From assembly GCA_964525555.1 (NCBI GenBank), contig CAZGHN010000013.1, positions 1,144 through 65,143 on the forward strand: a stretch of 64,000 nt of DNA, in the 5' to 3' direction. The DNA comes from an uncultured bacterium (GTDB taxonomy: Bacteria > Hydrothermota > UBA3072). The position numbers were made by a program, and so were the translations under genes. Below the pieces are notes generated by a model. It saw only the letters and a list, made by a program, of their open reading frames with translations. It was not told where the DNA came from and did no database searches. Positions 1 to 64,000 of the stretch are shown here, piece after piece (within the stretch, counting starts at the first letter, position 1; every line of letters starts with the position of its first letter).

Positions 1-96
1 CTCCTATAATTTATTTTCACAAAATATATACAACAAACTCTCAACAAGTCAAGCCAAAGGGTTGAAAAAAACAAATATATTATTATAATTTTCATT

Positions 97-1185
97 ATGA
101 GACCTTCTCGGGTCGAAATAAACTTAAAAAATCTAGAACAAAATATAAAAATAGCCAAAAAGAAACTTGCAAAGAAAAAACTGCTTGCAGTTGTTAAGGC
201 TGATGCCTATGGCCACGGAGCAATCGCGGTTGCCTCCAGAGCAACTGCAATGGGAATTGACTTTCTCGGAGTAGGTATTGTTGAAGAAGGAATAGAACTA
301 AGAAATGCAGGTATACAAACTCCAATTATAATCTTAGCTCAAGAATTAAAAGAGAGAACCGAAGAAATAGTCCTCTTTAATCTTATCCCTACCGTCTGCT
401 CAAGAGAACTTCTGGAAAGTCTTGAGAGAGAAGGCAAAAGACAAAACAAAAAAGCTTCAATATTTGTCATGGTAGACACTGGCATGGGAAGATACGGTGT
501 CTCAGCGGATGAGTTTATATACTTTGTAAAACTAATAAAAACTATGAGTTTTGTTGAGTTAGAAGGAGTGATGTCACATTTTCCGGTAGCAGATTCCGAT
601 AAAAATTTTACTCAAAAACAGATTAGAGACTTTAACGCATTAATAAAAACATCAGAATCTTTGGGCATAAAAATACCTATAAAAAGTATGGCAAACTCTG
701 CTGCATTTCTTTTATATGAAAATTCAATATTTAATATGGTACGATTAGGTATTTTATTATATGGTATATCTCCTATTAAAGATTCGACTCCTTCTGATTA
801 CAAACCTGTTATGACTGTAAAAAGTAAAATATCTTTTATTAAAACAATACCTCCTGGTTATTCTGTAAGTTATTCAAGAACATTCATTGCAAAAAAACCA
901 ACAACAATAGCTACAGTACCGCTAGGTTACGCCGATGGTTATGATAGAGCATTATCAAACAAGGGTTGGATGATAGTACACGGCAAAAAAGCTCAAGTTA
1001 TTGGAAATGTTACTATGGACACAACAATGATTGACGTTTCTGATATTCCGGATGCAAGAATTGGCGATGAGGTAATCGTGATGAATTCTTTAGTAAGCGC
1101 CTGGGATATTGCAGAAACAATAGGAACAATTCCTTACGAAATTGTCTCTCGCATGGGGAAAAGACTTCCAAGATTATATGTATAA
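97..1185 (+). CDS. alr: alanine racemase
   Basis: N-terminal PLP-lysine motif AVVKADAYGHGA; 362 aa is typical for Alr; C-terminal beta-strand domain. Confidence 0.85.
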   Translation: MRPSRVEINLKNLEQNIKIAKKKLAKKKLLAVVKADAYGHGAIAVASRATAMGIDFLGVGIVEEGIELRNAGIQTPIIILAQELKERTEEIVLFNLIPTVCSRELLESLEREGKRQNKKASIFVMVDTGMGRYGVSADEFIYFVKLIKTMSFVELEGVMSHFPVADSDKNFTQKQIRDFNALIKTSESLGIKIPIKSMANSAAFLLYENSIFNMVRLGILLYGISPIKDSTPSDYKPVMTVKSKISFIKTIPPGYSVSYSRTFIAKKPTTIATVPLGYADGYDRALSNKGWMIVHGKKAQVIGNVTMDTTMIDVSDIPDARIGDEVIVMNSLVSAWDIAETIGTIPYEIVSRMGKRLPRLYV

Positions 1186-1334
1186 TCGTTAGAAGATTAG
1201 TTAAATAGTTAAATTGTTGAATAGTTGAATTGACCCTTTTCCCCCCACTATGTTATTTTTCATATTTGACTATTTTTTAATTTAAGATTTGACTGACTTT
1301 CTAAAGATCTCTGTTTAATCTTTAGAATATAACT

Positions 1335-4112
1335 TTAAGGAAATTTTTGTTCTATGAAAGCGCGTATGCTCTTGGAGCGATCACGTTTTAACGACTTGAG
1401 TAATTCTTCAGCACGTACCCCTCCTATCTCAGAAATAGCTTGAACTGCATTAAACCTAAGATCATCAGGATATAAATGTATACCGAAAACTTTCTTTGAT
1501 TCAATAATATTGGTCAATGCCTCCACAGATTGGCTATTACCTTTATCTGCCAAAATAGCACAAATACCTTTCTTTATCTCTGAATCCTCTTCCTTGGAAA
1601 ATTTTTCTAAAAGTAGTCTTTTGTTCAAAGCAGTCACACCTTCTTCAGTTACAAGGGGAGAAAGGACCGAAATCACATATTTTTGCACTTCAGAATAATT
1701 GGAATCTAAGAAAGGTAACAAATAAGTTTCCGCTTTAGTTTTCAAAATGTGTCGAAGTGTTCTTATAAGCTCTATTTGAACCATCTCGTGGTCATCTTTT
1801 AAAGCGTAAATATCATCCAGCATTTTTTCATCCCCAATACTTCCTATAATCAAAACAGCATTTCTTCTAACAAACCATCTTTTGTCTCCAAGATATTTCT
1901 TTACAGTTTCCAATGCTCCAGGACCAATACCTTGAATAATTTTCAAAAGAGAAAACCTAACCTGCTTATCCTCTGACTCTTTTAGTAACTCCATAAGATA
2001 TGGAATAGATTCTACTCCAAACTCTTCAACTTTTTCAACTACAATTTCGCGTAGATCTTTCTCCCACAAAAGAGAAAGCAAAACGTTTGTAGATTCTTTA
2101 GTCCTAATCTCAGCTAAATTAGGAATAATAACTTTTGCCTTCTCTATATTGTTAACTTCACCTGCAAAAAAGGAAACAACAGCACTTACTAAAAAATCAT
2201 ATCCTGCAACGGCACTCATAACACCCACCCGACTAAGAGTTTCAACATACTTTATGTAAACGTCTTTGTTTCTTTCTTTTCTTGCGTGCTGCGTCAACGC
2301 ATCAGTAACCCTACGAATAACACTGATTTTATCTCCTTTAAAGAATTGCTCTATAAGACTCATTAGAGTTACAAGTGCATTTATTCTAACTTCAGGCGAT
2401 TCTGCCTCAAGACTGCCATAAAGAGATTCAAGCAAAGATTTAATATCCGTCGAATCAATGCTAGCTTTCAGCTTATCCTTCAACCTCCCATAAGCCCTCT
2501 TGCTGACACCGCCAACCCTTTTGGCGCTTCTTGGAGGAACGGTTAACTTCTCCCAAAGACTTAAAAAATCTTTCCCACTTATTCCAATTTCTTTTAAATT
2601 TTCCATTGCATATTTCTTAACCTTAGACAGCTTATCTTTATCCAAAGAGGATAAAAATCCATCGAGCATATCTCTTTGTCCCTCTTCAACCAGGAAAAAG
2701 ACCATTGCCATAATATCTTCCGCATCCATTAAAGGTAGTAAAATCCTTGCCATTGTAATTTTTACAGGACTTTTACTTTTCATAATACGTAAGAAGACTT
2801 CTTTTCTGATTTCATTGGGAACTTTTTCAAAAGTCTTTCTTATTTTTACGGATTCATGTAACAAATTATCTTCTCCAAACTGCCTTACAAACTCTTTTAT
2901 GAAATCTTCCAAACCTTTGCCTATTTTACCAGCTTTATTCTTTTCTTTTTTGTTTAAAAGACATACCGAACCAAAAAACTGGTCAATTTGATCTACACCA
3001 TATTCTTCACCAGATATTTCGGAAAATTTACTTACAAAAGAAGTAACACTACTAGAGCCAGCTTCGCTTCTTTTACTTTTAGCAGAATCGGTGCCTCCCA
3101 AATCTTCACTCCTAACACCTGTGCTTTCACCGGAAGATTCTCCTTTAACGCCTCCTTTCTTTGCTTTTGCAACCTTTTCCTTAAGTCTGCCCTCAAGACC
3201 TACAATATCTACTTCCTCTATTTCCATCAACTTCAATTTTTCCCTAATCTCCGGCAATATACTATCCAGTTTTTCAGGTGTTAGATGCATAAGTACCTCT
3301 TCAGCATCTAAAACACCTAGAAGTCTGACTCTGTTAACAAAAATTTCTACAATTTCTTCATCAGAAAAGGTCATTATAATTGATTTTATTATCGAAGAAA
3401 TCTGTTTAAGCTTCATTTTATCCTGTATTATATACCTTTTAACTTCTGGATTTATCGAAGACATGACCTTTTCAAAAACTTTTTCACGGTCTACTATATC
3501 TTTATCCCCGGAAGAAGCAACCATACTATCATAAAGCTGAACTAGTCCATAGGTTACTTTGTCCGCTTCCACTGAAGGAGGATCTTCTTCTTTAACATTA
3601 CAAGTTGTCTCAAGAAAATGAACCAAATCAAAATCTTCACCTTCAACCATATCCAGACCGTATCCCGGTTCCCCCACATAACCTTCTTCACCTTTTGCCC
3701 TTATCTGAAATTCTACAGTGTTAAAATAAACCTTATCTGCTTTTCTTTCTATCAAAAGAGTGTTTATATCCTCATATTCACTAACATCCTTTGGAGGATT
3801 AGCAACCAGATCCAAAAATCCACCAATATCTATCTCAGTACAACCCGTATCAAAAGTCAAGCTCTCAACATTCATTCGCTTAAGTTTTTTAACAAATAGC
3901 TGAACACTAGAAAATTCCGATAGATCAACATTAATATCTTCCACAATAACGCTATCTCCAAGAAAAACTATTGAGATCTCATCTGTCTCGTCTGCGAAAG
4001 AATTAATAGAATTAAGAATTTTCTCTAGCTGTTCTTTTATAATTGGGTGTTCACCTGGATAGGCTATTTTGTGATTGACACCAAGCGCGAGATCTCTTAA
4101 AAGATTAACCAA
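1335..4112 (-). CDS. large HEAT/PBS-lyase-like repeat protein, function unknown
   Basis: 925 aa ORF; C-terminal half has repeated ~30-aa alpha-helical units (…GDKRWFVRRNAVLIIGSIGDEKMLD…, …DHEMVQIELIRTLRHI…) typical of HEAT/PBS-lyase repeats; central Ser/Gly/Glu-rich linker. Confidence 0.5.
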   Translation of the reverse strand: MVNLLRDLALGVNHKIAYPGEHPIIKEQLEKILNSINSFADETDEISIVFLGDSVIVEDINVDLSEFSSVQLFVKKLKRMNVESLTFDTGCTEIDIGGFLDLVANPPKDVSEYEDINTLLIERKADKVYFNTVEFQIRAKGEEGYVGEPGYGLDMVEGEDFDLVHFLETTCNVKEEDPPSVEADKVTYGLVQLYDSMVASSGDKDIVDREKVFEKVMSSINPEVKRYIIQDKMKLKQISSIIKSIIMTFSDEEIVEIFVNRVRLLGVLDAEEVLMHLTPEKLDSILPEIREKLKLMEIEEVDIVGLEGRLKEKVAKAKKGGVKGESSGESTGVRSEDLGGTDSAKSKRSEAGSSSVTSFVSKFSEISGEEYGVDQIDQFFGSVCLLNKKEKNKAGKIGKGLEDFIKEFVRQFGEDNLLHESVKIRKTFEKVPNEIRKEVFLRIMKSKSPVKITMARILLPLMDAEDIMAMVFFLVEEGQRDMLDGFLSSLDKDKLSKVKKYAMENLKEIGISGKDFLSLWEKLTVPPRSAKRVGGVSKRAYGRLKDKLKASIDSTDIKSLLESLYGSLEAESPEVRINALVTLMSLIEQFFKGDKISVIRRVTDALTQHARKERNKDVYIKYVETLSRVGVMSAVAGYDFLVSAVVSFFAGEVNNIEKAKVIIPNLAEIRTKESTNVLLSLLWEKDLREIVVEKVEEFGVESIPYLMELLKESEDKQVRFSLLKIIQGIGPGALETVKKYLGDKRWFVRRNAVLIIGSIGDEKMLDDIYALKDDHEMVQIELIRTLRHILKTKAETYLLPFLDSNYSEVQKYVISVLSPLVTEEGVTALNKRLLLEKFSKEEDSEIKKGICAILADKGNSQSVEALTNIIESKKVFGIHLYPDDLRFNAVQAISEIGGVRAEELLKSLKRDRSKSIRAFIEQKFP

Positions 4113-4344
4113 ATATTCTTTTTCGATATTTTCCTCCTTTAAAGTAATTATACTTACTTTTTACGATTTTTCAAGATATTTATTTAATCAAGACACTATG
4201 TACATATTAAAAATAATACAAAAGGGGAAAACCCCTTGACAAAATATAAAAAAATTCGTAGAATATTATCTAAGATAGATTTTTTATGAAAATTTAAGCA
4301 ATCTTAGTATTTAATTTTTTCTTTAGTTATAAAGAGGTAAAGGG

Positions 4345-5031
4345 GTGTACGAAATGCATGAATTTGCAGAATTTCGTCAAAAAATTATAAACTGGGAAAA
4401 GGAGAGTGCTGAACGAAAAAACACTGCTGATGAGTTACACAAACGGTTCGAGTATCTTAAAGACGCAATTTTAAATTCACTACCAGCTGTCGAAAAATAC
4501 GTAGAAAGCCTTGACAGTAATGTAAGTGTCCATCAAAAGAAAGTAGCAACAATTAGCGAAGCTTTAGCTGATTATATGGAACTTAGTCCAAAAGATAAGT
4601 TAGGCATACGGGCTGCAAGCAAATTACACGACTTGGGAAAATTATGTGTACCATCCGAAATTTTGAATAAACCGGGGAGTCTAACCAAATTAGAATATGA
4701 TATTACCCAATTCCATTCATACATTGGCTATAGAATATTATCAAAAATAAGAGTTATGGCCGAAGCCTCAAAAATGGTTCTACAACACCATGAAAGGATT
4801 GATGGTTCAGGTTATCCTGCTGGACTAAAAGGAGATGAACTCTCTATTGGAGCAAAAATCCTTGCGGTAGCGGATGTACTAGAAGCAATGACATCATTAA
4901 AGCCTTATAGATTTCCGCATGATAGAAAAAACACACTGGAAGAAATCTCAAAGGAAAAAGGTATTAAATACGACCCTGATGTGGTCGAAGCTTGTATAGA
5001 ACTTTTCGATAAAAAGAACTTAAAATTCTAA
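4345..5031 (+). CDS. HD-GYP domain phosphohydrolase (putative c-di-GMP phosphodiesterase)
   Basis: HD motif (KLHDLGK) and HHERIDGSGYP signature of HD-GYP family. Confidence 0.8.
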   Translation: MYEMHEFAEFRQKIINWEKESAERKNTADELHKRFEYLKDAILNSLPAVEKYVESLDSNVSVHQKKVATISEALADYMELSPKDKLGIRAASKLHDLGKLCVPSEILNKPGSLTKLEYDITQFHSYIGYRILSKIRVMAEASKMVLQHHERIDGSGYPAGLKGDELSIGAKILAVADVLEAMTSLKPYRFPHDRKNTLEEISKEKGIKYDPDVVEACIELFDKKNLKF

Positions 5032-5050
5032 AAACTTGACAATCCCGCCA

Positions 5051-5980
5051 TTACTGTCCATTCCACCCTGCAAGACATGCCCACAACCACCAAGCAGCAA
5101 AGGCTTTTTGGTTCGCATTTAATGCTTGACTATGCGCTGAGCCACAGGAGTACCAATCAACTCCTTGGGTATGTGTATCTTGCCACTCGAGAGCCCAGTT
5201 TCCTAAACTGTCTCCATTTTCATTGTAATAATTGCAATTGTCATGGCAAAATTCATACTCAATTCCGTCAGGGTCATGTCTGTCAAAATCCGCAAAATCG
5301 AAAAGCCATTTATCATTATTCCGACAATACGATCTTATCGAATCATTTGCGGATTTGTTATCTGCATCATTATTTATATCGACATGCCCCGTCATATATA
5401 TAAATGTTACGTAGGGATACTCCATTTCCAATTGTGTCATCGGCCCAAGATACTCATCCCACAGAACACCTGAAGAATACTTACTGCTCACCTGACTGCA
5501 CCAAGACCACATAATAACGTTAACATCAGAGTGAGATGGGTCATTAAGATACTCTCTTGTTTCGTCAACCCAATTGGGATAATAACCGCAATCATGGTCG
5601 ATCCAACCATCACCGTAACCGTCACCCTCTTCAAGGTCAAGCGCACCCCCTGTGCCTCCGTTATTAAAAGCGAAAATATCATCGGGCAAAGAAAGTCCTT
5701 TACCACCAACATTAGCAAAATCGATAAGCCCCGACATCCCGGAAGTTATTTGGCTACCGTGAGAAGTATGTCCATAGCCGATATGTAAAGTGTTTTTTGC
5801 TTCCTCAATCCAGTCTTGAGGTACTCTAGTTATATCAACACAATAATGATTGATCATGCGACCTGAATTATTTCCTGAAATAAATAGTATAGAATCATAA
5901 AGAGTTCTATCCTCACAAGAGAAACCAGTCAGTAAAATAAAAACCGTTGCCGAATAAATTATTACTACTATCTTCTTCAT
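5051..5980 (-). CDS. putative lipoprotein, Cys/Trp/Asp-rich, function unknown
   Basis: Signal peptide with lipobox-like …LLTGFSC; 309 aa; no motif I recognise. Confidence 0.4.
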   Translation of the reverse strand: MKKIVVIIYSATVFILLTGFSCEDRTLYDSILFISGNNSGRMINHYCVDITRVPQDWIEEAKNTLHIGYGHTSHGSQITSGMSGLIDFANVGGKGLSLPDDIFAFNNGGTGGALDLEEGDGYGDGWIDHDCGYYPNWVDETREYLNDPSHSDVNVIMWSWCSQVSSKYSSGVLWDEYLGPMTQLEMEYPYVTFIYMTGHVDINNDADNKSANDSIRSYCRNNDKWLFDFADFDRHDPDGIEYEFCHDNCNYYNENGDSLGNWALEWQDTHTQGVDWYSCGSAHSQALNANQKAFAAWWLWACLAGWNGQ

Positions 5981-6166
5981 CTGTCCTCCTTTTTATAGAG
6001 AATATATATAATTGTATAAATTTCTTTAAAGATTGTCAAGGATTTTTTTAGAATTGGCTACAGCAACACGGAAAACTCTTTCTCGCGAATAAACTCGGAT
6101 ACAACAAAACGAGGATTACTTCTATTCCTTTTTACAATTTATTTAAGCAAAACTAAAAGGGTTTTT

Positions 6167-8011
6167 CTAATCTACTTTCAATAACTTTTCCGAAGCTCTA
6201 ACATCAGGACTTTCAAAACTACAAAGATATATGCCAGCCGGAACCCTAACACCATTCATGTTAGTACCATTCCAGGTTACAGAGTATGTAGAAGGTTCAA
6301 GTATTTCGTTAACCAGTGAATTTATGAGCTTTCCGGAAAGATCGTAAATATCAACCCTCACACCACTTTTACTCTCAACTTTGAAAATTATATCTACAGA
6401 ATTAATCATGATGAGAGAAGAAACTTTCAAAATGTTTTCTTCATCAATCTCCCTTACCCCTGCGCTTGCAGTAACCACATAATTTAAAGAAAATTCAGAA
6501 GTATTAAAATTCATATCAGTAGTCGTCGCTGTTATAGTATCACCCGCAGTAAGTCCGGGAATAATAACACTCCAATCTCCCGAGGCGTTAGAGGGGGTAG
6601 CAGAGCCGAGATAAACCTGTCCCTCTCCGTATCCCGACGGATCAGCTCTTGCCTTAAAAACTTCAACAAAAGCCTGTGTTGGATCTGTATCTATGTCTAC
6701 TCGTCCGTAAACAGTTGTTTGTCCGGCAACATCAACTGCGCTATCGATCACAGGAAAGTTTAAATCCTGATTTGCCGAATCATCCGGATCACCTGGATCA
6801 TTCAAAGTCACTCCGTCTTTATCAAGATCTATTCCAAGACGGGAAGGTCCGGATATTCCGTTGTTATAGATAGAGTTCTGCGTTATCTGATTCCCATCAG
6901 CATTTGAGTTGCTACTTGGATGTTCCCAGACTATAACTCCGCTACTATCATTGTGAGCAATAATATTATTTGGTCCGATTATGTTGTTGGTAGCGTAACC
7001 AAGATACCAGGCAGGAGCCCCGGTTCCAAAATAAATACCTATGCTAACTCCTTCTCTCCAATTAGCCATCGGAGTTGCCCGATCAACCGCAAGACCAATT
7101 ACATTATTAGAAACAGTATTATCCGTAGTATACCAATAAATATCCTCTCCAACATTCACATACCCTACAATACAGACCCCTTCAGTTCTGTTGTCTGAAA
7201 TAAGATTACTATCTACAACATTATGATGAGCTGCTTCCCCGATATAAACACCATCGCATGAATTACCAAGAGCCGCCATACCCGTTATATCAGTCCCTAA
7301 ATGGTTCTTTAGTACCAAATTCGAATGATTGTCTCCCGGAGGACAGCTGGAAATAGACACGCCCTGTGCATAATTGCAAGAAGAAATGTTCCCTTCCACT
7401 ACGTTACTGTGTGTAAATGCTGTGTCGCCTGCGTTAACAACAATATCAACGCCTGCCCAGGGACTTATCCCGTTCCAACCATTTCCGCGATTCATAATCC
7501 CCATCATATCAGTGCCAATAAAATTACTGTAAATATAGTTATTATATGTAGTATCACGAGTCCCCTCAATACGGATTCCATCCTGCGAGAAACTATCTAT
7601 TACCATACCCTGGATAGTATTATTGGGTGAAACTATCCATATTCCATGTGCGCCCGGTCCAGCTGCGGATCCACTAAGCTCTACCACAAGCATAGCTGTT
7701 GCCGGAGGGTTAGGTCCGGGAGCTCCGCCTTGAGAGAATCCATCAATAAGCACACCAGCTCTATCCGTAAGGGGGGGAAGTGGAACTGTAGGACGTATGG
7801 TAACCGGCCCTCCAGGAGGAATGGCAAAAATGATAGTATCCCTACCCGGAGTCGTATTTGCAGATATGATAGCTGTACTTAAAGAACCAGCTCCTGGGTC
7901 AATGAAACTTGTAACGGTAAAAGTAGCCGCTTCTAAATATAAAGTCCCCCCAAATATAAAACAAATCAAGATTAAAAAAAACAAGTTATTTGGTATTTTG
8001 ATATTCTTCAT
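6167..8011 (-). CDS. secreted parallel beta-helix repeat protein with T9SS C-terminal sorting domain
   Basis: N-terminal signal peptide; Gly/Asn-rich repeats typical of right-handed beta-helix; C-terminal ~80 aa (…VRVDIYDLSGKLINSL…AGIYLCSFES…KLLKV) resembles Por_Secre_tail CTD. Confidence 0.6.
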   Translation of the reverse strand: MKNIKIPNNLFFLILICFIFGGTLYLEAATFTVTSFIDPGAGSLSTAIISANTTPGRDTIIFAIPPGGPVTIRPTVPLPPLTDRAGVLIDGFSQGGAPGPNPPATAMLVVELSGSAAGPGAHGIWIVSPNNTIQGMVIDSFSQDGIRIEGTRDTTYNNYIYSNFIGTDMMGIMNRGNGWNGISPWAGVDIVVNAGDTAFTHSNVVEGNISSCNYAQGVSISSCPPGDNHSNLVLKNHLGTDITGMAALGNSCDGVYIGEAAHHNVVDSNLISDNRTEGVCIVGYVNVGEDIYWYTTDNTVSNNVIGLAVDRATPMANWREGVSIGIYFGTGAPAWYLGYATNNIIGPNNIIAHNDSSGVIVWEHPSSNSNADGNQITQNSIYNNGISGPSRLGIDLDKDGVTLNDPGDPDDSANQDLNFPVIDSAVDVAGQTTVYGRVDIDTDPTQAFVEVFKARADPSGYGEGQVYLGSATPSNASGDWSVIIPGLTAGDTITATTTDMNFNTSEFSLNYVVTASAGVREIDEENILKVSSLIMINSVDIIFKVESKSGVRVDIYDLSGKLINSLVNEILEPSTYSVTWNGTNMNGVRVPAGIYLCSFESPDVRASEKLLKVD

Positions 8012-8257
8012 ATGCTCCTCCTTTTCCCTTCCTTTCTTTGGAACAAAAAACGAATTAAATTATACAGCTAAAATAACATTTTATTTTCTCATCATAATTA
8101 TAAAGAAAAACAAATAGAATGTCAACAATATTTTTTAGAAAAAATATACGGTCGAGAAATCAGTATTTTTTTGAAAAGGGTTGACAGAATACTAATTTTA
8201 TTTAACTTCTTTTCATTCTTAAGATAAAGAAAAAAGGGGAATAAAGAGAAAAGATTT

Positions 8258-8353
8258 ATGCCAAGTGGAAGAAAAAGAAAATTAAAAAAAATAAAGAAAC
8301 ATAAAAGAAAAAAGAAAAGAAGAGCAGATCGCCATAAAAAGAAGAAAGTTTAA
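8258..8353 (+). CDS. 31-aa extremely basic small protein (MPSGRKRKLKKIKKHKRKKKRRADRHKKKKV)
   Basis: ATG-initiated ORF below the ORF-track length cutoff; 21 of 31 residues are Lys/Arg/His; followed about 65 nt downstream by a hairpin plus T-tract terminator (8417-8446). Confidence 0.25.
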   Translation: MPSGRKRKLKKIKKHKRKKKRRADRHKKKKV

Positions 8354-8416
8354 CTTTTAACATCGTCGAACTTTTCTTTCTGAGTTTTTTTATTTTAAAC
8401 CATTGTTAATTTGATA

Positions 8417-8446
8417 AACCGCGTGATTAAACGCGCGGTTTTTGCT
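8417..8446 (+). terminator. Rho-independent terminator-like hairpin (AACCGCG…CGCGGTT + TTTTT)
   Basis: GC-rich inverted repeat followed by T-run, read directly. Confidence 0.45.
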
Positions 8447-8587
8447 GTAAAAAAATATCGCTCTTTGCTTCTCAGGCTTGTTTTTGCTATATGTAATTGG
8501 TACGATATTTATATTTTTTACTGTATTTGAAATATTGAAAATTTTTAAAAGGTTTAAAATAAAAAGAGAGGTTAAAATTAAAGCAAA

Positions 8588-9124
8588 ATGATATTTCTAA
8601 TATTCTTCCATACTTTTGCCGGAGGTGGAATAGGTGGATTCTACGGGCATAATGAAGCCTTTACAGTATCTTTGGATTTTGGAAAAACAATCAATCCTTC
8701 TCTAGATTTTGGAACAAAATTCACAATGTCCTGGACTAAGAACGCTCCCTCTTATTACGATATTGATTTTTATAATTGGGGTGATCCTGGTGATTATCCC
8801 AGAGAATTCTTTTCTAGATATAAAGAAAGAAACGAAGTAGCGGCACACTTTGTCGCAAGAAAATACCTCAATAATCTTATTCTAATTGGCCTTGCAGGTA
8901 TTTCATTGCAAGAGTATATAGTTCTACCAACACATGAATCACTTCCCCCCTATCCTTTGGGAGAAGAAGACGTATACTATTTTGCTTTTGGAGCCGGAGT
9001 GGGAATCAAAATATCAAGCTTCGATTTTTGTCTAACTTATTCTAACAGACACGGCCCTTTGCTTTACATAACCAGGCAATTCGGCTCAAAGAAAGAAGAA
9101 ATACACAATAACAAGAAATACTAA
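8588..9124 (+). CDS. hypothetical protein
   Basis: ORF only; Gly/aromatic-rich, possibly an outer-membrane beta-strand protein; the true start may lie upstream. Confidence 0.3.
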   Translation: MIFLIFFHTFAGGGIGGFYGHNEAFTVSLDFGKTINPSLDFGTKFTMSWTKNAPSYYDIDFYNWGDPGDYPREFFSRYKERNEVAAHFVARKYLNNLILIGLAGISLQEYIVLPTHESLPPYPLGEEDVYYFAFGAGVGIKISSFDFCLTYSNRHGPLLYITRQFGSKKEEIHNNKKY

Positions 9125-9236
9125 AAATATCAAATTTTATTAATCTAGACATTGCAAAATTACGACTTAATGTTATATTATTATAGCAAAAAAAACAAAA
9201 TTAGTATTAGAGTATTAATAAAAGAAGAGAAAAACA

Positions 9237-9848
9237 TTGAAACAGACTGAAAAAATAGGTAAAAAATTAAGAAAATTTAGAAAAAATAAGGGTTGGACTC
9301 TTAAAAAAATGGCCGGCGAACTGGGGCTTCACTGGACTACAATCCAAGCGTGGGAAAAAGGCAAATATGGAATACCTTCTACGAAAGTTGATAAAGTTTG
9401 CAAGGTTCTAGGAATATCTCCAAGTCTTTTATTCGAAGAAAAACCTGATAAAATAGCCTATCCTTTTGTTGAAGGTATATTCCCCGATGCAGCTGTATTG
9501 GCGCATAGAAATATCAGTAAAAATATTAACATAAAGGAAATCCTTCCAAGTGGTGCCGACTTCTTGATTATAAAAGTTGAAAGCGACAGTATGAAAAATG
9601 CGGGGATATTAAAAGGAGACTGGGCTTTAGTAGATACTTCAATTATAGATCCTCACATAAAAAACATATATGCCATCGCGATTTTTTACGAAAAAGAAAA
9701 CAAAGGGGAAATAACCTTAAAAAAAGTCGAAAAAGTAGGAAGTACAGTAATATTAATACCTTCAAATATCGAGTACGACATTCAAGTTTATCATAAATCC
9801 GAAATCAAAATTATCGGAAAAGTAGTAAGAGTACTTCGAGCCCTTTAA
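9237..9848 (+). CDS. LexA/CI-like repressor (XRE HTH + S24 peptidase domain)
   Basis: N-terminal HTH (LRKFRKNKGWTLKKMAGELGLHWTTIQAWEKG); C-terminal domain with SDSM (catalytic Ser) and a downstream Lys (…ITLKKVEK…) typical of the S24 Ser-Lys dyad. Confidence 0.65.
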   Translation: MKQTEKIGKKLRKFRKNKGWTLKKMAGELGLHWTTIQAWEKGKYGIPSTKVDKVCKVLGISPSLLFEEKPDKIAYPFVEGIFPDAAVLAHRNISKNINIKEILPSGADFLIIKVESDSMKNAGILKGDWALVDTSIIDPHIKNIYAIAIFYEKENKGEITLKKVEKVGSTVILIPSNIEYDIQVYHKSEIKIIGKVVRVLRAL

Positions 9849-9962
9849 CAAAACCCCTACAATCAAAAGACAACTAAACATAAATTGCACGAATAACACA
9901 AATGATTTTTGTTCTCTAATATCTTAGCCCAGGTACATGACGCTTAGTTTTCGCCATCTGCC

Positions 9963-11003
9963 TTAATTAATTGTTTCCTTAAGATTCAAAAACTTCAATG
10001 TTAAAATACCGCCAACGATGACAACTAAATGATAAGTGATAAACCGCCATAAAATTGTAAACATACCCACAAGATAATGCGGTACAGAAGATGAAAATAA
10101 AACCGCGAAGCCGCCTTCAACTATACCTTCTCCACCCGGTGTGGGGAAAAAGAAAGAGGCAAAGAGTACAAAAACTTGCCTGAATATTGTATCAATATAA
10201 GAAACTTCTATTGAGAGACCTTTTAGTATAAAATAGGCTATAGAGTAATTTGGTATATAAACAATAATGGTTGTAATAAGAATAGCTAAAGAATATAATT
10301 TTTTTTTCTTAAAAAACTCGAATAATTTATTTCTGCTTACTTTTACTTCTCTCAAAAAAAGGAATGTTCTCCTTGTTCCCCTGGTTTTTTCCCCTTTTCT
10401 AAAGGTAAGAGAATAAATTAGCCTTTTTAGGTATTTAGGCATAGAGAGAATCAGGAAAAGTAAACTAAAAAGAAAAAGGTAAGCAAATATAAAATATCGA
10501 GATAATATTTGCATTGACTTTCCCGAGTACTCCGCTGTAAAAAATGGTAATATAAAAGGAAGAAAAACTATCATGCCCGAAAGATAGAAAAGACCTCTGA
10601 GTAAGAGCAGAAGCAATGTATCGCTGATTTTTAATCCAGCCTTATAAAGTACGTAAACCTGTAGGGGTGAACCCCCTGCTTGAAAGGGGGTGACTGCTGA
10701 AAGGAAAGCTCCGCAGAATATAACCTGGGAGCATCGTCCGAAGGCTATCCATTTTCCGGTGAGCGCTTTGGCAATAAGCCTTATCCTGAAAGATTCAAAG
10801 GTAATATATAAAGAAAGTGAAATAAAAACGATCGGTAAATAAAGGATGTCTATTTTTTTAAATGCCTGCCATGTTTCCTTAGTTGCGGTAAAAGCCATGA
10901 GCAATGTATAAGTTATTATTGAGAGAGCTAGAAATATTTTCAGCCCTTTTATTATCGAAGCTCTGGATATTCTACTTTTTTCTGAGTAAGATTGATGGGT
11001 CAT
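9963..11003 (-). CDS. polytopic membrane protein (flippase-like / LPG-synthase-TM-like family)
   Basis: At least 8 predicted TM helices; resembles the UPF0104/lysylphosphatidylglycerol-synthase TM-region family; overlaps the upstream pcrB-like gene by 32 nt (operon coupling). Confidence 0.4.
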   Translation of the reverse strand: MTHQSYSEKSRISRASIIKGLKIFLALSIITYTLLMAFTATKETWQAFKKIDILYLPIVFISLSLYITFESFRIRLIAKALTGKWIAFGRCSQVIFCGAFLSAVTPFQAGGSPLQVYVLYKAGLKISDTLLLLLLRGLFYLSGMIVFLPFILPFFTAEYSGKSMQILSRYFIFAYLFLFSLLFLILSMPKYLKRLIYSLTFRKGEKTRGTRRTFLFLREVKVSRNKLFEFFKKKKLYSLAILITTIIVYIPNYSIAYFILKGLSIEVSYIDTIFRQVFVLFASFFFPTPGGEGIVEGGFAVLFSSSVPHYLVGMFTILWRFITYHLVVIVGGILTLKFLNLKETIN

Positions 11004-11691
11004 TCTCTAACGCATTTCCTACTACTACAATATCCGCGCCTGCATTGTGTTTGCTTTCTACTTCCTTCCTGTTTTTTATTCCTCCGCCAACTATAAGAGG
11101 AATGTCTATTGTTGATTTAACCTTTTTTATAATTTCTTCTTTGACGGAAAATCTTGCACCACTTCCGCATTCCAGATATACCATCTTAATGCCGAGAAGC
11201 TGTGCAGCATATGCGGTGTTTATTATCTGCTCTACATTGTCCTGAAGGATGGGTTTTGTTCCTGAAACAAATTCAACTGTGGTTTTCCTCCCTCCATCAA
11301 TTAGAATATAACCAGTAGGGATAACTTCTAAGTCTATACCCTTAAGAATTGGTGCTGCTTTAATTTGTTCTTCTATTAAGTAACGAGGATTTCTTCCGCT
11401 TAGTAGAGAAAGAAAAAGTATTGCATCTGCCGCCGAACTAATCTGCTCGGCAGATCCGGGAAAAATAATAACAGGTTCTGAAGATAAATTTTTTACTCTC
11501 TGGGTAAACATTTCGAAGTTGTTGTTCCAGGTTGTGCTTCCCCCGACTAAGATAAAATCAATTTCACTTTCCTCAATTAACTTAATTTTTTTTTCGAGTC
11601 CTTCAAAGTCCTCGGTGTCAGGATCAAGAAGAGCCGCCATCATTTTCTCGTTGTTTTCTTTTTTGGAAAGTATTTTTCGATAAACACTCAT
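10972..11691 (-). CDS. pcrB: (hepta/geranylgeranyl)glyceryl phosphate synthase family protein (PcrB/GGGPS)
   Basis: TIM-barrel prenyl-glyceryl-phosphate synthase hallmarks: …IDFILVGGS…, …VYLECGSGA…, …PLIVGGGIK…ADIVVVGN; the ATG overlaps the alaS stop (ATGA). Confidence 0.75.
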   Translation of the reverse strand: MSVYRKILSKKENNEKMMAALLDPDTEDFEGLEKKIKLIEESEIDFILVGGSTTWNNNFEMFTQRVKNLSSEPVIIFPGSAEQISSAADAILFLSLLSGRNPRYLIEEQIKAAPILKGIDLEVIPTGYILIDGGRKTTVEFVSGTKPILQDNVEQIINTAYAAQLLGIKMVYLECGSGARFSVKEEIIKKVKSTIDIPLIVGGGIKNRKEVESKHNAGADIVVVGNALENDPSILLRKK

Positions 11692-14240
11692 TTAAGTTCT
11701 TTTTTCAGGATTTCGGGAAATCTTTTTAGCATTTCCGGGATTTTGGAAACCTCACTCCCCCCACCTTCTGCCCTTTCTCGGCTCCCACCCCCTCCGCCGT
11801 TAACTATTTTGCATGCTTTTTTGATTAATTCGCCGGCATTTAGTTTTTCTTTTAAGTCTTTACCGACAAATAAGACTACGAAAGCCGAAGTATCGATTTT
11901 ACTAACAAGAAGACCTGCTCCCTGGGGCATAAGTTCTCTTGCCTTTTCGGAAATTTTTCTCAAAGATTCTCTGCTTACGTCAATCTGAGCTGCGACATAA
12001 GCATATTTTCCAATTTTAGAAGTATTTTTCATTAATTCATTAAAACGTACTTCGGCTGCTTGATTATCCATTTTCTCTATTTTTTTCTTTTGTTCCTTAA
12101 GCAAGGACATAGTCTTTTCAATTCTTATTGGAAGGCTTTTTCTGTCGGTATCAAGAAGAAATTCCATCTCTTGTATCAGATTTTCCGCCTCTCTCATCCA
12201 TTTATATGTTGAAACTCCAGTAATGCCCTCAATTCTTCTGACTCCGGACGCTATTCCGGTCTCGGAAGTGATTTTAAAAAGTCCGGCTTCGATTGTATTC
12301 TTAAGATGCGTTCCTCCACATAACTCTTTTGAGAAATCATCAACAGAAATCATGCGAACCGTATCTCCGTATTCTTCTGTAAAAAGAGCGACTGCTCCTT
12401 TCTTTACTGCCTCTTCGTAAGGAATAACTTCCGTTTTAACTTCCATACCTTTAGCAATAGCCTTATTAACTTCTTCTTCTATCGATTCTATTTCCTCTGT
12501 TTCCAAAGGCTTCGGGTGAGTAAAATCAAAACGGAAATGATCGGGAACAACTAATGATCCTTCTTGTTTTACCCAGTCCCCAAGAACTTCCTTTAAAACT
12601 TTATGTAGCAAGTGAGTAGTAGTATGGTTTTTTCTTATTGCGTTTCTTCTTTCCGCATTTATTCTTGCGTTTACTTCTGAAACCGCGAACTCTCCTTTGA
12701 GTTTTCCTGTATGCACATTACCAAGTTTTGAAGGTATTGTGTTTTCTACTTTTAACTCCCACCCTTCACCTTTTATTACTCCAGTATCACCAACCTGTCC
12801 ACCTTGTTCTGCGTAGAAAGGAGTTTCGCTTAAAACAACCTCGAAATCTGCGGCATTCTTTCTAAAAGCTAAAATTTCGGTTACCGATTCTTCTGTATCG
12901 TAACCGATAAATTTCGATACAGCGTTTTTTACAATTTCCCACTCTATTTTGTCATCAGTTTCAAAATCGTGTTTTTGACGTGCTCTATCCTTCTGCTTTT
13001 CCATTTCCTTTTCAAAACCTTTCTCATCGACAGAAAGCTCTTCTTCTTCTGCTATTTCCTTGGTCAAGGTAACAGGAAAACCATAGGTGTCATACAGTTT
13101 AAAGGCTTGCGCTCCGTCTATAATTGAAATTTTCTTTTTCTTGCAATCATCTATAACTTCATTTAATATGGAAATACCGGCGGTGAGTGTGCTGATAAAG
13201 TTTTCTTCTTCCGCTTTAATGATAAGCGTGCTTTGTTCAATCTTTTCAGAAAGGTAGGGGTAGCGATTTTTCATTATCGAAGTAGCTGAAGGGACAAGTC
13301 TGTTCAATATTGGTTCGTCTATTCCTATCCTTCTTGCCGAAGTTAAAGCACGACGGACCAGTCTTCTAAGTACATATCCTCTTCCTGTATTACTTGGATA
13401 CACTCCTTCGCTTATTGCGAAAACGAGAGCCCGGATGTGATCGGCAATAATGTTATGATTTTTTTCGTTTCCTTTATATTCTACGCCGGTAAGTCCTTCG
13501 ATTTTCTGGATTATGGGAAAGAAAAGATCTGTTTCAAATATAGAAGCCTTCTGTTGCATTACCATTGCGAGGCGCTCTAATCCCATTCCTGTATCGACAC
13601 CTTTATTTTTGAGCGGCTTTCTACCTTCTTCAGTGTGATCGTATTGTGGAAAAACATGATTCCACAATTCTATATATCTATCACATTCTCCATCAAACTT
13701 ACAATCCCCAAACTTTTCCTCCATATCATAGAAAATCTCTGTATCGGGACCACAGGGCCCTCTACCTCCGGCAGGCCCCCAGAAATTATCATCCCGTCTA
13801 ATTATCTTTTTTTCAGGAACGCTGATTTTGTCTTTCCATATATTATAGGCCTCATCGTCTTCAGTATAAACTGATATATAAAGTTTTTCCTCAGGAATTC
13901 CGAGGACTTTCGTTAAGAATTCCCACCCCCAGGTAATAGTTTCCTCTTTAAAATAATCCCCAAACGAGAAATTCCCAAGCATTTCAAAAAATGTATCATG
14001 CCAGAAAGTTTTACCTACTTCAGTCAAATCAGAAAGTCTAAGACATTTCTGAACAGAAGTTGCTCTTTTAAATTCAAGGGGTATCTCGCCGGACCATAAT
14101 GGCTTAAATTGAACCATACCTGCAGAAGTGAAGAGTATTGTTTTATCGCTGGGAACAAGCGGCGATGAATCAACTATTTTATGCTCTTTTTCTTTGAAAA
14201 AATTAAGAAATTCTTCCGTTAATTTATCTGAATTCCACAT
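11688..14240 (-). CDS. alaS: alanine--tRNA ligase
   Basis: 850 aa; class II core, HTTTHLLH editing-domain motif, CGGTH zinc motif, C-terminal DHHA1-like GGGGS region. Confidence 0.95.
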   Translation of the reverse strand: MWNSDKLTEEFLNFFKEKEHKIVDSSPLVPSDKTILFTSAGMVQFKPLWSGEIPLEFKRATSVQKCLRLSDLTEVGKTFWHDTFFEMLGNFSFGDYFKEETITWGWEFLTKVLGIPEEKLYISVYTEDDEAYNIWKDKISVPEKKIIRRDDNFWGPAGGRGPCGPDTEIFYDMEEKFGDCKFDGECDRYIELWNHVFPQYDHTEEGRKPLKNKGVDTGMGLERLAMVMQQKASIFETDLFFPIIQKIEGLTGVEYKGNEKNHNIIADHIRALVFAISEGVYPSNTGRGYVLRRLVRRALTSARRIGIDEPILNRLVPSATSIMKNRYPYLSEKIEQSTLIIKAEEENFISTLTAGISILNEVIDDCKKKKISIIDGAQAFKLYDTYGFPVTLTKEIAEEEELSVDEKGFEKEMEKQKDRARQKHDFETDDKIEWEIVKNAVSKFIGYDTEESVTEILAFRKNAADFEVVLSETPFYAEQGGQVGDTGVIKGEGWELKVENTIPSKLGNVHTGKLKGEFAVSEVNARINAERRNAIRKNHTTTHLLHKVLKEVLGDWVKQEGSLVVPDHFRFDFTHPKPLETEEIESIEEEVNKAIAKGMEVKTEVIPYEEAVKKGAVALFTEEYGDTVRMISVDDFSKELCGGTHLKNTIEAGLFKITSETGIASGVRRIEGITGVSTYKWMREAENLIQEMEFLLDTDRKSLPIRIEKTMSLLKEQKKKIEKMDNQAAEVRFNELMKNTSKIGKYAYVAAQIDVSRESLRKISEKARELMPQGAGLLVSKIDTSAFVVLFVGKDLKEKLNAGELIKKACKIVNGGGGGSRERAEGGGSEVSKIPEMLKRFPEILKKELK

Positions 14241-14606
14241 AGCTCATAATAATAAAGTCTATATTATTGTCAAGTTTGAAGAATTAGTAAATCTAAAAGT
14301 AACATTAGTATAAATCCGTAAATTTTCTCCCGCTGTAATCGAATTTCATTTTTTTTAAATCTTCTCCATATCATAATATTCTAATTATAATTTTTTCTTT
14401 CTTTTCCACACAGTTATCATTATATTTTATTGTAATAGTTACCGAAAAATCTTTAAGCTGTCAAGCTTTAAACAACCAAAATCTCAAATTTCTTAAATGT
14501 AGAAATTTTAATGACTTTTACCAATCAACGAACTAACAAATTTGCTAATATACTCAATTCTATCTGCAACTTACTTCCGACTTTTTATCCCTTAAATATT
14601 ATCTCT

Positions 14607-14641
14607 TGACGTCACCGCTTTTCTTCGTATAATGCAACAAT
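14607..14641 (+). promoter_or_regulatory. sigma70-like promoter (TTGACG-17-TATAAT) upstream of the polyamine operon
   Basis: cTTGACGtcaccgcttttcttcgTATAATg read directly; about 50 nt upstream of the 14689 start. Confidence 0.4.
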
Positions 14642-14688
14642 ATTATAAAATCAATAAATTATGATTTATTCCTGGAGGAAATAGCAAA

Positions 14689-15720
14689 ATGAAAAAGAAA
14701 GAGTACTTAAATAAAGAAATAAAACACATAGATATAAAAAGCTTTAATTCTATACCAATTATCGAACAGTTCGAGAAAACAGCTTTCCAGGCAAGAAACT
14801 TATCACGAGCTGCAAAAATATATGATAAGATGTTATCCGATAAAAACTGCTCTATTATATTATGCCTTGCCGGTTCTCTTTTTAGTGCAGGATTAAAGAA
14901 AATAGTATATGATATGATAAAAAATAATATGATAGATGTTATTGTTTCTACCGGTGCAATTATAGTGGATCAGGACTTTTTTGAAGCACTTGGATTTAAG
15001 CACTTCCAGGGAACACCGCAAAGCGACGATAACGAATTAATGGAAATAATGATCGATAGAATTTACGATACATACATAGATGAGGAACATCTAAGAATAT
15101 GTGATATGACAATAAATGAAATCGCAGACGGCCTTAAACCTGTCCCTTATTCTTCCCGCGAATTTATTAAGTTTATGGGTAAATATCTCAAAGAAAAAGA
15201 CAAAGGTAAAGAATCAGTGGTTCGCATTGCTTACGAAAAAGATCTGCCGATATTCGTACCAGCTTTTTCCGATTCTAGTGCCGGTTTTGGTCTAGTCTAT
15301 CATCAATGGAATCTCAAAGACAAATCTAAAGTATCAATAGACTCCGCTAAAGATTTCCTTGAATTGACTAAAATAAAGGTAAGCGCTAAAGAAACCGGTC
15401 TGGTAATGATTGGTGGAGGAGTCCCTAAAAACTTTGCTCAGGATGTAACTGTGGCTGCCGATATTCTCGGAAAAGAAGTAAATATGCATAAATACGCAAT
15501 ACAGATAACGGTCGCGGATGAAAGAGACGGAGGATTGTCGGGATCGACTTTAAAAGAGGCCCACTCATGGGGAAAAGTTGATGAAGGGTCCGAACAGATG
15601 GTCTTCTCAGAAGCAACTATAGCATTTCCTCTTTTAGCAAGCTATGCCTTTCATAAGGGTAGCTGGAAAAAAAGAAAGGAAAAGAAATTTAATTTTATGT
15701 TAGACAAAAAGGAGACCTGA
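14689..15720 (+). CDS. deoxyhypusine synthase-like protein (probable homospermidine/polyamine aminobutyl transferase)
   Basis: DHS family length and motifs (…STGAIIVDQD…, …MIGGGVPKNF…); operonic with pdaD and speB. Confidence 0.75.
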   Translation: MKKKEYLNKEIKHIDIKSFNSIPIIEQFEKTAFQARNLSRAAKIYDKMLSDKNCSIILCLAGSLFSAGLKKIVYDMIKNNMIDVIVSTGAIIVDQDFFEALGFKHFQGTPQSDDNELMEIMIDRIYDTYIDEEHLRICDMTINEIADGLKPVPYSSREFIKFMGKYLKEKDKGKESVVRIAYEKDLPIFVPAFSDSSAGFGLVYHQWNLKDKSKVSIDSAKDFLELTKIKVSAKETGLVMIGGGVPKNFAQDVTVAADILGKEVNMHKYAIQITVADERDGGLSGSTLKEAHSWGKVDEGSEQMVFSEATIAFPLLASYAFHKGSWKKRKEKKFNFMLDKKET

Positions 15721-15723
15721 CAA

Positions 15724-16266
15724 ATGATACCCAAAAAAGTATTTTTCACTAAAGGAGTCGGTATTCATAAGGATAATCTAGCTTCTTTTGAGCTTGCACT
15801 GAGAAATGCCGGTATTGAAAAATGTAATTTGGTAAATGTTTCAAGTATTTTACCTCCTTATTGTAAAGAAATCAAGAAAGAAAGTGGATTTGCAGAGTTA
15901 AAAGCAGGTGAAATTACTTTCGTAGTAATGGCAAGAAATTCTACTAATGAACCTAATAGGCTTGTATCTGCAGCTATCGGAGTTGCAGTGCCAAAGGAGA
16001 AAAACAATTACGGGTACTTATCAGAACATCATGCTTTTGGAGAGACTGCCAAGAAGAGCGGCGAATATGCTGAGGATCTCGCTGCCACCATGCTTGCATC
16101 AACACTCGGCATACCTTTTGACTCAGACCAGGCATGGGATGAAAGGAAGCAGGTATATAAAGCAAGCGAGCATATATTTAAAACACGTAATATTTGTCAA
16201 TCTGCACAGGGAAATAAAGACGGTTTATGGACTACCGTTATAGCGGCAGCAGTTTTTATAACATAA
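15724..16266 (+). CDS. pdaD: pyruvoyl-dependent arginine decarboxylase
   Basis: About 180 aa; PdaD family with the self-cleavage Ser-Ser site (…[11 protein letters not shown]…). Confidence 0.8.
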
Positions 16267-16271
16267 AGTAA

Positions 16272-17129
16272 ATGTCTGAACCAGTCCCTTATAATTTCGG
16301 AGGGCTTGAAGATAAGTTTTCCAATTATGCGACTGCAAAAACAGTCGTTCTGCCAGTACCTTTTGATAAAACAAGTTCGTGGTTAAGGGGTTCGGACAGA
16401 GGGCCAAAAGCAATTATTGAAGCATCCATGAACTTGGAACTTTACGACCTCGAAACAAATACAGAAGTATATAAAAATGGAATATTTACCTCAAAAGAGA
16501 TTCTATCCGACAGTTCAGAAGAAATGATAGAATCTGTTTATGAGCGAGTCACCGAATTAATAAAAGATAATAAATTCGTTGTAACCCTGGGGGGAGAACA
16601 CACAATTTCCCTCCCCGCAATAAACGCACACCATAATATTTATAAAAAAATGTCTATTCTTCACTTAGACGCACATTCAGATATGAGAGATTCATATCTT
16701 GATAACAAATTAAGCCACGCATGCGTAATGGCGAGAGTGAAAGAAATAAACGAGAATATAATTTCAGTCGGAATAAGGAGCTTTGACTCATCGGAATTAA
16801 ATAATATAAATAAAAACAACACTTTTTTTGCAAAAGATATTTACAATTCTGAAAACTGGATAGAAAAAGCAATAAGCAAACTTGACCAGAATGTTTATAT
16901 ATCAATAGATCTAGATGTCTTCGATCCTTCGGTCATGCCTTCTACAGGTACTCCGGAACCCGGCGGTTTGGATTGGTACACGTTAACCGGTTTTCTTAAA
17001 GAGGTCTGTAAAAATAGGAACTTAATTGGTTTTGATGTTGTAGAACTCTGTCCTGCTGAAACTGTGGCGCCGGATTTCCTAGCGGCTAAATTAATATACA
17101 AATTACTTAGTTATAAATTCTCGTTATAA
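16272..17129 (+). CDS. speB: agmatinase (arginase-family ureohydrolase)
   Basis: Mn-binding motifs GGEHTIS, HLDAHSD, DLDVFDP…STGTPEPGGL. Confidence 0.85.
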   Translation: MSEPVPYNFGGLEDKFSNYATAKTVVLPVPFDKTSSWLRGSDRGPKAIIEASMNLELYDLETNTEVYKNGIFTSKEILSDSSEEMIESVYERVTELIKDNKFVVTLGGEHTISLPAINAHHNIYKKMSILHLDAHSDMRDSYLDNKLSHACVMARVKEINENIISVGIRSFDSSELNNINKNNTFFAKDIYNSENWIEKAISKLDQNVYISIDLDVFDPSVMPSTGTPEPGGLDWYTLTGFLKEVCKNRNLIGFDVVELCPAETVAPDFLAAKLIYKLLSYKFSL

Positions 17130-17309
17130 AAAAAACAATAATGGTTATATATACAACGCATAGTTATGACCCAAAAAACTCGCAATTTCTGAAATATAGA
17201 AACTAATTAAATCCGTTCAAAGAGATAGAAAATTCTTTTTTTCTCTGTGTTTCCGTCTTAATTAAAAACTCCTTGACTTTTTTCTTAAATAAACGATTAT
17301 GAAGGCATA

Positions 17310-18503
17310 ATGAACGTTGTAATATTAAGTAATTCCTATGGAGAAGACAGAAGCGGGGCTTTAATTGCAAAAGAACTCAAAAAACTTGATAAAAAAACAA
17401 GAATTAGAGCTTTTCCTCTTATTTCTTTCGGTGAGGAATACGAAAAAAGAAATATCAAAGTCATAGGGGGACATCCGCCTCCGCCTTCAGGCGGATTTCT
17501 TTTAAAAAGTACAAAAAAATTTTTTGCGGATATCGCCAAAGCTCTATTTCTTCCTTTCTTTTATATAGACCGCCTCCGGATATTCAGAGAAAGCACTGAT
17601 ATTGTTATAGTCATAGGAGATTTCCCCTTACTAATTCTTGGATATATCTCTTTACGCAAAAAAGCATACTTTCTAGAACAATGTAAATCCAATTATATAC
17701 ATCCACATTTACCTTTCGAAAGATTTTTTATGCGTGAGATAACCAAAAAAGTTTTCACTCACGACGAAATCACCGCAGATGATTTAGATAAGAAAGGTAT
17801 AAATGCCGAATTTGTAGGCAATCCAATGATGGATGATTTATCGGAAGAAAAAAACTACTGTCCTCCCAAGGGTAAAACGCTAATCGGATTACTACCGGGC
17901 TCACGAAAAGAAGCTTATAATAATATGAAAAAAATAGCTAAAATAATAAAAAAGCTCATGAAAATGAACAAAAATTTGCATTTTGCAGTTGCTCTCTCTG
18001 AAACAGTCCAAAAAAATAAAATTGAAAAAATCTTATTTAATTTACCGAATAAAGTTGACATCTGTTACGGAAGTTTCGTTGACATAGTAAAAAAGTCACA
18101 ACTTGTTATAAGTCTTGGAGGAACTGCTAGTGAACAATCCCTTTATCTTCAATCTCCGGTAATATCTTTTCCCGGAAGCGGAGCACAAAATACCAAACGC
18201 AGGCTTAATGGTCAAAAAAAATTACTGGGAGAAGCATTTATACTTCTGAATTACAAACCGGAAAAAATAGCTGAAGAAATGTTAGAATTACTGAAGAATA
18301 AAAAATCACTTAATCTTCTTAAATCAAAAGGTAAGAAAAGAGCCGGTAAGTCAGGCGGGGCACAAAAGATAGCTAACTATATATATTATAAAGAAGTAGA
18401 AAGCAAGAAGTCAGGCAGAGAATTCAGTAGTCAAAATATAGAATTCAGAATCCCCTTTCACCCTAAAAAATTAAAACATCAAAAAAATGAAAAAGAAAAT
18501 TGA
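17310..18503 (+). CDS. lipid-A-disaccharide synthase-related glycosyltransferase (GT19-like)
   Basis: N-terminal …ILSNSYGEDRSGALIAKELKK… and LLPGSRKEA resemble LpxB (…AGETSGDILGAGLIRALK…, LLPGSR); divergent. Confidence 0.45.
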   Translation: MNVVILSNSYGEDRSGALIAKELKKLDKKTRIRAFPLISFGEEYEKRNIKVIGGHPPPPSGGFLLKSTKKFFADIAKALFLPFFYIDRLRIFRESTDIVIVIGDFPLLILGYISLRKKAYFLEQCKSNYIHPHLPFERFFMREITKKVFTHDEITADDLDKKGINAEFVGNPMMDDLSEEKNYCPPKGKTLIGLLPGSRKEAYNNMKKIAKIIKKLMKMNKNLHFAVALSETVQKNKIEKILFNLPNKVDICYGSFVDIVKKSQLVISLGGTASEQSLYLQSPVISFPGSGAQNTKRRLNGQKKLLGEAFILLNYKPEKIAEEMLELLKNKKSLNLLKSKGKKRAGKSGGAQKIANYIYYKEVESKKSGREFSSQNIEFRIPFHPKKLKHQKNEKEN

Positions 18504-19410
18504 AGCAACAGTAGTTCTTCCTACCTTCAATAGACTACCGGTACTAAAAGAATGCTTATCTGCACTATCAAACCAAACAACAAAAAGCTTCGAGATTATA
18601 CTTATAGATGACTGTTCCACGGACGGGACAGGTGAATATATTAAAAAATGCGATCTTAACAATTTAAGATACATACGCCTAAAAAAACGTTCAGGACCGT
18701 ATTACGCCAGAAATCTCGGAATCAGAGAAGCAAAAGGAGAGATAATAATATTTATCGATTCTGACGTAATTGTCTTTCCGGATTTTGTCGAAGACCATAT
18801 AAAAATCCATAAAAAAAGAGATGATCTCGCTGTCCAGGGTATGGTTAAACACGTAAATAATATAAAAAAATTTAATATGGAAAATTTTTATATTCCAAAT
18901 GCCCTTTGTCTTAGAACCTTTATAACTCAAAATGCGTCTATAAGAAGAAAATATCTTATCGCCGTAGGCGGTTTTGACCAATTCGGCGATCAAATGGGAT
19001 ACAAAGATGTAGATATGGGATTAAAACTAATGGATCTGAAACTAAAATGGATATATGGAATAAGAAGTTGTAAAGCTTTTCACATCGATGGTGATACAAC
19101 GGAAGAAAACCTTAAGAAAACCTTTGAAAAATGGAAACAACAGGGGTATTCTGCATATTATTTTGTTAAGAAATGGGGAAAAAGGGGCGAAAAATATGCA
19201 AGAACTAAAAGAGCTCTATTTTACTCCAGAGTTTTCAACACCAAACGCTGGGTTGAAAATAAAAATATCTGTAAAATAATTATTGAAAGCAAAAAAAACT
19301 TAAAGATAAGTGCAAGTTTACTTAAAGGAATAGCGCGTTACCATTATAGAAGCAAAGGAATAAATAATGCAATCAACGATGAAAGCATCAGGAATAGTAG
19401 TAACGCATAA
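18487..19410 (+). CDS. family 2 glycosyltransferase
   Basis: VVLPTFNR…ILIDDCSTDGT…IFIDSDV (DXD) GT-A signature. Confidence 0.7.
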   Translation: MKKKIEATVVLPTFNRLPVLKECLSALSNQTTKSFEIILIDDCSTDGTGEYIKKCDLNNLRYIRLKKRSGPYYARNLGIREAKGEIIIFIDSDVIVFPDFVEDHIKIHKKRDDLAVQGMVKHVNNIKKFNMENFYIPNALCLRTFITQNASIRRKYLIAVGGFDQFGDQMGYKDVDMGLKLMDLKLKWIYGIRSCKAFHIDGDTTEENLKKTFEKWKQQGYSAYYFVKKWGKRGEKYARTKRALFYSRVFNTKRWVENKNICKIIIESKKNLKISASLLKGIARYHYRSKGINNAINDESIRNSSNA

Positions 19411-20287
19411 CCGCGGAGCTATTTTAAAACACTGTATTAATAAACTGTTGGACCAAACAGCAGATGGTTACGAAGTTATAGTGGTCGATGACGGCTCCAA
19501 TGATGGGTCAGAAAAAACGATAAAAAGAATCAAAGACAACAAGTTTCGATATCTTAGAAACAATAAAAAAAAGGGACAATCATACGCGAGAAACAAGGGA
19601 ATAGATGCAGCAAAGGGAGAAATTATTATATTTGTTGATTCCGATGTTCTTGTTGATAAAAATTTTATTCGCGACCATATAAACATTCACAACAGAAAAG
19701 ACAAACTGATTGTTCAGGGTATGGTAAGACACATACGTCGAATTGAAGACTACGGTACTCTTAATTTACTGATTGATGGACTTTGCCTTGCGGGACTTAT
19801 AACTCAAAATGTTTCTGTAAAGAAAAAATATCTCCTTGAAGTCGGAGCATTTGACGAATCTTTTGGAGATACAATGGGTTATATGGATGTGGAAATTGGC
19901 AGAAGACTGAAAAAGGACCTCGGATTAAAAACAGTTTATGCTTTTAGGAATTGTCTCGCCTGGCATTTCGACGGATATGAAACAGATGATAAAATCAGGT
20001 CTATCATAAAGAAGTCTTACGAAAGAGGGAAAAATGCAGTAATATTTGCACAAAAACATGGTAGAACTGTTGCTGCTCGCCATGTTAAAAAATCCTACGC
20101 CGATTTAATCACCAGGATATGCGGAACAGAACAATGGATAGAAGAAAAGGGAATAAAGTACCTTATGAATCATAAGGATAGTTTATCTTATCCCTTTTTG
20201 AAGTGGATCATAAAATACCATTATAGAAATAAAGGCATAAGAGAGGCTCTTGAAGAAAATAACAAAAATATAAAGGATAAGATTTAA
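19367..20287 (+). CDS. family 2 glycosyltransferase (paralog of the upstream gene)
   Basis: GIVVTHNR…IVVDDGSNDGS…IFVDSDV; about 40% identical to the previous ORF over full length; the starts and stops overlap. Confidence 0.7.
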   Translation: MQSTMKASGIVVTHNRGAILKHCINKLLDQTADGYEVIVVDDGSNDGSEKTIKRIKDNKFRYLRNNKKKGQSYARNKGIDAAKGEIIIFVDSDVLVDKNFIRDHINIHNRKDKLIVQGMVRHIRRIEDYGTLNLLIDGLCLAGLITQNVSVKKKYLLEVGAFDESFGDTMGYMDVEIGRRLKKDLGLKTVYAFRNCLAWHFDGYETDDKIRSIIKKSYERGKNAVIFAQKHGRTVAARHVKKSYADLITRICGTEQWIEEKGIKYLMNHKDSLSYPFLKWIIKYHYRNKGIREALEENNKNIKDKI

Positions 20288-20382
20288 CAAAAAGGTAGAA
20301 TTTACAATAGGGGTTGACAACAATTTACGAAAAATTATATTGAAAAGCCCCAAACAAATACATAAAGTGAGAAGGAGGTAGA

Positions 20383-21372
20383 ATGAGTATTGATTTACAA
20401 AAGTTAAATAAAGAAGCAGAGGAGAAGAGTGCTGTAATTGAAAACCTTTTCGCAGAAATAGGCAAATCTATAATAGGGCAAAGAGAAATCTTAGAAAAAA
20501 CCATTATAGGTCTTCTTACAAGAGGACATATCCTCATAGAAGGAGTTCCTGGTCTTGCAAAAACCTACATAATAAAAACGCTTGCAGCGGCAGTAAATGC
20601 CACTTTCAGAAGAATCCAGTTCACTCCTGACCTTCTCCCTGCTGACATTACGGGAACCCAAATATACAATCAGAAAACCGGCGATTTTACACCTAAGAAA
20701 GGTCCTCTATTTGCAAACTTTATATTATCTGACGAGATAAATAGAGCCCCTCCAAAGGTTCAAAGCGCATTACTCGAAGCAATGCAGGAAAGACAGGTAA
20801 CTATAGGAGACCAGACATATCCTCTGCCCGAACCATTTATGGTTCTGGCAACTCAGAATCCTATAGAACAGGAAGGAACATATCCTCTACCTGAGGCTCA
20901 AGTTGATCGATTTAAACAGAAATTGGTCATTGGTTACCCAAATAAGGAAGAAGAAAAAAGAATCATGAAACAGCAAACAGCAGAAGAACTTCCTAAAACA
21001 AAACCTGTAGTGGACATAAAGAAAATAAACTCTCTTAGAGACTTTATTTTCAAAATACATGCCGATGAAAAAATAAGGGATTATATCATCGATATAGTAT
21101 TTGCTACAAGAAAGCCTTCCGATTATGGTATTAAAGACCTAGACGTTTATATTAGATACGGTGCATCACCAAGGGCATCAATATATCTTTTTGAAGCTGC
21201 TAGAGCTCATGCATTCTTGCAGCGGCGAGGCTTTGTGATACCCGAAGATGTAAAAGCGGCTGTGTATGACATTCTTCGTCACAGAATAATTTTATCTTAT
21301 GAAGCCGAAGCAGAGGGCGTAAAAGAAGAAGACATAATAAGAGATATTTTAGAAGCTGTTGAAATACCATAG
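20383..21372 (+). CDS. MoxR-family AAA+ ATPase
   Basis: Walker A GVPGLAKT, Walker B ILSDEINRA; classic MoxR length (329 aa). Confidence 0.9.
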   Translation: MSIDLQKLNKEAEEKSAVIENLFAEIGKSIIGQREILEKTIIGLLTRGHILIEGVPGLAKTYIIKTLAAAVNATFRRIQFTPDLLPADITGTQIYNQKTGDFTPKKGPLFANFILSDEINRAPPKVQSALLEAMQERQVTIGDQTYPLPEPFMVLATQNPIEQEGTYPLPEAQVDRFKQKLVIGYPNKEEEKRIMKQQTAEELPKTKPVVDIKKINSLRDFIFKIHADEKIRDYIIDIVFATRKPSDYGIKDLDVYIRYGASPRASIYLFEAARAHAFLQRRGFVIPEDVKAAVYDILRHRIILSYEAEAEGVKEEDIIRDILEAVEIP

Positions 21373-21715
21373 CGCGGAAACCCCAAACTAAAAAAAAGGA
21401 TCACCACAGAGAACACAGAGGAATCGATTGTGGTAAAAAAAGAAAAAACACTGAGAACACAGAGAAAAAAACAAAAGGAAATAGCCACGGATGAACACGG
21501 AAAAACAAGGATTAAAAAATTTATTCTTTTGTTTTAATAAAAAAAGTATATGGGAAGGGGTGGGTATCAGCGTTCATCAGCGTAAATCAGTGGCTAATTC
21601 AGATGTGCTGGCTTGGGTTTCGAAAACACAAAATGTAAACTCTTTGAACTCTGTGGTAAAAAAAATCGGTGTGGTGTTGTGTGGGCTCTGTGTTTAGTTT
21701 TTTTAATAAATAACT

Positions 21716-22600
21716 ATGGAAGATCGAATTAAAGAGATACTAAAAGAAGTAAGACAAATCGAAATAGAGTCCAAAAAGGTAGTAAACACTCTCTTTGGCG
21801 GAGAATACAAAAGTTCCTTTAAAGGCAAAGGAATGGAATTCCATGAAGTACGAGATTACTTTCCGGGAGACGATGTAAGAAACATCGATTGGAATGTAAC
21901 AGCCAGAATGAATCATCCTTTTGTCAAGAGATTCGTAGAAGAAAGAGAGTTGACGATTTTTATAATAGCCGACTGTAGCGGTTCAGGCGACTTTGGCACA
22001 CGAAAAGAAAAGAAAAAAGACCTAATAGCCAGAATAGCCGCTCTTTTTGCATTTTCTGCCGAAAAAAACAACGACAAAGCAGGACTTTTGATGTTTTCCG
22101 ATAAGGTAGAACATTATCTTCCTCCCGCAAAAGGAAGAAGACATACTCTCCATATAATACGGGATATCTTGCTTTTCCAAGGAGAAAGTAAAAAAACCGA
22201 TCCTGTACCTGCAATGGAGTTTTCCCAAGAAGTTCTGCGCCACGGTTCTATTGTTATTTTAATTTCCGACTTCCTTGGAGAGACTTTTGACGTAAAACAT
22301 ATAAGAATGCCTCTTTCTCTTATGGCAAAGAAATTTGATTTGATCCCGATTATAGTTCGAGACCCTATGGAAATTGATCTCACCATCAATGGAAAAATAA
22401 CCTTTAGGGATGCAGAAAGCGGTAAAATAAAGATGTTTGACGGTAAAGAACTATCAAAAAAAATCAAAGAAATCCGCAGCGCAAGAGACGAAGAACTATA
22501 CCGTATACTTAACATAAATGGCCTTGATAGAATAGAAATAAAATCCGGAGAAGATTACGTCGGTTCTATTCATCGCCTTTTTCAAAGGAGACTTCCTTGA
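21716..22600 (+). CDS. DUF58 (vWA-like) protein, MoxR partner
   Basis: Position directly after MoxR; DUF58-type sequence (…DYFPGDDVRNIDWNVTAR…). Confidence 0.7.
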   Translation: MEDRIKEILKEVRQIEIESKKVVNTLFGGEYKSSFKGKGMEFHEVRDYFPGDDVRNIDWNVTARMNHPFVKRFVEERELTIFIIADCSGSGDFGTRKEKKKDLIARIAALFAFSAEKNNDKAGLLMFSDKVEHYLPPAKGRRHTLHIIRDILLFQGESKKTDPVPAMEFSQEVLRHGSIVILISDFLGETFDVKHIRMPLSLMAKKFDLIPIIVRDPMEIDLTINGKITFRDAESGKIKMFDGKELSKKIKEIRSARDEELYRILNINGLDRIEIKSGEDYVGSIHRLFQRRLP

Positions 22601-23391
22601 TTTTACTTTATATTATCTCCTTACTAAATCTCCGGATAACTCCTGATTCTGCAACCGTGGGAGATACTTTAACCTTAAATATTAGAGGGATTTTACCCGA
22701 TTCCTTAACGATTATAAAGCCCGATTCCTTTCCCGATATTATCATATTAGATTCTATCAAACAAAGTTCCGACACATCCGCTATATTACATTTTACATCC
22801 TTCTCGACAGGGCCACAGGAATTCAAACTTAAAGCAGACAAAGATACACTAACTTCTATCTACTTTATAAAATCTATTCTGGAGCCGGAAAACAAAGGTA
22901 TATCACCAATTTGGGGTCCCTACGGCTTTTTCAACTGGCATTATCTACTATTTTTATTAATCCTCCCCCTTGGGGGCATCGCCTACCTTATTTTTAAAAA
23001 ATATAGAAGAAAGGATATAGAGTTAATAGAAGAAGACCAGATGGAACCAGCAGAAGAAGCCTTAATAAACCTAAAAATACTCGAAGAAAAAGTTTCCGAG
23101 TGGAATTGGAACAAACTCTATACTTCTTTATCATATATCTCAAGAAGATATATGGAAAGAAAGGCAAAAATTCCTGCCTCGGAAGCAACAACATCCGAAC
23201 TGCTCCTTTTAATAAAAAAAGACCGACTTGATTTATTTTCTCCTCTGGTAAGACAATTCCCGACTTGGGATTTGATAAAATTCGCCGATAAAGAAGCAAG
23301 TCCCGAAGAATTCGATAAGGACATTGCTCTACTTAGAACAATAATAGAAAAAACGGAAAAGGAAGATCAAGAAGATGATACACTTCAATAA
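22597..23391 (+). CDS. hypothetical membrane protein in the Bat operon
   Basis: Single TM segment, C-terminal acidic tail; its start overlaps the stop of the DUF58 gene (ATGA), and its 3' end overlaps batA by 17 nt. Confidence 0.4.
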   Translation: MILLYIISLLNLRITPDSATVGDTLTLNIRGILPDSLTIIKPDSFPDIIILDSIKQSSDTSAILHFTSFSTGPQEFKLKADKDTLTSIYFIKSILEPENKGISPIWGPYGFFNWHYLLFLLILPLGGIAYLIFKKYRRKDIELIEEDQMEPAEEALINLKILEEKVSEWNWNKLYTSLSYISRRYMERKAKIPASEATTSELLLLIKKDRLDLFSPLVRQFPTWDLIKFADKEASPEEFDKDIALLRTIIEKTEKEDQEDDTLQ

Positions 23392-24346
23392 TCCTCTTTA
23401 TCTTACAGGCCTGGTTTTAGTCCCTCTTTTCTATTTTCTACAAAAGAAAAGAAGTAACCCCTCTATCCTTTATTCCGACACCTATTCTCTGGGATTAAAA
23501 CCAGCAGGCGAAATATATACAAACTTAAGAAATTACCTTTTGTTACCAATTTTAATCTTAATGTTCATCGGACTTGCGCGTCCACAAAGGGGATACGAAA
23601 CAGAAATTATAAATAAAGAAGGGATCGATATCGTAATCGTTATGGATATATCAGGCTCTATGAGAGCTGCGGATTTTAAGCCCAATCGGATGGAGGCAGC
23701 GAAGAAACTGGGAAGTGAATTCATAGATATGCGCAGTGGAGACAGAATAGGACTGGTTGTCTACGCACGAGAAGGTCTGATCCTTGCCCCTTTAACTCTC
23801 GACCACGACTTAATCAAGCAACAGATCGAGTCTCTCAAATTCGATCTTCTTCCTGACGGAACCGCAATAGGAATGGGTATAACCTATGGAACTTTTATCC
23901 TGTCCGGTTCGACTAGTAAAAATAAAATCATGGTGCTTCTTACAGATGGAAGGAACAATGCCGGCAATATAGATCCAGAGGCTGCGGCAAAAAACGCTCT
24001 CGAGGCTGGCATAAAGATTTACACGATCGGAATAGGAGAAAGAGGCCCGGTGCCTTATCCTGTACAGAATGCTTTAGGAATAACACACTACGCGAACGCA
24101 GATTTCGAAATAAACGAAGAAGTCCTGGAAAAAATCGCGGACGAAACGAGAGGAAAATATTTCCGTGCAACTTCCAGCGAAACCCTTAAAGAAATTTATG
24201 AAATAATAGATAAAATGGAAACAACAATTTTTAAAGTCGAAAAGCTCGCCAAATATAGAGAGAAATTACACCTTGTCCTTATACCTGCGGTAATTTTATT
24301 TATGGTTATTTTTATAGAACCGGTCGCTTCAAGGAGAATACCATGA
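23375..24346 (+). CDS. batA: BatA-like von Willebrand factor A domain membrane protein
   Basis: N-terminal TM helices then a vWA MIDAS motif (DISGSM…); LTDGRNN. Confidence 0.75.
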   Translation: MIHFNNPLYLTGLVLVPLFYFLQKKRSNPSILYSDTYSLGLKPAGEIYTNLRNYLLLPILILMFIGLARPQRGYETEIINKEGIDIVIVMDISGSMRAADFKPNRMEAAKKLGSEFIDMRSGDRIGLVVYAREGLILAPLTLDHDLIKQQIESLKFDLLPDGTAIGMGITYGTFILSGSTSKNKIMVLLTDGRNNAGNIDPEAAAKNALEAGIKIYTIGIGERGPVPYPVQNALGITHYANADFEINEEVLEKIADETRGKYFRATSSETLKEIYEIIDKMETTIFKVEKLAKYREKLHLVLIPAVILFMVIFIEPVASRRIP

Positions 24347-25332
24347 ATTGGACTTCCCCATTTTATCTCAATTTCCTATGGTTCGTGCCGATGGTAGTCT
24401 CACTGGTGTTCTACGTAAGACAGAGGAATAAAAAAATACTAAAAAAGATTGCAGATAAAAACCTGCGGGGAGTTATATGGAAAGAAGATAGAAAAAAATC
24501 TTTATGGAGAGAAATACTGCTGATCGCTTCACTTACACTTTTAATCATCGCATCGGCCAGGCCAAGATGGGGAAAACAGCTGACTATTACTCAGGTAGAA
24601 GGATATAATGTGGTTTTCGCGCTCGACGCTTCATCCAGCATGCTCGCTCAGGACGTAAAAGGAGGGCGTCTCAACAAAGCCAAAGAATCCATCAAAGCAG
24701 CACTGAATCAGCTGCCTGGAAGCCGCTTCGGACTCGTTGCGTTCTCCGGTAATGCTTATATATTATGCCCTCTGACTACCGACGTAAATTCTTTCCGTTT
24801 ATTTATTGATATGGTAGAACCTTCGCTTATACCTACGGAAGGAACGGATATTGGTGGCGCAATAAGAAAATCCATGGAATTATTTTCCGAAAAGATAAGC
24901 GGTTCAAAAATCATTATCCTGGTAACCGACGGAGAAAACACGCGGGGAGACCCGAGGGTGGATGCCTTAAATGCCAGAAAAGAAGGAATAAAAATATTTA
25001 CGATTTCCGCAGGAACAAAGGAAGGCGCTCCTATCCCAAAATACAACGAAGAGGGGAAATTTTCAGAGTACCTGAAAGACGATAACGGCAAACCCCATAT
25101 ATCCATCGTAAACCAAGATATGCTGAAATTAATCGCAAGGGCCGGAGACGGAGCTTTTCTTGAGGGTGAGGGCGTAGAATTGGGTATTTTAATCAAATTA
25201 TTCAAGGGCCTAAAAACCGGAGAATTTTCTTCGGAAAAAGTCGAACATTACCAGGAAAAATATATTTTCTTCTTGATACCCTCTCTTTTATTTCTTATAA
25301 TTGCAATTCTCATTAAAACGGGGAAGGAATGA
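24343..25332 (+). CDS. batB: BatB-like vWA domain membrane protein
   Basis: vWA MIDAS (DASSSM…, VTDGENT); C-terminal TM helix; its start overlaps the stop of batA (ATGA). Confidence 0.75.
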   Translation: MNWTSPFYLNFLWFVPMVVSLVFYVRQRNKKILKKIADKNLRGVIWKEDRKKSLWREILLIASLTLLIIASARPRWGKQLTITQVEGYNVVFALDASSSMLAQDVKGGRLNKAKESIKAALNQLPGSRFGLVAFSGNAYILCPLTTDVNSFRLFIDMVEPSLIPTEGTDIGGAIRKSMELFSEKISGSKIIILVTDGENTRGDPRVDALNARKEGIKIFTISAGTKEGAPIPKYNEEGKFSEYLKDDNGKPHISIVNQDMLKLIARAGDGAFLEGEGVELGILIKLFKGLKTGEFSSEKVEHYQEKYIFFLIPSLLFLIIAILIKTGKE

Positions 25333-25916
25333 TACTGCTTTTTTTAATCGCTCTTGATGTATCACCTCTAGTTAATAAAGCCAACAAGCTTTACGAAAAA
25401 GAAAAGTATGAAGAAGCTTACGAAATATATAAAGATGCCTCGATTCTATACCCGGACAACGAAAAAATAAAATTTAATATGGCTGATTGCGCGTACGAAT
25501 TGAAAAGATTCAGAGAAGCCGGCGATGAATTCGCGCGTCTTACTATATCCAAAGATAAAGATTTGCGTGAAAAAAGTTTTTATAATCTTGGAAACGTTTT
25601 CATGGAGGCAAAACAGTACGATGAAGCTATATCTGCATACAAACAGGCTTTACTTTTAAAATCAAAAGATGGGCGAGCGAAAAGAAACCTTGAAATAGCT
25701 AAAATGATGAAAGACCAGCAGAAAAAAAATAAGGACAAAAACAAAGATGAAGAAAATAAACAACAACAGCAGCAGAAACAGAAACAACCCCAACAACAAC
25801 CCCAGCCTACACAGCAGGATAAAATCAACGAAGCTCTTAAAAACGAACAGAAAAAAACAATGAAGGAAGCCCTTAAGCGTAAAGGAGGAAGGGAAGAAAA
25901 CGCCGGGAAATGGTGA
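25329..25916 (+). CDS. batC: BatC-like TPR-repeat protein with a Gln/Lys-rich tail
   Basis: TPR-like helical pairs; operon position. Confidence 0.55.
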   Translation: MILLFLIALDVSPLVNKANKLYEKEKYEEAYEIYKDASILYPDNEKIKFNMADCAYELKRFREAGDEFARLTISKDKDLREKSFYNLGNVFMEAKQYDEAISAYKQALLLKSKDGRAKRNLEIAKMMKDQQKKNKDKNKDEENKQQQQQKQKQPQQQPQPTQQDKINEALKNEQKKTMKEALKRKGGREENAGKW

Positions 25917-27601
25917 TATTATTACTCTTATCTTTAACGTTTACAGCCTCGGTGGATAATACGATTGTACCTGTAGGAGAATCATTCAATGTAAGTGTTT
26001 CCATCGAAGGAGAAAATCTTTCAGGCGTAGGAGAACCCTCCTCACCGAATATTCCGGGGATAGATATTCTTGGCTCTTCAAGGTCTCAATCCACGCAAAT
26101 TAACTTTATCAACGGAAAACTTAACAAATCTACAAGCCTCATATACGATTATCAGATGATTGCGAAAAAAGAGGGGACTTTCACAATCCCTTCTTTTACC
26201 TTAAAACACAGCGGAAAAACTTATTCCACAGAACCTATAAAGATAACTGTTACCAAAGGCGTAAACCGAAAAAACGTAAAGCCTGACAGATATTATGACA
26301 CGGAAACGGAAGCCGGAGAGTTCAGGTCTGTTTTCCTCGAAAGTCAGGTTTCAAAAAGTTCATTATATCCCGGAGAACCCTTGATTGTGACCCACTATCT
26401 CTACGCGAAAACCAACCTTGCTGATGTACAGATGACCGGTTTCCCAAGCTATGAAAACGTCTGGGTGGAAAACATACAATCCCCCACAAGATTGACAACA
26501 ACAAGAGCGACAAAAAACGGGATCAGCTATCAAAGAGCTCTGATAAAACAGGACATTTTGTTCCCTCTCGGAGAAAAGGACGTAGTTATCAATCCGTTTT
26601 CTATGCAGGTCTTAGTAAGAGGAGACATGTTTTCCTTCTTTGGAGAAAGAAAAACAATTTCATCTGAAGGAAAAACAATAAGAGTCAAATCATTCCCTCT
26701 CGATCGTCCCGAGGGGTTTAAGGACGCGGTCGGTAACTTTACGATATCCGCGCAGATTGACACTTCAAACATTAAAGTAGATGCTCCTTTCACGCTAAAA
26801 GTTATAATAAAAGGAGAAGGAAATTTAAATCTATTATCGGCGCCTAATTTCCCTGAAACAAGGAAGCTCACAACTTACGATCCGGAGTCAAGCGTAAACA
26901 CTAAAGTCTCTGGAGGTTCTTTGAAAGGGGAAAGGACTTTCACCTATCTTATAACTCCTAAAGTCTCGGGAATAATCCAAATTCCCGAGATAAAATGGGC
27001 TTATTTCGATATTAAAAACAAAAAATTCGCAGAGGGGAAAATAGGACCATGGCAACTAAAGGTAAGACCCGGAAGCGAGCTAACAGGAGAAGAAGAAACA
27101 TCCAAAATAAACAAAGATATCGCCTATATCTTACCGGTAGCGAATAAAAATGTCTCGCTTATGCCTAAATTCTTTCCTTTGTACTTCCTACCTTCTATTC
27201 TATTTCTTCTTTTATCAGCCTATTATGTTATGGATGTAAAAAAGACAAAAGTAGACAGAAGATACGCGAGTTTAAAAGCGATTCCGAGGCAATTAAAAAG
27301 TGGCTTCAAAAAATTAGAAAAAGAAATAGCCGCCAACAATCCCGTACAATTTTACGAGGATTTAACACGGCTTCTTTTAAAATTCATTAAATTGAAATTC
27401 CATCTAGAACCTTTCGGGATGACTAAGAAAGATATCATCTTAGAGCTACGCGAAAAGAAAGTCCCTGAAACAATACTGCCATCACTTAAAGAACTACTGG
27501 AGAGAAGTGAAGCCGTACGTTTCACTTCATTAAAGCTGGAAAAGAAGGAAATGAGCGACGATTTAAAGATAGCAAAAGAGGTAATCAATGCTTTATATTA
27601 A
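25910..27601 (+). CDS. batD: BatD-like protein
   Basis: 563 aa with an N-terminal signal peptide and a C-terminal TM segment; operon position between batC and batE. Confidence 0.55.
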   Translation: MVILLLLSLTFTASVDNTIVPVGESFNVSVSIEGENLSGVGEPSSPNIPGIDILGSSRSQSTQINFINGKLNKSTSLIYDYQMIAKKEGTFTIPSFTLKHSGKTYSTEPIKITVTKGVNRKNVKPDRYYDTETEAGEFRSVFLESQVSKSSLYPGEPLIVTHYLYAKTNLADVQMTGFPSYENVWVENIQSPTRLTTTRATKNGISYQRALIKQDILFPLGEKDVVINPFSMQVLVRGDMFSFFGERKTISSEGKTIRVKSFPLDRPEGFKDAVGNFTISAQIDTSNIKVDAPFTLKVIIKGEGNLNLLSAPNFPETRKLTTYDPESSVNTKVSGGSLKGERTFTYLITPKVSGIIQIPEIKWAYFDIKNKKFAEGKIGPWQLKVRPGSELTGEEETSKINKDIAYILPVANKNVSLMPKFFPLYFLPSILFLLLSAYYVMDVKKTKVDRRYASLKAIPRQLKSGFKKLEKEIAANNPVQFYEDLTRLLLKFIKLKFHLEPFGMTKKDIILELREKKVPETILPSLKELLERSEAVRFTSLKLEKKEMSDDLKIAKEVINALY

Positions 27602-28298
27602 TCTCCTCCTTCTGCTCTCACAGTCCTCGGTGTCCGCGGAAGAATGTTATAAAAAAGGCGAATATGGGGAAGCGCTCGTAAGATACGAGAAATATCTCGA
27701 TAAAGGGATACAAAATCCCGAAGTGTATTTAAATATCGGAAACTGCTATTACAGAATGGGTAATTTTGGAGAGAGCCTGTTATATTACAGAAAAGCATGG
27801 TTTCTCTCTCCCGGCAATCAAAATATTATAAATAATATTTCCCTGTTCGCAAAAAAAACCGCGAACCCCAACCCTTTTATTTCGTTTTTTTCGAAAGTAA
27901 TCGATCAAATTTCTCTCCGCCTATTTTCATATTTTCTAATTATATCCTTTACCCTTCTGGTAATCACCATTTCTATAAGGCTTATTCAGACGGTTAAACT
28001 AATCAATTTTCCGATTAATCCTTTACTTTTCTTATTCGGTTTATTCTTTATTTTCTCTCTTTTAGGATTTTCCGTCTGGTTTGGGAGGGCAAGATCAAGG
28101 TGGGTCGTTACAACAGAAACTACCATAGCCTACAGCGGCCCTGACGAGGAATTCAAGGAATTAATGCGAGTGGACGAAGCGGAAGAAGGTTCTCTTGTGA
28201 GAGAAGACGACGGATGGTGGCTCGTTCATTTTCGTTCAGGAGCAGGCGGCTGGATCGATTCGACAACCGCCGCGCTTGTAATTCCTGAACTTAAATAG
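27588..28298 (+). CDS. batE: BatE-like TPR / SH3b-like protein
   Basis: TPR at the N-terminus, TM helices, C-terminal SH3b-like segment (…GWWLVHFRSGAGGWI…). Confidence 0.5.
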   Translation: MLYINLLLLLSQSSVSAEECYKKGEYGEALVRYEKYLDKGIQNPEVYLNIGNCYYRMGNFGESLLYYRKAWFLSPGNQNIINNISLFAKKTANPNPFISFFSKVIDQISLRLFSYFLIISFTLLVITISIRLIQTVKLINFPINPLLFLFGLFFIFSLLGFSVWFGRARSRWVVTTETTIAYSGPDEEFKELMRVDEAEEGSLVREDDGWWLVHFRSGAGGWIDSTTAALVIPELK

Positions 28299-28368
28299 CC
28301 ATAGAGACGCAGAGAACACAGAGAAAAAAAGAAATTGTGTTGTTTAAAACCCCACACTCCGCACCGAA

Positions 28369-28851
28369 TTAATGTTGTAAAAGACGAATAGTAAAAAAGG
28401 CGATCATCCCAAAAGATATAACAACTTTTAGAAAAGTTCCTCCGAAGAAACCTATAACCGCGCCGGTTCCGGAACGGAAAGCTTCTTTTATTTTCTTTCC
28501 CACGATAAGCTCACCGATTAAAGCGCCTAACAGCGGACCCAAGACCAGTCCCCAGGGAATAAAAAACACGCCGATAACCGCACCGATGAAAGCTCCTATG
28601 AATCCAAGTTTGGAAGCGCCGAATTTCTTAGAACCTATGGAACTTGTAATATATTCTATCACAACCGAAAACACAGTTAGTATAAGAAAAATAATAACAA
28701 GATTTCTGGAAATTATTGTAAATCCGGATAACCATGCATAAATGTATATTCCGGCAAAAACTAAAGGAGTACCAGGAAGCATAGGCAAAATGCATCCAAT
28801 AAGGCCTACCAACATAATAAGATAACAACAAATTAAAATAAATATATGCAT
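28369..28851 (-). CDS. DUF456-family small membrane protein
   Basis: Four TM helices, Gly-rich; resembles the DUF456 family. Confidence 0.45.
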   Translation of the reverse strand: MHIFILICCYLIMLVGLIGCILPMLPGTPLVFAGIYIYAWLSGFTIISRNLVIIFLILTVFSVVIEYITSSIGSKKFGASKLGFIGAFIGAVIGVFFIPWGLVLGPLLGALIGELIVGKKIKEAFRSGTGAVIGFFGGTFLKVVISFGMIAFFTIRLLQH

Positions 28852-28854
28852 AAA

Positions 28855-30162
28855 TTATCTCAAGAAAGATGAAAGAGCAGAAGGTCCTCCTCTTCCCTTC
28901 ATTTGTTTTATTAATTTTTGAGCCATCATGAATTCTTTAAGTAACCGGTTAATGTCTTGAACAGAAGTCCCACTTCCTTTCGCTATACGTTTCCTTCTTG
29001 ATCCGTTCAATATGGAAGGATTTTTTCGCTCCTTTGGCGTCATAGATTGAATAATAGCTTCGGTTTTTATCATCTGTTTTTCATCCATTAACTTCTTTAA
29101 GCCTTTTCCTCCCGGAAACATATCAAGAATAGCATCGAGCGGCCCCATTTTCTTTAATTGTTTTATCTGACCCAAAAAATCTTCCAGATCGATTTTCCCT
29201 TCCTGAATCTTCTTATGAAATTTTTCTACGTCTTCCTTCTCGATAGCTTTTTCCGCCTTTTCCTGAAGAGTTTTCAAATCTCCCATTCCTAGAATTCTCG
29301 AAGCAAGTCTCTCCGGGTGCAGAACTTCAAGAGCATCTGCTTTCTCTCCTATACCTATAAATTTTATCGGTTTGCCCGTAACTTTCCTCATCGAAAGCGC
29401 AGCTCCACCCCTTGCATCACCATCCATCTTGGTAAGAATAATACCGGTTATCCCTAAAGCTTCCTCAAATTCTCTTGCAATATTTACAGCATCCTGCCCT
29501 GTCATCGAGTCCGCTACCAGGAGAATCTCGGAAGGATTAACCGTATCTTTTACTTTTTTAATCTGTTCTATCATTTCCTTATCAATATGAAGCCTTCCGG
29601 CTGTATCGAATATAAGAGTATCGTACCGCTTAAGTATAGAACGTGTAAGAGCCTGTTTGCAAAGTTTTACTTCATTATCGAATCTCTCGGAAAAATAAGG
29701 AAGGTTTTCTCTCTCTGCCATATCGCGAAGCTGTTCGAAAGCTGCGGGCCTTTTAACATCAGCAGGAATAAGAAAAGGGCTTCTTCCTTTACTCTTTAAG
29801 AAACTTCCTAGCTTTATCGCTGTGGTTGTTTTTCCCGATCCCTGCAGGCCCACGAGCAAAATAGAAGTCGGCTGTTTATCCAGCATAAGCGGCTCTGATT
29901 TCCCTATTAACCCTATAAGTTTTTCTCCAACAATTTGAATTATCATCTCGGCAGGAGTAAAACTATCATATATTTTTCGCTTCACCGCTTCGTTTTCAAC
30001 TTCGGTAACAAAACTCTGAGCTACATTCAAATTCACATCTGCCTCAAGCAGAGCTTTTCTTATATCTCTCATACTTTCTTTAACCTGCGAAGCCGAAAGC
30101 CTTCCTTTGCCTGAGAGATTCCTCGCTATATCTTTTATCCTTTCGTTTAATTTATCAAACAT
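28855..30162 (-). CDS. ffh: signal recognition particle protein Ffh
   Basis: N-terminal domain, G-domain with GLQGSGKTTT, and a C-terminal M-domain. Confidence 0.95.
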   Translation of the reverse strand: MFDKLNERIKDIARNLSGKGRLSASQVKESMRDIRKALLEADVNLNVAQSFVTEVENEAVKRKIYDSFTPAEMIIQIVGEKLIGLIGKSEPLMLDKQPTSILLVGLQGSGKTTTAIKLGSFLKSKGRSPFLIPADVKRPAAFEQLRDMAERENLPYFSERFDNEVKLCKQALTRSILKRYDTLIFDTAGRLHIDKEMIEQIKKVKDTVNPSEILLVADSMTGQDAVNIAREFEEALGITGIILTKMDGDARGGAALSMRKVTGKPIKFIGIGEKADALEVLHPERLASRILGMGDLKTLQEKAEKAIEKEDVEKFHKKIQEGKIDLEDFLGQIKQLKKMGPLDAILDMFPGGKGLKKLMDEKQMIKTEAIIQSMTPKERKNPSILNGSRRKRIAKGSGTSVQDINRLLKEFMMAQKLIKQMKGRGGPSALSSFLR

Positions 30163-30285
30163 ATGAGTAAATATAGGAGTGTTTTGTTTAATTGCAAGGC
30201 ACTTTTAGATAATTGAGCCATTAGTCTCTAGCCTCTAATCATAAGTCGATTCGTCCTTGACATAATTTAACAATATGCGTATTTA

Positions 30286-30798
30286 TTGAGTACTCTTCAT
30301 GAGGAAAGAATGAAAAGAATTACATATATTTTTTACATTTTAATATTTTTTATCTTTACTGTACAAAGTTGCAGGCAAAGAGATTCTAATCAGAAACAAC
30401 AGGAGATACAGATTTCTAAAATAGCCGCCGAAGAATATAAATCTGCCTTAAAACAAGCAGCAGAAAACAATCCGGAAGGACTTCTGAAACTTTATAAGAT
30501 AGCATCTGACGATTTAACTTATACCGTTGAATATAGTGAGGTTGCAGGGGAAGATCTAATTCATTTCTTGTATTCTAAAACCGAGTTGTGGATAAGGACT
30601 TTTTCGAAAGTTGAATTGAGCGAATTTAAAACATATCTCGGTAAGACTGGTTTAGGAGTTTCAGAACTCCCAGAAGGAGTAACCTCAGATGGCCAATTAA
30701 AACAAATTATAGTTGATAATATAAAGAAGATTAAAGGTGATGAAAAAGAAACCGAATTAATCGATTATATTCTAAAATTAATTAAAGAAAAACAATAG
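30286..30798 (+). CDS. hypothetical lipoprotein
   Basis: Signal peptide + FTVQSC lipobox-like motif. Confidence 0.35.
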   Translation: MSTLHEERMKRITYIFYILIFFIFTVQSCRQRDSNQKQQEIQISKIAAEEYKSALKQAAENNPEGLLKLYKIASDDLTYTVEYSEVAGEDLIHFLYSKTELWIRTFSKVELSEFKTYLGKTGLGVSELPEGVTSDGQLKQIIVDNIKKIKGDEKETELIDYILKLIKEKQ

Positions 30799-31000
30799 AT
30801 AAAAACATTTGTTATATTCGTGTCATCTGTTGTTAACTTAGCTATATGCTAAAAACAATAAATATCCTCTGTGTCCTTCGAGTCTCTGTGTGAAATATTT
30901 TTTTGGGGATTAGGATGGGATTCTCACCTTCTGACTCCTGGCTCCTGAATTCTGTTTTCCCGGTTGACATATCGAAAAAACCTTATATGTTTTATAAATT

Positions 31001-32260
31001 ATGAAAGGTAACATAGGTTTTATTTCGACAAGATTCTCCGGTTTAGACGGGGTTTCCCTGGAAACTGCAAAATGGGCGAAAATTTTGGAAGATGAGGGAT
31101 TTAACTGTTTCTATTTTGCAGGAGAACTCGACCGCCCGGAAGAAAAATCTTTCCTTGTTGAAAATGCCCACTTCCAACATCCGGATATAGTGGACATTTA
31201 TAACGAATGTTTCGGCACAAATACCCGCAAAAATTCCGTCACAAGAGAAATACACGAAGTAAAAAAAGAGCTTAAAAGCGAAATCGTCAATTTCGTTAAA
31301 AAATTCGGTATAGATCTCCTAATCATTGAAAACGCTCTGACCATCCCTCTTAACATTCCTCTTGGAATAGCTATAACCGAATTTATCTCAGAAAATAAAA
31401 TGCCGACAATCGCCCATCACCATGATTTTTACTGGGAAAGAAAGCGCCTTCTTGTAAACGCAGTCGGAGAGTATCTTAATATGGCTTTTCCTCCAGTCTT
31501 ACCTTCTATTCGCCATGTGGTAATTAACTCCAATGCGGATCGCGAGTTAAGCTATAGAACTGGAATATCAGCAACAATAATACCAAACGTACTGGATTTC
31601 GAAAAACCTCTTCCCCCTCCCGATGATTATGCGGCTGACGTTAGAGAAAATTTCGGAATAGATAAAGGCGAATTACTTATTCTGCAGCCTACAAGAGTGG
31701 TTCCGAGAAAAGGAATAGAAAATGCTATCGAACTCACAAGTCGCTTAGGAAAAAAGGCAAAACTCGTTATATCTCATGCTTCAGGAGACGAAGGTTTCGG
31801 ATACGAACAGCGTATTGTTGAGTATTCTAAGATACTGGGAGTGAAAACTTTATTTATATCAAAACGCATAAACGAACACAGAGAAACAAACGGTAAAGGA
31901 GAAAAAGTTTACACTATATGGGATATCTATCCCCATGCCGACCTTGTTACCTATCCTTCAACTTATGAAGGATTCGGAAACGCTTTCCTAGAAGCCATTT
32001 ATTGTCATAAACCAATTGTTGTTAACAAATATGTGATTTTTATGTTAGATATAGAGCCAAAAGGATTTAAAGTTATAGCTCTGGACGGATATGTTAATGA
32101 TGAAGCAGTTAAAAAAACAAAAGAAGTACTAGCGGACGCAGAAATAAGAGAAAAAATGGTAAAGCATAATTATAGATTAGCCAAAAGGTATTTTTCTCTC
32201 TCAGTGCTACGCAGAAAACTCAAACATTTAATACGCGAAATCCTTTATTTCGAGACCTGA
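31001..32260 (+). CDS. GT4-like (GT-B fold) glycosyltransferase
   Basis: N-terminal …IGFISTRFSGLDGVSLE… and C-terminal …PSTYEGFGNAFLEA… (EX7E-like) typical of family 4 retaining glycosyltransferases. Confidence 0.5.
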   Translation: MKGNIGFISTRFSGLDGVSLETAKWAKILEDEGFNCFYFAGELDRPEEKSFLVENAHFQHPDIVDIYNECFGTNTRKNSVTREIHEVKKELKSEIVNFVKKFGIDLLIIENALTIPLNIPLGIAITEFISENKMPTIAHHHDFYWERKRLLVNAVGEYLNMAFPPVLPSIRHVVINSNADRELSYRTGISATIIPNVLDFEKPLPPPDDYAADVRENFGIDKGELLILQPTRVVPRKGIENAIELTSRLGKKAKLVISHASGDEGFGYEQRIVEYSKILGVKTLFISKRINEHRETNGKGEKVYTIWDIYPHADLVTYPSTYEGFGNAFLEAIYCHKPIVVNKYVIFMLDIEPKGFKVIALDGYVNDEAVKKTKEVLADAEIREKMVKHNYRLAKRYFSLSVLRRKLKHLIREILYFET

Positions 32261-32713
32261 AAAAAGGATTAGAAGTAGTGCAAGTAAGCCATTCAAGGAT
32301 TAAGTGATAAGTGGTAGGTTTTTTCTAACCCTTGCTTTTCATAATTAATGTTTTTAATTCATCATTCAAAATTAATAATTCAAAATTATTATAGTCCTTA
32401 ATCCTAGCTTGACTTCTTGCTTTTCTACTAATTCCTGCCTGACCCATTAAACTTGCTTCAAGAAGTCCTCTTGACACAGCAGCTTAGAAGCTTTATACTA
32501 TTAATAAACACAATGATAGCAATTTTTACTATTCCACTATTAAAATATTAGAAACCTACCCTAAGAAATACAAAAAAAATCGGATGGAAGGGTAAGAAGA
32601 TAGTATACTTGAAAAATGGAAACGTTAAAAAAAGATAGAAAAAATTATTACCAGTTCTTCGAAGATAAAAACTTTTTATAAAGACAAAAATAAAATATAT
32701 AATAAGGAGATAG

Positions 32714-34078
32714 ATGGCATCCTTTTATTTCTCGACTCATCTAACAATTAAACAAACTCTAATGAAAAAAATCCTACTCATTTCTTATTTGGTATTTGCC
32801 TTGCTAAGTGCTTCCGGTCAAACAACTATCTCAGTAATTAAACCATACGGTGGAAGAGTTGATTGGCGCACCACCAATAATCAAATAGCTTATGATATGA
32901 CTGACCTTAGTGGTTACTTCAATGTCTACAAAACCGACACAAGCGGTATTCCTACCATTAACATTACAAACAAACCAAATGCGCCGCAGAAACATAAGGG
33001 AAATCCTACTTGGCATCCATCAGGCGATTGGATTATCTTTCAAGCAGAAATCGACACAATTCCAGATCTGCTTGACCCCGTTGCAACCCCAGGAATAGGT
33101 GCCTATAATAATTTGTGGGCGACCGATAGCGCTGGAAATCAATTCTGGCAACTTACTTTTCTTCCTCCAACTTTTCCAGCTACAGGTGTCTTGCACCCGC
33201 ATTTTTCAAATAATGGCACCAAAGTAGTTTGGGCGCAAATGTTAGATAACTCAGGGCCTAATAATAATTGGTTTATAAAGATTGCCGATTTTGTTGTGAC
33301 CTCAGGAGTGCCTTCACTTCAAAACATTCAGACACTTCATCCGGGAACAACATTTCCAACCTTATACGAAACACATGGATTTTCTCCTGGTGATAGTATC
33401 ATTACGTTTTCCTCAACAATAAATAATCCAAGGTTATATGAATGGGATGTATTTACTTATAACCTCAATTCTTCTCAGCTAACAAATTTAACCAACTCAA
33501 CAGACTGGGATGAATTTGCTTCTATTTCACCAGAAGGAACTAAAATAGTTTGGGCTACAAGCAAAAATATCACATGGGATACAGCATATATTGAATCTCT
33601 TAGAATGGAATGGTGGCAAATGGATGTAAATGGAGACAATAAAACTCAACTCACTCATTTCAACACAGTCGGATTTCCCGAATACACCCCGGGTAGAAAT
33701 ACCGCAGCTGATCTTAGCTGGGGAACGACAGGCAATGAGTTTATAGGACTTGTGCAGGGCAATAATCCTGCTTTTGGAAAAGATGTAAAAGTAACAATCA
33801 ATACTACAGGATTGAATGATGTAACAATTGACAATGAAATATTAATTAGAATTTTTCCAAACCCTTTTACATATTTTACAACTTTTTCATTTGGTACCAC
33901 TGTAGTAAATGCTGAGATAAACATTTACAACTCTTGTGGAGAAAAAGTAAAAACAATAAATCATATTTCTGGAGACAGAATATTAATATTTAGAGAAAAT
34001 TTATGTCAAGGGATTTACTTTTATGAATTGAAGCAGGATAAATATATTTTCACCGGCAAGTTACTAATTGTTGACTAA
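32714..34078 (+). CDS. secreted PD40/beta-propeller-like protein with T9SS C-terminal domain
   Basis: Signal peptide; C-terminal …IFPNPFTYFTTFSFG…INIYNSCGEKVKTI…GIYFYELK… CTD. Confidence 0.55.
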   Translation: MASFYFSTHLTIKQTLMKKILLISYLVFALLSASGQTTISVIKPYGGRVDWRTTNNQIAYDMTDLSGYFNVYKTDTSGIPTINITNKPNAPQKHKGNPTWHPSGDWIIFQAEIDTIPDLLDPVATPGIGAYNNLWATDSAGNQFWQLTFLPPTFPATGVLHPHFSNNGTKVVWAQMLDNSGPNNNWFIKIADFVVTSGVPSLQNIQTLHPGTTFPTLYETHGFSPGDSIITFSSTINNPRLYEWDVFTYNLNSSQLTNLTNSTDWDEFASISPEGTKIVWATSKNITWDTAYIESLRMEWWQMDVNGDNKTQLTHFNTVGFPEYTPGRNTAADLSWGTTGNEFIGLVQGNNPAFGKDVKVTINTTGLNDVTIDNEILIRIFPNPFTYFTTFSFGTTVVNAEINIYNSCGEKVKTINHISGDRILIFRENLCQGIYFYELKQDKYIFTGKLLIVD

Positions 34079-34739
34079 GGAAATTAGGAACGCATCTTTT
34101 TCTTTGAAAGGTGCCAAGTTAAGAAGTGGGGTTAAATTAATTCTTTTTACCTCTTATTAATATTAAAAATATCTCTGGGTAACTTTTTCTTGTTTGTTTT
34201 CTTTTTCTTCTTTTGATGTTTCTTGCATATTGTATTATATTGAAGTCCGGTCCCCTATTCTTAGTTAATAGTCCGAGGAAATTCCCGGACTAGACCTTTT
34301 TTTAATACTTTATATACTATTACAGCTAATTTTCTCCCGGATGCAATACTTGCAACTTGAGTTCCGGCTTTCCTTTTAATTCTGTTATAATATTGTCTGA
34401 AATTTAGCAGAGATTTTTACTTAAACGCCATTATTCTCAGGAATAATTTGTTTCTAATCATTGCAATTGCTGTATTGACAGTATTTAAGTATAAGAATTT
34501 AGGCGTAGACAGAAAAAATTTTCACTCTTGACAAAACAACACAATACTTTATATTAATAGTAAAGACTTAGTAAGTTTGCTTTTAAGAGTTTTACGAAGA
34601 TTGGCTTAAAGTTCTGAAGGGTCAAAAAGGGTTTTTGTTGTTATTTTTTTTGAGAAAAACCCCTTGACAAATCGGAAATAAATTATAATAATAAAACCTG
34701 TTCTTTGATAATTGAATAGATAATAGATGTTAGACTTTT

Positions 34740-37752
<3,013 letters not shown>

Positions 37753-37800
37753 TTATAAAATACATCTATTATTTGTTCAATTATCAGAGAACAATAAACA

Positions 37801-37830
37801 AAAAAACCGGCTTTGCCGGTTTTTTTGTTT
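37801..37830 (+). terminator. Rho-independent terminator after 23S (AACCGGCtttGCCGGTTTTTTT)
   Basis: Perfect 7-bp GC stem and T7 tract read directly. Confidence 0.6.
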
Positions 37831-38085
37831 TTATAGCCACTGATTCTCACGGATAAACACGGATTCCCTACCCATCCCAAAACTAATCTTTATGTACAAC
37901 AATATAGTTTAAGAAAACAGTGTGTCTCAGTGTTAATCCGTAACCAATTATTCGGTGGTGCGAGGTCGGGTTTTAAACAAACAAAAATCTTTTTTGTTTT
38001 TCTCTGTGTTACTCTGTGTCCTCTGTGGTTCAAAATTTTGGGGTGCAAAATCTTGACATTTAATTCGTATTAAATATTTTAAAAT

Positions 38086-38493
38086 ATGGAGCAAACTTTA
38101 CTTCTAATAAAACCTGACGCTATAGAAAGAAAACTTATAGGCAAAATAATTTCTCGTTTAGAAGAAACATCACTTCGAATTTTAAACATAAAAATGGTTA
38201 TGTTTACAAGAGAAATGACTGAACAATTTTATGGCGAACACAAGGGCGAAGAGTTCTACGAGAGACTTATCAATTACATGGCAAACAAAAAAGTCGTTGC
38301 TTTAAGACTGGAAGGAATGGAAGCGATAAAAACCTTAAGAAATTTAGTCGGGGCAACAGACCCGAAGAAAGCAGAAAAAAACACAATACGGGCGGACTTT
38401 GGCCTTGGAACGCCTCAAAACAGTGTCCACGCCTCGGATTCGGCTAAATCCGCGGAAAGGGAGATTGAATTCTTCTTCGGGGAAAACTTTTGA
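38086..38493 (+). CDS. ndk: nucleoside diphosphate kinase
   Basis: LLLIKPDA…, NTIRADFG…NSVHASDS (active-site His). Confidence 0.9.
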   Translation: MEQTLLLIKPDAIERKLIGKIISRLEETSLRILNIKMVMFTREMTEQFYGEHKGEEFYERLINYMANKKVVALRLEGMEAIKTLRNLVGATDPKKAEKNTIRADFGLGTPQNSVHASDSAKSAEREIEFFFGENF

Positions 38494-38630
38494 ACCGCAA
38501 AGATCACACAGATTTTTTATTTTTTTAACTACTTACTACTATCTACTCACTACTCCCTATTACCTCCTTGCAAATAAGAAAAACGTTTCTATATTAAATA
38601 TATTCTTAATAAAATCAGGAGAAAATTCAA

Positions 38631-39140
38631 ATGAATATAATAGGAGGTATAGCTAAGGGACATAAAATTTTCGCTCCCGATAATATAAGACCAACAAGAG
38701 GAAAAGTACGAGAAGCTCTTTTTTCAATGATAAACGTAAACGGAAAAGCTTTCTTGGATTTGTTTGCGGGCTCTGGTGCAGTAGGTATAGAAGCCCTGTC
38801 CAGAGGCGCGTCAAGAGCTGTATTCGTAGAAAGGTCGCGTAAAGCGGCAACCTATATAAAAAGGAACTTAGAAAAAACGAATCTTAAAGGAGAAATTATA
38901 AATAAATCAGTATCTGCCACTTTAGAAAATCTCGAAGATACCTTTGATTTTATCTTTATGGATCCCCCATATAAGACAGAATTGGTCATGAAAACCTTAA
39001 AAAAAATCGACGTTGTTTTAAAAAAAGACTCAATAATAATTGTTGAGTGCCCGTCGAATGAGGAGTTCGAATATAATGGATTTAAAATTATTAAGAGTAA
39101 GGTATATGGAGATACTTCTCTCACGTTCTTAAGAAAATGA
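38631..39140 (+). CDS. rsmD: 16S rRNA (guanine966-N2)-methyltransferase
   Basis: DLFAGSGAVGIEALSRGA SAM motif and DPPY substrate motif. Confidence 0.8.
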   Translation: MNIIGGIAKGHKIFAPDNIRPTRGKVREALFSMINVNGKAFLDLFAGSGAVGIEALSRGASRAVFVERSRKAATYIKRNLEKTNLKGEIINKSVSATLENLEDTFDFIFMDPPYKTELVMKTLKKIDVVLKKDSIIIVECPSNEEFEYNGFKIIKSKVYGDTSLTFLRK

Positions 39141-39640
39141 AAACGGCAATATACCCCGGTACATTTGACCCTATTACAAACGGTCATATAGATATCGTCA
39201 ATCGAGCCTTAAAAATATTCGACCACCTGACGATAGTTGTTGCCCAACATTATGCAAAACATTTTCTTTTTTCCGCCGAGGAGAGGAAAGAACTATGCGA
39301 ACTGGCAACAAAAGATATTCCAAATGTCGAGGTAAAAATATGGGAAGGCCTTTTGGCTGAATATGTAAAAACAAATAAAGCTGATGCGATCATAAGGGGA
39401 ATGCGGGCTCTTTCCGATTTCGAATATGAATTTCAAATGGGAATGATGCACAGAAAACTCTCCATGGATATAGAGATTATATACTTCTTCCCGGATGAAA
39501 AATATGTTTTTCTCTCTTCAAGTTCAGTTAAGGAAGTTGCCCTTCTCAACGGAGATATATCCGAGTTCGTTCCTGAGGAAATAGGAAAAAGATTAAAGGA
39601 ACGGCTGGCAAAAAGCCACACCCGGGAGCAATTACAATAA
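39137..39640 (+). CDS. coaD: phosphopantetheine adenylyltransferase
   Basis: AIYPGTFDPITNGHIDIV (T/HxGH motif); 167 aa; overlaps the rsmD stop. Confidence 0.9.
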   Translation: MKTAIYPGTFDPITNGHIDIVNRALKIFDHLTIVVAQHYAKHFLFSAEERKELCELATKDIPNVEVKIWEGLLAEYVKTNKADAIIRGMRALSDFEYEFQMGMMHRKLSMDIEIIYFFPDEKYVFLSSSSVKEVALLNGDISEFVPEEIGKRLKERLAKSHTREQLQ

Positions 39641-39693
39641 GTTCATATCAAATATCAATAGAAGTAAAAGCAGGGAGAGGAGGGGACGGACTT

Positions 39694-40638
39694 GTGGGTT
39701 TCAGCCATTTACCTAAACAGCCCAAAGGCGGCCCGGACGGGGGGGACGGAGGAAAAGGCGGAGATATTTATATCCAAGCTTCAGAAGCATACCCTTCTTT
39801 TGAACATCTTCATAAAGGAACTGTTTTTAAAGCAGAAGACGGCAAACCGGGCGGTAAAAACAAGAGACACGGCAAAAATGGTAAGGATCTTGTAATATCC
39901 GTACCCATCGGAACCACAATTTACAAAGAAAATGAAAAAGATTCTTTAGCAGACTTAATATCCGATGGTGAAAAAATTAAAGTCGCAGAAGGCGGAAGAG
40001 GAGGTAAGGGAAATATAAATTTCGCAACTTCCACAAATCAGGCTCCGCGCAAAGCAACGCCGGGTAAAGAAGGAACAAAGGCCGTTCTTAACTTGATGCT
40101 CAGCCCTAAAGCAGATATCGTCGTAATAGGTCCTCCAAATTCCGGAAAATCTTCATTGATAGCCTATATTACCGGAAATTCACCAAAAATAGCAAGTTAT
40201 CCCTTTACTACAAAAAGGCCAAGACTATGGACTTATATGCAAGACTTCAACAGATACACTTTAATGGATACACCGCCTTTAGTGCCGGAAATAATTGAAG
40301 ACATCAAAACACTTCTAAAGAGAGCAAAAACACTGCTCATTGCAATAGATAGCAACCGATTTGAAACTTTTAATAAAATAAAACCCCTGCTAAACGAAAT
40401 AACGGAATATTTTGAAACATTACCAAACACTAAAATCGGAATCGTGCTGACAAAAATCGATAAAGTGGCTTCTTCTGCTAATCTTTCTACTCCATACCCA
40501 ATTTTTCCCGTATCTGTCGAAAACGAAGATGGAGTAAAAGAATTGAAAGAGTTTTTGTTAACGAAGATTAGCCGCGAAGGCACTAAGACACAAATAAAAA
40601 ACCAATCTATTGACAACGAAACACACAAAATACACTAA
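39694..40638 (+). CDS. obg: GTPase Obg (N-terminal Gly-rich Obg fold + G domain); the annotated GTG start probably truncates the N-terminus
   Basis: GGPDGGDGGKGG Obg-fold repeats, VGPPNSGKSSLI P-loop; conserved N-terminal residues (…IEVKAGRGGDGLVGF) are encoded in-frame upstream of 39694 with no ATG/GTG/TTG. Confidence 0.75.
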   Translation: MGFSHLPKQPKGGPDGGDGGKGGDIYIQASEAYPSFEHLHKGTVFKAEDGKPGGKNKRHGKNGKDLVISVPIGTTIYKENEKDSLADLISDGEKIKVAEGGRGGKGNINFATSTNQAPRKATPGKEGTKAVLNLMLSPKADIVVIGPPNSGKSSLIAYITGNSPKIASYPFTTKRPRLWTYMQDFNRYTLMDTPPLVPEIIEDIKTLLKRAKTLLIAIDSNRFETFNKIKPLLNEITEYFETLPNTKIGIVLTKIDKVASSANLSTPYPIFPVSVENEDGVKELKEFLLTKISREGTKTQIKNQSIDNETHKIH

Positions 40639-40863
40639 ACCCAACCACACCAATTAGTTTCGTATTTTTAATTACCAATATACTTTTTTGTCTTTTTCTC
40701 TGTGGTCTCTGTGTCTCCGTGTGAGAATAATTTGGGCTGTGGGTTGGGAAAAACAACAAAAATTTTCCTGTGTTCTCTGTGTGTTTTGTTTTTCTCTGTG
40801 GCCTCTGTGGTAAATATTCTTGTAAAGATTGCGAAAATCAAACCAAATTACTATAATTCGCAT

Positions 40864-41943
40864 ATGATAAAAGAATCAAATCTTCTTAAATTATCGAACA
40901 TCAAAATGAAATCTTCGAGATTAAAAAAGATCATCATCCGTAACGAAAATTTTCTCGAGGAAAAAGATTTCATTGAAAGACTTATCGAAAATGAAGAGAT
41001 ACGAAAAGAAGAAATATTAAAATCCAATAAAATTTCTCTCCTCGAAAAGCAACTTCGGATATTAAACAACCAGGATGTCAGAATACTTACAATATTCGAT
41101 AAAGACTATCCTTCAAATTTGACAAAATTAGAAGATGCTCCGCCTATTCTTTATTGCAGAGGAAATCTTTTACCAAAAGACGAATGTGCAGTATCAATCG
41201 TTGGGACGAGAAATGCGACGGATTATGGTAGGAACGTTACAAGAACACTGGCAAAAAAACTTGCAGAACATGGAATTACGATTGTAAGCGGTATGGCAAT
41301 GGGTATCGACACCCAGGCCCACATGGGGGCCCTCGAAGGCATAGGAAGAACCCTGGCTGTAATGGGAACAGGAATAGACTTGGTTTATCCTGCCTCCAAC
41401 AGAAACCTCGCAAAGAAGATTGCGGAAAACGGCTGTCTGATAACGGAACTCTCCCCCCTTTCACCTCCTCTACCATATCACTTTCCCTCAAGGAATAGAA
41501 TTATAAGCGGACTTTCCAAAGCTGTTATCGCGGTAGAAGCCGGAGAGAGAAGTGGAGTCTTTTCTACGGTAAAATGGGCGCTGGATTATGGAAGAGATGT
41601 GTACGCCTTACCAGGAGACATTTACAGAAAAGTCTCGGAAGGTACAAATAAACTGATAAAAAACGGCGCGATACCTTTGACAAGCTATAAAGATATCCTG
41701 GAAAACACCAACTTCAAAATCAAAGAAGAAAAAAAAGAAGAAATTATAAAAAAACTTCCCGACTTAAACGAGCATGAAAAATTAGTCTACGAAGCCCTTG
41801 AGCAAAAACCAAAAAGTACAGATATACTGGCAGGAGAAACAAACCTTTCACCACAGATTATTATGACTACTATAGCTTTACTTGAACTCAAAGGTCTATC
41901 AAGAGAAATTCCGGGTAAAAGATTTATACGAGAGGAACAATGA
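40864..41943 (+). CDS. dprA: DNA processing protein DprA (Smf)
   Basis: …ILYCRGN…VSIVGTRNATDYG…VSGMAMGIDTQAH… Rossmann-like DprA core; I prefer the internal ATG at 40864 over the 40702 start, which runs through an intergenic repeat array. Confidence 0.8.
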   Translation: MIKESNLLKLSNIKMKSSRLKKIIIRNENFLEEKDFIERLIENEEIRKEEILKSNKISLLEKQLRILNNQDVRILTIFDKDYPSNLTKLEDAPPILYCRGNLLPKDECAVSIVGTRNATDYGRNVTRTLAKKLAEHGITIVSGMAMGIDTQAHMGALEGIGRTLAVMGTGIDLVYPASNRNLAKKIAENGCLITELSPLSPPLPYHFPSRNRIISGLSKAVIAVEAGERSGVFSTVKWALDYGRDVYALPGDIYRKVSEGTNKLIKNGAIPLTSYKDILENTNFKIKEEKKEEIIKKLPDLNEHEKLVYEALEQKPKSTDILAGETNLSPQIIMTTIALLELKGLSREIPGKRFIREEQ

Positions 41944-42623
41944 TTGGAATAATAGACATAGGGAACTCAACATATCACTGCGGATTATTCAAAGGAAATT
42001 CTTTATTTAAGGAAAAAAGAACGATTATACCATCGGACCTTAAAGAAATTTTTTCCGAGACCGAAAAAATCCTATGTATCTCTGTTGTTCCTTCAAAGAA
42101 AAAAACGATAGAAGAAATTATTACTCCTAAGATGATTTCTTTCCCCTCAAAACTAATCGAGTCAGACTATAAATCAAAACCCGGTGAGGACAGATTGGCT
42201 AATGGACTGGGCGTAAAAGATATATTGCCTGCAATTGTCGTTGACTGCGGAAGCACAATTACAATCGATGCGTATAGCATTACAAGGAAGCCCGGTTTCC
42301 TTGTAAAATTTAATGGTGGGGCAATAATGCCCGGTTTAATTCCCTTTTTTTCTTCTGTATCAAACGCTGGCAGTCAACTCCCTTCAATAAAACCTGAACT
42401 CCTAGATAAAATAGGAAAAAGTACAGAAGAATGTATTAAATTAGGTGCATATGGAAGCCTCGTTGGAGGAATTAAGGAAATTTTGGATAGATTGGATTAC
42501 AAAAACAAAAAATTAATATTCACGGGCGGAGACGGGGCAGTTTTTTCCAAATATTTTAAAGCTAAATACGACCCACGCCTTACGCTAAAGGGGGGACTGG
42601 TTGCCTATAACAAAATCTCCTGA
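41940..42623 (+). CDS. coaX: type III pantothenate kinase
   Basis: MIGIIDIGNST… ASKHA N-terminal motif; 227 aa; ATGA overlap with dprA. Confidence 0.85.
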   Translation: MIGIIDIGNSTYHCGLFKGNSLFKEKRTIIPSDLKEIFSETEKILCISVVPSKKKTIEEIITPKMISFPSKLIESDYKSKPGEDRLANGLGVKDILPAIVVDCGSTITIDAYSITRKPGFLVKFNGGAIMPGLIPFFSSVSNAGSQLPSIKPELLDKIGKSTEECIKLGAYGSLVGGIKEILDRLDYKNKKLIFTGGDGAVFSKYFKAKYDPRLTLKGGLVAYNKIS

Positions 42624-43011
42624 AGAAACCATGCTTTTGGCCGAAGATCTTGTCAAAAGCATAACTTCACCAGTATGTATCGCACTTATAGGAGAACTCG
42701 GTGCAGGTAAAACTGTCTTTGTCAAGGGACTCGCAAAAGGGCTTGGAATAGAAGAAGTTATTAAAAGTCCTACTTTCGTACTCATGCGCTCCTATAGAGG
42801 ACGAATGAATTTACATCACATAGATCTTTACAGAATAAGACTTATTGACGAATTTTTACCTTTTGAAGAAACTTTGTTGGATGAAGGAATTACAGCAATA
42901 GAGTGGGCAGAAAGAGCGACAGGCTTTCTTCCGGAAAAAAGAATAGAAGTAAAATTTAAAATGCTCTCCGGGAACAGCAGAGAAATTATTATAAATGATA
43001 TTAGGCATTGA
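42601..43011 (+). CDS. tsaE: tRNA t6A biosynthesis ATPase TsaE
   Basis: …ALIGELGAGKTVFVKGLAKGLG…SPTFVLMRSY…. Confidence 0.8.
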   Translation: MPITKSPEETMLLAEDLVKSITSPVCIALIGELGAGKTVFVKGLAKGLGIEEVIKSPTFVLMRSYRGRMNLHHIDLYRIRLIDEFLPFEETLLDEGITAIEWAERATGFLPEKRIEVKFKMLSGNSREIIINDIRH

Positions 43012-44062
43012 CTGCAGCAGCAAAGAAGGCGGACTCGCTACGGGAGAAAATTCTTTTTATCCTCTAAAGTGGGTTGAGGATATTACCTCCAAATTAAAAG
43101 AACTCGATGTAAACGCAGGAGATATCGAGAAAATATTAATTACTCACGGACCCGGCTCTTTCACTTCCCTGCGGGTCGGACTTGTAACAGCTCAGGGCTT
43201 ATCATTTCCGAAAAATACTCCAATCTTAGCGTATTCAACTTTCCTTGCGATGTTAGAAAACGGCCCCGAAGGAGATTTAATCCCTTTAATTCCGGCAAGA
43301 AGCAGAGTTGTTTATGCCGCCCATTATAGAAAAACAAACGATAACTTAAAAGAAATTTTTAAAAACACGATTTTTAAAATTGAAGATTTTATAGATTACC
43401 TGAAAAAAAACTTCAAAAAATCAAAACCTATCATCTTCGGCAGTGGAGCACAGATAAACAAAGATTCTTTGGAAAAAAAAGGATATAATGTTTTATCCAA
43501 TATGTCCAATCCTTTAGCATGTAATTTGTTCTCTCTATACAAAAAAAATACAGAACATGTAAAAAACCCACTTACTCCTTTATATCTTTCAAGTTCAGCT
43601 GTGATAAGAAAAAGAAATGCCGCCGATATTAGAATAAGAGAAATGAAAGAAGAAGACTTAAAGGAAATTATAGAAATCGAAAAGGATGTTTTTACGAATC
43701 CATGGCCTTACGAGTTTTTCTATCCCCATTTAATATCAGACACTTGCTTGAAATTCGTGGCAGAGCTCTCCGAAGAAATTGTAGGGTATGTCATTGGCTG
43801 CCAGGAAGAAAACAAACTTCACCTGGGCAACTTTGCTATTAAGCGAACACATTGGAGAAAAGGTTTCGGAACTAAATTATTAACTTATTTGCTGGAAAAA
43901 ATCTCAAAAATATCCACAATCGATTTTTGCTATCTTGAGCACCGTGTTAAAAATGAAGCGGCATTTGAACTTTACAAGTCTTTAGGTTTTACTTACCAGG
44001 GTATAAAAAAAGATTACTATAAAGAAGGCGAAGATGCGGTTGTTATGGGAATTAAATGTTGA
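42995..44062 (+). CDS. TsaB (t6A) fused to RimI-type GNAT N-acetyltransferase
   Basis: N-terminus MILGIDCSS…ILITHGPGSFTSLRVGL (TsaB/YeaZ); C-terminus …IREMKEEDLKEIIEIEKDVFTNPW…RKGFGTKLL (RimI acetyl-CoA motif) in one 355-aa ORF. Confidence 0.75.
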   Translation: MILGIDCSSKEGGLATGENSFYPLKWVEDITSKLKELDVNAGDIEKILITHGPGSFTSLRVGLVTAQGLSFPKNTPILAYSTFLAMLENGPEGDLIPLIPARSRVVYAAHYRKTNDNLKEIFKNTIFKIEDFIDYLKKNFKKSKPIIFGSGAQINKDSLEKKGYNVLSNMSNPLACNLFSLYKKNTEHVKNPLTPLYLSSSAVIRKRNAADIRIREMKEEDLKEIIEIEKDVFTNPWPYEFFYPHLISDTCLKFVAELSEEIVGYVIGCQEENKLHLGNFAIKRTHWRKGFGTKLLTYLLEKISKISTIDFCYLEHRVKNEAAFELYKSLGFTYQGIKKDYYKEGEDAVVMGIKC

Positions 44063-45557
44063 TACGGCAGGAATAAAAACAATGAACAAAATAAATAAAT
44101 TTCGTTTATCATTATTCTTATATTTCCTGACTTTATACATAATAACGATTCAAGGGATACAATCAGGAGATAATGTTTTCCATTATGATAGAACACAAAA
44201 TATTATAAAAAATCACTCATTTTCAATGCCTGAGGGAAAATATTCTTTCAGCAAACAACCCTGGTTACGAAATTGGATGAAAGAGGGAAAAGATTGTAGA
44301 ATTTATCTTATATTACCTGATGGCCTTTCCATAACATCTATTCCGTTCACTTTTATCGGAAATCTAATAGAGAAGACCGGCAATTACGATATGTATGAGG
44401 GCAAAATGAATGAAGCCTGGACTAACGGTGATTATACAAAAACGATTTACTGTTTAAATTTATTGCCTTCTGCTTTTTTTTCGGTTGTTATGAATTCCTT
44501 TATTATGGCTTTAACCTTACTTATCTTCTTTAATTTCTGTTATTTGCTTACAAACTCTTTAAAAAAATCTCTCATTTCCTCGATTCTTCTTGGTAATGCT
44601 ACAATCTTATGGGTTTATTCAAGCAGCTTCTGGACTCAGCCCATTGTGACATTCTGCATCTTTGCAGCTTTTTATTTTCTTTTTAGATTCAACAACGAAG
44701 ATAATATAAAGTATTTGTTATTAGCAGGATTCTTTGCAGGATATTCTTATATATCTAGATACGCCAGTCTTTTATCTCTACCTTTCTTTATTTTTTATTT
44801 AATTAGTTCAAGATGGAAAGAGAAAAAAACAATCGTTAAATCACTTGCAGTTTTCTCAGTACCACTATTTATTATACTTTTTACCCAGATGTACTGGAAT
44901 TTTTATCGATTCGGCTCGCCTTTCGATTTAGGACCTAACAAGCTATTCTTTTCAAGCAAATTTTTAGTTCCATATTTAACTAGTTTTCTTTTTAGTCTAA
45001 GCAGAAGTATATTCTTTTTTTCTCCTCCTTTGATATTAGGTATACTAGGATTTAAAAAATTCCTTAAAGAATACAAATTGGAGTTCTTATGTACTGCTGG
45101 CATTTCTTTTGGTTTTCTCCTCTTCTACAGTTTTTTTAACTTTGGAATAAACTTATTAGGCGCCGCCTGGGGACCCAGATATTTAGTTCCGGTGACTCCC
45201 TTTTTATTGCTACCCGTCTGTCTTTTTGTTGACAATACAGGGTGGAAGAAAATGTTAACTTACGCAACACTGTCAAGCGGTCTCTTTACACAACTTATAG
45301 CGATTCTTCAACCCCTACAGGTTGAAGCGATAGATAACTATTTTGGAGAGTTGAAAGGCTTAGGAACCCCCCTTTTTAAAACGGAAATAATTCCGCAGGC
45401 AAAGATGCTGTTCAGAGGAGGATTTCATCTCTGGATCTTTGACAGTATTCCCAAACTAATAATGGGTCTTATCCTTTTAGGTATATGCTTTTATTCCTTA
45501 TTTTATTGCATCTACGAAATTCGAAAAACGAAAGATTTAAAAACAATCTCTACTTAA
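44034..45557 (+). CDS. polytopic membrane protein, possibly a GT-C-fold glycosyltransferase
   Basis: 507 aa; 11 or more hydrophobic segments; architecture reminiscent of ArnT/PMT-like GT-C enzymes; weak. Confidence 0.35.
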   Translation: MRLLWELNVDTAGIKTMNKINKFRLSLFLYFLTLYIITIQGIQSGDNVFHYDRTQNIIKNHSFSMPEGKYSFSKQPWLRNWMKEGKDCRIYLILPDGLSITSIPFTFIGNLIEKTGNYDMYEGKMNEAWTNGDYTKTIYCLNLLPSAFFSVVMNSFIMALTLLIFFNFCYLLTNSLKKSLISSILLGNATILWVYSSSFWTQPIVTFCIFAAFYFLFRFNNEDNIKYLLLAGFFAGYSYISRYASLLSLPFFIFYLISSRWKEKKTIVKSLAVFSVPLFIILFTQMYWNFYRFGSPFDLGPNKLFFSSKFLVPYLTSFLFSLSRSIFFFSPPLILGILGFKKFLKEYKLEFLCTAGISFGFLLFYSFFNFGINLLGAAWGPRYLVPVTPFLLLPVCLFVDNTGWKKMLTYATLSSGLFTQLIAILQPLQVEAIDNYFGELKGLGTPLFKTEIIPQAKMLFRGGFHLWIFDSIPKLIMGLILLGICFYSLFYCIYEIRKTKDLKTIST

Positions 45558-45673
45558 TTAAAATCAAATCGCTCTTCTCTTCAGGTTAAGCGAAAAATGC
45601 GTGGAGATTTTTCTTGTTTTTGAATTTTGATTTGTATTTTTGCTTTTTAATATTTAAATTTTACACTAATTTT

Positions 45674-47515
45674 TTAAAACGGGTGTCCGAAGTTAAGATA
45701 TATCTTTCCTTTATCTTCTGAAGAAATATCCCTCATAGCTCTTGCATAATCGAACCTGATAACTCCTATAGGAGAACTATATCCAATCCCAAATCCAATA
45801 CCTGTATTAAAATCACTAAAAGATACATCAGCTAAATCCATCCAGAGTGAACCGAAATCAGCAAAAATTATTGCGTATAGCCTGCCGTAGACCGGCATCC
45901 GGAGTTCGAGATTAAATAACAATTCATCTAACCCGCTCATACGGTCCGGTCTTATATCGGGAAAACCAATCGAAGCTTCCTTATACCCCCTAAGAGAACC
46001 ATATCCCCCCATCTCAAGGCGAACATCAGGACTAATATCTTCAGGAGCTCCTTTAGGAAAAGTTACAATAGCTCTCGATCTCTGTGCTACAATTAGTCGA
46101 AGAGGTAGCGGATAATAAGAAGCAATATCAAAATTTAATCTGTCAAAATGATTATCTCCCCCCAGAAATCTTCCGGCATAATCATACTGCACGAGCAAAC
46201 GGAGTCCTTTACTTGGATTAAGAATATTATTTCTCTTATCAAATAAATATCTCGCTGAAACTCTGTTGGTGATATTAATTGTATCGGTCTTAAAAGATGC
46301 TCTCCTGAATTCATAAGGAAAAGAAATCACTGAATAAGTCCCTAATTTTCTTTCAAGAACAAACTCCATAGACAAATCAGATTCAAAATATCTTCTCTTT
46401 AGAGCCGGTGACATAATAAGACTGAATCCGCTACCCAGCAAATATGATTCTCTGTAAATAATTCTATACTCCTGCTCCCAATCATCAAAAGCTAACATTC
46501 CCGTACCCTCGTCAATCTTTGGTGCTCCTTTGAATGATAAATCAATAATTAGCCTTTGAAGGTTTCCAAAAAGATCCAAATCGCCCCATCTGAAATCCAT
46601 TATCGCTCTCCGAGGAGACTCATAACCGAAACCAAGCTGAAAAAACCGTGATTCTTCTTCTTTCAAAAAGAAAGTTATATCAACAAAATTATCCTGTACT
46701 TTCTCCTCATGAACTTTTACATCAGAAAATAATTCGGTCTGATAAAGGTTACTTTGTGAAAGATATACTTTCGAGGGCTGATAAACATCACCTTCTTTTA
46801 TTCTAAGTTCCCGTCTAACAACCTTATTTCTAACCTCTTTTAACCCTCTAATTTTTACATTCCTAACATACATCTTCATACCTTCATTAATAATTATTCT
46901 AAGAAAAATACTATTGCTTTCTCCCTGGTCACCCATAAAACTTCTTTCCATTATTATTGAAGCATCGGCATATCCCTTTTCCGCATAACTACTTGTTAAA
47001 ATATACTTACCTGCATCCAAAACAGCTTCATCATAATACATACCTTCTTCAACAGATAATTTTTTCTTGATATATTCAACGGAAACTATATTGTTTCCAA
47101 TAATCTCAATGCTGTCGATTTTACTCCGCAATCCTTCAAAAATATGATAAGTTATTATAAAGCCATTTATCTTCTCAACAAATTCACCTTCTCTCTTCAA
47201 AATTCTCATATTGAAGAATCCTCTACTCCTGTAATAGCTGACTATTTTCTCGGGACCCTCTCTTGCAAATTGTTCTATATAACGATCACCTACTTTTACA
47301 GGAAGAACCTCTTCTAATTTTTGATCAGAAATAAAACGATTACCTTCAAAGTTTATCTTAGCTACTCTTACTACTCCATTTTGCTTCACTTGACCCGTAC
47401 AGCCAAAAAAGGAACAAATAAACAGTATCAATAAATTATAAATTCCTCTAATAAAGAAATTATGGCGAAAAAAATATGTTTTTTTTCTATTACTTTCTAT
47501 AGTAAAACCAAACAA
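45674..47515 (-). CDS. Omp85-family outer membrane protein (BamA/TamA-like; POTRA + beta-barrel)
   Basis: POTRA-like N-terminus (…VRVAKINFEGNRFISDQKLEEVL…); C-terminal barrel ending …YLNFGHPF (terminal aromatic). Confidence 0.7.
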   Translation of the reverse strand: MFGFTIESNRKKTYFFRHNFFIRGIYNLLILFICSFFGCTGQVKQNGVVRVAKINFEGNRFISDQKLEEVLPVKVGDRYIEQFAREGPEKIVSYYRSRGFFNMRILKREGEFVEKINGFIITYHIFEGLRSKIDSIEIIGNNIVSVEYIKKKLSVEEGMYYDEAVLDAGKYILTSSYAEKGYADASIIMERSFMGDQGESNSIFLRIIINEGMKMYVRNVKIRGLKEVRNKVVRRELRIKEGDVYQPSKVYLSQSNLYQTELFSDVKVHEEKVQDNFVDITFFLKEEESRFFQLGFGYESPRRAIMDFRWGDLDLFGNLQRLIIDLSFKGAPKIDEGTGMLAFDDWEQEYRIIYRESYLLGSGFSLIMSPALKRRYFESDLSMEFVLERKLGTYSVISFPYEFRRASFKTDTINITNRVSARYLFDKRNNILNPSKGLRLLVQYDYAGRFLGGDNHFDRLNFDIASYYPLPLRLIVAQRSRAIVTFPKGAPEDISPDVRLEMGGYGSLRGYKEASIGFPDIRPDRMSGLDELLFNLELRMPVYGRLYAIIFADFGSLWMDLADVSFSDFNTGIGFGIGYSSPIGVIRFDYARAMRDISSEDKGKIYLNFGHPF

Positions 47516-47678
47516 ATGTAATCCTCTCTATAAAAGAATATTCCTTTTAGGGAAAAACGCAAGCAAGAAATCCAAAAAACAAACAATGTTTCGTAACTTA
47601 TTGACATTAAAACCTTTACTTTTTGTTTTTATTATTAGACTCTACATAACACAGACGCTAAAAAATAATTTATTAGGA

Positions 47679-48752
47679 TTACTTGTCCTCGCCTACAAGC
47701 AATTCATTTAATTCTTCAGGATTAGGAGAAATACGGACCGCATCTTTACGGCTAATTACTTCTTTCCCTATCAATTCAGCAAGGGATTTATTAAGCGTTT
47801 TCATTCCTTCCTTGGTTCTGGTCTGCATAATTGAATACAACTGATGTGTTTTCCCTTCTCTTACTAATTTTCTAACAGCTGCTATCGAAATAAGCGTCTC
47901 TGTAACCGCAATCAAGCCAACCTTTTTTTTGTTTTTCACCAAATCCTGAGAAATTATTCCAAGTAGGTTCGCCGAAAGCTGCAGCGTCACTTGTCTCCTT
48001 TGATGAGGAGGAAATATATTTATAATTCTATCTATTGTTTGAATAGCACTTCTTGTGTGCAAGGTTGAAAGAACTAAATGTCCTGTTTCTGCTGCCGTTA
48101 TTGTTATCTGTATAGATTCTCTATCCCGCATTTCACCAACAACAATAACATCAGGATCCTGACGAAGTGCAAATTTTACGGCAGAGGAAAAAGAATGTGT
48201 ATCATAACCAACTGCTCTCTGATCTATTGCCGCTTTTTTATCTTCATATATAAATTCAATCGGGTCTTCCACCGTTATTATATGAGATGTTCTTCTCTCA
48301 TTTATATATTGTACTATAGAAGCAATTGTTGTTGACTTTCCACAACCGGAAGGGCCTGTAATAAGAAGAAGTCCTCGTGGTTTCATCGCAAATTCTTCCA
48401 AAACTTCTGGTAAATTCAAAGTGCTAAGTTCCGGTATCGTGGATGGAATCAGCCTAAAAACTATACCGGGATTTCTCCTCTGCATAAACAAATTAACTCT
48501 GAATCTTGAAAGACCAGGAACATTAACGGCAAGATCCATTTCCCTTTTACTTTCAAATTCTTCCAATTGCTTACGAGACATAACACTCGCAGCAACACTT
48601 TTTATGTCTTCGACACTAAGAGGGCTATGTTCCTCCAACTTCATCAGATCTTTGTCTTTCCTAATAATAGGTACAGCCCCAACCTTTAAAATAAGGTCTG
48701 AAACATTATCTTTTTTCATCTTATTGAGAAGGGGACCAATATTCAAAGACAT
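47679..48752 (-). CDS. type IV pilus retraction ATPase, PilT/PilU family
   Basis: GPSGCGKSTT Walker A, …GHLVLSTLHT… His box. Confidence 0.85.
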   Translation of the reverse strand: MSLNIGPLLNKMKKDNVSDLILKVGAVPIIRKDKDLMKLEEHSPLSVEDIKSVAASVMSRKQLEEFESKREMDLAVNVPGLSRFRVNLFMQRRNPGIVFRLIPSTIPELSTLNLPEVLEEFAMKPRGLLLITGPSGCGKSTTIASIVQYINERRTSHIITVEDPIEFIYEDKKAAIDQRAVGYDTHSFSSAVKFALRQDPDVIVVGEMRDRESIQITITAAETGHLVLSTLHTRSAIQTIDRIINIFPPHQRRQVTLQLSANLLGIISQDLVKNKKKVGLIAVTETLISIAAVRKLVREGKTHQLYSIMQTRTKEGMKTLNKSLAELIGKEVISRKDAVRISPNPEELNELLVGEDK

Positions 48753-48753
48753 T

Positions 48754-49821
48754 TTAACCCCTGGCTAAAGAAGCTTCAAACATTTTAGGATTGGATGCTT
48801 TAGAAAGTGCCTCTTCATAATCGACCTGACCTCTAAGGTAAAGCTCCTTTAAATAATCGTCGAGCAACTTCATTCCAAATTGAGCACCGGATTTTATTAT
48901 ATTATAAATTTGCTCTATTTTTCCTTCTCTTATCGCATTGGCAACCCCTTTAGTCCCGATAAGAATTTCATAAGCGCCAATTCTTCCTTCCTCATCAGCC
49001 TTCCTAAGCAACGTCTGAGATACTACGGCTCTGATTGTCGAGGCAAATTGCACTCGAATCTGATGTTGATGTTCGGGTTCAAAAACATCTACTATTCTAT
49101 CAACCGTCTGAGGCGCATCGGGAGTATGAAGAGTTGCAAAAACAAGAGAACCCATTTCTGCCGCATTAAGAGCTTTTTCTATAGTTTCCCTATCCCTCAT
49201 CTCTCCGATCATTATAACGTCCGGATTCTGCCTCATAACTCTTTTCAGAGCTTCTTCAAAGGAACTTGTATCTACACCTATAGCACGTTGTTCAATTACA
49301 CTCTTTTTGTCTTCAAAAACGTACTCGATTGGGTCTTCGATTGTAATAATATGTTTTTTTTCAGTAATGTTTATCTCTTCTATCATAGCAGAAAGAGTTG
49401 TTGACTTGCCGGCTCCTGTCGGACCGGTTACAAGTACAAACCCATGAGAAGAAAGAGCTATATTTTTAAGTATATCAGGCAATTTCCATTCATTTATCGT
49501 TTTAACTTTGATAGGAATAACTCTTACCGCAATGCCTATTTTCCCTCTCTGAAGAAAAACATTCATCCTGAAACGTGCGGACCCGGAAAGTTCATAAGAA
49601 ATATCAAGCTCCCATTCCCTCTTAAAACGTTCCTTTTGTTCATCTGTCATTATCTCGAAAACAAGGTCCTGAATATCTTCCGCAGAAAACGGTTTGTAGC
49701 TCTCTATTCTTTTTAAATTACCCTGGACTCTCACTATAGGTGGTTCATCTGCTTTAAGGTGAAGATCGGATCCGTTAAACTTAAGAACCTCGTTCAAATA
49801 TTGTTCGATTTTAGCGCTCAT
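48754..49821 (-). CDS. pilT: type IV pilus retraction ATPase PilT
   Basis: TGPTGAGKSTT, …GSLVFATLHT…; tandem with its paralog, with a 1-nt gap. Confidence 0.85.
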   Translation of the reverse strand: MSAKIEQYLNEVLKFNGSDLHLKADEPPIVRVQGNLKRIESYKPFSAEDIQDLVFEIMTDEQKERFKREWELDISYELSGSARFRMNVFLQRGKIGIAVRVIPIKVKTINEWKLPDILKNIALSSHGFVLVTGPTGAGKSTTLSAMIEEINITEKKHIITIEDPIEYVFEDKKSVIEQRAIGVDTSSFEEALKRVMRQNPDVIMIGEMRDRETIEKALNAAEMGSLVFATLHTPDAPQTVDRIVDVFEPEHQHQIRVQFASTIRAVVSQTLLRKADEEGRIGAYEILIGTKGVANAIREGKIEQIYNIIKSGAQFGMKLLDDYLKELYLRGQVDYEEALSKASNPKMFEASLARG

Positions 49822-49841
49822 GGTATTTCGTTTTTATTTAT

Positions 49842-49914
49842 TACACCCGAAAGGATTCGAACCTTCAGCCTTCCCGGCCGGAGCGGGACGCTCTATCCAT
49901 TGAGCTACGGGTGT
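49842..49914 (-). tRNA. tRNA-Arg (anticodon CCG)
   Basis: Reverse complement folds as a cloverleaf: acceptor ACACCCG/CGGGTGT, D-arm GCTCAATGGATAGAGC, anticodon arm TCCCG-CTCCGGC-CGGGA (U33, CCG, G37), T-arm GAAGG-TTCGAAT-CCTTT; no encoded CCA. Confidence 0.8.
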
Positions 49915-50213
49915 TAGCCTTCAGGAAAAACCTTGCTCTCAATTTCCCTCTTAAGAACTTTTGAAGGTTTAAATGTAGGCATCCACCTTCCAGGAATTTT
50001 AACCTCCTGGTTTGTTCTTGGATTTCTGCCTATTCTACCCTTACGAAATTTATTTCCAAAAACGCCAAAACCTCTAAATTCTATCCTGTTATTAGAATAA
50101 TAGACTTCTTTAACCTCTTCAAGAAAAGCTTCGACGACCGTCCTAACTTCTTTTACTGGGATACCTGTCCCTTTCGAAATATTCATTACAATATCTGACC
50201 GGGTCTTTGTCAT
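49914..50213 (-). CDS. hup: HU/IHF-family DNA-binding protein
   Basis: …RIEFRGFGVFGNKFRKGRIGRNPRTNQEVKIPGRWMP… beta-arm signature; 99 aa. Confidence 0.85.
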   Translation of the reverse strand: MTKTRSDIVMNISKGTGIPVKEVRTVVEAFLEEVKEVYYSNNRIEFRGFGVFGNKFRKGRIGRNPRTNQEVKIPGRWMPTFKPSKVLKREIESKVFPEG

Positions 50214-50500
50214 AAAATTACCTCCTTACTATTTTGCTAATACGTTAAAATACATTAACTTATACTACTTATATACACATATTTAGCCTCTATGTCAAGG
50301 GTATTTCCTAAAAACTACTACAAAAAAACAAAAACAATTTTACCACAGAGTGCACAGAGAGACACAGAGTATTTATAGTTTTAATTCAAAATTAATAATT
50401 CAAAATTATTAATTTTTGACTCATAACACACGACTAATGACTAGCAGCGCTTCGCACCGAACCTCTTGACATACTGTCAGGGCGGGCCTAATATCTACTT

Positions 50501-50716
50501 ATGATTAAAGACGATAATTGGGATATTCTTCTAAAAACAAACCCTAACGAGGCCGAAATTTTTCGGGGTATACTTGAGACCAACGGAATAGAAGCTAAAC
50601 TTGAACAGGAAGCTGTAGGGAAAATATATGGGTTAACCACAGACGGGCTTGGTGAGGTAAAAATATATGTTCCTAAAGACCAATTAGAAGAAGCAAAAAA
50701 AATAATCGAAGTATAA
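50501..50716 (+). CDS. small DUF2007-like protein
   Basis: 71 aa; ORF and family-level pattern only. Confidence 0.35.
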   Translation: MIKDDNWDILLKTNPNEAEIFRGILETNGIEAKLEQEAVGKIYGLTTDGLGEVKIYVPKDQLEEAKKIIEV

Positions 50717-50727
50717 ACAAAGGGCTT

Positions 50728-51699
50728 TCATTTAACCTTTTTCAGCTCCTTAACTGCGCTTTCTGGAGATACAGGATTAATAGAAATTCCCGTTCCCTTC
50801 TCAAACCCCGCAGGAATAGTTAGCTTGGGCAATATTTGTATGTTCCAATGTCCTTTTTTAATAGAAGGCGTATTGAAAAAATAGTTAAAAGGAATATTGC
50901 CCAGTACTTTTTTATATCTTATAAAAACTTCCTTTATAACATTCCCAAGCAATATTAACTGTTCATCCTTTACTTCTTCAAAAAAAAGCGGATGATTTCT
51001 GGGTAAAACCAGAAGTTGATACGGATATTCCGATGCAAAAGGTGCGAGTACAATAAAACTTCTGTTTTCTAACAACACTCTATTATCATCGAAGGCTTTT
51101 TCTATAAGACCACAATAGATACATGTTTTGGATTTTTTTATTGCTTTTGTTTCTTCCTCTATGAAAGGAGGTATCACGGGAAGAGCTAGAATCTGAGAAT
51201 GTGAATGAGAAAGAGAAGCTCCGGCTGATATACCATGATTTTTAAATATAAAAACTGACTTTATATGTTCCTCTCTTTTTAAAATTTTATATCTTTTTTT
51301 ATACATTTTTAAAATAAGAAATATTTCATCCTGGTCCATACTGTACATATCTTTTGTGTGTAAAGGGGTTTCTGCAATTACTTCATGAATACCGTATCCT
51401 TCGACGAGATCAGGCATTCTCTTTGCTCCGCTACTCATTTTGATTCCGTTATTAAGCGCAGGATATTTATTAGGAAATACTCTTATCAACCAGCCAGGTT
51501 CATCTGGTTTCCCATTGTCTCTAAAGGAATCTACTTCTGGAGGAGTTAAAAATTCGTTTCGTTCACAGAAAGGGCAATTTTTTTTATCGTTTTTTTCTTT
51601 TATCGCTTCCCGGTTAAAAAAAGCATGGGGCCGTTTACCTCTTTTGGGAACAATTAAAACCCACTTATTGTGTAAAGGATCTTTTCTGAATTCAGACAT
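50728..51699 (-). CDS. galT: galactose-1-phosphate uridylyltransferase-like HIT-family nucleotidyltransferase
   Basis: Zn-binding CPFC…; HSHSQ (HxHxQ) active-site motif; 323 aa. Confidence 0.7.
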   Translation of the reverse strand: MSEFRKDPLHNKWVLIVPKRGKRPHAFFNREAIKEKNDKKNCPFCERNEFLTPPEVDSFRDNGKPDEPGWLIRVFPNKYPALNNGIKMSSGAKRMPDLVEGYGIHEVIAETPLHTKDMYSMDQDEIFLILKMYKKRYKILKREEHIKSVFIFKNHGISAGASLSHSHSQILALPVIPPFIEEETKAIKKSKTCIYCGLIEKAFDDNRVLLENRSFIVLAPFASEYPYQLLVLPRNHPLFFEEVKDEQLILLGNVIKEVFIRYKKVLGNIPFNYFFNTPSIKKGHWNIQILPKLTIPAGFEKGTGISINPVSPESAVKELKKVK

Positions 51700-51869
51700 T
51701 TATAAGAATTTTATGCTATTATCAGCCTTAACGCAAGGCTTTTTTTCCCTAAGGCAAAAAAAGTTAGGCCGTTAGACCGTTAGATTGTTAGGTAGTTAAA
51801 AAAAGCCCGCCCAACGAACCAACAAGAAAAGGGTATTGACTTCGACTTCAAACGCCTTATTGTTTTAAT

Positions 51870-52250
51870 ATGAAAAAAATAAAAATATCGTCCGAAAAAA
51901 TCGGTGAAGTTTTCGCTACATTAACAGAAGAAAATCCCAAAACCGCTAAAGCTTTTTACTCCTCCCTTCCCATAGAAGGAAAAGCAGGTCTGTGGGGAGA
52001 TGAAATATACTTCAGGGTTCCGGTCCCGGTATACAAAGAAAAGGGTAGAGTTGCGGTAGAAAAGGGAGAAATAGCTTTGTGGGTTGAAAGTCCATCTTTT
52101 TGTATTTTTTTTGGGAAAACCCCCTCAAGTACAGAAAAAGAAATACGCGCATATAGCGATGTAAATGTAATAGGCAAAGTTGAGGGTGACCTGGAAGTTT
52201 TCAAAAATGTAGAGCAGGGCGAGGTAATCAGCATTAACAAAGCAGTCTAA
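51870..52250 (+). CDS. hypothetical protein (cyclophilin-like fold suspected)
   Basis: 126 aa ORF; weak resemblance to DUF3830-type proteins. Confidence 0.3.
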   Translation: MKKIKISSEKIGEVFATLTEENPKTAKAFYSSLPIEGKAGLWGDEIYFRVPVPVYKEKGRVAVEKGEIALWVESPSFCIFFGKTPSSTEKEIRAYSDVNVIGKVEGDLEVFKNVEQGEVISINKAV

Positions 52251-52427
52251 CTTTTTAATTTGCTTCTCGCTTTTAGCTATTAGCTTAAAACACAGTATTC
52301 TTTCTTTACGCCTTTTTAATACATTTACTGTTTTGTGAAGAAATTTTTTTAATGCGAAAAGCGAAAGGAGAACATCTAATAGCGGTTGGAGTCGGGGCTG
52401 TGTCTCTGGTGTAAATTTAAGTAAATC

Positions 52428-52462
52428 AACTTGACAAAAACTTAGGAATTTATATAATCTAT
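52428..52462 (+). promoter_or_regulatory. sigma70 promoter TTGACA-17-TATAAT upstream of glnA
   Basis: aacTTGACAaaaacttaggaatttaTATAATct read directly. Confidence 0.5.
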
Positions 52463-52497
52463 CTAACTATAGAATAAATTTCAATTAAATCTATGTT

Positions 52498-53817
52498 ATG
52501 GGGAGGGAAATGAATAAATCTGATCTTTTTTCTTTGTTAGAAACAGGCGAAGTAAAGGCAATCCGTTTATGGTTTACAGATATTCTCGGTAAAGTTAAAG
52601 GATTCTCAATAAGCCATAAAGAGGCGGAAAGAGCTCTTAATGAAGGCATCAATTTTGATGGTTCGTCAATCGAAGGACTGGTTCGAATAGAGGAATCGGA
52701 CCTTACTGCAAAACCCGACCTTTCCTCCACTTATATCTTTCCAGACGAAAACGGCATGAAAACAGTTATCTTCATTTGCGATATATTTTACCCTGACGGA
52801 AAACCAGTCGAGTCTTCTCCAAGACATGTTTTGAAAAATATTTTGAAACGTACAAAAAAGAACGGATGGGAATTCTTCGTAGGCTCGGAACTAGAGTTCT
52901 TCTATTTCTTGGAAAAAAGAGACCTCAACATTCGCGATACAAAAGGTTATTTTGATGTAATACCTTATGACAAATATGATGAAATTTCAGAAGAAATAGT
53001 AAATATTCTAAACGGAGTCGGAGTAGAAGTCGAAGTGGCCCATCATGAAGTCTCTGAAAATCAGCACGAAATCGATCTACGATACGAAGAAGCCTTAAAA
53101 ATGGCAGATCACATTCAAGTCGCGAAATATGTCATTAAAGAAACTGCGAGGGGAAATGGGATTTTTGCAACATTCATGCCTAAACCCGTATTCGGCCTCA
53201 ACGGCTCAGGCCTTCATCTGCATCAATCCTTGTTCAGTAAAGGAAAAAATATTTTCTACGACGAAAAAGATAATTATCATCTCTCGAAAATAGCAAAACA
53301 ATATTCTGCAGGGCTTCTTAAATACTCAAAAGAAATTACTTCTATAACTAATCAATGGGTAAATTCATACAAGAGACTTGTTCCCGGGTATGAAGCCCCA
53401 GTTTATATTTCCTGGGGAAGACAAAACCGTTCGGCTTTGCTCAGAGTTCCTTCATTCAAAAGTGCAACCTCATGTAGGGTAGAATACAGAACTCCAGACC
53501 CTGCAACAAATCCCTATCTAGCTATCTCGGCTATGCTAGGGGCAGGGCTCGCTGGGATAAAAGAAAAATTAGATCTGGGGAAACCAATTGAAGAAGATAT
53601 TTATACTATGTCCAAGGAAAGGAAAGAAAAGCTCAATATAGTAATACTACCTGATTCTCTTTATACAGCAATACTGGAAACAGAAAAGAGTAATATGGTC
53701 AGAAGTTTATTCGGAGAAGAATTCTTCAATAAATACATTCAGAACAAAAAAGCAGAGTGGGAAAACTATAGGATCCACGTAACCGATTACGAAATCGAAA
53801 AATATCTCTCATTGTAA
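52498..53817 (+). CDS. glnA: glutamine synthetase (type I-like, 439 aa)
   Basis: beta-grasp FDGSSIEG; catalytic-domain blocks …GSGLHLHQS…, …SWGRQNRSALLRVP…. Confidence 0.85.
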   Translation: MGREMNKSDLFSLLETGEVKAIRLWFTDILGKVKGFSISHKEAERALNEGINFDGSSIEGLVRIEESDLTAKPDLSSTYIFPDENGMKTVIFICDIFYPDGKPVESSPRHVLKNILKRTKKNGWEFFVGSELEFFYFLEKRDLNIRDTKGYFDVIPYDKYDEISEEIVNILNGVGVEVEVAHHEVSENQHEIDLRYEEALKMADHIQVAKYVIKETARGNGIFATFMPKPVFGLNGSGLHLHQSLFSKGKNIFYDEKDNYHLSKIAKQYSAGLLKYSKEITSITNQWVNSYKRLVPGYEAPVYISWGRQNRSALLRVPSFKSATSCRVEYRTPDPATNPYLAISAMLGAGLAGIKEKLDLGKPIEEDIYTMSKERKEKLNIVILPDSLYTAILETEKSNMVRSLFGEEFFNKYIQNKKAEWENYRIHVTDYEIEKYLSL

Positions 53818-53875
53818 ATTATCTTGACTTATTAATAGATATCAATTATTATACCTTAGAGAAGGAGAATAAGTC

Positions 53876-54625
53876 ATGAAAATCGCAATAATCGGATACG
53901 GTAAAATGGGGCAAATTACCGAGCAATTAGCCGGAGAAAACGGGCATGAAGTTGTTTCGACAATTGACCCAACGGTAAAATCGGCAAAATTCAATAATTT
54001 TAACGAAGAAAACTTACGCGGCGCTGATGTCGCTTTCGATTTTACTGTCCCGGCTATTGTTCTCGAAAATATAGATAATTATATAAAATATGGAATAAAC
54101 GCAGTAATCGGAACTACCGGCTGGTATGAACACTTAGAAGAAGTTAAAGAAAAAGTAGAGAAAAGTAATATAGGACTTATCTGGTCAGGCAATTTTTCTA
54201 TCGGAGTTAATTTGTTCTTCCGAATAATCGAAAAAAGCGCCGGATTAATGAACAATTTCCCGGCATATGATATAATGGGATACGAAATTCATCATAACAG
54301 AAAAAAAGACAGTCCTTCAGGCACTATGAATATGATAGGCAAGATTCTTCTCGAAAAACTAAAAAACAAGAAAAAAATAGTAACGGAAAAACTTGATAGG
54401 AAAATATCGAAAGAAGAAATACATCTTGCTTCAATAAGGGGAGGCTGCGTTCCCGGTACTCATTTGATCGCTTTCGACAGCGAAGTAGACACAATTGAAC
54501 TAAAACATACAGCTAGAAATCGAAAAGGTCTTGCCTTAGGAGCTATAAAAGCCGCAGAATGGATAGACGGCAAACGGGGTTTTTATAATATTGAAGACAT
54601 GATGAATGAAATTATAGGAGGTTAG
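53876..54625 (+). CDS. dapB: 4-hydroxy-tetrahydrodipicolinate reductase
   Basis: MKIAIIGYGKMGQ NAD(P) motif; …EIHHNRKKDSPSGT…. Confidence 0.85.
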   Translation: MKIAIIGYGKMGQITEQLAGENGHEVVSTIDPTVKSAKFNNFNEENLRGADVAFDFTVPAIVLENIDNYIKYGINAVIGTTGWYEHLEEVKEKVEKSNIGLIWSGNFSIGVNLFFRIIEKSAGLMNNFPAYDIMGYEIHHNRKKDSPSGTMNMIGKILLEKLKNKKKIVTEKLDRKISKEEIHLASIRGGCVPGTHLIAFDSEVDTIELKHTARNRKGLALGAIKAAEWIDGKRGFYNIEDMMNEIIGG

Positions 54626-54627
54626 AA

Positions 54628-55503
54628 ATGTTTCAGGGTGTTTTTACTGCAATAGTTACACCATTTAATGACGATAAAAATGTAAATGAAGAAGACCTAA
54701 AAAAATTAGTCGATTTTAATATTGAAAATGGGGTTTCCGGTATAGTTCCAATGGGAACGACCGGCGAATCTCCTACGCTTAACCATGATGAACATGTTCA
54801 TGTAATAGAATTAGTCTGCAAACATGTCGATAAAAGAGTCCCGGTCATAGCCGGTACTGGTTCGAATTCTACAAGAGAAGCTCTTTTTATGACCTCCAGA
54901 GCTAAAGACCTGGGAGCAGATGCAAGCCTCCAGGTAGCACCCTATTACAACAAACCGACACAAGAAGGATTTTATCGCCATTTCACAACAATTGCCGATG
55001 AAGTCGACCTTCCTATGATTGTGTATAACATCCCGGGGAGAACCGGCAAAAACATAGAAACCGATACAATAGTGAGATTAGCAGAACATCCCAACATTGT
55101 CGGAGTAAAAGAAGCGTCGGGAAGTCTTCCTCAGATGATGGAAGTAATAGATAGAACTCCCGATGATTTTATTGTTCTTTCCGGGGACGACAACCTAACT
55201 CTTCCTTTAATGGCAGCAGGAGGGAAAGGCGTTATAAGTGTTGCGAGCAATATCGTTCCAGATAGAATGCGCGCAATGGTAAGAGCAGGTCTGGACGGCG
55301 ACTTCGGAAAAATGAGAAATTTACATTATGCGCTTTTACCTTTATTCAAAGTCGAGTTTATCGAGACTAACCCGATACCTATAAAAACAGCGCTCGCTAT
55401 GAAAGGAATGATTAGAGAAGTTTTCCGCCTTCCTATGTGTGAAATGGGCGCAGAAAACAAGAAAAAACTGAAAGCCATTCTTAAAGAGCTTAGAATTTTG
55501 TAG
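54628..55503 (+). CDS. dapA: 4-hydroxy-tetrahydrodipicolinate synthase
   Basis: …GIVPMGTTGESPTL…, Schiff-base Lys region …GVKEASG…. Confidence 0.9.
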   Translation: MFQGVFTAIVTPFNDDKNVNEEDLKKLVDFNIENGVSGIVPMGTTGESPTLNHDEHVHVIELVCKHVDKRVPVIAGTGSNSTREALFMTSRAKDLGADASLQVAPYYNKPTQEGFYRHFTTIADEVDLPMIVYNIPGRTGKNIETDTIVRLAEHPNIVGVKEASGSLPQMMEVIDRTPDDFIVLSGDDNLTLPLMAAGGKGVISVASNIVPDRMRAMVRAGLDGDFGKMRNLHYALLPLFKVEFIETNPIPIKTALAMKGMIREVFRLPMCEMGAENKKKLKAILKELRIL

Positions 55504-55590
55504 TTTGCCACAAAGTCACTAAGATACAAAGAATCAAAGGAGTCCTGAGCTAGAAAAATGACAGCCAACCACGGATGGTAACTTGAAAAG

Positions 55591-56724
55591 GTGAATAACG
55601 TAACGATTAAATTAAACCCATTACATATTGCCTGTATCTTTGCGATTTTTCAAGCTCTATTAATGGCGATTTTCCTTTTTACCAGCAAAAAGGGTAATAA
55701 ACATAGCAACATAATCCTGGGTTTCTGGTTTCTAAGTTTTGCAGTGATGATGTCCTGTTATTTCACTTTAAGCATTGGGGTTTGGCAATACTTCCTAAAT
55801 TATCATAAATCTATTTTCATTGTAAGTCAATTGTCTCTTCTTATTGGGCCTTTATTGTATTTTTATACAAAATCATTATTGGATCAAAATTTTCGTTTTA
55901 GAAGAATTGATTTAAGTCATTTATTGCCATTCATAACAGTTGTTTGTTATATAATCGTAAGACTGATTTTTATAGAACATTTTGCTATTTGGAGGCATCC
56001 CCTAGATGTCTTTAGCAACGGGGCTTTCTTAACTCAAATCTCCGTCTATTACATTTTAATCCTGAATTTATTAAAGTCACATGGAACTTCCATTAAAACA
56101 TTCTTTTACAATAAAAGAGACTTAAAGTATAACTGGATTCGGCTTTTACTTATCGGTTCATTGGTTATATGTATTGCAAAGTTACAATCTCTTTTGATCT
56201 TATTCTTACCGGAAATTCCTAATTGGTGTTCTTATACAGCTACCGTTTACTTTTTATCCTTATTTCTATTCCTTACTTTAGTAGTCTATGTATCTCTAAA
56301 AATACCTGATCTTCATTCATTTAGAAAAAAATATCTAAATTCAGTCTTATCGGGAACAGATAAGCTAAAACTTAAAAATAAATTGTTAGAATATATGGGT
56401 AAAGAAAAACCTTATCTGAATCCAGATTTAAAACTGGATATTCTTGCCCAGAACTTATTAATTCCAGCAAAGTATCTTTCTCAGATCATCAATGAAATGT
56501 TTCATCAAAATTTTTACGATTTTATTAATCAATATCGGGTTAAAGAGTGCATCAACTCCCTGAAGGACGAAAAGAACTCCAGAAAGACTCTCTTAAGCAT
56601 TGCTTTCGAGTGTGGTTTTAATACAAAAGCTACGTTTAATTCCGCATTTAAAAAATTTACAGGAGAAACTCCCACGGAATTCAGAAAAAACAATAATTTA
56701 AATAACAATTTTAATATCAAGTAA
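55591..56724 (+). CDS. membrane-anchored (7-TM) AraC-family transcriptional regulator, copy 1
   Basis: Seven hydrophobic helices in the first ~230 aa; C-terminal AraC HTH (…ECGFNTKATFNSAFKKFTGETPTEFRK); GTG start. Confidence 0.7.
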   Translation: MNNVTIKLNPLHIACIFAIFQALLMAIFLFTSKKGNKHSNIILGFWFLSFAVMMSCYFTLSIGVWQYFLNYHKSIFIVSQLSLLIGPLLYFYTKSLLDQNFRFRRIDLSHLLPFITVVCYIIVRLIFIEHFAIWRHPLDVFSNGAFLTQISVYYILILNLLKSHGTSIKTFFYNKRDLKYNWIRLLLIGSLVICIAKLQSLLILFLPEIPNWCSYTATVYFLSLFLFLTLVVYVSLKIPDLHSFRKKYLNSVLSGTDKLKLKNKLLEYMGKEKPYLNPDLKLDILAQNLLIPAKYLSQIINEMFHQNFYDFINQYRVKECINSLKDEKNSRKTLLSIAFECGFNTKATFNSAFKKFTGETPTEFRKNNNLNNNFNIK

Positions 56725-56904
56725 GAATCGATAAAAAAGTAAAAATTCATCCAGTTTGTCGACATTTTTTCTCCTTTGAATACAATTAACATAATAAGGG
56801 AAAACCCGGGTTAAATTACAAAAAAGCTAATAAATAAGTTGAATGAGGAAATGGAGTTTGCCCTGTGTATCTAATCAGTTTTAGAATTTAAAAGGAGGTT
56901 TAAA

Positions 56905-58110
56905 ATGGTCAGAAAAGAATTGTTGGTTTTTATGTTATTAGGTATTTCATCTTTATGTCATGCTCAGAATCCATCCGGTCCGTACTTCGGACAGACCCCT
57001 CCGGGTTCGACACCGGAAATTTTCGCTCCCGATTTTATCTCGGTTGACGGAAGATTCGAGCAGAATGCCGCTTTTACACCCGACGGCAAAGAATTTTATT
57101 TCAGCACTACAACCAGCAACTGGGACGGGTTTAGCATTTATTATACAAAGGAAATTGATAGTATATGGTCAGATCCTAAACTTGCCGATACGATATTTGG
57201 CTTCTATGGTAATACCGAACCGTTTATAACCAGTGATGGGCAAAGATTGTTTTTCGTTTCACCGCGTCCTTCGGCACCACCATGGAATACAGATATATGG
57301 GTGTGTGAACGTGACGACACGACCTGGTCTTCCCCTGTAAAAGTTGATTCTCCTCTGGTCAGCTCGACCAATAGGGAATGGCATCCCACAGTAAGTCTTG
57401 ATAGTACTTTATATTTTCAATCTTTAAATCGACCCGGTGGCTACGGTGCTGCAGATATATATAAAGCCGAATTGGATAGCGCAGGACAGTATTCGATTGT
57501 TGAGAATCTTGGGGACATTATTAATTCGAGCTACGGAGATGGTGAAGCTACAATCGCTCCCGATGAAAGTTTTCTTATCTTCTCTTCATATAGACCGGGT
57601 TACGGAGAATCTGATATATATATTTCGTTTAACGATAATGACTCTTGGACAACACCAATAAACTTAGGCCCTACAATAAATACAAGCCAGGCGGAATATG
57701 GTATGGCCCTTTCTCCCGATGGCTTATATATGTTTTTTACAAGAAGAGAAGCATGGCAAACTACTGAAGATTCCGATCTCTGGTGGGTCAGTACAAGTTT
57801 TATAGATTCTATAAAAAGCGGAATTGCAATTGAAAATCCAGAATATTTTGAATTAAATCAAAATTATCCCAATCCTTTTTATTCCTCGACTGTGATTTCG
57901 TATTCCTTGTCCAAACCCGCATCGGTGGTAGAACTAAGCGTATATGATGTACTGGGAAGTAAGGTTCGGACTTTTGTTGAGGTAACTCAGGTTGCAGGAA
58001 ACTACAATGTTCTTTTTGATGCAAAAAATCTTTCGGCAGGGGTATATTTCTACAATCTGAGTGTCGATGAGGTCCTTTCCGAAAAGAAGAAAATGCTGTT
58101 TTTACGATAG
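56905..58110 (+). CDS. secreted PD40/TolB-like beta-propeller protein with T9SS C-terminal domain, copy 1
   Basis: Signal peptide; repeated …PDG.…FF.S.R… PD40-like blades; C-terminal NYPNPFYSSTVISYSLSKPASVVELSVYDVLGSKV…AGVYFYNLSV…KKKMLFLR; strong RBS AAAGGAGG. Confidence 0.65.
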   Translation: MVRKELLVFMLLGISSLCHAQNPSGPYFGQTPPGSTPEIFAPDFISVDGRFEQNAAFTPDGKEFYFSTTTSNWDGFSIYYTKEIDSIWSDPKLADTIFGFYGNTEPFITSDGQRLFFVSPRPSAPPWNTDIWVCERDDTTWSSPVKVDSPLVSSTNREWHPTVSLDSTLYFQSLNRPGGYGAADIYKAELDSAGQYSIVENLGDIINSSYGDGEATIAPDESFLIFSSYRPGYGESDIYISFNDNDSWTTPINLGPTINTSQAEYGMALSPDGLYMFFTRREAWQTTEDSDLWWVSTSFIDSIKSGIAIENPEYFELNQNYPNPFYSSTVISYSLSKPASVVELSVYDVLGSKVRTFVEVTQVAGNYNVLFDAKNLSAGVYFYNLSVDEVLSEKKKMLFLR

Positions 58111-58361
58111 AAAGTGATTGTTGTCGATCAGGCCGCATATTTGAGATGACAGAAAAACCGTAAGCGAGCCTTCTCAGATATACGGCCTGATATATATTGT
58201 CACAGAAACCCGTAGTTTTCTTTACTGCCAGTTGTTTTTTAATTCATAACTCTTATCCCTTTCCAATTCAAAATTCAACACTCAAAATTAAAAATTATCA
58301 ATCGGTGCGAAGCATCCCCACCCCCTTGACATATTACCCTATTTTCGGGTATAATATAAAT
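58111..58361 (+). repeat. conserved intergenic module (stem-loop + AT-rich TTCAAAATT repeats + TCGGTGCGAAGC + TTGACA-18-TATAAT), copy 1
   Basis: Near-identical sequence recurs at 60914-61162 and 63610-63947. Confidence 0.8.
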
Positions 58362-59498
58362 ATGAATGTGGTAATGATTAATTTAAATCTAATAGACATT
58401 GCCTGTGTTATTGCGATCTTTCAGGCTTTGTTAATGGCTGTTTTCTTTTTTACCAGCAAAAAGGGTAGGAAACAGAGCAACATAATTTTAGGATTCTGGC
58501 TTTTAAGTTTTGCAATTATTCTAACCAGTTACTTTCTTGTAAGTTATTGGGTTTGGCAATACTTCCTAAATTATCATAAATCTATTTTCGTTTTAAGTCA
58601 ATTTTCCCTTCTGATTGGACCTCTATTATACTTTTATACACTGTCGTTATTAGACGAAAAATTTCGTTTCCGAAAGAGAGATTTAATTCACTTATTACCA
58701 TTTGTAATTCTTACTTTTTATTTAATGGTCAGATTTATTTTTATCAGTGATTTTACAATTATTGAGAGTTTTTCGGATTTCCTTTGTAATGGCCTCTTTT
58801 TAGTACAGAACCTATTCTATTACATTCTAATTTTGAAGTTATTAAAGTTACATGAACTTTCTATAAAAACATTCTTCGCCAATAAAAGAGATTTAAAGTA
58901 TAATTGGATCCGGTTTTTAATGATCGGCTCATTTGTTATATGGATCGCAAAGTTGCAATCTTTTTTATTCTGGTTAAAACCAGTAAATCCTAGTTGGTGT
59001 TGTTACACGTCTACAGCTTGTTTTTTGGCCGCATTTTTATTTGTTAATTCGATAGTTTATATATCTTTAAAAATACCTAATCTTTTTTTGTTTAACAAAA
59101 AATATGTGTATTCAAGTTTATCGGAAACAGATAAACTGAATTTGAAAACTCAATTGTTAAAATATATGAACGAAGAAAAGCTTTATCTGGATCCAAATTT
59201 AAATTTAGAAACGCTTGCAAAAAAAATATCGGTTACCAGAGAACATCTTTCGCAAATCATAAATGAAATGTGTAATCAAAATTTTTACGATTTTGTTAAT
59301 CAATATCGTGTCAAGGAATGCATCGGCTGCTTAAAAGATGGAAATAATGGCAAGAAAACTCTTCTGCGAATCGCCCTCGAATGCGGTTTTAGCTCAAAGG
59401 CTACCTTCAATTCCGCCTTCAAAAAATTCACAGGAGTGACTCCAAAAGAATTCAGAAACGGAAACTTTAGTTTCAAGGAAGAATTAATAAAAAGATAA
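58362..59498 (+). CDS. 7-TM AraC-family transcriptional regulator, copy 2
   Basis: Aligns with copies 1 and 3 from MNVVMINLNLIDIACVIAIFQALLMA…; ATG lies 6 nt after the -10 hexamer (leaderless); the ORF-track start at 58197 is rejected. Confidence 0.7.
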   Translation: MNVVMINLNLIDIACVIAIFQALLMAVFFFTSKKGRKQSNIILGFWLLSFAIILTSYFLVSYWVWQYFLNYHKSIFVLSQFSLLIGPLLYFYTLSLLDEKFRFRKRDLIHLLPFVILTFYLMVRFIFISDFTIIESFSDFLCNGLFLVQNLFYYILILKLLKLHELSIKTFFANKRDLKYNWIRFLMIGSFVIWIAKLQSFLFWLKPVNPSWCCYTSTACFLAAFLFVNSIVYISLKIPNLFLFNKKYVYSSLSETDKLNLKTQLLKYMNEEKLYLDPNLNLETLAKKISVTREHLSQIINEMCNQNFYDFVNQYRVKECIGCLKDGNNGKKTLLRIALECGFSSKATFNSAFKKFTGVTPKEFRNGNFSFKEELIKR

Positions 59499-59735
59499 TA
59501 ATCCATTTGTCTTGGTCCTCTAAAAAGTAGAAATACTACTCAATAACTTTTTTAATATCATATAAAAAATCTATAAAAAGGTGTGCCTACATGTAGTTTG
59601 TCGACAACGTTTTGTCTTTTTATTATAATTGTAAAAAAAGGAGAAAACCGTCTTAAATGGCTATCTTAATAAAGTACTGTGATATAAAGAAAAAGTTTTG
59701 GCCGAATTTAAAAACCAATAAAAGGAGGTTTAAAA

Positions 59736-60913
59736 TGGTTAGAAAAAGATTGTTTATGGTTTTATTTTTAGTTTTTTCGTGGGTTTGTTTCGCTCAGGAC
59801 TATTTTGGGCAAACTCCACCCGGTGACTCAGCCATAGTTTTTGCTCCCGGCATAGTTTCGTTAGAAGGCAGGTATGAGTATTGTCCTGCGTTCTCTCCCG
59901 ACGGCAATCAATTTTACTTCGGAGTAACAAACTCGAATTGGAGCCATTGTGATATATGGGTTACAGAATATAGAGATAGCCAATGGACAACCCAGGAAAA
60001 GGTTTCTATACTGGACAGTCTTGATGGCTGGATCCCCTACATCAGTCCTGATGGAGCAACGTTTTATCTTAGTTCAGCTTATCCATCATGGCCACCCGCT
60101 AACATATGGAAATGTGACATAATAAATGACACCCTGAAAAACTTAACAAAACTTGATGCTCCCATAAACTCTAATTCTAATGAATGGAGGGTGGGCGTTA
60201 GTAATGATAGTATGATGGTTTTTTGTTCAAACAGAAGTGGTACCTTGGGCGAGCAGGATTTGTATTATGCGATTCCGGATGGAGGGACCTATACAACTGC
60301 AATAAACTTTGGCGACCCTGTAAATAGCAGCTATAACGATGCTTCGGTTTATATAGCTCCGAACGGAAGTTACATCATGTTTGAATCGGAAAGACCGGGT
60401 GGTTATGGTCAGTCAGATATCTATATTTCCTTTAAAGTAGATGATAGTACATGGTCAAACCCACAAAACATGGGCCCAACTATTAACACTTCATATATCG
60501 AAGATCTACCTTCTATAACACCCGATGGTCAATATCTAATGTTTTGCAGGAGAGAAGCATGGGTAACGTCGGAAGATACCGATATTTGGTGGATTAGCGC
60601 AAGCATTATTGATTCTTTACAAAGCGGCATTGATCTTCCGGAATCCCGAAATTTCAAATTGAGTCAAAACTATCCTAACCCTTTTAACTCCAGAACTGTG
60701 ATTTCGTACTCTATATCCAAACCCGCATCGGTAGAATTAAATGTATACGATGTTCTGGGGAATAAGGTCCGGACTTTGGTTAATGAAACCCAGTCAGCAG
60801 GGGACTATGATGTCCCCTTTGATGCAAATAATCTTTCAGCAGGTGTTTATTTCTGTAAGCTGAGTGTCGATGGGGTCTTTTCAGAAAAGAAGAAAATGTT
60901 GTTTTTGCGTTAG
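59736..60913 (+). CDS. secreted PD40-like beta-propeller protein with T9SS CTD, copy 2
   Basis: Start chosen at MVRKRLFMVLFLVFS… after RBS AAAGGAGG, same as copy 1; CTD …NYPNPFNSRTVISYSISKPASVELNVYDVLGNKV…KKKMLFLR. Confidence 0.65.
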
Positions 60914-61162
60914 GTGACGATTGTTGATCAGGTCGTATATTTGAGATGACAGAAAAACCGTAAGCGAGCCTTCTCAGATATGCGGCCTGATATATATTGT
61001 CACAGAAACCCGGAGTTTTCTTTACTGCCAGCTGTTTTTTAATTCATAACTCTTATCCCTTTCCAATTCAAAATTCAACACTCAAAATTAAAAATTATCA
61101 ATCGGTGCGAAGCATCCCCTCCCCCTTGACATCCCACCCTGTTTCCGAGTATAATATAAAAA
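60914..61162 (+). repeat. conserved intergenic module, copy 2
   Basis: Over 85% identical to 58111-58361 by eye, including the promoter TTGACA(61126)-18-TATAAT(61150). Confidence 0.8.
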
Positions 61163-62296
61163 ATGAATAATATAGTAATTAAATTAAGTCTAATAGATAT
61201 TGCCTGTATTGTTGCCCTTTTTCAAGCTCTATTAATGGCTATTTTCCTTTTTACCAGCAAAAAGGGTAATAGGCAGAGTAATAGAATTTTAGGTTTCTGG
61301 CTTTTAAGTTTTACAATTCTAATGGGTTCTTCTTTCCTTTTGAGTTATGGGGTTTCGGATTACTTCATGAATTATCATAAATTAATTTTCGTTATGAGTA
61401 AATTTTCTCTGTTAATTGCCCCGCTATTTTACTTCTATATACTATCCTTATTGAACGAAAATTTTCGTTTTAGAAAAATAGATTTAGTTCACTTATTACC
61501 GATGATAATTATTATCTGTTACAGCAGTATCAAATTTATTTTTATAACAGATTTTATCATCTGGAAGAGTTTTCTTGATTTCTTTTGTGATGGGCTTTTC
61601 TTACTTCAAAATTTATTCTATTACTTTCTGGTCTTGAAAATATTAAAGTCACATGGGATTTCAATCAAGACATTCTTCTCCGGTAGAATGGGTCTAAAGT
61701 ATAATTGGATTCGTTTTCTAATCATTGGCTCATTTGTTGTATGGATTGCAAAGTTACAATCTTTTACATTAAAGATCATAGCAAGAGGCGTAAAGTGGTG
61801 TGTTTATTCGGCAACCTCCTATTTTATGGCGTTGTTTTTATTTGTTACTTTGATAATCTATGTCTCTCTCAAAACACCCGTTTTCCTTTTGTTCAAGAAA
61901 AAATACGTAAATTCAAATTTGTCGAAAAAGGATAAATTAAAACTTAAAAACCAATTGTTAAAATATATGAACGAGGAAAAACTTTATCTGGATCCAACCT
62001 TAAGTTTAGACATACTTGCAAAGAAATTATCAGTTTTACCAAAACATCTTTCTCAGATTGTAAATGAAATGTTTCTTCAAAATTTCAATGATTTCGTTAA
62101 TCAATATCGTGTTAAGGAGTGTATTAACTGCCTAAAGGATGAAAACAACGGCGAAAAGACTCTGCTCCGAATTGCTTTTGAGTGTGGTTTCAATACAAAG
62201 GCTACGTTTAATGCTGCGTTTAAAAAATTTGCCGGAGTAACTCCTAAAGAGTTCAGAAAAAATAATCACTTAAATAATGATTTCAATGTCAAGTAA
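61163..62296 (+). CDS. 7-TM AraC-family transcriptional regulator, copy 3
   Basis: MNNIVIKLSLIDIACIVALFQALLMAIFLFTSKKGN…; AraC HTH at the C-terminus; ATG 7 nt after the -10 (leaderless). Confidence 0.7.
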   Translation: MNNIVIKLSLIDIACIVALFQALLMAIFLFTSKKGNRQSNRILGFWLLSFTILMGSSFLLSYGVSDYFMNYHKLIFVMSKFSLLIAPLFYFYILSLLNENFRFRKIDLVHLLPMIIIICYSSIKFIFITDFIIWKSFLDFFCDGLFLLQNLFYYFLVLKILKSHGISIKTFFSGRMGLKYNWIRFLIIGSFVVWIAKLQSFTLKIIARGVKWCVYSATSYFMALFLFVTLIIYVSLKTPVFLLFKKKYVNSNLSKKDKLKLKNQLLKYMNEEKLYLDPTLSLDILAKKLSVLPKHLSQIVNEMFLQNFNDFVNQYRVKECINCLKDENNGEKTLLRIAFECGFNTKATFNAAFKKFAGVTPKEFRKNNHLNNDFNVK

Positions 62297-62448
62297 GAGC
62301 TGATAAGAAAGTAAAATTTCATAACTTTTGTCGACTTTTCTCCCCCTTTTTGATATCATGACTAAAAGGGGAAAAATCCCGACTTAATAAAACATAAGTA
62401 TTTTCCCCCGCATACTTGGCGAAAAATAAAACCTAAAAGGAGGGTTAT

Positions 62449-63609
62449 ATGTTTAACAAGAAGTTGTATGTTGCTTTATTGCTGGGGGTCTCAATAGTAA
62501 GTTTTGCTCAGATTCCCGATGGCCCTTATCTTGGGCAGACCCCGCCAGGTTCGACACCGGAGGTTTTCGCTCCCGCTCTTGTTTCTATAATCGGCAGAAG
62601 AGACACAAAAGCAGTATTTTCACCAGATGGACAGGAATGTTTCATCGGAACAGTCATAAGTCACACATTTACACTTTTATATACAAAAATAGACTCCGGA
62701 CATTGGTTAGACTTTGCAGATGCAAACTTTTTGAGTGTAACTGGAAAACGAGAACCTTTTATTACGCCAGACGGGGAGAAACTCTTTTTTATAGGAGATT
62801 GGGCGGATGTCTACGTTTCGACAAAATCAGGAAACCAATGGTCGGCAGCTTCTAAAGTGGGCAATCCCATCAGCACAGGTGCAGAAGAATGGCATCCAAC
62901 AGTGACTTTGGATGGTACATTATATTTCTGTTCAACCAGAGACGGAGACTATTTTATTTATCGCTCCAGATTAAATGAGGGGGAATACACCGAGGTAGAA
63001 AAACTGGACAGCACAATAAATTCTCCTTCATACGGTGCCTGGGATCCTTATATTTCTCCCGACGAAAGTTATATGATATTCAGCTCCGAGCGTCCGGGTG
63101 GCTATGGTAATGTCGATCAATATATCAGTTACTTAAGCGAAGATAGCATATGGAGTGAACCGCAAAATCTTGGATCGGTAATCAATACAAGTGCTATAGA
63201 ATATGGCTCATATGTAAGCTATGACGGAAATTACTTCTTTTTTAGCAGGCCGGAAGGCTGGGGACCGGATATAGAGGCTGATATTTTTTGGGTAGATACT
63301 GCTGCCATACCAGCGGGAATAAATGACTTCAATGAACTCCCAAACAATTTTAAATTGAGACAAAATTACCCCAACCCTTTTAATTCCAGGACTGTGATTT
63401 CTTATTCTATATCCAAACCCGCATCTGTAGAACTAAACGTGTATGATGTACTTGGAACTAAAGTCCGGACTTTAGTTAATGAATGCCAGGATGCAGGGAA
63501 CCATGAGGTTCCTTTTGACCCGAAGAACCTTTCAGCAGGTGTTTATTTTTATAAGTTGAGTGTAGATGGAGGGTCTTCAGAAAAAAAGAAGATGCTGTTT
63601 TTACGATAG
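62449..63609 (+). CDS. secreted PD40-like beta-propeller protein with T9SS CTD, copy 3
   Basis: Shares the N-terminal …GPYLGQTPPGSTPEVFAP… and C-terminal CTD with copies 1 and 2. Confidence 0.65.
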   Translation: MFNKKLYVALLLGVSIVSFAQIPDGPYLGQTPPGSTPEVFAPALVSIIGRRDTKAVFSPDGQECFIGTVISHTFTLLYTKIDSGHWLDFADANFLSVTGKREPFITPDGEKLFFIGDWADVYVSTKSGNQWSAASKVGNPISTGAEEWHPTVTLDGTLYFCSTRDGDYFIYRSRLNEGEYTEVEKLDSTINSPSYGAWDPYISPDESYMIFSSERPGGYGNVDQYISYLSEDSIWSEPQNLGSVINTSAIEYGSYVSYDGNYFFFSRPEGWGPDIEADIFWVDTAAIPAGINDFNELPNNFKLRQNYPNPFNSRTVISYSISKPASVELNVYDVLGTKVRTLVNECQDAGNHEVPFDPKNLSAGVYFYKLSVDGGSSEKKKMLFLR

Positions 63610-63947
63610 AAAGTGATTGTTGTCGATCAGACCGCATATTTGAGATGACAGCAAAACCGTAAGCGAGCCTTCTCAGATATGCGGCCTGATTTTTTGCAAC
63701 AAAAACACGAAGATAAGCCGCTGTCGGCCAATCGACGAGCATCTAATTGTAAATTTAAAATTTAGAAAAGGAAATAGAATCTGTATTTATTTGCGTTCTA
63801 ATCGTGTTTTTAAATTCAAAATTCATAATTCAACATCCAAAATTAACATCGTTCAACATTCAAAATTATCAATCGGTGCGAAGCATTCCCTCCCCCTTGA
63901 CATCTTACCCTATTTTCAAGTATACTATTAACAAAACGGAGGGAATT
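63610..63947 (+). repeat. conserved intergenic module, copy 3 (followed by a different gene with a leader and RBS)
   Basis: Same stem-loop, TTCAAAATT repeats, TCGGTGCGAAGC and TTGACAT elements; then ACGGAGGG RBS and an ATG at 63948. Confidence 0.7.
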
Positions 63948-64000
63948 ATGTTTGAATTACCTGAAATTGTGAATTTTACAAAACAATTTAATGAAACTTT
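63948..64000 (+). CDS. 5' fragment of a gene (MFELPEIVNFTKQFNET…), truncated by the window end
   Basis: ATG 8 nt after a GGAGGG RBS downstream of the copy-3 promoter module. Confidence 0.3.
   Translation, partial: MFELPEIVNFTKQFNET

Follow-up and report, generated by a model that had tools for sequence, protein, structure and literature searches.

A gene for a bacterial geranylgeranylglyceryl phosphate synthase (GGGPS) and an overlapping gene for an MprF-type flippase-like membrane protein form a pair whose linkage is confined to one family of the candidate division WOR-3. The pair lies in the window, the whole stretch of 64,000 nucleotides that was analysed, which belongs to a WOR-3 sediment bacterium; this host is FCB-related, in agreement with the FCB setting assumed in a preliminary description of the same DNA. 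Bacterial copies of GGGPS were already known, and the downstream overlapping gene represents a family-specific addition. A functional link between the two, in which the membrane protein flips a lipid derived from GGGPS, is plausible, with a probability that we put at about 40%.

GGGPS is a soluble TIM-barrel enzyme, which forms the ether link between a C20 prenyl chain, provided by GGPP, and glycerol phosphate. The bacterial genes are central to the debate on the "lipid divide", and the use of the product in FCB bacteria is an unsettled matter; the passage of ether lipids across membranes is uncharacterised, archaea included (review PMC13691511). If the functional link is true, the locus names a candidate transporter for GGGPS-derived lipids; if it is false, all that remains is the FCB GGGPS already known, within a housekeeping operon.

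Organization of the locus

Three genes follow each other on the minus strand, at exactly the coordinates previously given for them: alaS (11688..14240), coding for an alanine--tRNA ligase of 850 aa (TIGR00344, 843 bits, cut-off 457; PF01411, PF07973, PF02272), the GGGPS gene (10972..11691; 239 aa) and the gene for the polytopic membrane protein (9963..11003; 346 aa). The two overlaps reported earlier are both present in the sequence: the TGA stop of alaS and the ATG start of GGGPS share an ATGA (11688..11691, minus strand), and the 3′ end of GGGPS overlaps the 5′ end of the membrane gene by 32 nt (10972..11003, minus strand). Indeed, the first ATG of the membrane ORF is located 32 nt upstream of the GGGPS TAG stop; the next ATG, GTG or TTG does not occur before residue 36, and the Pfam match begins at residue 25. 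Other genera show the overlap as well (26-32 nt), which is thus no chance artefact of ORF calling.

The best promoter-like site for the three genes, TTGACA-16-TATTAT (14246..14273, minus strand), is located just upstream of the alaS start and was recognized by consensus matches only (11/12). A consensus scan identified no equally good site before GGGPS or the membrane gene, and no terminator-like site was found between the three genes, which are thus predicted to form one transcription unit.

The ATGA-type overlap between alaS and GGGPS is also found in L012 and in G082, while in G018 and G062 the two genes are about 250-280 nt apart. WOR-3 GGGPS genes have either alaS or gltX upstream, and the linkage with alaS, which occurs in families f1, f2, f3, f6 and f8, is older and wider than the flippase-like gene; coupling to alaS is therefore a housekeeping context without functional meaning for that gene. 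More generally, GGGPS is routinely contained in housekeeping operons across the superphylum, so adjacency alone is weak evidence.

The synthase and the other ether-lipid genes

The GGGPS ORF exceeds the cut-offs of PF01884 (126 bits, cut-off 23.9), NF003198 (270.4 bits, cut-off 247) and TIGR01769 (176.5 bits, cut-off 161.55), which bears out its earlier description as a TIM-barrel enzyme of the GGGPS family. Its assignment to group I or group II was based on the ranking of HMM and PDB scores. The best solved relative is the Flavobacterium johnsoniae GGGPS (4JEJ; 216 bits, residues 2-232 aligned), which has PF01884 and the NF003198 subfamily in common with the window enzyme, although the identity is only about 50%; the archaeal group II structures 6jo3, 4mm1 and 6nke follow with 131-134 bits, and at the group I end are Bacillus PcrB with 42 bits and A. 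fulgidus 2f6u with 22 bits. Bacillus subtilis PcrB (group I; PDB 1VIZ, 3VZX) shares the Pfam family and the TIM-barrel chemistry with the window enzyme; however, besides the low score with PDB sequences, the model for Bacillus-type HepGP synthases, NF003197, gives only 44 bits against a cut-off of 260, and this assignment was rejected. These rankings identify the window synthase as a group II, FCB-type GGGPS.

The D-P-D, F-P-G, Y-L-E-x-G-S-G and V-G-G-G-I motifs of the Bacteroidota enzymes are conserved also in WOR-3; in 12 homologues from WOR-3 and Bacteroidota, D23-P24, F77-P78-G79, Y172, G176-S177-G178, G202-G203-G204-I205 and G225 are invariant, and these we take to be the catalytic and phosphate-binding positions of the family. 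The WOR-3 enzyme is predicted to move a C20 prenyl chain onto sn-glycerol-1-phosphate, with chain length and stereochemistry deduced from its relatives.

The preliminary description had proposed to look in the genome for a G1P dehydrogenase and for a UbiA-family DGGGP synthase; the second has a candidate, but the first was not found. The best score for the dehydrogenase (EgsA/AraM) was 31.6 bits with NF002022, against a cut-off of 413, and the PF13685 matches were identified as Fe-ADHs and AroKB. Absence of this enzyme, together with a synthase of the Bacillus HepGP type, had been indicated as evidence against an archaeal-type pathway: the dehydrogenase is indeed missing from the search results, but the synthase is not of the Bacillus type. 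The DGGGPS-like UbiA (G000:C10:13197-14048) is contained in a metG-UbiA-uppP arrangement, on a contig other than that of GGGPS; it is below every curated cut-off, the best models being NF009521 (166 bits, cut-off 296) and NF009523 (152 bits, cut-off 269). The protein is present in 61 genomes of the phylum, 56 of which also have GGGPS. A profile search for a CDP-archaeol synthase (CarS) in the genome found none; the sole PF01864 match scores about 22 bits and is of the bacterial CdsA-like type (NF008635, 105 bits). Two reductases of the GGR family were identified (TIGR02032, 196 and 162 bits for the C1 and C5 proteins, cut-off 158.8), as well as a short-chain prenyl synthase, the C19 protein, which reaches 282 bits with NF045485 (FPP synthase subfamily, cut-off 275) and whose GGPP-synthase score is under the cut-off.

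The presence of GGGPS and a DGGGPS-like UbiA with no G1P dehydrogenase is a pattern already published for FCB phyla: an equal complement, lacking the dehydrogenase, was described by Villanueva et al. 2021 (PMC7852524) and Coleman et al. 2019 (PMC6431249), and the latter includes WOR-3 in its distribution table of bacterial phyla. A flippase is mentioned in neither of the two. The synthase genes lie together in Cloacimonetes but on separate contigs in the genome of the window, where an aminoacyl-tRNA synthetase gene precedes each of them (alaS or metG).

This complement also bears on the nature of the cargo. In Bacillus, HepGP is dephosphorylated and then acetylated, and on this model the WOR-3 product might be a minor single-chain prenylglycerol derivative rather than a bulk membrane lipid, which the flippase-like protein would export or expose on the outer face of the inner membrane. 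Neither the G1P dehydrogenase nor CarS was found, the UbiA protein is unlinked and well below its cut-off, and the C20 ether lipids made by the Bacteroidetes GGGPS enzymes have a function that is still unknown (PMC7888582), all of which agree with such a lipid; however, GGGPS and DGGGPS of Cloacimonetes gave diether phospholipids in E. coli, a dedicated G1P dehydrogenase not being essential (PMC7852524), and most genomes of the phylum with the DGGGPS-like UbiA also have GGGPS. On balance a single-chain product appears decidedly unlikely.

The flippase-like membrane protein

The product of the third gene matches PF03706 over profile positions 3-302 of 302 (126.5 bits, cut-off 33.4) and TIGR00374 with 105.1 bits (cut-off 43.2). 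With this protein as query, neither sequence nor profile searches found a match in the PDB. Its AF2 model (pLDDT 81.8, pTM 0.82) was compared with the PDB by Foldseek: the top six matches are all MprF (TMq 0.50-0.57, prob 1.00), while the rest have a TM of about 0.25 or less. The transmembrane flippase domain of MprF (PDB 7DUW, 6LVF, 7F47, 9GOE) thus shares PF03706 and provides the best structural matches, but the sequence identity to the window protein is only 11-15%. Profiles and model together indicate a stand-alone member of the MprF-transmembrane (UPF0104) family with a predicted flippase role, as had been suspected, and not an unrelated transporter. A predicted complex of this protein with GGGPS scored 0.00 (mark 0.32), which has no bearing either way.

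In MprF, the PF03706 domain is the lipid-translocating half of the protein. It could be imagined that the window locus codes for a split version of this system, in which the flippase half and Ala-tRNA from the adjacent alaS would serve to form and flip alanyl-phosphatidylglycerol, GGGPS being a bystander. MprF uses aminoacyl-tRNA (PMC12713373), the unit includes alaS, and the fold corresponds to that of the MprF transmembrane domain; however, the aminoacyl-PG synthase domain (PF09924), which MprF possesses, had no match in the 94%-complete genome, fused or separate, against matches in 7 of 14 control genomes, and the alaS-GGGPS linkage predates the flippase-like gene. The failure to find PF09924 led us to reject this idea, which is close to refuted.

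Closer parallels come from GpgF of the gpgSDF genes of P. aeruginosa and HexF of hexSDF of C. difficile, stand-alone UPF0104 proteins that are predicted flippases and are coded after lipid synthase genes; the flippase activity of GpgF is unverified (PMC12713373). The arrangement is similar, with one or more cytoplasmic lipid-synthesis genes followed by a COG0392/UPF0104 protein of about 330 aa in a predicted operon (PMC12713373), but the upstream genes are a glycosyltransferase/deacetylase pair there and an ether-lipid prenyltransferase in the window. The window protein is not itself GpgF, since it scores 62.8 bits with the equivalog model for that GlcN-PG flippase (NF053789), against a cut-off of 320. 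To our knowledge, there is no stand-alone UPF0104 member with biochemically proven flippase activity.

Distribution of the gene pair and its possible role

The pair is present in all 13 genomes of the same genus that have GGGPS, as well as at the L012 locus, and it is kept in three other genera of the family (G018, G082 and G062), with overlaps of 26-29 nt and 58-62% protein identity; the overlap with GGGPS is also retained in 9/10 metagenomic orthologues. Outside this family the pairing was not seen, neither at 20 loci from other WOR-3 families nor at 79 GGGPS loci, nearly all from Bacteroidota, where neither alaS nor a flippase-like gene adjoins. In the tree, the linked proteins group in a single clade (SH-aLRT 100), which has a long stem (0.67), is restricted to lineages bearing GGGPS and has flipP1, a paralogue present throughout the phylum, as its sister. 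Residues proper to the clade are E292, in place of T inside a conserved PTPG-x-E-G loop, R275 and H325. The membrane protein belongs to a paralogue clade specific to WOR-3.

The suggestion that the membrane protein might be a partner of the synthase stands as far as linkage within one WOR-3 family is concerned, but the association is not strict. In G057, GGGPS is kept and the flippase-like gene is reduced to a 40-residue 5′ remnant, which indicates that GGGPS does not depend on it; in G004, the orthologue is unlinked, between SbcCD-like and HD-domain genes, and no fusion of GGGPS with PF03706 was found among the longer homologues. The two genes may accordingly be neighbours with no common function: GGGPS would be constitutive in housekeeping operons, and a flippase-like paralogue that landed downstream of it in the family ancestor would act on another envelope lipid, such as a glycolipid, a modified phosphatidylglycerol or a polyprenyl-phosphate-linked sugar, as for many paralogues. 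The loss and the unlinked orthologue fit this explanation, as do the missing fusion, the two further PF03706 paralogues that the genome carries in tandem in a housekeeping context, the PF03706 proteins of WOR-3 families whose searched genomes lack GGGPS (f7, 8/15; f26, 4/5; f30, 3/3; f21, 3/5), and 70 more distant PF03706 loci, none of which has GGGPS within 4 kb. The start overlapping GGGPS, however, is maintained in four genera, with identities as low as 58%, as well as in nearly all the metagenomic orthologues, and the long-stem clade is found only where GGGPS is. Separate functions are a serious possibility, though short of an even chance.

Under a functional link, a lineage-specific paralogue of the ordinary flippase-like genes of the phylum would have been recruited downstream of GGGPS in one WOR-3 family and would be translated from the start overlapping it; its product would carry a GGGPS-derived isoprenoid glycerol-phosphate lipid across the inner membrane, from its cytoplasmic leaflet to the outer one. 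Candidate cargoes are GGGP itself, or a diether or head-group-bearing product, whose second ether bond may be formed by the DGGGPS-like UbiA of the metG-UbiA-uppP arrangement and which may be saturated by the GGR-family reductases; the glycerol phosphate would be supplied in a genome where the search found no G1P dehydrogenase, and ether lipids are in WOR-3 predicted products only. In a stronger version, the WOR-3 clade would consist of flippases dedicated to isoprenoid ether lipids of the archaeal type within a bacterial membrane, forming with the synthase a split, MprF-like module. This version seems to us doubtful; if true, it would provide the first candidate transporter for such lipids from any organism, as well as a way to study how mixed membranes are assembled.

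Fusions of GGGPS with other domains, PF01648 (ACPS) and PF00383 (deaminase), occur in Bacteroidales, and at one of the 79 loci, L033, a PF03706-like ORF is located 2.3 kb from GGGPS.

A probable alaS-GGGPS-membrane protein unit

The three minus-strand ORFs were found at exactly the coordinates of the preliminary description: alaS (11688-14240, 850 aa; TIGR00344, 843 bits), a gene of the PcrB/geranylgeranylglyceryl-phosphate synthase (GGGPS) family (10972-11691, 239 aa) and a polytopic membrane protein (9963-11003, 346 aa). Both overlaps that it had described can be read in the sequence: the TGA stop of alaS and the ATG start of the GGGPS gene share the motif ATGA, and the membrane protein ORF starts 32 nt ahead of the GGGPS stop. 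The next ATG, GTG or TTG of this ORF occurs only at residue 36, and the family match starts already at residue 25. The sole strong sigma-70-like site for the minus strand (TTGACA-16-TATTAT, 11/12) lies just upstream of alaS, and no terminator-like site was seen between the three genes; because of the overlaps, this one promoter-like site and the lack of intergenic terminator-like sites, a single unit would be the simplest reading. The gene identities are solid. The coupling to alaS is a feature of the context.

On the plus strand, a gene for a repressor with a LexA-like HTH and an S24 peptidase domain (9237-9848) is convergent with the flippase-like gene and is syntenic in the related locus L012 and in four metagenome contigs (79-86% identity). 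Divergent from alaS is a polyamine operon (14689-17129), in which a deoxyhypusine-synthase-like enzyme, exceeding the cut-off of NF002699 (1,9-bis(guanidino)-5-aza-nonane synthase) with 579 bits, is encoded together with a pyruvoyl arginine decarboxylase and an agmatinase.

The synthase and a possible ether-lipid pathway

With 270 bits for NF003198 and 176.5 bits for TIGR01769, the synthase is above the curated cut-offs (247 and 161.55, respectively); with the model of the Bacillus HepGP synthase it stays below cut-off (44 bits versus 260), and it also fails the group I archaeal models. Among solved structures, it scores 216 bits with the Flavobacterium johnsoniae GGGPS (4JEJ), about 131 with archaeal group II enzymes, 42 with Bacillus PcrB and 22 with the group I enzyme of A. 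fulgidus. The assignment to the GGGPS family is thus upheld and, of the group I, group II and HepGP synthase placements that had been left to choose from, these model and structure scores select group II, of the bacterial FCB type. GGGPS itself is already known for the FCB superphylum; in Bacteroidetes the products of the group II enzyme are C20 ether lipids, whose function is unknown (PMC7888582). The closest named homologues of both the synthase and the membrane protein are from candidate division WOR-3, the DNA is present in sediment metagenomes and a protein with a T9SS-type sorting tail is encoded near the locus, all of which fits an FCB-related organism.

The assembly (2.82 Mb, 47 contigs) is 94% complete. 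The preliminary description had proposed a search for G1P dehydrogenase (G1PDH, egsA/araM), which was not found in this genome (best score 31.6 bits, cut-off 413), nor was CarS, only a bacterial CdsA-like protein being present. A UbiA-family DGGGP synthase, also proposed there, has a candidate among five UbiA homologues: the best models of the protein at G000:C10:13197-14048 (contig C10 of the same genome) are DGGGP synthases, yet it stays below their cut-offs (166 versus 296 bits). The genome also encodes two proteins above the geranylgeranyl reductase (GGR) family cut-off and one FPP/GGPP-type synthase. This pattern is one already published for FCB phyla, which have orthologues of GGGPS and DGGGPS but mostly lack G1PDH (PMC6431249); with Cloacimonetes enzymes, E. 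coli made diether phospholipids, and G1PDH was not essential there (PMC7852524). Across the phylum, GGGPS was detected in 99 of 151 genomes and a DGGGPS-like UbiA in 61, 56 of which also have GGGPS; the genomes being related, these counts are supportive but do not amount to a statistical test.

The UbiA candidate belongs to a metG-UbiA-uppP/BacA unit outside the window (G000:C10:12448-16140, locus L093:6448-10140), so that, like GGGPS, it lies directly 3′ of an aminoacyl-tRNA synthetase gene; its stop overlaps the start of BacA, a polyprenyl-diphosphate phosphatase. A second DGGGPS-like UbiA is found, again outside the window, in an operon on contig C5 (G000:C5:45282-52183, locus L094:282-7183). 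The operon also contains fabF and encodes a YegS-type lipid kinase, a NAD epimerase/dehydratase, a radical SAM/SPASM protein and a serine-palmitoyltransferase-like enzyme of the BioF/Kbl family that is fused to an ACP (290 bits with NF047600, under its cut-off); as a whole it resembles a sphingolipid-type cluster to which a prenyltransferase has been added.

The flippase-like membrane protein

The earlier reading of the membrane protein as flippase-like is borne out by a match to PF03706 (LPG_synthase_TM) across the whole profile, by a match to TIGR00374 (“flippase-like domain”) and by a confident AlphaFold model (21 homologues; pLDDT 81.8, pTM 0.82), the top six PDB matches of which are all MprF (probability 1.00, TMq 0.50-0.57), with no other PDB fold above a TM of about 0.25. 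The aminoacyl-PG synthase domain is absent from the 94% complete genome, which rules out a split MprF; the protein's score is also far under the GpgF equivalog cut-off.

Two more PF03706 paralogues (40% and 32% identity) lie in tandem with overlapping ends on contig C6, outside the window (G000:C6:12564-14571, locus L092:6564-8571), in a housekeeping context between polA and panC. Tandem pairs of this kind are common throughout the phylum and occur in many WOR-3 families, in some of which GGGPS was not found. Phylogenetically, the GGGPS-linked proteins group in a single clade (SH-aLRT 100), which has a long stem of 0.67 changes per site and is sister to that of the phylum-wide paralogue flipP1. 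Fixed differences from flipP1 are E292, a T in the paralogue, within the conserved PTPG-x-E-G loop, R275 and H325; these residues are compatible with a changed substrate, but prove nothing.

Reach and meaning of the pairing

The overlapping adjacency of GGGPS and the flippase-like gene occurs in all 13 same-genus genomes having GGGPS, in L012, in three other genera of the family (G018, G082 and G062; 26-29 nt, 58-62% identity) and in 9/10 metagenomic orthologues. Such an overlapping start, kept in four genera, and the restriction of the long-stemmed clade to GGGPS-bearing lineages argue for the lipid partner suggested by the preliminary description, and a precedent is provided by gpgSDF and hexSDF, where the gene for a stand-alone predicted flippase of UPF0104 comes after the lipid synthase genes (PMC12713373). 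We give a probability of roughly 0.4 to the membrane protein flipping the GGGPS-derived lipid.

The pairing is, however, narrow, as it was not seen in any WOR-3 genome outside the window's family (f1). Families f2, f3 and f8 have instead the order alaS-GGR-GGGPS, with a GGR of 385-391 aa (TIGR02032, 189 bits; GGR_cat domain; L097, L098, L099, L100 and L106) and overlapping ends; the window's family has lost GGR from this site. The orthologue in G004 (family f2) is unlinked, between SbcCD-like and HD-domain genes. In genome G057 alaS-GGGPS is kept and the flippase-like gene is reduced to a 40-residue stretch directly after GGGPS (L096:6867-6986), 65% identical to residues 9-48 of the flippase-like protein and apparently what is left of the 5′ end after deletion of the gene; G031 is uninformative, its contig ending 5 nt past GGGPS. 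None of 79 GGGPS loci, nearly all from Bacteroidota, has an adjacent flippase-like gene (one, L033, has it at 2.3 kb), 70 more distant PF03706 loci revealed no GGGPS within 4 kb, and no fused GGGPS-PF03706 protein was found. Moreover, the alaS-GGGPS linkage is older than the arrival of the flippase-like gene and UbiA is likewise behind metG, so that GGGPS behaves as a constitutively expressed gene within housekeeping operons, and adjacency becomes weak evidence for function. That the membrane protein is a fortuitous neighbour acting on another lipid is judged about as likely as the flipping of the GGGPS-derived lipid, given the narrow distribution, the loss in a genus retaining GGGPS, the unlinked orthologue and the lack of a fused form; the four-genus overlap speaks for a functional link. 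The remainder is shared by a minor-lipid variant and the Ala-PG idea, the latter nearly refuted. Complex prediction of the two proteins gave no support and was not counted. No published link between GGGPS and a flippase was found in our literature search, and Villanueva et al. (PMC7852524) mention no flippase.

Other neighbours were also recorded. In family f2, alaS-GGR-GGGPS is followed by RmlA-like, GmhA-like (SIS) and GHMP-kinase genes; one WOR-3 genome has gltX upstream of GGGPS, and the G057 remnant abuts a convergent PD-(D/E)XK nuclease gene. In Bacteroidales-type metagenome proteins (P0173-P0211), GGGPS is fused to a 4′-phosphopantetheinyl transferase (PF01648) or a cytidine/tRNA-deaminase-type domain (PF00383), housekeeping enzymes with no obvious related function.

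What the first reader, a model, noticed from the sequence alone, without database searches (positions are those of the whole stretch)
55591..63609. Triplicated two-gene cassette: 7-TM AraC-type regulator + T9SS-secreted PD40 beta-propeller protein
Three consecutive, co-oriented copies of the same gene pair sit at 55591-58110, 58362-60913 and 61163-63609. Each pair is a membrane-embedded (7 predicted TM helices) AraC-family regulator followed by a secreted TolB/PD40-like beta-propeller carrying a type IX secretion C-terminal sorting domain. The copies are diverged paralogs, roughly 50-60% identical by eye, while the spacers between them are much more conserved than the genes. A one-component membrane sensor-regulator repeatedly paired with a T9SS cargo suggests a modular signalling or surface-display system. 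One reading is that the secreted propeller is the regulated output; another is that it is a co-sensor. It could also be a contingency locus generated by tandem duplication. I do not recognise this as a described system. A fourth, unpaired PD40/T9SS paralog sits at 32714-34078.
Basis: partly seen in the sequence, partly recalled or inferred. Interest (0 to 1): 0.8.

Follow-up and report, generated by a model that had tools for sequence, protein, structure and literature searches.

The report
Three tandem membrane-sensor regulator/secreted-propeller gene pairs
Three diverged copies of a gene pair sit head to tail: a DNA-binding regulator built into the membrane through a seven-helix, receptor-like domain, followed by the secreted propeller protein it most likely switches on; the regulator belongs to a very large family for which I found no published study.

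Summary
Three co-oriented units of about 2.8 kb each encode a seven-transmembrane (7TM) AraC-type regulator (R1-R3, 64-68% identical) and a signal-peptide/PD40 propeller/T9SS-tail protein (P1-P3, 47-54% identical). The spacers between units are 94-100% identical.

- **A conserved operator links regulator to propeller.** A two-part site overlaps the −35 of each propeller promoter. A matrix trained only on other genomes ranks two of the three window sites 2nd and 6th of about 128,000 positions.
- **The regulated-output reading is favoured** over the co-sensor reading.
- **The propeller partner is specific to a subclade.** Family-wide, the neighbour is usually some exported protein.
- **Copy number varies among relatives** at the same dapA-fpg locus.
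- **Each spacer is a hairpin plus a consensus promoter.** The spacer and the sorting-domain coding ends show concerted evolution.

No experiments were done.

The parts
55591..56724 (+). R1: 377-aa regulator with a 7TM domain and an AraC-type DNA-binding domain. GTG start; only 87 nt after dapA, with no strong promoter of its own.
   Evidence: ORF; Pfam HTH_18 at residues 285-366; 7 TM helices; upstream sequence.
56733..56786 (+). Candidate operator (56733-56766, AAAAAAGTAAAAATTCATCCAGTTTGTCGACATT) overlapping the -35 of the P1 promoter (TCGACA-16-TACAAT, 56759-56786).
   Evidence: Conserved block in alignment A6; promoter scan 10/12; matrix trained on other genomes ranks it 2nd in the window, score 10.7.
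56905..58110 (+). P1: signal peptide, PD40 beta-propeller and T9SS type A C-terminal sorting domain; AAGGAGG ribosome-binding site.
58127..58191 (+). Long hairpin directly after the P1 stop: a stem of about 20 bp with a 25-nt loop; terminator-like.
   Evidence: Fold z = -5.1 and -4.9; repeat family D8.
58265..58296 (+). Degenerate heptamer tract, (AATTCAA) x 4.6, upstream of the spacer promoter.
   Evidence: TRF; 97% identical tract upstream of a consensus promoter in L166.
58326..58355 (+). Consensus promoter TTGACA-18-TATAAT whose -10 ends 6 nt before the R2 ATG, so the R2 mRNA is inferred to be leaderless or nearly so.
   Evidence: Promoter scan 12/12; geometry.
58362..59498 (+). R2: 378-aa 7TM-AraC regulator. 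The public annotation uses an over-extended 433-aa ORF starting at 58197.
59575..59629 (+). Candidate operator (59575-59608) overlapping the -35 of the P2 promoter (TCGACA-17-TATAAT, 59601-59629).
   Evidence: 11/12; rank 6, score 6.0.
59735..60913 (+). P2: signal peptide, PD40 propeller and T9SS sorting domain.
   Evidence: (repeat D11 fixes the ATG).
60927..60991 (+). Hairpin after P2 (copy 2).
   Evidence: Fold z = -6.2; repeat D8.
61065..61096 (+). Heptamer tract, copy 2.
61126..61155 (+). Consensus promoter TTGACA-18-TATAAT whose -10 ends 7 nt before the R3 ATG.
   Evidence: 12/12.
61163..62296 (+). R3: 377-aa 7TM-AraC regulator. It is the orthologue (73%) of the single regulator at the syntenic locus L081.
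62305..62359 (+). Candidate operator (62305-62338) overlapping the -35 of the P3 promoter (TCGACT-17-TATCAT, 62331-62359). This is the weakest of the three sites.
   Evidence: 9/12; score 2.8, against a 99.99th percentile of 3.0.
62449..63609 (+). P3: signal peptide, PD40 propeller and T9SS sorting domain; orthologue (73%) of the L081 propeller.
63626..63690 (+). Hairpin after P3 (copy 3), here followed by a run of T.
   Evidence: Fold z = -6.4; sequence.
63812..63844 (+). Heptamer tract, copy 3.
63897..63926 (+). Third copy of the spacer promoter (TTGACA-18-TATACT). Here it drives the next gene through a normal leader with a GGAGGG ribosome-binding site.
   Evidence: 11/12.
63948..64000 (+). 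Start of the fpg-like (Fapy-DNA glycosylase) gene, which marks the right-hand boundary of the variable locus; cut off by the window end.
   Evidence: MFELPEIVNFTKQFNE here versus MFELPEITNFAKQFNE in the L081 PF01149 gene.

Best explanation
Each unit is a local, membrane-tethered signal-to-transcription module.

- **Regulator.** R is a one-component regulator. Its N-terminal seven-helix bundle sits in the cytoplasmic membrane, with the N-terminus outside. Its C-terminal AraC-type domain sits in the cytoplasm.
- **Sensing (inferred).** The variable, outward-facing half of the bundle receives a cue, most likely a small or lipophilic molecule reachable from the periplasm or membrane. The conserved cytoplasmic half passes the change on to the DNA-binding domain.
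- **Output (supported by sequence).** R then binds a two-part operator that overlaps the weak -35 of the promoter immediately downstream and activates the adjacent gene. That gene encodes a signal-peptide-bearing PD40 beta-propeller exported by the type IX secretion system.
- **Why pairs (inferred).** A membrane-tethered regulator searches DNA poorly, so regulator and target stay adjacent.
- **The array.** Three diverged pairs occupy a variable slot between dapA and fpg. The regulators differ mostly in the outward half of the bundle, and the propellers differ in their cores. This suggests three inputs and three binding or enzymatic specificities. The near-identical DNA-recognition helices and similar operators allow cross-talk between pairs.
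- **The spacer.** It is the ancestral 3' flank of a pair: a terminator-like hairpin plus the consensus promoter of the downstream gene. In the array this promoter supplies what is probably constitutive, leaderless expression of R2 and R3.
- **Spacer conservation.** The spacer and the adjoining sorting-domain coding ends are kept alike by functional constraint and by gene conversion.
For: **Membrane topology and fold**
- Seven hydrophobic helices, with K/R-rich loops on the side that carries the HTH.
- AlphaFold2 pLDDT is 91 for the full length and 87 (pTM 0.88) for the TM domain alone.

**A real and large family**
- The TM-domain profile finds 9,798 cluster representatives at E <= 1e-3. The top 150 are nearly all 360-390 aa.

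**Sensor-like conservation pattern**
- The cytoplasmic halves of the helices are more conserved than the periplasmic halves: mean entropy 1.94 vs 2.87, p = 3e-13.
- R1-R3 differ at 54/92 outward positions vs 30/88 inward positions, p = 0.001.

**The target is the downstream gene**
- Each P gene has its own promoter and ribosome-binding site.
- The motif [GT]GTCG[AC][CA], with a GGTnC element 19 bp upstream, occurs in 22/98 regulator-to-neighbour intergenic regions. Controls give 4/142 upstream of R and 11/224 in random chunks, p about 1e-5.
- A matrix built from 19 non-window loci ranks the R1-P1 and R2-P2 sites 2nd and 6th of about 128,000 window positions.
- The same matrix scores 7-14 in the untrained relatives L083, L084, L164 and L165. 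It finds nothing in the spacers or in front of the unpaired propeller in L166.
- The site overlaps the -35, which is the usual position for AraC-type activators (established knowledge).

**Exported neighbours**
- 56/95 co-oriented downstream genes look exported, against 211/675 controls: odds ratio 3.2, p = 3e-7.

**Locus history**
- L081 has one pair and L165 has one R plus two propellers at the same glnA-dapB-dapA...fpg locus.
- R3/P3 are orthologous to the L081 pair.

**Spacer**
- Hairpin fold z-scores are -5 to -6.4, and the stem is retained with compensatory changes in L165.
- The promoters score 12/12.
- L081 has the same promoter directly before the ATG of its next gene.

**Concerted evolution**
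- Sorting domains are 74-84% identical between window paralogues but only 64-69% between orthologues.
- Propeller cores show the reverse: 36-48% between paralogues vs 76-81% between orthologues.
- Third-codon-position identity rises from 0.33-0.46 in the propeller core to 0.56-0.62 in the sorting domain, next to spacers that are 94-100% identical.
Against: - Nothing here is experimental. No ligand, DNA binding, transcription start or secretion has been shown.
- Foldseek support for the GPCR-like fold is weak (TM-score 0.45-0.59, E >= 7e-3) and includes adiponectin receptors and a rhodopsin. Any 7-helix up-down bundle may give such hits.
- The conserved residues lie at the cytoplasmic face. That could equally mean a cytoplasmic or inner-leaflet signal, or a dimer or DNA-binding-domain interface.
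- The R3-P3 operator scores only at the 99.99th percentile, and the L081 orthologue fails the matrix.
- The strict motif is found in only about 22% of family loci.
- The top window hit of the matrix lies inside an unrelated ORF, at 48817.
- R1 has no recognisable promoter or ribosome-binding site.
- The recognition helices of R1-R3 are almost identical, so pair-specific control is not assured.
- T9SS machinery was not seen, because only 64 kb of the genome is available.
- The evidence that the upstream spacer sequence is unconstrained rests on about 36 nt at a contig end.
Confidence: 0.6

Rival explanations
1. Co-sensor model. The exported neighbour works with the regulator as part of the sensor, as ToxS does for ToxR or VtrC for VtrA. 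The pair would be one receptor rather than a regulator and its target.
For: The neighbour is encoded directly downstream and is enriched for exported proteins family-wide. Co-component systems with this gene order are known (PMC9214523, found). The periplasmic loops of R are tiny, so an accessory binding protein would be plausible. The commonest partner in the wider family is a small protein of unknown function, DUF6448.
Against: P1-P3 carry a T9SS sorting domain and should leave the periplasm. A separate promoter with a regulator-type operator lies between R and P, and the genes are 150-236 nt apart rather than coupled. Partner families vary widely: hydrolases, TonB-receptor-like proteins, beta-helix proteins. 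A P1-type propeller also occurs without a regulator, behind a consensus promoter.
Confidence: 0.12
2. Anchor-and-release model. The 7TM domain mainly sequesters the AraC domain at the membrane, and activity is controlled by proteolysis or by a partner membrane protein such as the neighbouring Rce1-like/CPBP protease, not by ligand binding to the bundle.
For: An Rce1-like gene lies divergently next to R in the syntenic loci L081 and L165 and downstream of R in 4/120 family loci. Conservation is concentrated at the cytoplasmic face and in the TM7-HTH linker.
Against: There is no Rce1-like gene next to the window's array. Seven helices with a confidently predicted, family-wide conserved packing exceed what an anchor needs. 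The outward halves diverge between paralogues, as expected for specificity determinants.
Confidence: 0.13
3. Contingency or variation locus. The array exists mainly to generate diversity or switchable expression of surface propellers, through recombination between repeated flanks and slippage in the heptamer tract. The regulators would be passengers.
For: Copy number and content of the dapA-fpg slot differ among relatives. The sorting-domain ends and spacers evolve in concert while the propeller cores are highly diverged. Contigs of the 92%-identical relative break inside the spacer. The (AATTCAA)n tract differs by 14 nt, which is two units, between L166 and L167/L168, and those loci encode an identical propeller.
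Against: There are no perfect simple-sequence repeats in coding regions or promoter spacers, and no inverted repeats flanking a promoter. All six genes are intact and under purifying selection, with dN/dS about 0.2-0.3. Each paralogue lineage has orthologues in other genomes, so turnover is slow. There are no recombinase or mobile-element genes in the window.
Confidence: 0.1
4. Annotation artefact. The regulators are ordinary soluble AraC proteins with mis-called starts, and the repeat is a chance or assembly artefact.
For: One public ORF (R2, 433 aa) is indeed mis-started.
Against: The 240-residue hydrophobic domain is in frame and conserved in thousands of full-length homologues, and it is confidently modelled. 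The three copies are diverged, so they are not an assembly duplication. A 92%-identical relative has the same dapA-R1-P1 arrangement.
Confidence: 0.01

Closest known systems
TfoS of Vibrio cholerae (membrane-bound AraC-like regulator; PMC3903286)
   Same: It is a one-polypeptide, inner-membrane regulator with a cytoplasmic C-terminal AraC-type helix-turn-helix domain that activates a nearby target directly, without phosphotransfer.
   Different: TfoS senses with a large periplasmic domain and has a single transmembrane helix. R1-R3 have seven helices, almost no periplasmic loops, and no sequence relationship outside the HTH domain.
ToxR/CadC/TcpP-type membrane-integrated one-component regulators, and co-component pairs such as ToxR-ToxS and VtrA-VtrC (PMC5936718, PMC9214523)
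   Same: The DNA-binding domain is tethered to the membrane, the output is direct transcription, and an exported protein is often encoded next door.
   Different: Those have an N-terminal winged-helix (OmpR-type) domain, one TM helix and a C-terminal periplasmic sensor. The topology and the DNA-binding fold are both different here, and the neighbour here looks like a target rather than a co-receptor.
Bacterial 7TM sensor modules fused to cytoplasmic outputs, e.g. E. coli DgcT/CdgI, noted as 'GPCR-like' from predicted structures (PMC10760455)
   Same: A heptahelical membrane domain with little extramembrane mass is fused directly to a cytoplasmic signalling output. The predicted fold resembles GPCR bundles.
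   Different: The output there is a diguanylate cyclase, not a DNA-binding domain. No sequence similarity to any named Pfam membrane sensor domain was detected for R1-R3.
Eukaryotic GPCR 7TM bundles (GPRC5D, adhesion and class C GPCRs)
   Different: Identity is 8-15% with no sequence-level hit. Foldseek TM-scores are only 0.45-0.59. There is no G-protein coupling, and homology is not shown.
T9SS type A cargo proteins (TIGR04183/PF18962 C-terminal domain) and TolB-like PD40 propellers
   Same: P1-P3 have a signal peptide and a C-terminal sorting domain above the curated cutoffs, and that domain matches a solved sorting domain, 8glj_D. PD40 repeats are above the Pfam threshold.
   Different: They are not TolB: 25 bits or less against a 343-bit cutoff, and no TolB N-terminal domain. 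The function of the propeller is unknown.

Membership tests
AraC/XylS family transcription regulators | C-terminal domain of about 100 residues with two helix-turn-helix motifs (Pfam HTH_18 / HTH_AraC above the gathering score). | tested here: met
   HTH_18 scores 57.8-60.9 bits against a cutoff of 33.6 at residues 285-366 in R1-R3.
AraC/XylS family transcription regulators | Binds DNA and activates transcription from a site next to or overlapping the -35. | not testable with these tools
   There is only indirect support: a conserved two-part site overlapping the -35 of each P promoter.
Membrane-integrated one-component regulators of the ToxR type | N-terminal winged-helix DNA-binding domain, a single TM helix and a C-terminal periplasmic sensor domain. 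| tested here: not met
   The DNA-binding domain is C-terminal and of AraC type. There are seven TM helices and no periplasmic domain.
TfoS-type membrane AraC regulators | A large periplasmic sensor domain followed by one TM helix and a cytoplasmic AraC HTH. | tested here: not met
   Periplasmic loops are 5-9 residues long. The TfoS architecture is taken from PMC3903286.
7TM-AraC family (unnamed; defined here by profile A5) | An N-terminal 7TM domain of about 240 residues with the motif L-x-G-P-L-x-Y-x-Y-x-x-S at the cytoplasmic end of TM3, H110, Y153 and W182, followed by an AraC HTH; total length about 360-390 residues. | tested here: met
   Invariant and near-invariant columns. There are 9,798 representatives at E <= 1e-3, and the top 150 nearly all have this architecture.
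GPCR superfamily | Seven TM helices, N-terminus outside and C-terminus inside, with GPCR-like helix packing. | tested here: inconclusive
GPCR superfamily | Detectable sequence homology or class-defining motifs. | tested here: not met
   The profile search of all PDB sequences gives no hit at E <= 1. There is no Pfam 7tm family hit at E <= 1.
T9SS type A cargo | N-terminal Sec signal peptide plus a C-terminal sorting domain (TIGR04183 / PF18962) above cutoff. | tested here: met
   TIGR04183 scores 35.3-41.8 bits against a cutoff of 23, and PF18962 scores 34.5-40.7 against 27. Signal peptides end in (H/F)AQ. The family profile matches the sorting-domain structure 8glj_D at E = 5e-5.
T9SS type A cargo | The organism encodes the T9SS machinery (SprA/PorV/PorU and so on) and the protein is actually secreted. 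| not testable with these tools
   Only 64 kb of the genome is available, and no T9SS component appears among the top 25 families listed in the window's Pfam census.
TolB (Tol-Pal system) | TolB equivalog score and the N-terminal alpha/beta domain. | tested here: not met
   TIGR02800 scores 25 bits or less against a cutoff of 343. PDB TolB matches have E of 0.01-0.05, over a few propeller blades only.
Phase-variable contingency locus | Perfect simple-sequence repeats in the coding or promoter-spacer region, or an invertible promoter flanked by inverted repeats with a recombinase. | tested here: not met
   There is only a degenerate heptamer tract (80% matches) about 30 nt upstream of the -35. 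No suitable inverted repeats were found, and no recombinase appears among the top 25 families listed in the window's Pfam census. The heptamer tract is polymorphic in relatives, so milder expression variation is not excluded.
Integron-like gene cassettes | attC hairpins with RYYYAAC / GTTRRRY core sites and a nearby integrase. | tested here: not met
   Reading the hairpin flanks by eye shows no such core sites. No integrase appears among the top 25 families listed in the window's Pfam census. The cassettes carry their own promoters.

The most novel reading that the evidence does not exclude
The 7TM-AraC proteins could be a very large, unstudied class of bacterial heptahelical receptors, with about 10,000 clusters at 50% identity across Bacteroidota, Ignavibacteriota, other FCB phyla, Leptospira and some Gammaproteobacteria. 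In this reading a GPCR-like bundle binds an external or membrane ligand and drives transcription directly through a fused AraC domain. The DNA target would be a family-wide operator (GGTnC-N14-GGTCGAC) at the -35 of the neighbouring gene, which usually encodes an exported protein. The triplicated array would then be a natural set of three receptors with different ligand pockets, wired to three secreted propellers.
Probability: 0.4. Interest if true: 0.8.

Novelty: new variant of a known kind. Interest (0 to 1): 0.6.

Why it matters
Membrane-tethered one-component regulators are known from a handful of single-pass examples such as ToxR, CadC and TfoS. Here a polytopic, receptor-like 7TM domain is fused to an AraC domain. 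The family has thousands of members, no domain model, no solved structure, and no publication that I could find.

This work gives it a testable anatomy: topology, conserved cytoplasmic motifs, variable outward half, a candidate operator and a likely target gene. That makes the family directly approachable by reporter assays and ligand screens. It also offers compact 'ligand in, transcription out' parts for biosensor design.

The array is also a clean example of mosaic evolution. Functional flanks (sorting domain, terminator, promoter) are homogenised, while the sensing and binding surfaces diverge.

If the mechanism is wrong, the finding reduces to a locally expanded pair of poorly annotated genes.

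Tried and rejected
- Look-ups of the NCBI-derived homologues P0004, P0011 and P0012 returned nothing. As a result, the 71.7-kb contig that carries three paralogues (P0004, P0005, P0017) could not be examined.
- The AlphaFold-database fold library was unavailable.
- I tested whether the spacer's A/T tract and the P-promoter box share an 'AAAATTCA' regulator half-site. The 8-mer is absent from two of the three R-P regions, so I dropped the idea.
- I tested whether the regulator 5' ends are homogenised like the sorting-domain ends. The signal is weak: 73-76% between paralogues vs 70% between orthologues in the first 50 residues.
- I considered integron attC sites and invertible promoters for the hairpin. 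There are no core sites, no integrase, and the loop is too short.
- Rfam found no known RNA in the spacers, only one sub-threshold osmY match inside R3.
- A multiple alignment of the hairpins from relatives was poor and uninformative, so I used individual folds instead.
- Seven literature searches found no characterised 7TM-AraC protein. The library lacks most subscription journals, so this is not proof of absence.
- The spacer modules were not found elsewhere in the window.

Full report

Yes. Each odd-numbered one has an AraC-type HTH_18/HTH_AraC domain at residues 285-366 and nothing recognised before it. Each even-numbered one has PD40 repeats and a Por_Secre_tail domain above the Pfam thresholds, and also the NCBIfam T9SS type A sorting domain.

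Direct-repeat analysis finds three units with start-to-start spacings of 2771 and 2801 nt. Protein identities are 64-68% among the regulators (R1-R3) and 47-54% among the propellers (P1-P3).

The spacer after P1 and the spacer after P2 are 94% identical over 247 nt, and 96-100% identical over their last ~180 nt. A third, more diverged copy follows P3 and leads into a different gene.

Small corrections:
- P2 starts at 59735 (repeat D11).
- The public 433-aa ORF for R2 is over-extended.
- The 'fourth paralog' at 32714-34078 is only about 25% identical. It sits next to a glycosyltransferase with no regulator.

**2. The regulators are membrane proteins with a receptor-like seven-helix domain**

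- Hydropathy gives seven helices. All K/R-rich loops lie on the side that carries the HTH, so the N-terminus is outside and the DNA-binding domain is in the cytoplasm.
- AlphaFold2 with a 113-sequence alignment gives mean pLDDT 91. The helices span 10-31, 37-59, 65-97, 105-127, 137-163, 178-203 and 212-237, followed by the AraC fold. The TM domain alone gives pLDDT 87 and pTM 0.88.
- The TM domain has no Pfam match even at E <= 1 and no sequence relative in the PDB.
- Foldseek is much weaker (TM-score 0.45-0.59, E >= 7e-3). It also lists adiponectin receptors and a microbial rhodopsin.
- I therefore claim a GPCR-like heptahelical arrangement, not homology. Similar 'GPCR-like' remarks have been made for the 7TM domains of E. 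coli DgcT and CdgI (PMC10760455).

**3. The family is very large and apparently unstudied**

- An exhaustive profile search with the TM domain finds 9,798 cluster representatives at E <= 1e-3 and 4,912 at E <= 1e-10. Nearly all of the top 150 are 360-390 residues, which is the same 7TM + AraC architecture. A few have an unrecognised N-terminal extension of about 180 residues.
- Genome hits span Bacteroidota, Ignavibacteriota, Balneolaceae, Calditrichia, KSB1, Acidobacteriota and Leptospira. They also include the gammaproteobacterial genera Colwellia, Cellvibrio, Thalassomonas and Thalassotalea.
- Seven literature searches found no characterised member.
- The nearest described type is TfoS of Vibrio cholerae, a membrane AraC-like regulator with a large periplasmic domain and one TM helix (PMC3903286).

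**4. The conservation pattern suggests a sensor**

- Across 113 family members, the cytoplasmic halves of the helices are much more conserved than the periplasmic halves: mean column entropy 1.94 vs 2.87, p = 3e-13. The periplasmic loops are the most variable parts.
- The invariant residues all lie at or near the cytoplasmic face. They are the LxGPLxYxYxxS motif at the inner end of TM3, H110 at the start of TM4, Y153 in TM5, W182 at the start of TM6, and P239 after TM7.
- R1-R3 differ at 54 of 92 outward-half positions but only 30 of 88 inward-half positions, p = 0.001.
- I infer that the outward half sets specificity and the inward half couples to the DNA-binding domain. This is inference, not demonstration.

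**5. The propeller genes look like the regulated targets**

The R-P intergenic regions of all three copies and of the orthologous locus L081 share three features:
- a conserved block ending in (A/T)GTTTGTCGAC(A/T) at the -35 position;
- a -10-like hexamer 16-17 nt further on;
- an AAGGAGG ribosome-binding site.

The promoter scan scores these promoters at 10/12, 11/12 and 9/12.

The AraC recognition helices are nearly invariant family-wide, so I looked for a shared operator in 95 regulator-to-neighbour intergenic regions from diverse genomes.
- The most enriched 8-mers, apart from start-codon words, are GGTCGAC/GGTCGCA variants.
- The motif [GT]GTCG[AC][CA] occurs on the coding strand in 22 of 98 regions, counting the three window regions. 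A second GGTnC element sits 19 bp upstream, and a -10 element follows about 22-25 nt downstream.
- Control rates are 4/142 upstream of the regulators, 11/224 in random chunks and 7/98 on the opposite strand, with p of about 1e-5 to 4e-3.

As an unbiased test, I built a weight matrix from the 19 non-window loci only.
- It ranks the R1-P1 site 2nd and the R2-P2 site 6th among about 128,000 window positions.
- The R3-P3 site scores 2.8, just below the 99.99th percentile of 3.0.
- The untrained relatives L083, L084, L164 and L165 score 7-14.
- The spacers, the L165 Pa-Pb junction and the unpaired propeller in L166 score far below zero.

A site overlapping the -35 is the classic position for AraC-type activators (established knowledge). 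This favours the 'regulated output' reading.

**6. How general is the pairing?**

- In 120 wider-family loci the downstream neighbour varies. DUF6448 occurs in 22, T9SS-tail proteins in 8 and alpha/beta-hydrolases in 7. TonB-receptor-like proteins occur in 5, Rce1-like in 4 and DoxX in 4.
- Only two of those loci have a homologous propeller directly downstream.
- A crude signal-peptide test flags 56/95 co-oriented neighbours as exported, against 211/675 control genes from the same loci: odds ratio 3.2, p = 3e-7.
- Within the close subfamily, the regulator-propeller pair recurs in L081, L164 and L165.
- Some distant regulators are followed by two or three tandem PD40-Ig-sorting-domain genes (L004, L096).
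- L082 pairs a close regulator with a T9SS beta-helix protein instead.
- A P1-type propeller also exists without a regulator, behind a consensus promoter (L166).

So the general rule is 'regulator plus adjacent exported protein', and the propeller partner is a subclade feature.

**7. History of the array**

- The window comes from a 73.2-kb NCBI contig, because P0011 is exactly the long R2 ORF.
- The source is probably a WOR-3-like member of the FCB group. Its dapA falls in a 90%-identity cluster with a protein labelled candidate division WOR-3. That label is no more reliable than MAG taxonomy in general.
- The surrounding genes are core chromosome, with no mobile-element genes among the listed families.
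- Two relatives share the flanks glnA-dapB-dapA on the left, and L081 also has fpg on the right. L081 has one R-P pair followed by GH10 and OmdA. L165 has one R followed by two propellers.
- R3/P3 are orthologous to the L081 pair, at 73% for both proteins. P1 is orthologous to the second propeller of L165 (78%), but R1 is not closer to the L165 regulator than R2 or R3 are.
- Each of R1, R2 and R3 groups with proteins from other genomes.
- Synonymous divergence between copies is about 0.7-1.2 for the regulators and saturated for the propeller cores. dN/dS is about 0.2-0.3.

The paralogues are therefore old, and the slot between dapA and fpg gains, loses or swaps cassettes. I cannot tell whether the three pairs arose by duplication in place or were brought together by recombination.

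**8. What the spacer is, and why it is so conserved**

The spacer consists of four elements:
- a hairpin with a ~20-bp stem and a 25-nt loop, directly after the propeller stop codon (z = -5 to -6.4);
- a degenerate (AATTCAA) x 4.6 tract;
- a G/C-rich block;
- a consensus TTGACA-18-TATAAT promoter, which gives the best promoter matches in the region.

Homology between unit 1 and units 2/3 begins only about 5 nt before the regulator start codon. The -10 ends 6-7 nt before the ATG of R2 and R3, so these mRNAs should be leaderless or nearly so (inferred).

The third copy of the promoter drives the fpg-like gene through a normal leader. L081 has a diverged version of the hairpin, and the same promoter directly before the ATG of its next gene. 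L165 keeps the hairpin as a 19-bp stem with compensatory changes.

So the spacer is the ancestral 3' flank of a pair. Part of its conservation is functional.

Constraint alone does not explain 96-100% identity between the two internal spacers.
- Sorting-domain ends are more alike between window paralogues (74-84%) than between orthologues (64-69%). Propeller cores show the opposite: 36-48% vs 76-81%.
- Third-position identity falls with distance from the spacer.
- The 92%-identical relative appears to have a different sequence upstream of the -35. This rests on only ~36 nt at a contig end.

I conclude that gene conversion, anchored on the conserved hairpin and promoter, homogenises the spacer and its flanks. 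This step is inferred.

**9. Rival explanations**

- **Co-sensor model.** It is weakened by the T9SS tail, by the separate operator-bearing promoter and by the variety of partners.
- **Anchor-and-release model.** It draws on the Rce1-like neighbours in L081 and L165, but there is no such gene next to this array.
- **Contingency locus.** It lacks the usual machinery. However, cassette variation, concerted evolution and a 14-nt (two-unit) difference in the heptamer tract are real. That difference lies between L166 and L167/L168, which encode identical propellers.
- **Mis-start artefact.** It is refuted.

**10. Verdict**

This is a real, triplicated pair of genes. Each pair is best read as a membrane-embedded heptahelical AraC-type one-component regulator plus the T9SS-secreted propeller gene it activates.

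The kind of system, a membrane-tethered one-component regulator, is known. This architecture, the size of its family and its operator appear not to have been described. All mechanistic steps beyond the sequence features are inferred.

Noticed in passing
window 34740-37751: A complete 23S rRNA gene stands alone. There is no 16S gene in the 660 nt upstream, where a protein gene ends at 34078. No 5S was detected in the ~880 nt downstream, even at a permissive threshold. The rRNA genes therefore appear to be unlinked in this genome.
   Followed up: partly
Its upstream neighbour is a family-1 glycosyltransferase, and no regulator or operator was seen there.
   Followed up: partly
window 58265-58296, 61065-61096, 63812-63844; L166 9901-9939; L167 223-243: A degenerate heptamer tract, (AATTCAA) x ~4.6, lies about 30 nt upstream of the -35 of each spacer promoter. 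A 97%-identical tract precedes the consensus promoter of an unpaired propeller gene in L166. L167/L168 encode the identical protein but lack 14 nt (two units) of the tract. Possible slippage-based tuning of promoter strength was not tested.
   Followed up: partly
window 58197-58361: The public annotation of R2 (433 aa, TTG start) extends 165 nt upstream, across the hairpin-distal spacer and the 12/12 consensus promoter. Homology with R1 and R3 and the promoter position put the real start at ATG 58362.
   Followed up: yes
L081 8963-9829 (-), L165 8914-9966 (-): An Rce1-like/CPBP intramembrane protease gene lies divergently next to the regulator in both syntenic relatives, and downstream of the regulator in 4 of 120 wider-family loci. 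It is absent from the window, where R1 follows dapA after 87 nt. It might be a partner of the membrane regulator.
   Followed up: no
loci L021, L029, L033, L035, L098, L109 (regulator-to-neighbour intergenic regions): DUF6448 is the commonest downstream partner of the family (22 of 120). A group of loci whose neighbours are of DUF6448-like length (about 200-235 aa; family membership not checked per locus) shares an almost identical long operator: GGT(A/G)C(T/C)ACnTTA(C/T)AAnnTAGGTCGCAC, followed by TAnnTTTG. This would be a good starting point for defining the family's DNA site.
   Followed up: partly
window about 56798-56810, 59641-59655, 62372-62386: Just downstream of each propeller promoter's -10 there is a small conserved stem-loop, GGG(G)AAAA(A)(U)CCC, at the start of a ~90-118 nt leader. 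It could be a 5' stabiliser or a regulatory element.
   Followed up: no
window 48817-48850 (- strand): The best operator-matrix hit in the window (score 15.5) lies inside an unrelated 355-aa ORF (48754-49821, - strand). It is probably a chance match, but it shows that the matrix is not fully specific.
   Followed up: no
L004 11553-16163; L096 3957-6842: Distant regulator homologues (33-37% identical) are followed by two or three tandem genes for PD40 propeller + He_PIG Ig domain + T9SS tail. Here the target rather than the pair is expanded.
   Followed up: partly
L081 12693-13798: In L081 the gene after the pair is a GH10 xylanase. It appears to start at an upstream ATG (12693) with a lipoprotein-like signal peptide, directly after the conserved promoter, and not at the called start (12758). 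L082 pairs the regulator with a pectate-lyase-like beta-helix T9SS protein. Both hint at a link to polysaccharide breakdown.
   Followed up: no

Follow-up and report, generated by a model that had tools for sequence, protein, structure and literature searches.

A predicted leaderless promoter for AraC-type regulators, adjoining terminator-like hairpins, in the tandem AraC-PD40 cassettes of an uncultured low-GC bacterium

The 3' end of the 64,000-nt stretch of DNA analysed here (hereafter, the window) consists of three tandem cassettes of two genes each, one encoding an AraC-type regulator (AraC1, 55591-56724; AraC2, 58362-59498; AraC3, 61163-62296) and the other a PD40 protein (PD40_1, 56905-58110; PD40_2, 59735-60913; PD40_3, 62449-63609). 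The spacers that follow the PD40 genes (IG1, 58111-58361; IG2, 60914-61162; IG3, 63610-63947) had been described as near-identical, which raised the question of what this non-coding DNA does: does it hold an operator shared by a regulon, a promoter, a mobile element or an RNA? The three regulators possess an N-terminal region with about six hydrophobic segments and a C-terminal HTH_18 domain, and PF12833 was matched in 3/3 of them with E-values of 1e-15 to 1e-16, placing them in the AraC/XylS family. The PD40 products are secreted beta-propeller proteins with a T9SS C-terminal sorting domain, and their genes carry AAAAGGAGG as Shine-Dalgarno sites; a TTTGTCGAC region is located upstream of the PD40 genes.

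The cassettes come after glnA-dapB-dapA, and the nearest named relative of the DapA protein (80% identity) belongs to a metagenome-assembled genome (MAG) of candidate division WOR-3, a phylum now called Caldifarciminota by NCBI. On the basis of this one named match the host is probably a WOR-3 bacterium, from a lineage of low GC content (37%). The AraC-PD40 cassette is absent from the contigs anchored on DapA (L086-L088), and exact-protein look-ups returned no matching record for the AraC and PD40 proteins of the window or for their homologues P0006 and P0008. A scan of genome contigs by AraC alignment gave, among the matches listed, only distant relatives of Bacteroidota/Ignavibacteria type (at most 34% identity), which were used solely as a negative control.

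Alignment of IG1 with IG2 yielded 231 matches over 252 columns, with 17 mismatches and 4 gap columns (93% identical); just three positions differ over the central ~130 nt, as read off the alignment, and 41 of the 42 positions upstream of the -35 hexamer match. Near-identity thus holds for this pair and fails for IG3, which has in common with the other copies only a 78-nt hairpin block (~90%) and the last ~100 nt (~82%), its middle ~110 nt being unrelated. The order announced in the original prediction (stem-loop, AT-rich repeats, 12-mer, C-run, then TTGACAT...TATAAT) was recovered in both IG1 and IG2. In IG1, all on the forward strand save for the array, which has no strand assigned, a hairpin (58127-58191) starts 17 nt past the stop codon of PD40_1 and is followed by a heptamer array found by TRF, (AATTCAA)x4.6 (58265-58296), by the 12-mer TCGGTGCGAAGC with AT and the C-run CCCCACCCCC abutting the -35 hexamer (58302-58325), and by a promoter (58326-58355) composed of TTGACA (58326-58331), an 18-nt spacer and TATAAT (58350-58355), which agrees with the consensus at 12/12 positions. 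IG2 repeats this arrangement on the same strand, with a hairpin at 60927-60991, the array (61065-61096), 12-mer (61102-61113) and C-run spanning 61065-61125, and an equally perfect TTGACA-18-TATAAT promoter at 61126-61155 (12/12). The promoter half of IG3 (63812-63926, forward strand) includes heptamer arrays, the 12-mer (63873-63884), TTGACA (63897-63902), an 18-nt spacer and a TATACT -10 hexamer (63921-63926). It drives an fpg-like gene led by a GGAGGG Shine-Dalgarno sequence (63938-63943) and beginning at the ATG at 63948 (together 63938-63950, forward strand), with a short leader of ~15 nt; the orthologue of this gene in contig L081 (MFELPE...) is annotated as Fapy_DNA_glyco. In what follows the three copies of the module count as one event by descent. 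We propose that each spacer is probably made of two adjacent functional pieces, and not of one operator module.

As for the promoter piece, the regulator start codon had been placed 6-7 nt past the -10 hexamer, and we found 6 nt at AraC2 (58362-59498, forward strand; intervening bases ATAAAT) and 7 nt at AraC3 (61163-62296, forward strand; ATAAAAA). As also claimed, neither gene has a Shine-Dalgarno sequence, in contrast to the PD40 genes. These are the features of leaderless genes: a TANNNT -10 box ending about 5-9 nt before the start, an AUG start codon and no Shine-Dalgarno sequence, and in bacteria such genes are recognised by a -10 (Pribnow) box located 6-8 nt before the start codon (PMC6028130, PMC3160421, PMC12340547). 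The last ~100 nt of the spacer would be a sigma-70-type housekeeping promoter (TTGACA -35, 18-nt spacer, TATAAT -10). The first base of the regulator ATG is 7-8 nt beyond this -10, so that RNA polymerase is predicted to start at the AUG or 1 nt before it. The regulator mRNA would then have neither a 5' UTR nor a Shine-Dalgarno sequence, and ribosomes would bind its 5'-terminal AUG directly.

This reading depends on the ATG being the true start codon. The three AraC paralogues align from Met1-Asn2, and in-frame stops occur four codons upstream of the start of AraC1 and one codon upstream of that of AraC3. Eighteen AraC homologues begin at the same site or five residues later (MNN.../MKLN...), and the next methionine, Met25, falls inside the first hydrophobic segment, which begins at residue ~10-13. 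Because the N-termini are conserved among the paralogues and the 18 homologues, and because Met25 lies within the first hydrophobic segment, we consider the ATG to be the authentic start. The public model of AraC2 (P0006, 433 aa) begins instead at a TTG at 58197 and translates the spacer and promoter; its 55-aa N-terminal extension is best regarded as an annotation artefact, since it is in frame only in IG1 and not in IG2.

Orthologues from other samples allowed us to ask which parts of the arrangement persist. AraC3 has an orthologue with 93% nucleotide identity in contig L096 (dS 0.28) and another with 83% identity in L097/L098 (dS 0.56), the latter directly behind dapA. Upstream of both genes is found TTGACAT-17 nt-TATAAT-ACAAAAA-ATG: the hexamers, the 18-nt length of the promoter spacer and the 7-nt distance from -10 to ATG are all kept, while six bases of the promoter spacer differ in the comparison with L096. 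Spacing that is maintained while the spacer bases drift is what one would predict for a start codon whose placement with respect to the promoter matters for function. The AraC orthologues of L081, L089 and L090 have another promoter, leaders of ~65 nt and no Shine-Dalgarno sequence, and since these relatives are leadered, the leaderless arrangement appears confined to one AraC branch.

An alternative is that AraC2 and AraC3 are expressed from leadered transcripts devoid of a Shine-Dalgarno sequence, arising by read-through from a PD40 promoter or from an upstream start, and that the position of the promoter is a by-product of the duplication junction. The leadered orthologues just mentioned are compatible with this, as is AraC1, which begins with GTG and is without a promoter of its own. 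Hairpin copies 1 and 2 moreover lack a U-tract, and for this reason read-through from the PD40 genes could give rise to leadered AraC transcripts. However, a by-product of duplication does not account for the exact -10-to-ATG spacing kept in orthologues at dS 0.28 and 0.56 despite spacer drift, nor for the enrichment of the same geometry at other gene starts described below, and we regard this alternative as very unlikely. Two features nevertheless sit uneasily with a promoter of this kind: a 12/12 match to consensus is more strength than a regulator gene usually shows, and 18 nt is not the optimal spacer length.

The scan behind this enrichment considered every ATG on both strands of the window, with a -10 hexamer ending 5-9 nt upstream, a -35 hexamer at a distance of 16-18 nt and a cut-off of at least 10/12 consensus positions. 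Eleven of 1718 ATGs reached this score, and eight of them open ORFs of at least 71 aa (97; 14240 on the reverse strand; 31001; 38086; 40864; 50501; 58362; 61163); among these, the ORF at 38086 is ndk, with a canonical N-terminus, and that at 50501 is a DUF2007 gene. The signal is specific to ATG: control triplets opened ORFs in 0/2 cases for GTG, 1/4 for TTG, 0/1 for CTG and 1/10 for AAG. The spacing between a strong promoter and an ATG that opens an ORF is most often 5-7 nt, and the rate in the window exceeds that of distant Bacteroidota-type and other loci (1.4 Mb) by a factor of ~13. By a crude classification, 8-11 of the 54 genes of the window (about 15-20%) would be leaderless, typically those that sit behind an intergenic gap, most of the others having Shine-Dalgarno sequences of GGAG type. 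With 8/11 of such ATGs opening long ORFs, leaderless expression looks like a general mode in this genome instead of something special to the AraC genes. The DUF2007 gene, which had been cited for the sequence elements upstream of it, itself has a predicted leaderless start.

The genes concerned resemble known leaderless bacterial genes in having TANNNT/TATAAT 5-9 nt before the ATG, no Shine-Dalgarno sequence and their own upstream intergenic region, and in coexisting with Shine-Dalgarno-led genes in the same genome. They differ from the high-GC genomes of leaderless group C, which mostly show TANNNT only, in that the promoters add a full consensus -35 and the host is of low GC content. Exact geometry, conserved spacing in orthologues and enrichment at gene starts together lend in silico support to the proposal that the consensus promoter is placed so as to yield AraC transcripts without a leader.

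The other piece of the spacer is the hairpin. In all three copies, the third of which (63625-63691, forward strand) lies after PD40_3, the predicted fold has a 20-bp stem and a 25-nt loop, a free energy of -31 to -33 kcal/mol and a z-score of about -5. Copy 3 resembles a canonical intrinsic terminator, since TTTTTT comes directly after it. A consensus terminator scan called 0/3 of the hairpin copies. Like intrinsic (Rho-independent) terminators, these structures are stable hairpins close behind a stop codon, in the third copy followed by T6; unlike them, they have a stem and loop far bigger than usual, and copies 1 and 2 are not followed by a U-tract. In L081 and L090, too, related hairpins lie 3' of PD40 genes, and the substitutions in them keep G-U pairs on the forward strand, while in L097 the AraC gene after dapA has the promoter and no hairpin. 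As promoter and hairpin can be separated in this way, the latter is part of the PD40 3' end and not of the promoter. It is probably a terminator or a stabiliser of the PD40 mRNA, and would close the 3' end of this mRNA and insulate the sequence downstream.

The same structure might suggest that the ~250 nt encode a functional RNA, either a 3'-UTR-derived sRNA or a cis-regulatory RNA, or else a small protein. The stability of the hairpin and the G-U-compatible changes on the forward strand agree with an RNA, and a TTG-initiated ORF (MSQKP...) present in IG1 and IG2 agrees with a protein. A search of positions 58050-58420 against the Rfam 15 covariance models, however, gave no match even at E<=1, the fold beyond the hairpin is weakly better than that of shuffled sequences (z -2.5), and neither IG3 nor the orthologues have the central segment. 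The small ORF was rejected as a candidate gene: its frame agrees with that of AraC2 and disagrees with that of AraC3, IG3 does not contain it, and no Shine-Dalgarno sequence precedes it. Only a slight probability can be given to a functional RNA or small protein, and a PD40 3' end adjoining a promoter is the reading retained here.

Between these two pieces and within the promoter-proximal part lie the repeats from which a shared operator or UP element, and possibly a regulon, had been deduced. The elements described as TTCAAAATT direct repeats do exist and turned out to be tandem arrays of period 7, (AATTCAA)~4.6 by TRF, which in addition to the IG1 and IG2 copies occur at 63812-63844, 32355-32388 and 50382-50414; the string AATTCAAAATTAAAAATTAT given for them is not contiguous in the sequence. 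The copies announced near 32 kb and 50 kb are both present, the former beginning at 32365 and not at 32369. The 12-mer TCGGTGCGAAGC is found on the forward strand at 58302, 61102 and 63873 and on the reverse strand at 50449-50460, which bears out the claim of an inverted 12-mer and TTGACA ahead of the DUF2007 gene. The whole region upstream of this gene (50382-50503, forward strand) comprises a (TAATTCAAAATTAA)x2.4 array, the word GACTAATGACTAG, the inverted 12-mer and TTGACA-17-TAATAT-6 nt-ATG (50501).

A sigma-70 UP element is an A/T-rich sequence at -40 to -60 that is contacted by the alpha-CTD. The arrays are likewise A/T-rich and lie upstream of a strong promoter; in contrast to UP elements, the array of the module spans about -62 to -98 counted from the predicted start, -37 to -60 is taken up by the GC-rich 12-mer and C-run, and orthologues carry other arrays. 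Across promoters, between 24 and 106 nt separate the start of the array from the -35. With the array outside -40 to -60 in the module and at variable distance, its reading as a UP element is not supported.

The regulon hypothesis holds that TCGGTGCGAAGC and the TTCAAAATT repeats are sites of one regulator, possibly AraC itself, that coordinates AraC, fpg, DUF2007 and other genes. It draws on the location of the 12-mer just upstream of the -35 in both of its independent occurrences, on the AATTCAA array upstream of five strong promoters together with a single TTCAAAATT 24 nt before the ndk promoter, and on the reappearance of TGCGAAGCATCCCCACCCC-TTGACAT in another contig, L082 (10526-10594, reverse strand). 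The recurrence of the 12-mer is nonetheless near chance: the copies of the module, being related by descent, count once, ten 12-mers are shared between the module and the remainder of the window against 4.6 expected (P=0.06), and for the GC-rich part of the module only, the probability of at least one 12-mer in common is 0.08. Furthermore, the 12-mer at 50449 is inverted, the distance from array to -35 is inconstant, and the genes concerned have no obvious functional link. In the orthologues, array and 12-mer are replaced by unrelated word arrays: the 41 nt upstream of the -35 in L096 (counted manually) form an AAATCCC heptamer array, and words of GACTAATGACTGGTGACT type take this place in L097. 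Both the 12-mer and TTCAAAATT are also absent from the ten related loci scanned (L081-L090). With both elements replaced in the orthologous promoters and a 12-mer recurrence near chance, the claim of a shared operator or regulon is not sustained, and we consider it quite improbable that one regulator recognises these sites; the TGCGAAGC-C-run block, which recurs in a second genome (L082), may still have a function of its own. We also rejected a TACCC-N7-GGGTA dyad in the promoter spacer as an operator: ACCC is kept in 9/10 family members, the right half is free and no covariation is seen.

Cyanobacterial STRR heptanucleotide repeats are short tandem heptamer arrays confined to intergenic DNA. 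The arrays described here are alike in this general sense and differ in sequence, in lineage and in accompanying promoter-upstream regions.

If neither an operator nor an RNA keeps IG1 and IG2 alike, their resemblance has to be explained otherwise. It is not attributable to purifying selection, because the orthologues fail to keep the sequence. The genes on either side are far more divergent, their synonymous divergence being saturated, with dS of 0.98-1.07 between the AraC paralogues and of 1.4-2.3 between the PD40 paralogues, and third-position identity is 0.55-0.75 right to the spacer borders. Near-identical spacers between genes saturated in synonymous changes therefore indicate recent homogenisation or re-propagation within the genome. 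Recent homogenisation, presumably by gene conversion or by re-propagation, best explains the pair. A gradient of synonymous identity toward the spacer, as expected of a gene-conversion tract, was looked for and none was seen, and the stop of the high-identity tract near the gene borders is somewhat unexpected for random gene-conversion tracts.

Such sharp borders, and a spacer that has diverged far less than the flanking synonymous sites, could also be produced if a miniature mobile element (MITE-, REP- or Correia-like) with an outward promoter had inserted after every PD40 gene in separate events. Repeats that carry promoters have precedents in the Correia and ERIC elements (PMC3575422), a family of such repeats does occur before unrelated genes in several genomes (see below), and there is a weak 19-nt inverted match between 58190-58208 and 58343-58361. 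As terminal inverted repeats these segments are unconvincing, being 74% complementary, AT-rich and absent from IG3, and neither a target-site duplication nor a nearby transposase was seen. The family members have a core of ~45 nt and mosaic blocks in common, without fixed ends, and in L096 and L097 the AraC orthologue has the promoter and lacks both the hairpin and the middle segment. Independent insertion of such an element is quite unlikely, and homogenisation of a promoter region remains our preferred explanation.

The homogenised element would itself be a member of a promoter family whose core precedes unrelated genes and whose upstream blocks are interchangeable, these blocks being the AATTCAA array, an AAATCCY array, GACTAATGAC words and the TGCGAAGC-C-run. 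A search with a pattern derived from the core led to four metagenome contigs, and a profile search to further copies; their alignment defines the core as CCCC-TTGACAT-YYY-ACCC-...-GTATAMT, with mosaic upstream blocks. In L081 a GH10 gene has its ATG 7 nt past the core; the true N-terminus of this gene, MHKKINTLVPVILLGLFSSSC, resembles a signal peptide, and the gene caller had overlooked the start. L082 contains four copies within 4 kb, before four unrelated genes, one of them with TGATGCGAAGCATCCCCACCCC-TTGACAT, that is, the core of the 12-mer of the window and the C-run. Among the genes preceded by the core are a TPR gene, an ion channel gene and genes of unknown function (L082, L083); it lies 11 nt before an ATG in L083/L084, and in L085, a contig of 48% GC, it is found before rny with a long leader. 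Two scans of viral contigs with the promoter core gave no copy. Matches of TGCGAAGCATYCCCNCCCC in viral contigs were set aside as chance ones, because they come from one family of contigs of 62-64% GC and have no adjacent TTGACA.

This distribution recalls the "putative mobile promoters" (Matus-Garcia, Nijveen, van Passel 2012; PMC3575422), whose survey covered positions -150 to -50 and excluded paralogous neighbours. With at least 80% identity over at least 50 nt before non-paralogous genes as the yardstick, the AraC and fpg promoters qualify: 58282-58378 and 63853-63949, on the fpg side, are 82% identical over 97 nt without gaps. The two phenomena are alike in that similar promoter DNA stands before non-homologous genes, both within a genome (AraC/fpg) and across genomes (GH10, TPR, channel, rny). 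They differ in that 2/3 of the copies here precede paralogues, that conservation extends over the -10 and, five times, over the start codon itself, and that short tandem word arrays make up the upstream part in mosaic fashion. Orthologues differ in their upstream blocks and the core precedes unrelated genes; no donor-recipient pair was identified. One could go further and suppose that the ~45-nt unit (C-rich flank, TTGACAT, 18-nt ACCC spacer, GTATAMT and sometimes ATG) is a self-contained cassette that is actively propagated or homogenised together with swappable heptamer word blocks, by an undescribed mechanism. We hold this to be unlikely; if true, the cassette would be a new kind of mobile promoter that supplies both the transcription start and the translation start, and not a case of convergent consensus promoters with local gene conversion.

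Taken together, our results suggest that these spacers probably join a terminator-like hairpin of the PD40 gene to a propagated consensus promoter that would leave the AraC mRNAs without a leader, and starts of this kind appear common in the genome; both the position of the transcription start and leaderless translation are predictions from the DNA. Since the arrangement is common in this bacterium and has been described in other bacteria, the finding, though real, is a rather ordinary one. It explains the misannotated start codon of the public AraC2 entry, whose 433-aa model translates its own promoter, and it illustrates that non-coding conservation between tandem paralogues can mirror recent homogenisation and not an operator. 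For the lineage, our literature search returned no mention of leaderless genes in WOR-3, and an uncultured low-GC lineage, probably WOR-3, would join the bacteria known to use leaderless mRNAs regularly. The promoter family, with its interchangeable word arrays, would be a natural example of promoter reuse that could be mined in the complete genomes and metatranscriptomes of this lineage.

For the second of the three tandem AraC-type regulators (AraC2), the NCBI protein model P0006 (433 aa) starts at a TTG at position 58197, so that the spacer and promoter preceding the gene (window 58197-58361) are translated as part of the protein. The true start of AraC2 is likely the ATG at 58362. Start mis-calls of a similar kind were encountered on two contigs from other samples, at L082 9945 (minus strand) and L081 12758. 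Elsewhere in the window, ATG codons lie 5-9 nt past strong TTGACA/TATAAT-type promoters at 97, 14240 (minus strand), 30162 (minus strand), 31001, 38086, 40864, 50501 and 51870, and the corresponding genes, ndk (38086) and the gene for DUF2007 (50501) among them, are therefore predicted to be leaderless. The ATG at 40864 is probably the start of ORF 40702-41943.

The family of promoters sharing the core of the regulator promoter is represented by four copies within ~4 kb of L082 (9900-13460, minus strand), each before a different gene, encoding a small membrane protein, a 529-aa TPR protein, an unknown 174-aa protein and an ion-channel-like protein. The 12-mer upstream of the -35 hexamer contains the heptamer GCGAAGC (window 58307-58313), known for forming an unusually stable DNA mini-hairpin; TGCGAAGCA would give a 3-bp stem and a GAA loop. 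Intergenic regions are also crowded with short tandem arrays of 7-10 nt words (window 21380-21600, 37848-38030, 40690-40810 and 50340-50415; L082 12660-12790; L097 530-760), for example CACAGAG(AG), CACGGATAAA, ATCAGCGTAA, AATTCAA and AAATCCY, and they resemble the STRR heptamers of cyanobacteria. Certain longer words are common to contigs of different samples, ACGCAGATAAACGCAGAT being present in both L082 and L097 and GACTAATGAC at window 50432 and in L082. A solitary 23S rRNA gene (34740-37751; neither a 16S nor a 5S gene was called in the window) sits 3' of a further PD40/T9SS gene (32714-34078) and is preceded by two TTGACA promoters (34528 and ~34664).

The content of AraC-PD40 cassettes after dapA differs among close relatives (DapA ~91% identical). 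Compared with the three cassettes of the window (55504-63947), L086 (10876-12655) and L088 (9382-9977) have none; L090 carries an AraC gene followed by two PD40-type genes, and L081 and L097 at least one cassette each. The first regulator, AraC1, has a GTG start and lacks the promoter module (window 55504-55593). The first part of its 87-nt spacer resembles that of the orthologous spacer between dapA and AraC in L097 (GCCACAAAG.CACTAAGA.ACAAAGA), but the ~200 nt that bear the promoter there are missing, which suggests a deletion, with AraC1 expressed through read-through from dapA. Every AraC-to-PD40 spacer contains a conserved TTTGTCGAC(A/T) motif (window 56750-56790, 59595-59630 and 62325-62360; L097 1962-2000) overlapping the weak -35 hexamer of a promoter (TCGACA-16/17-TAcAAT/TATAAT/TATCAT), which is followed by a ~100-nt leader and then a AAAAGGAGG site. 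This promoter is a candidate for driving AraC-dependent transcription of the PD40 genes.
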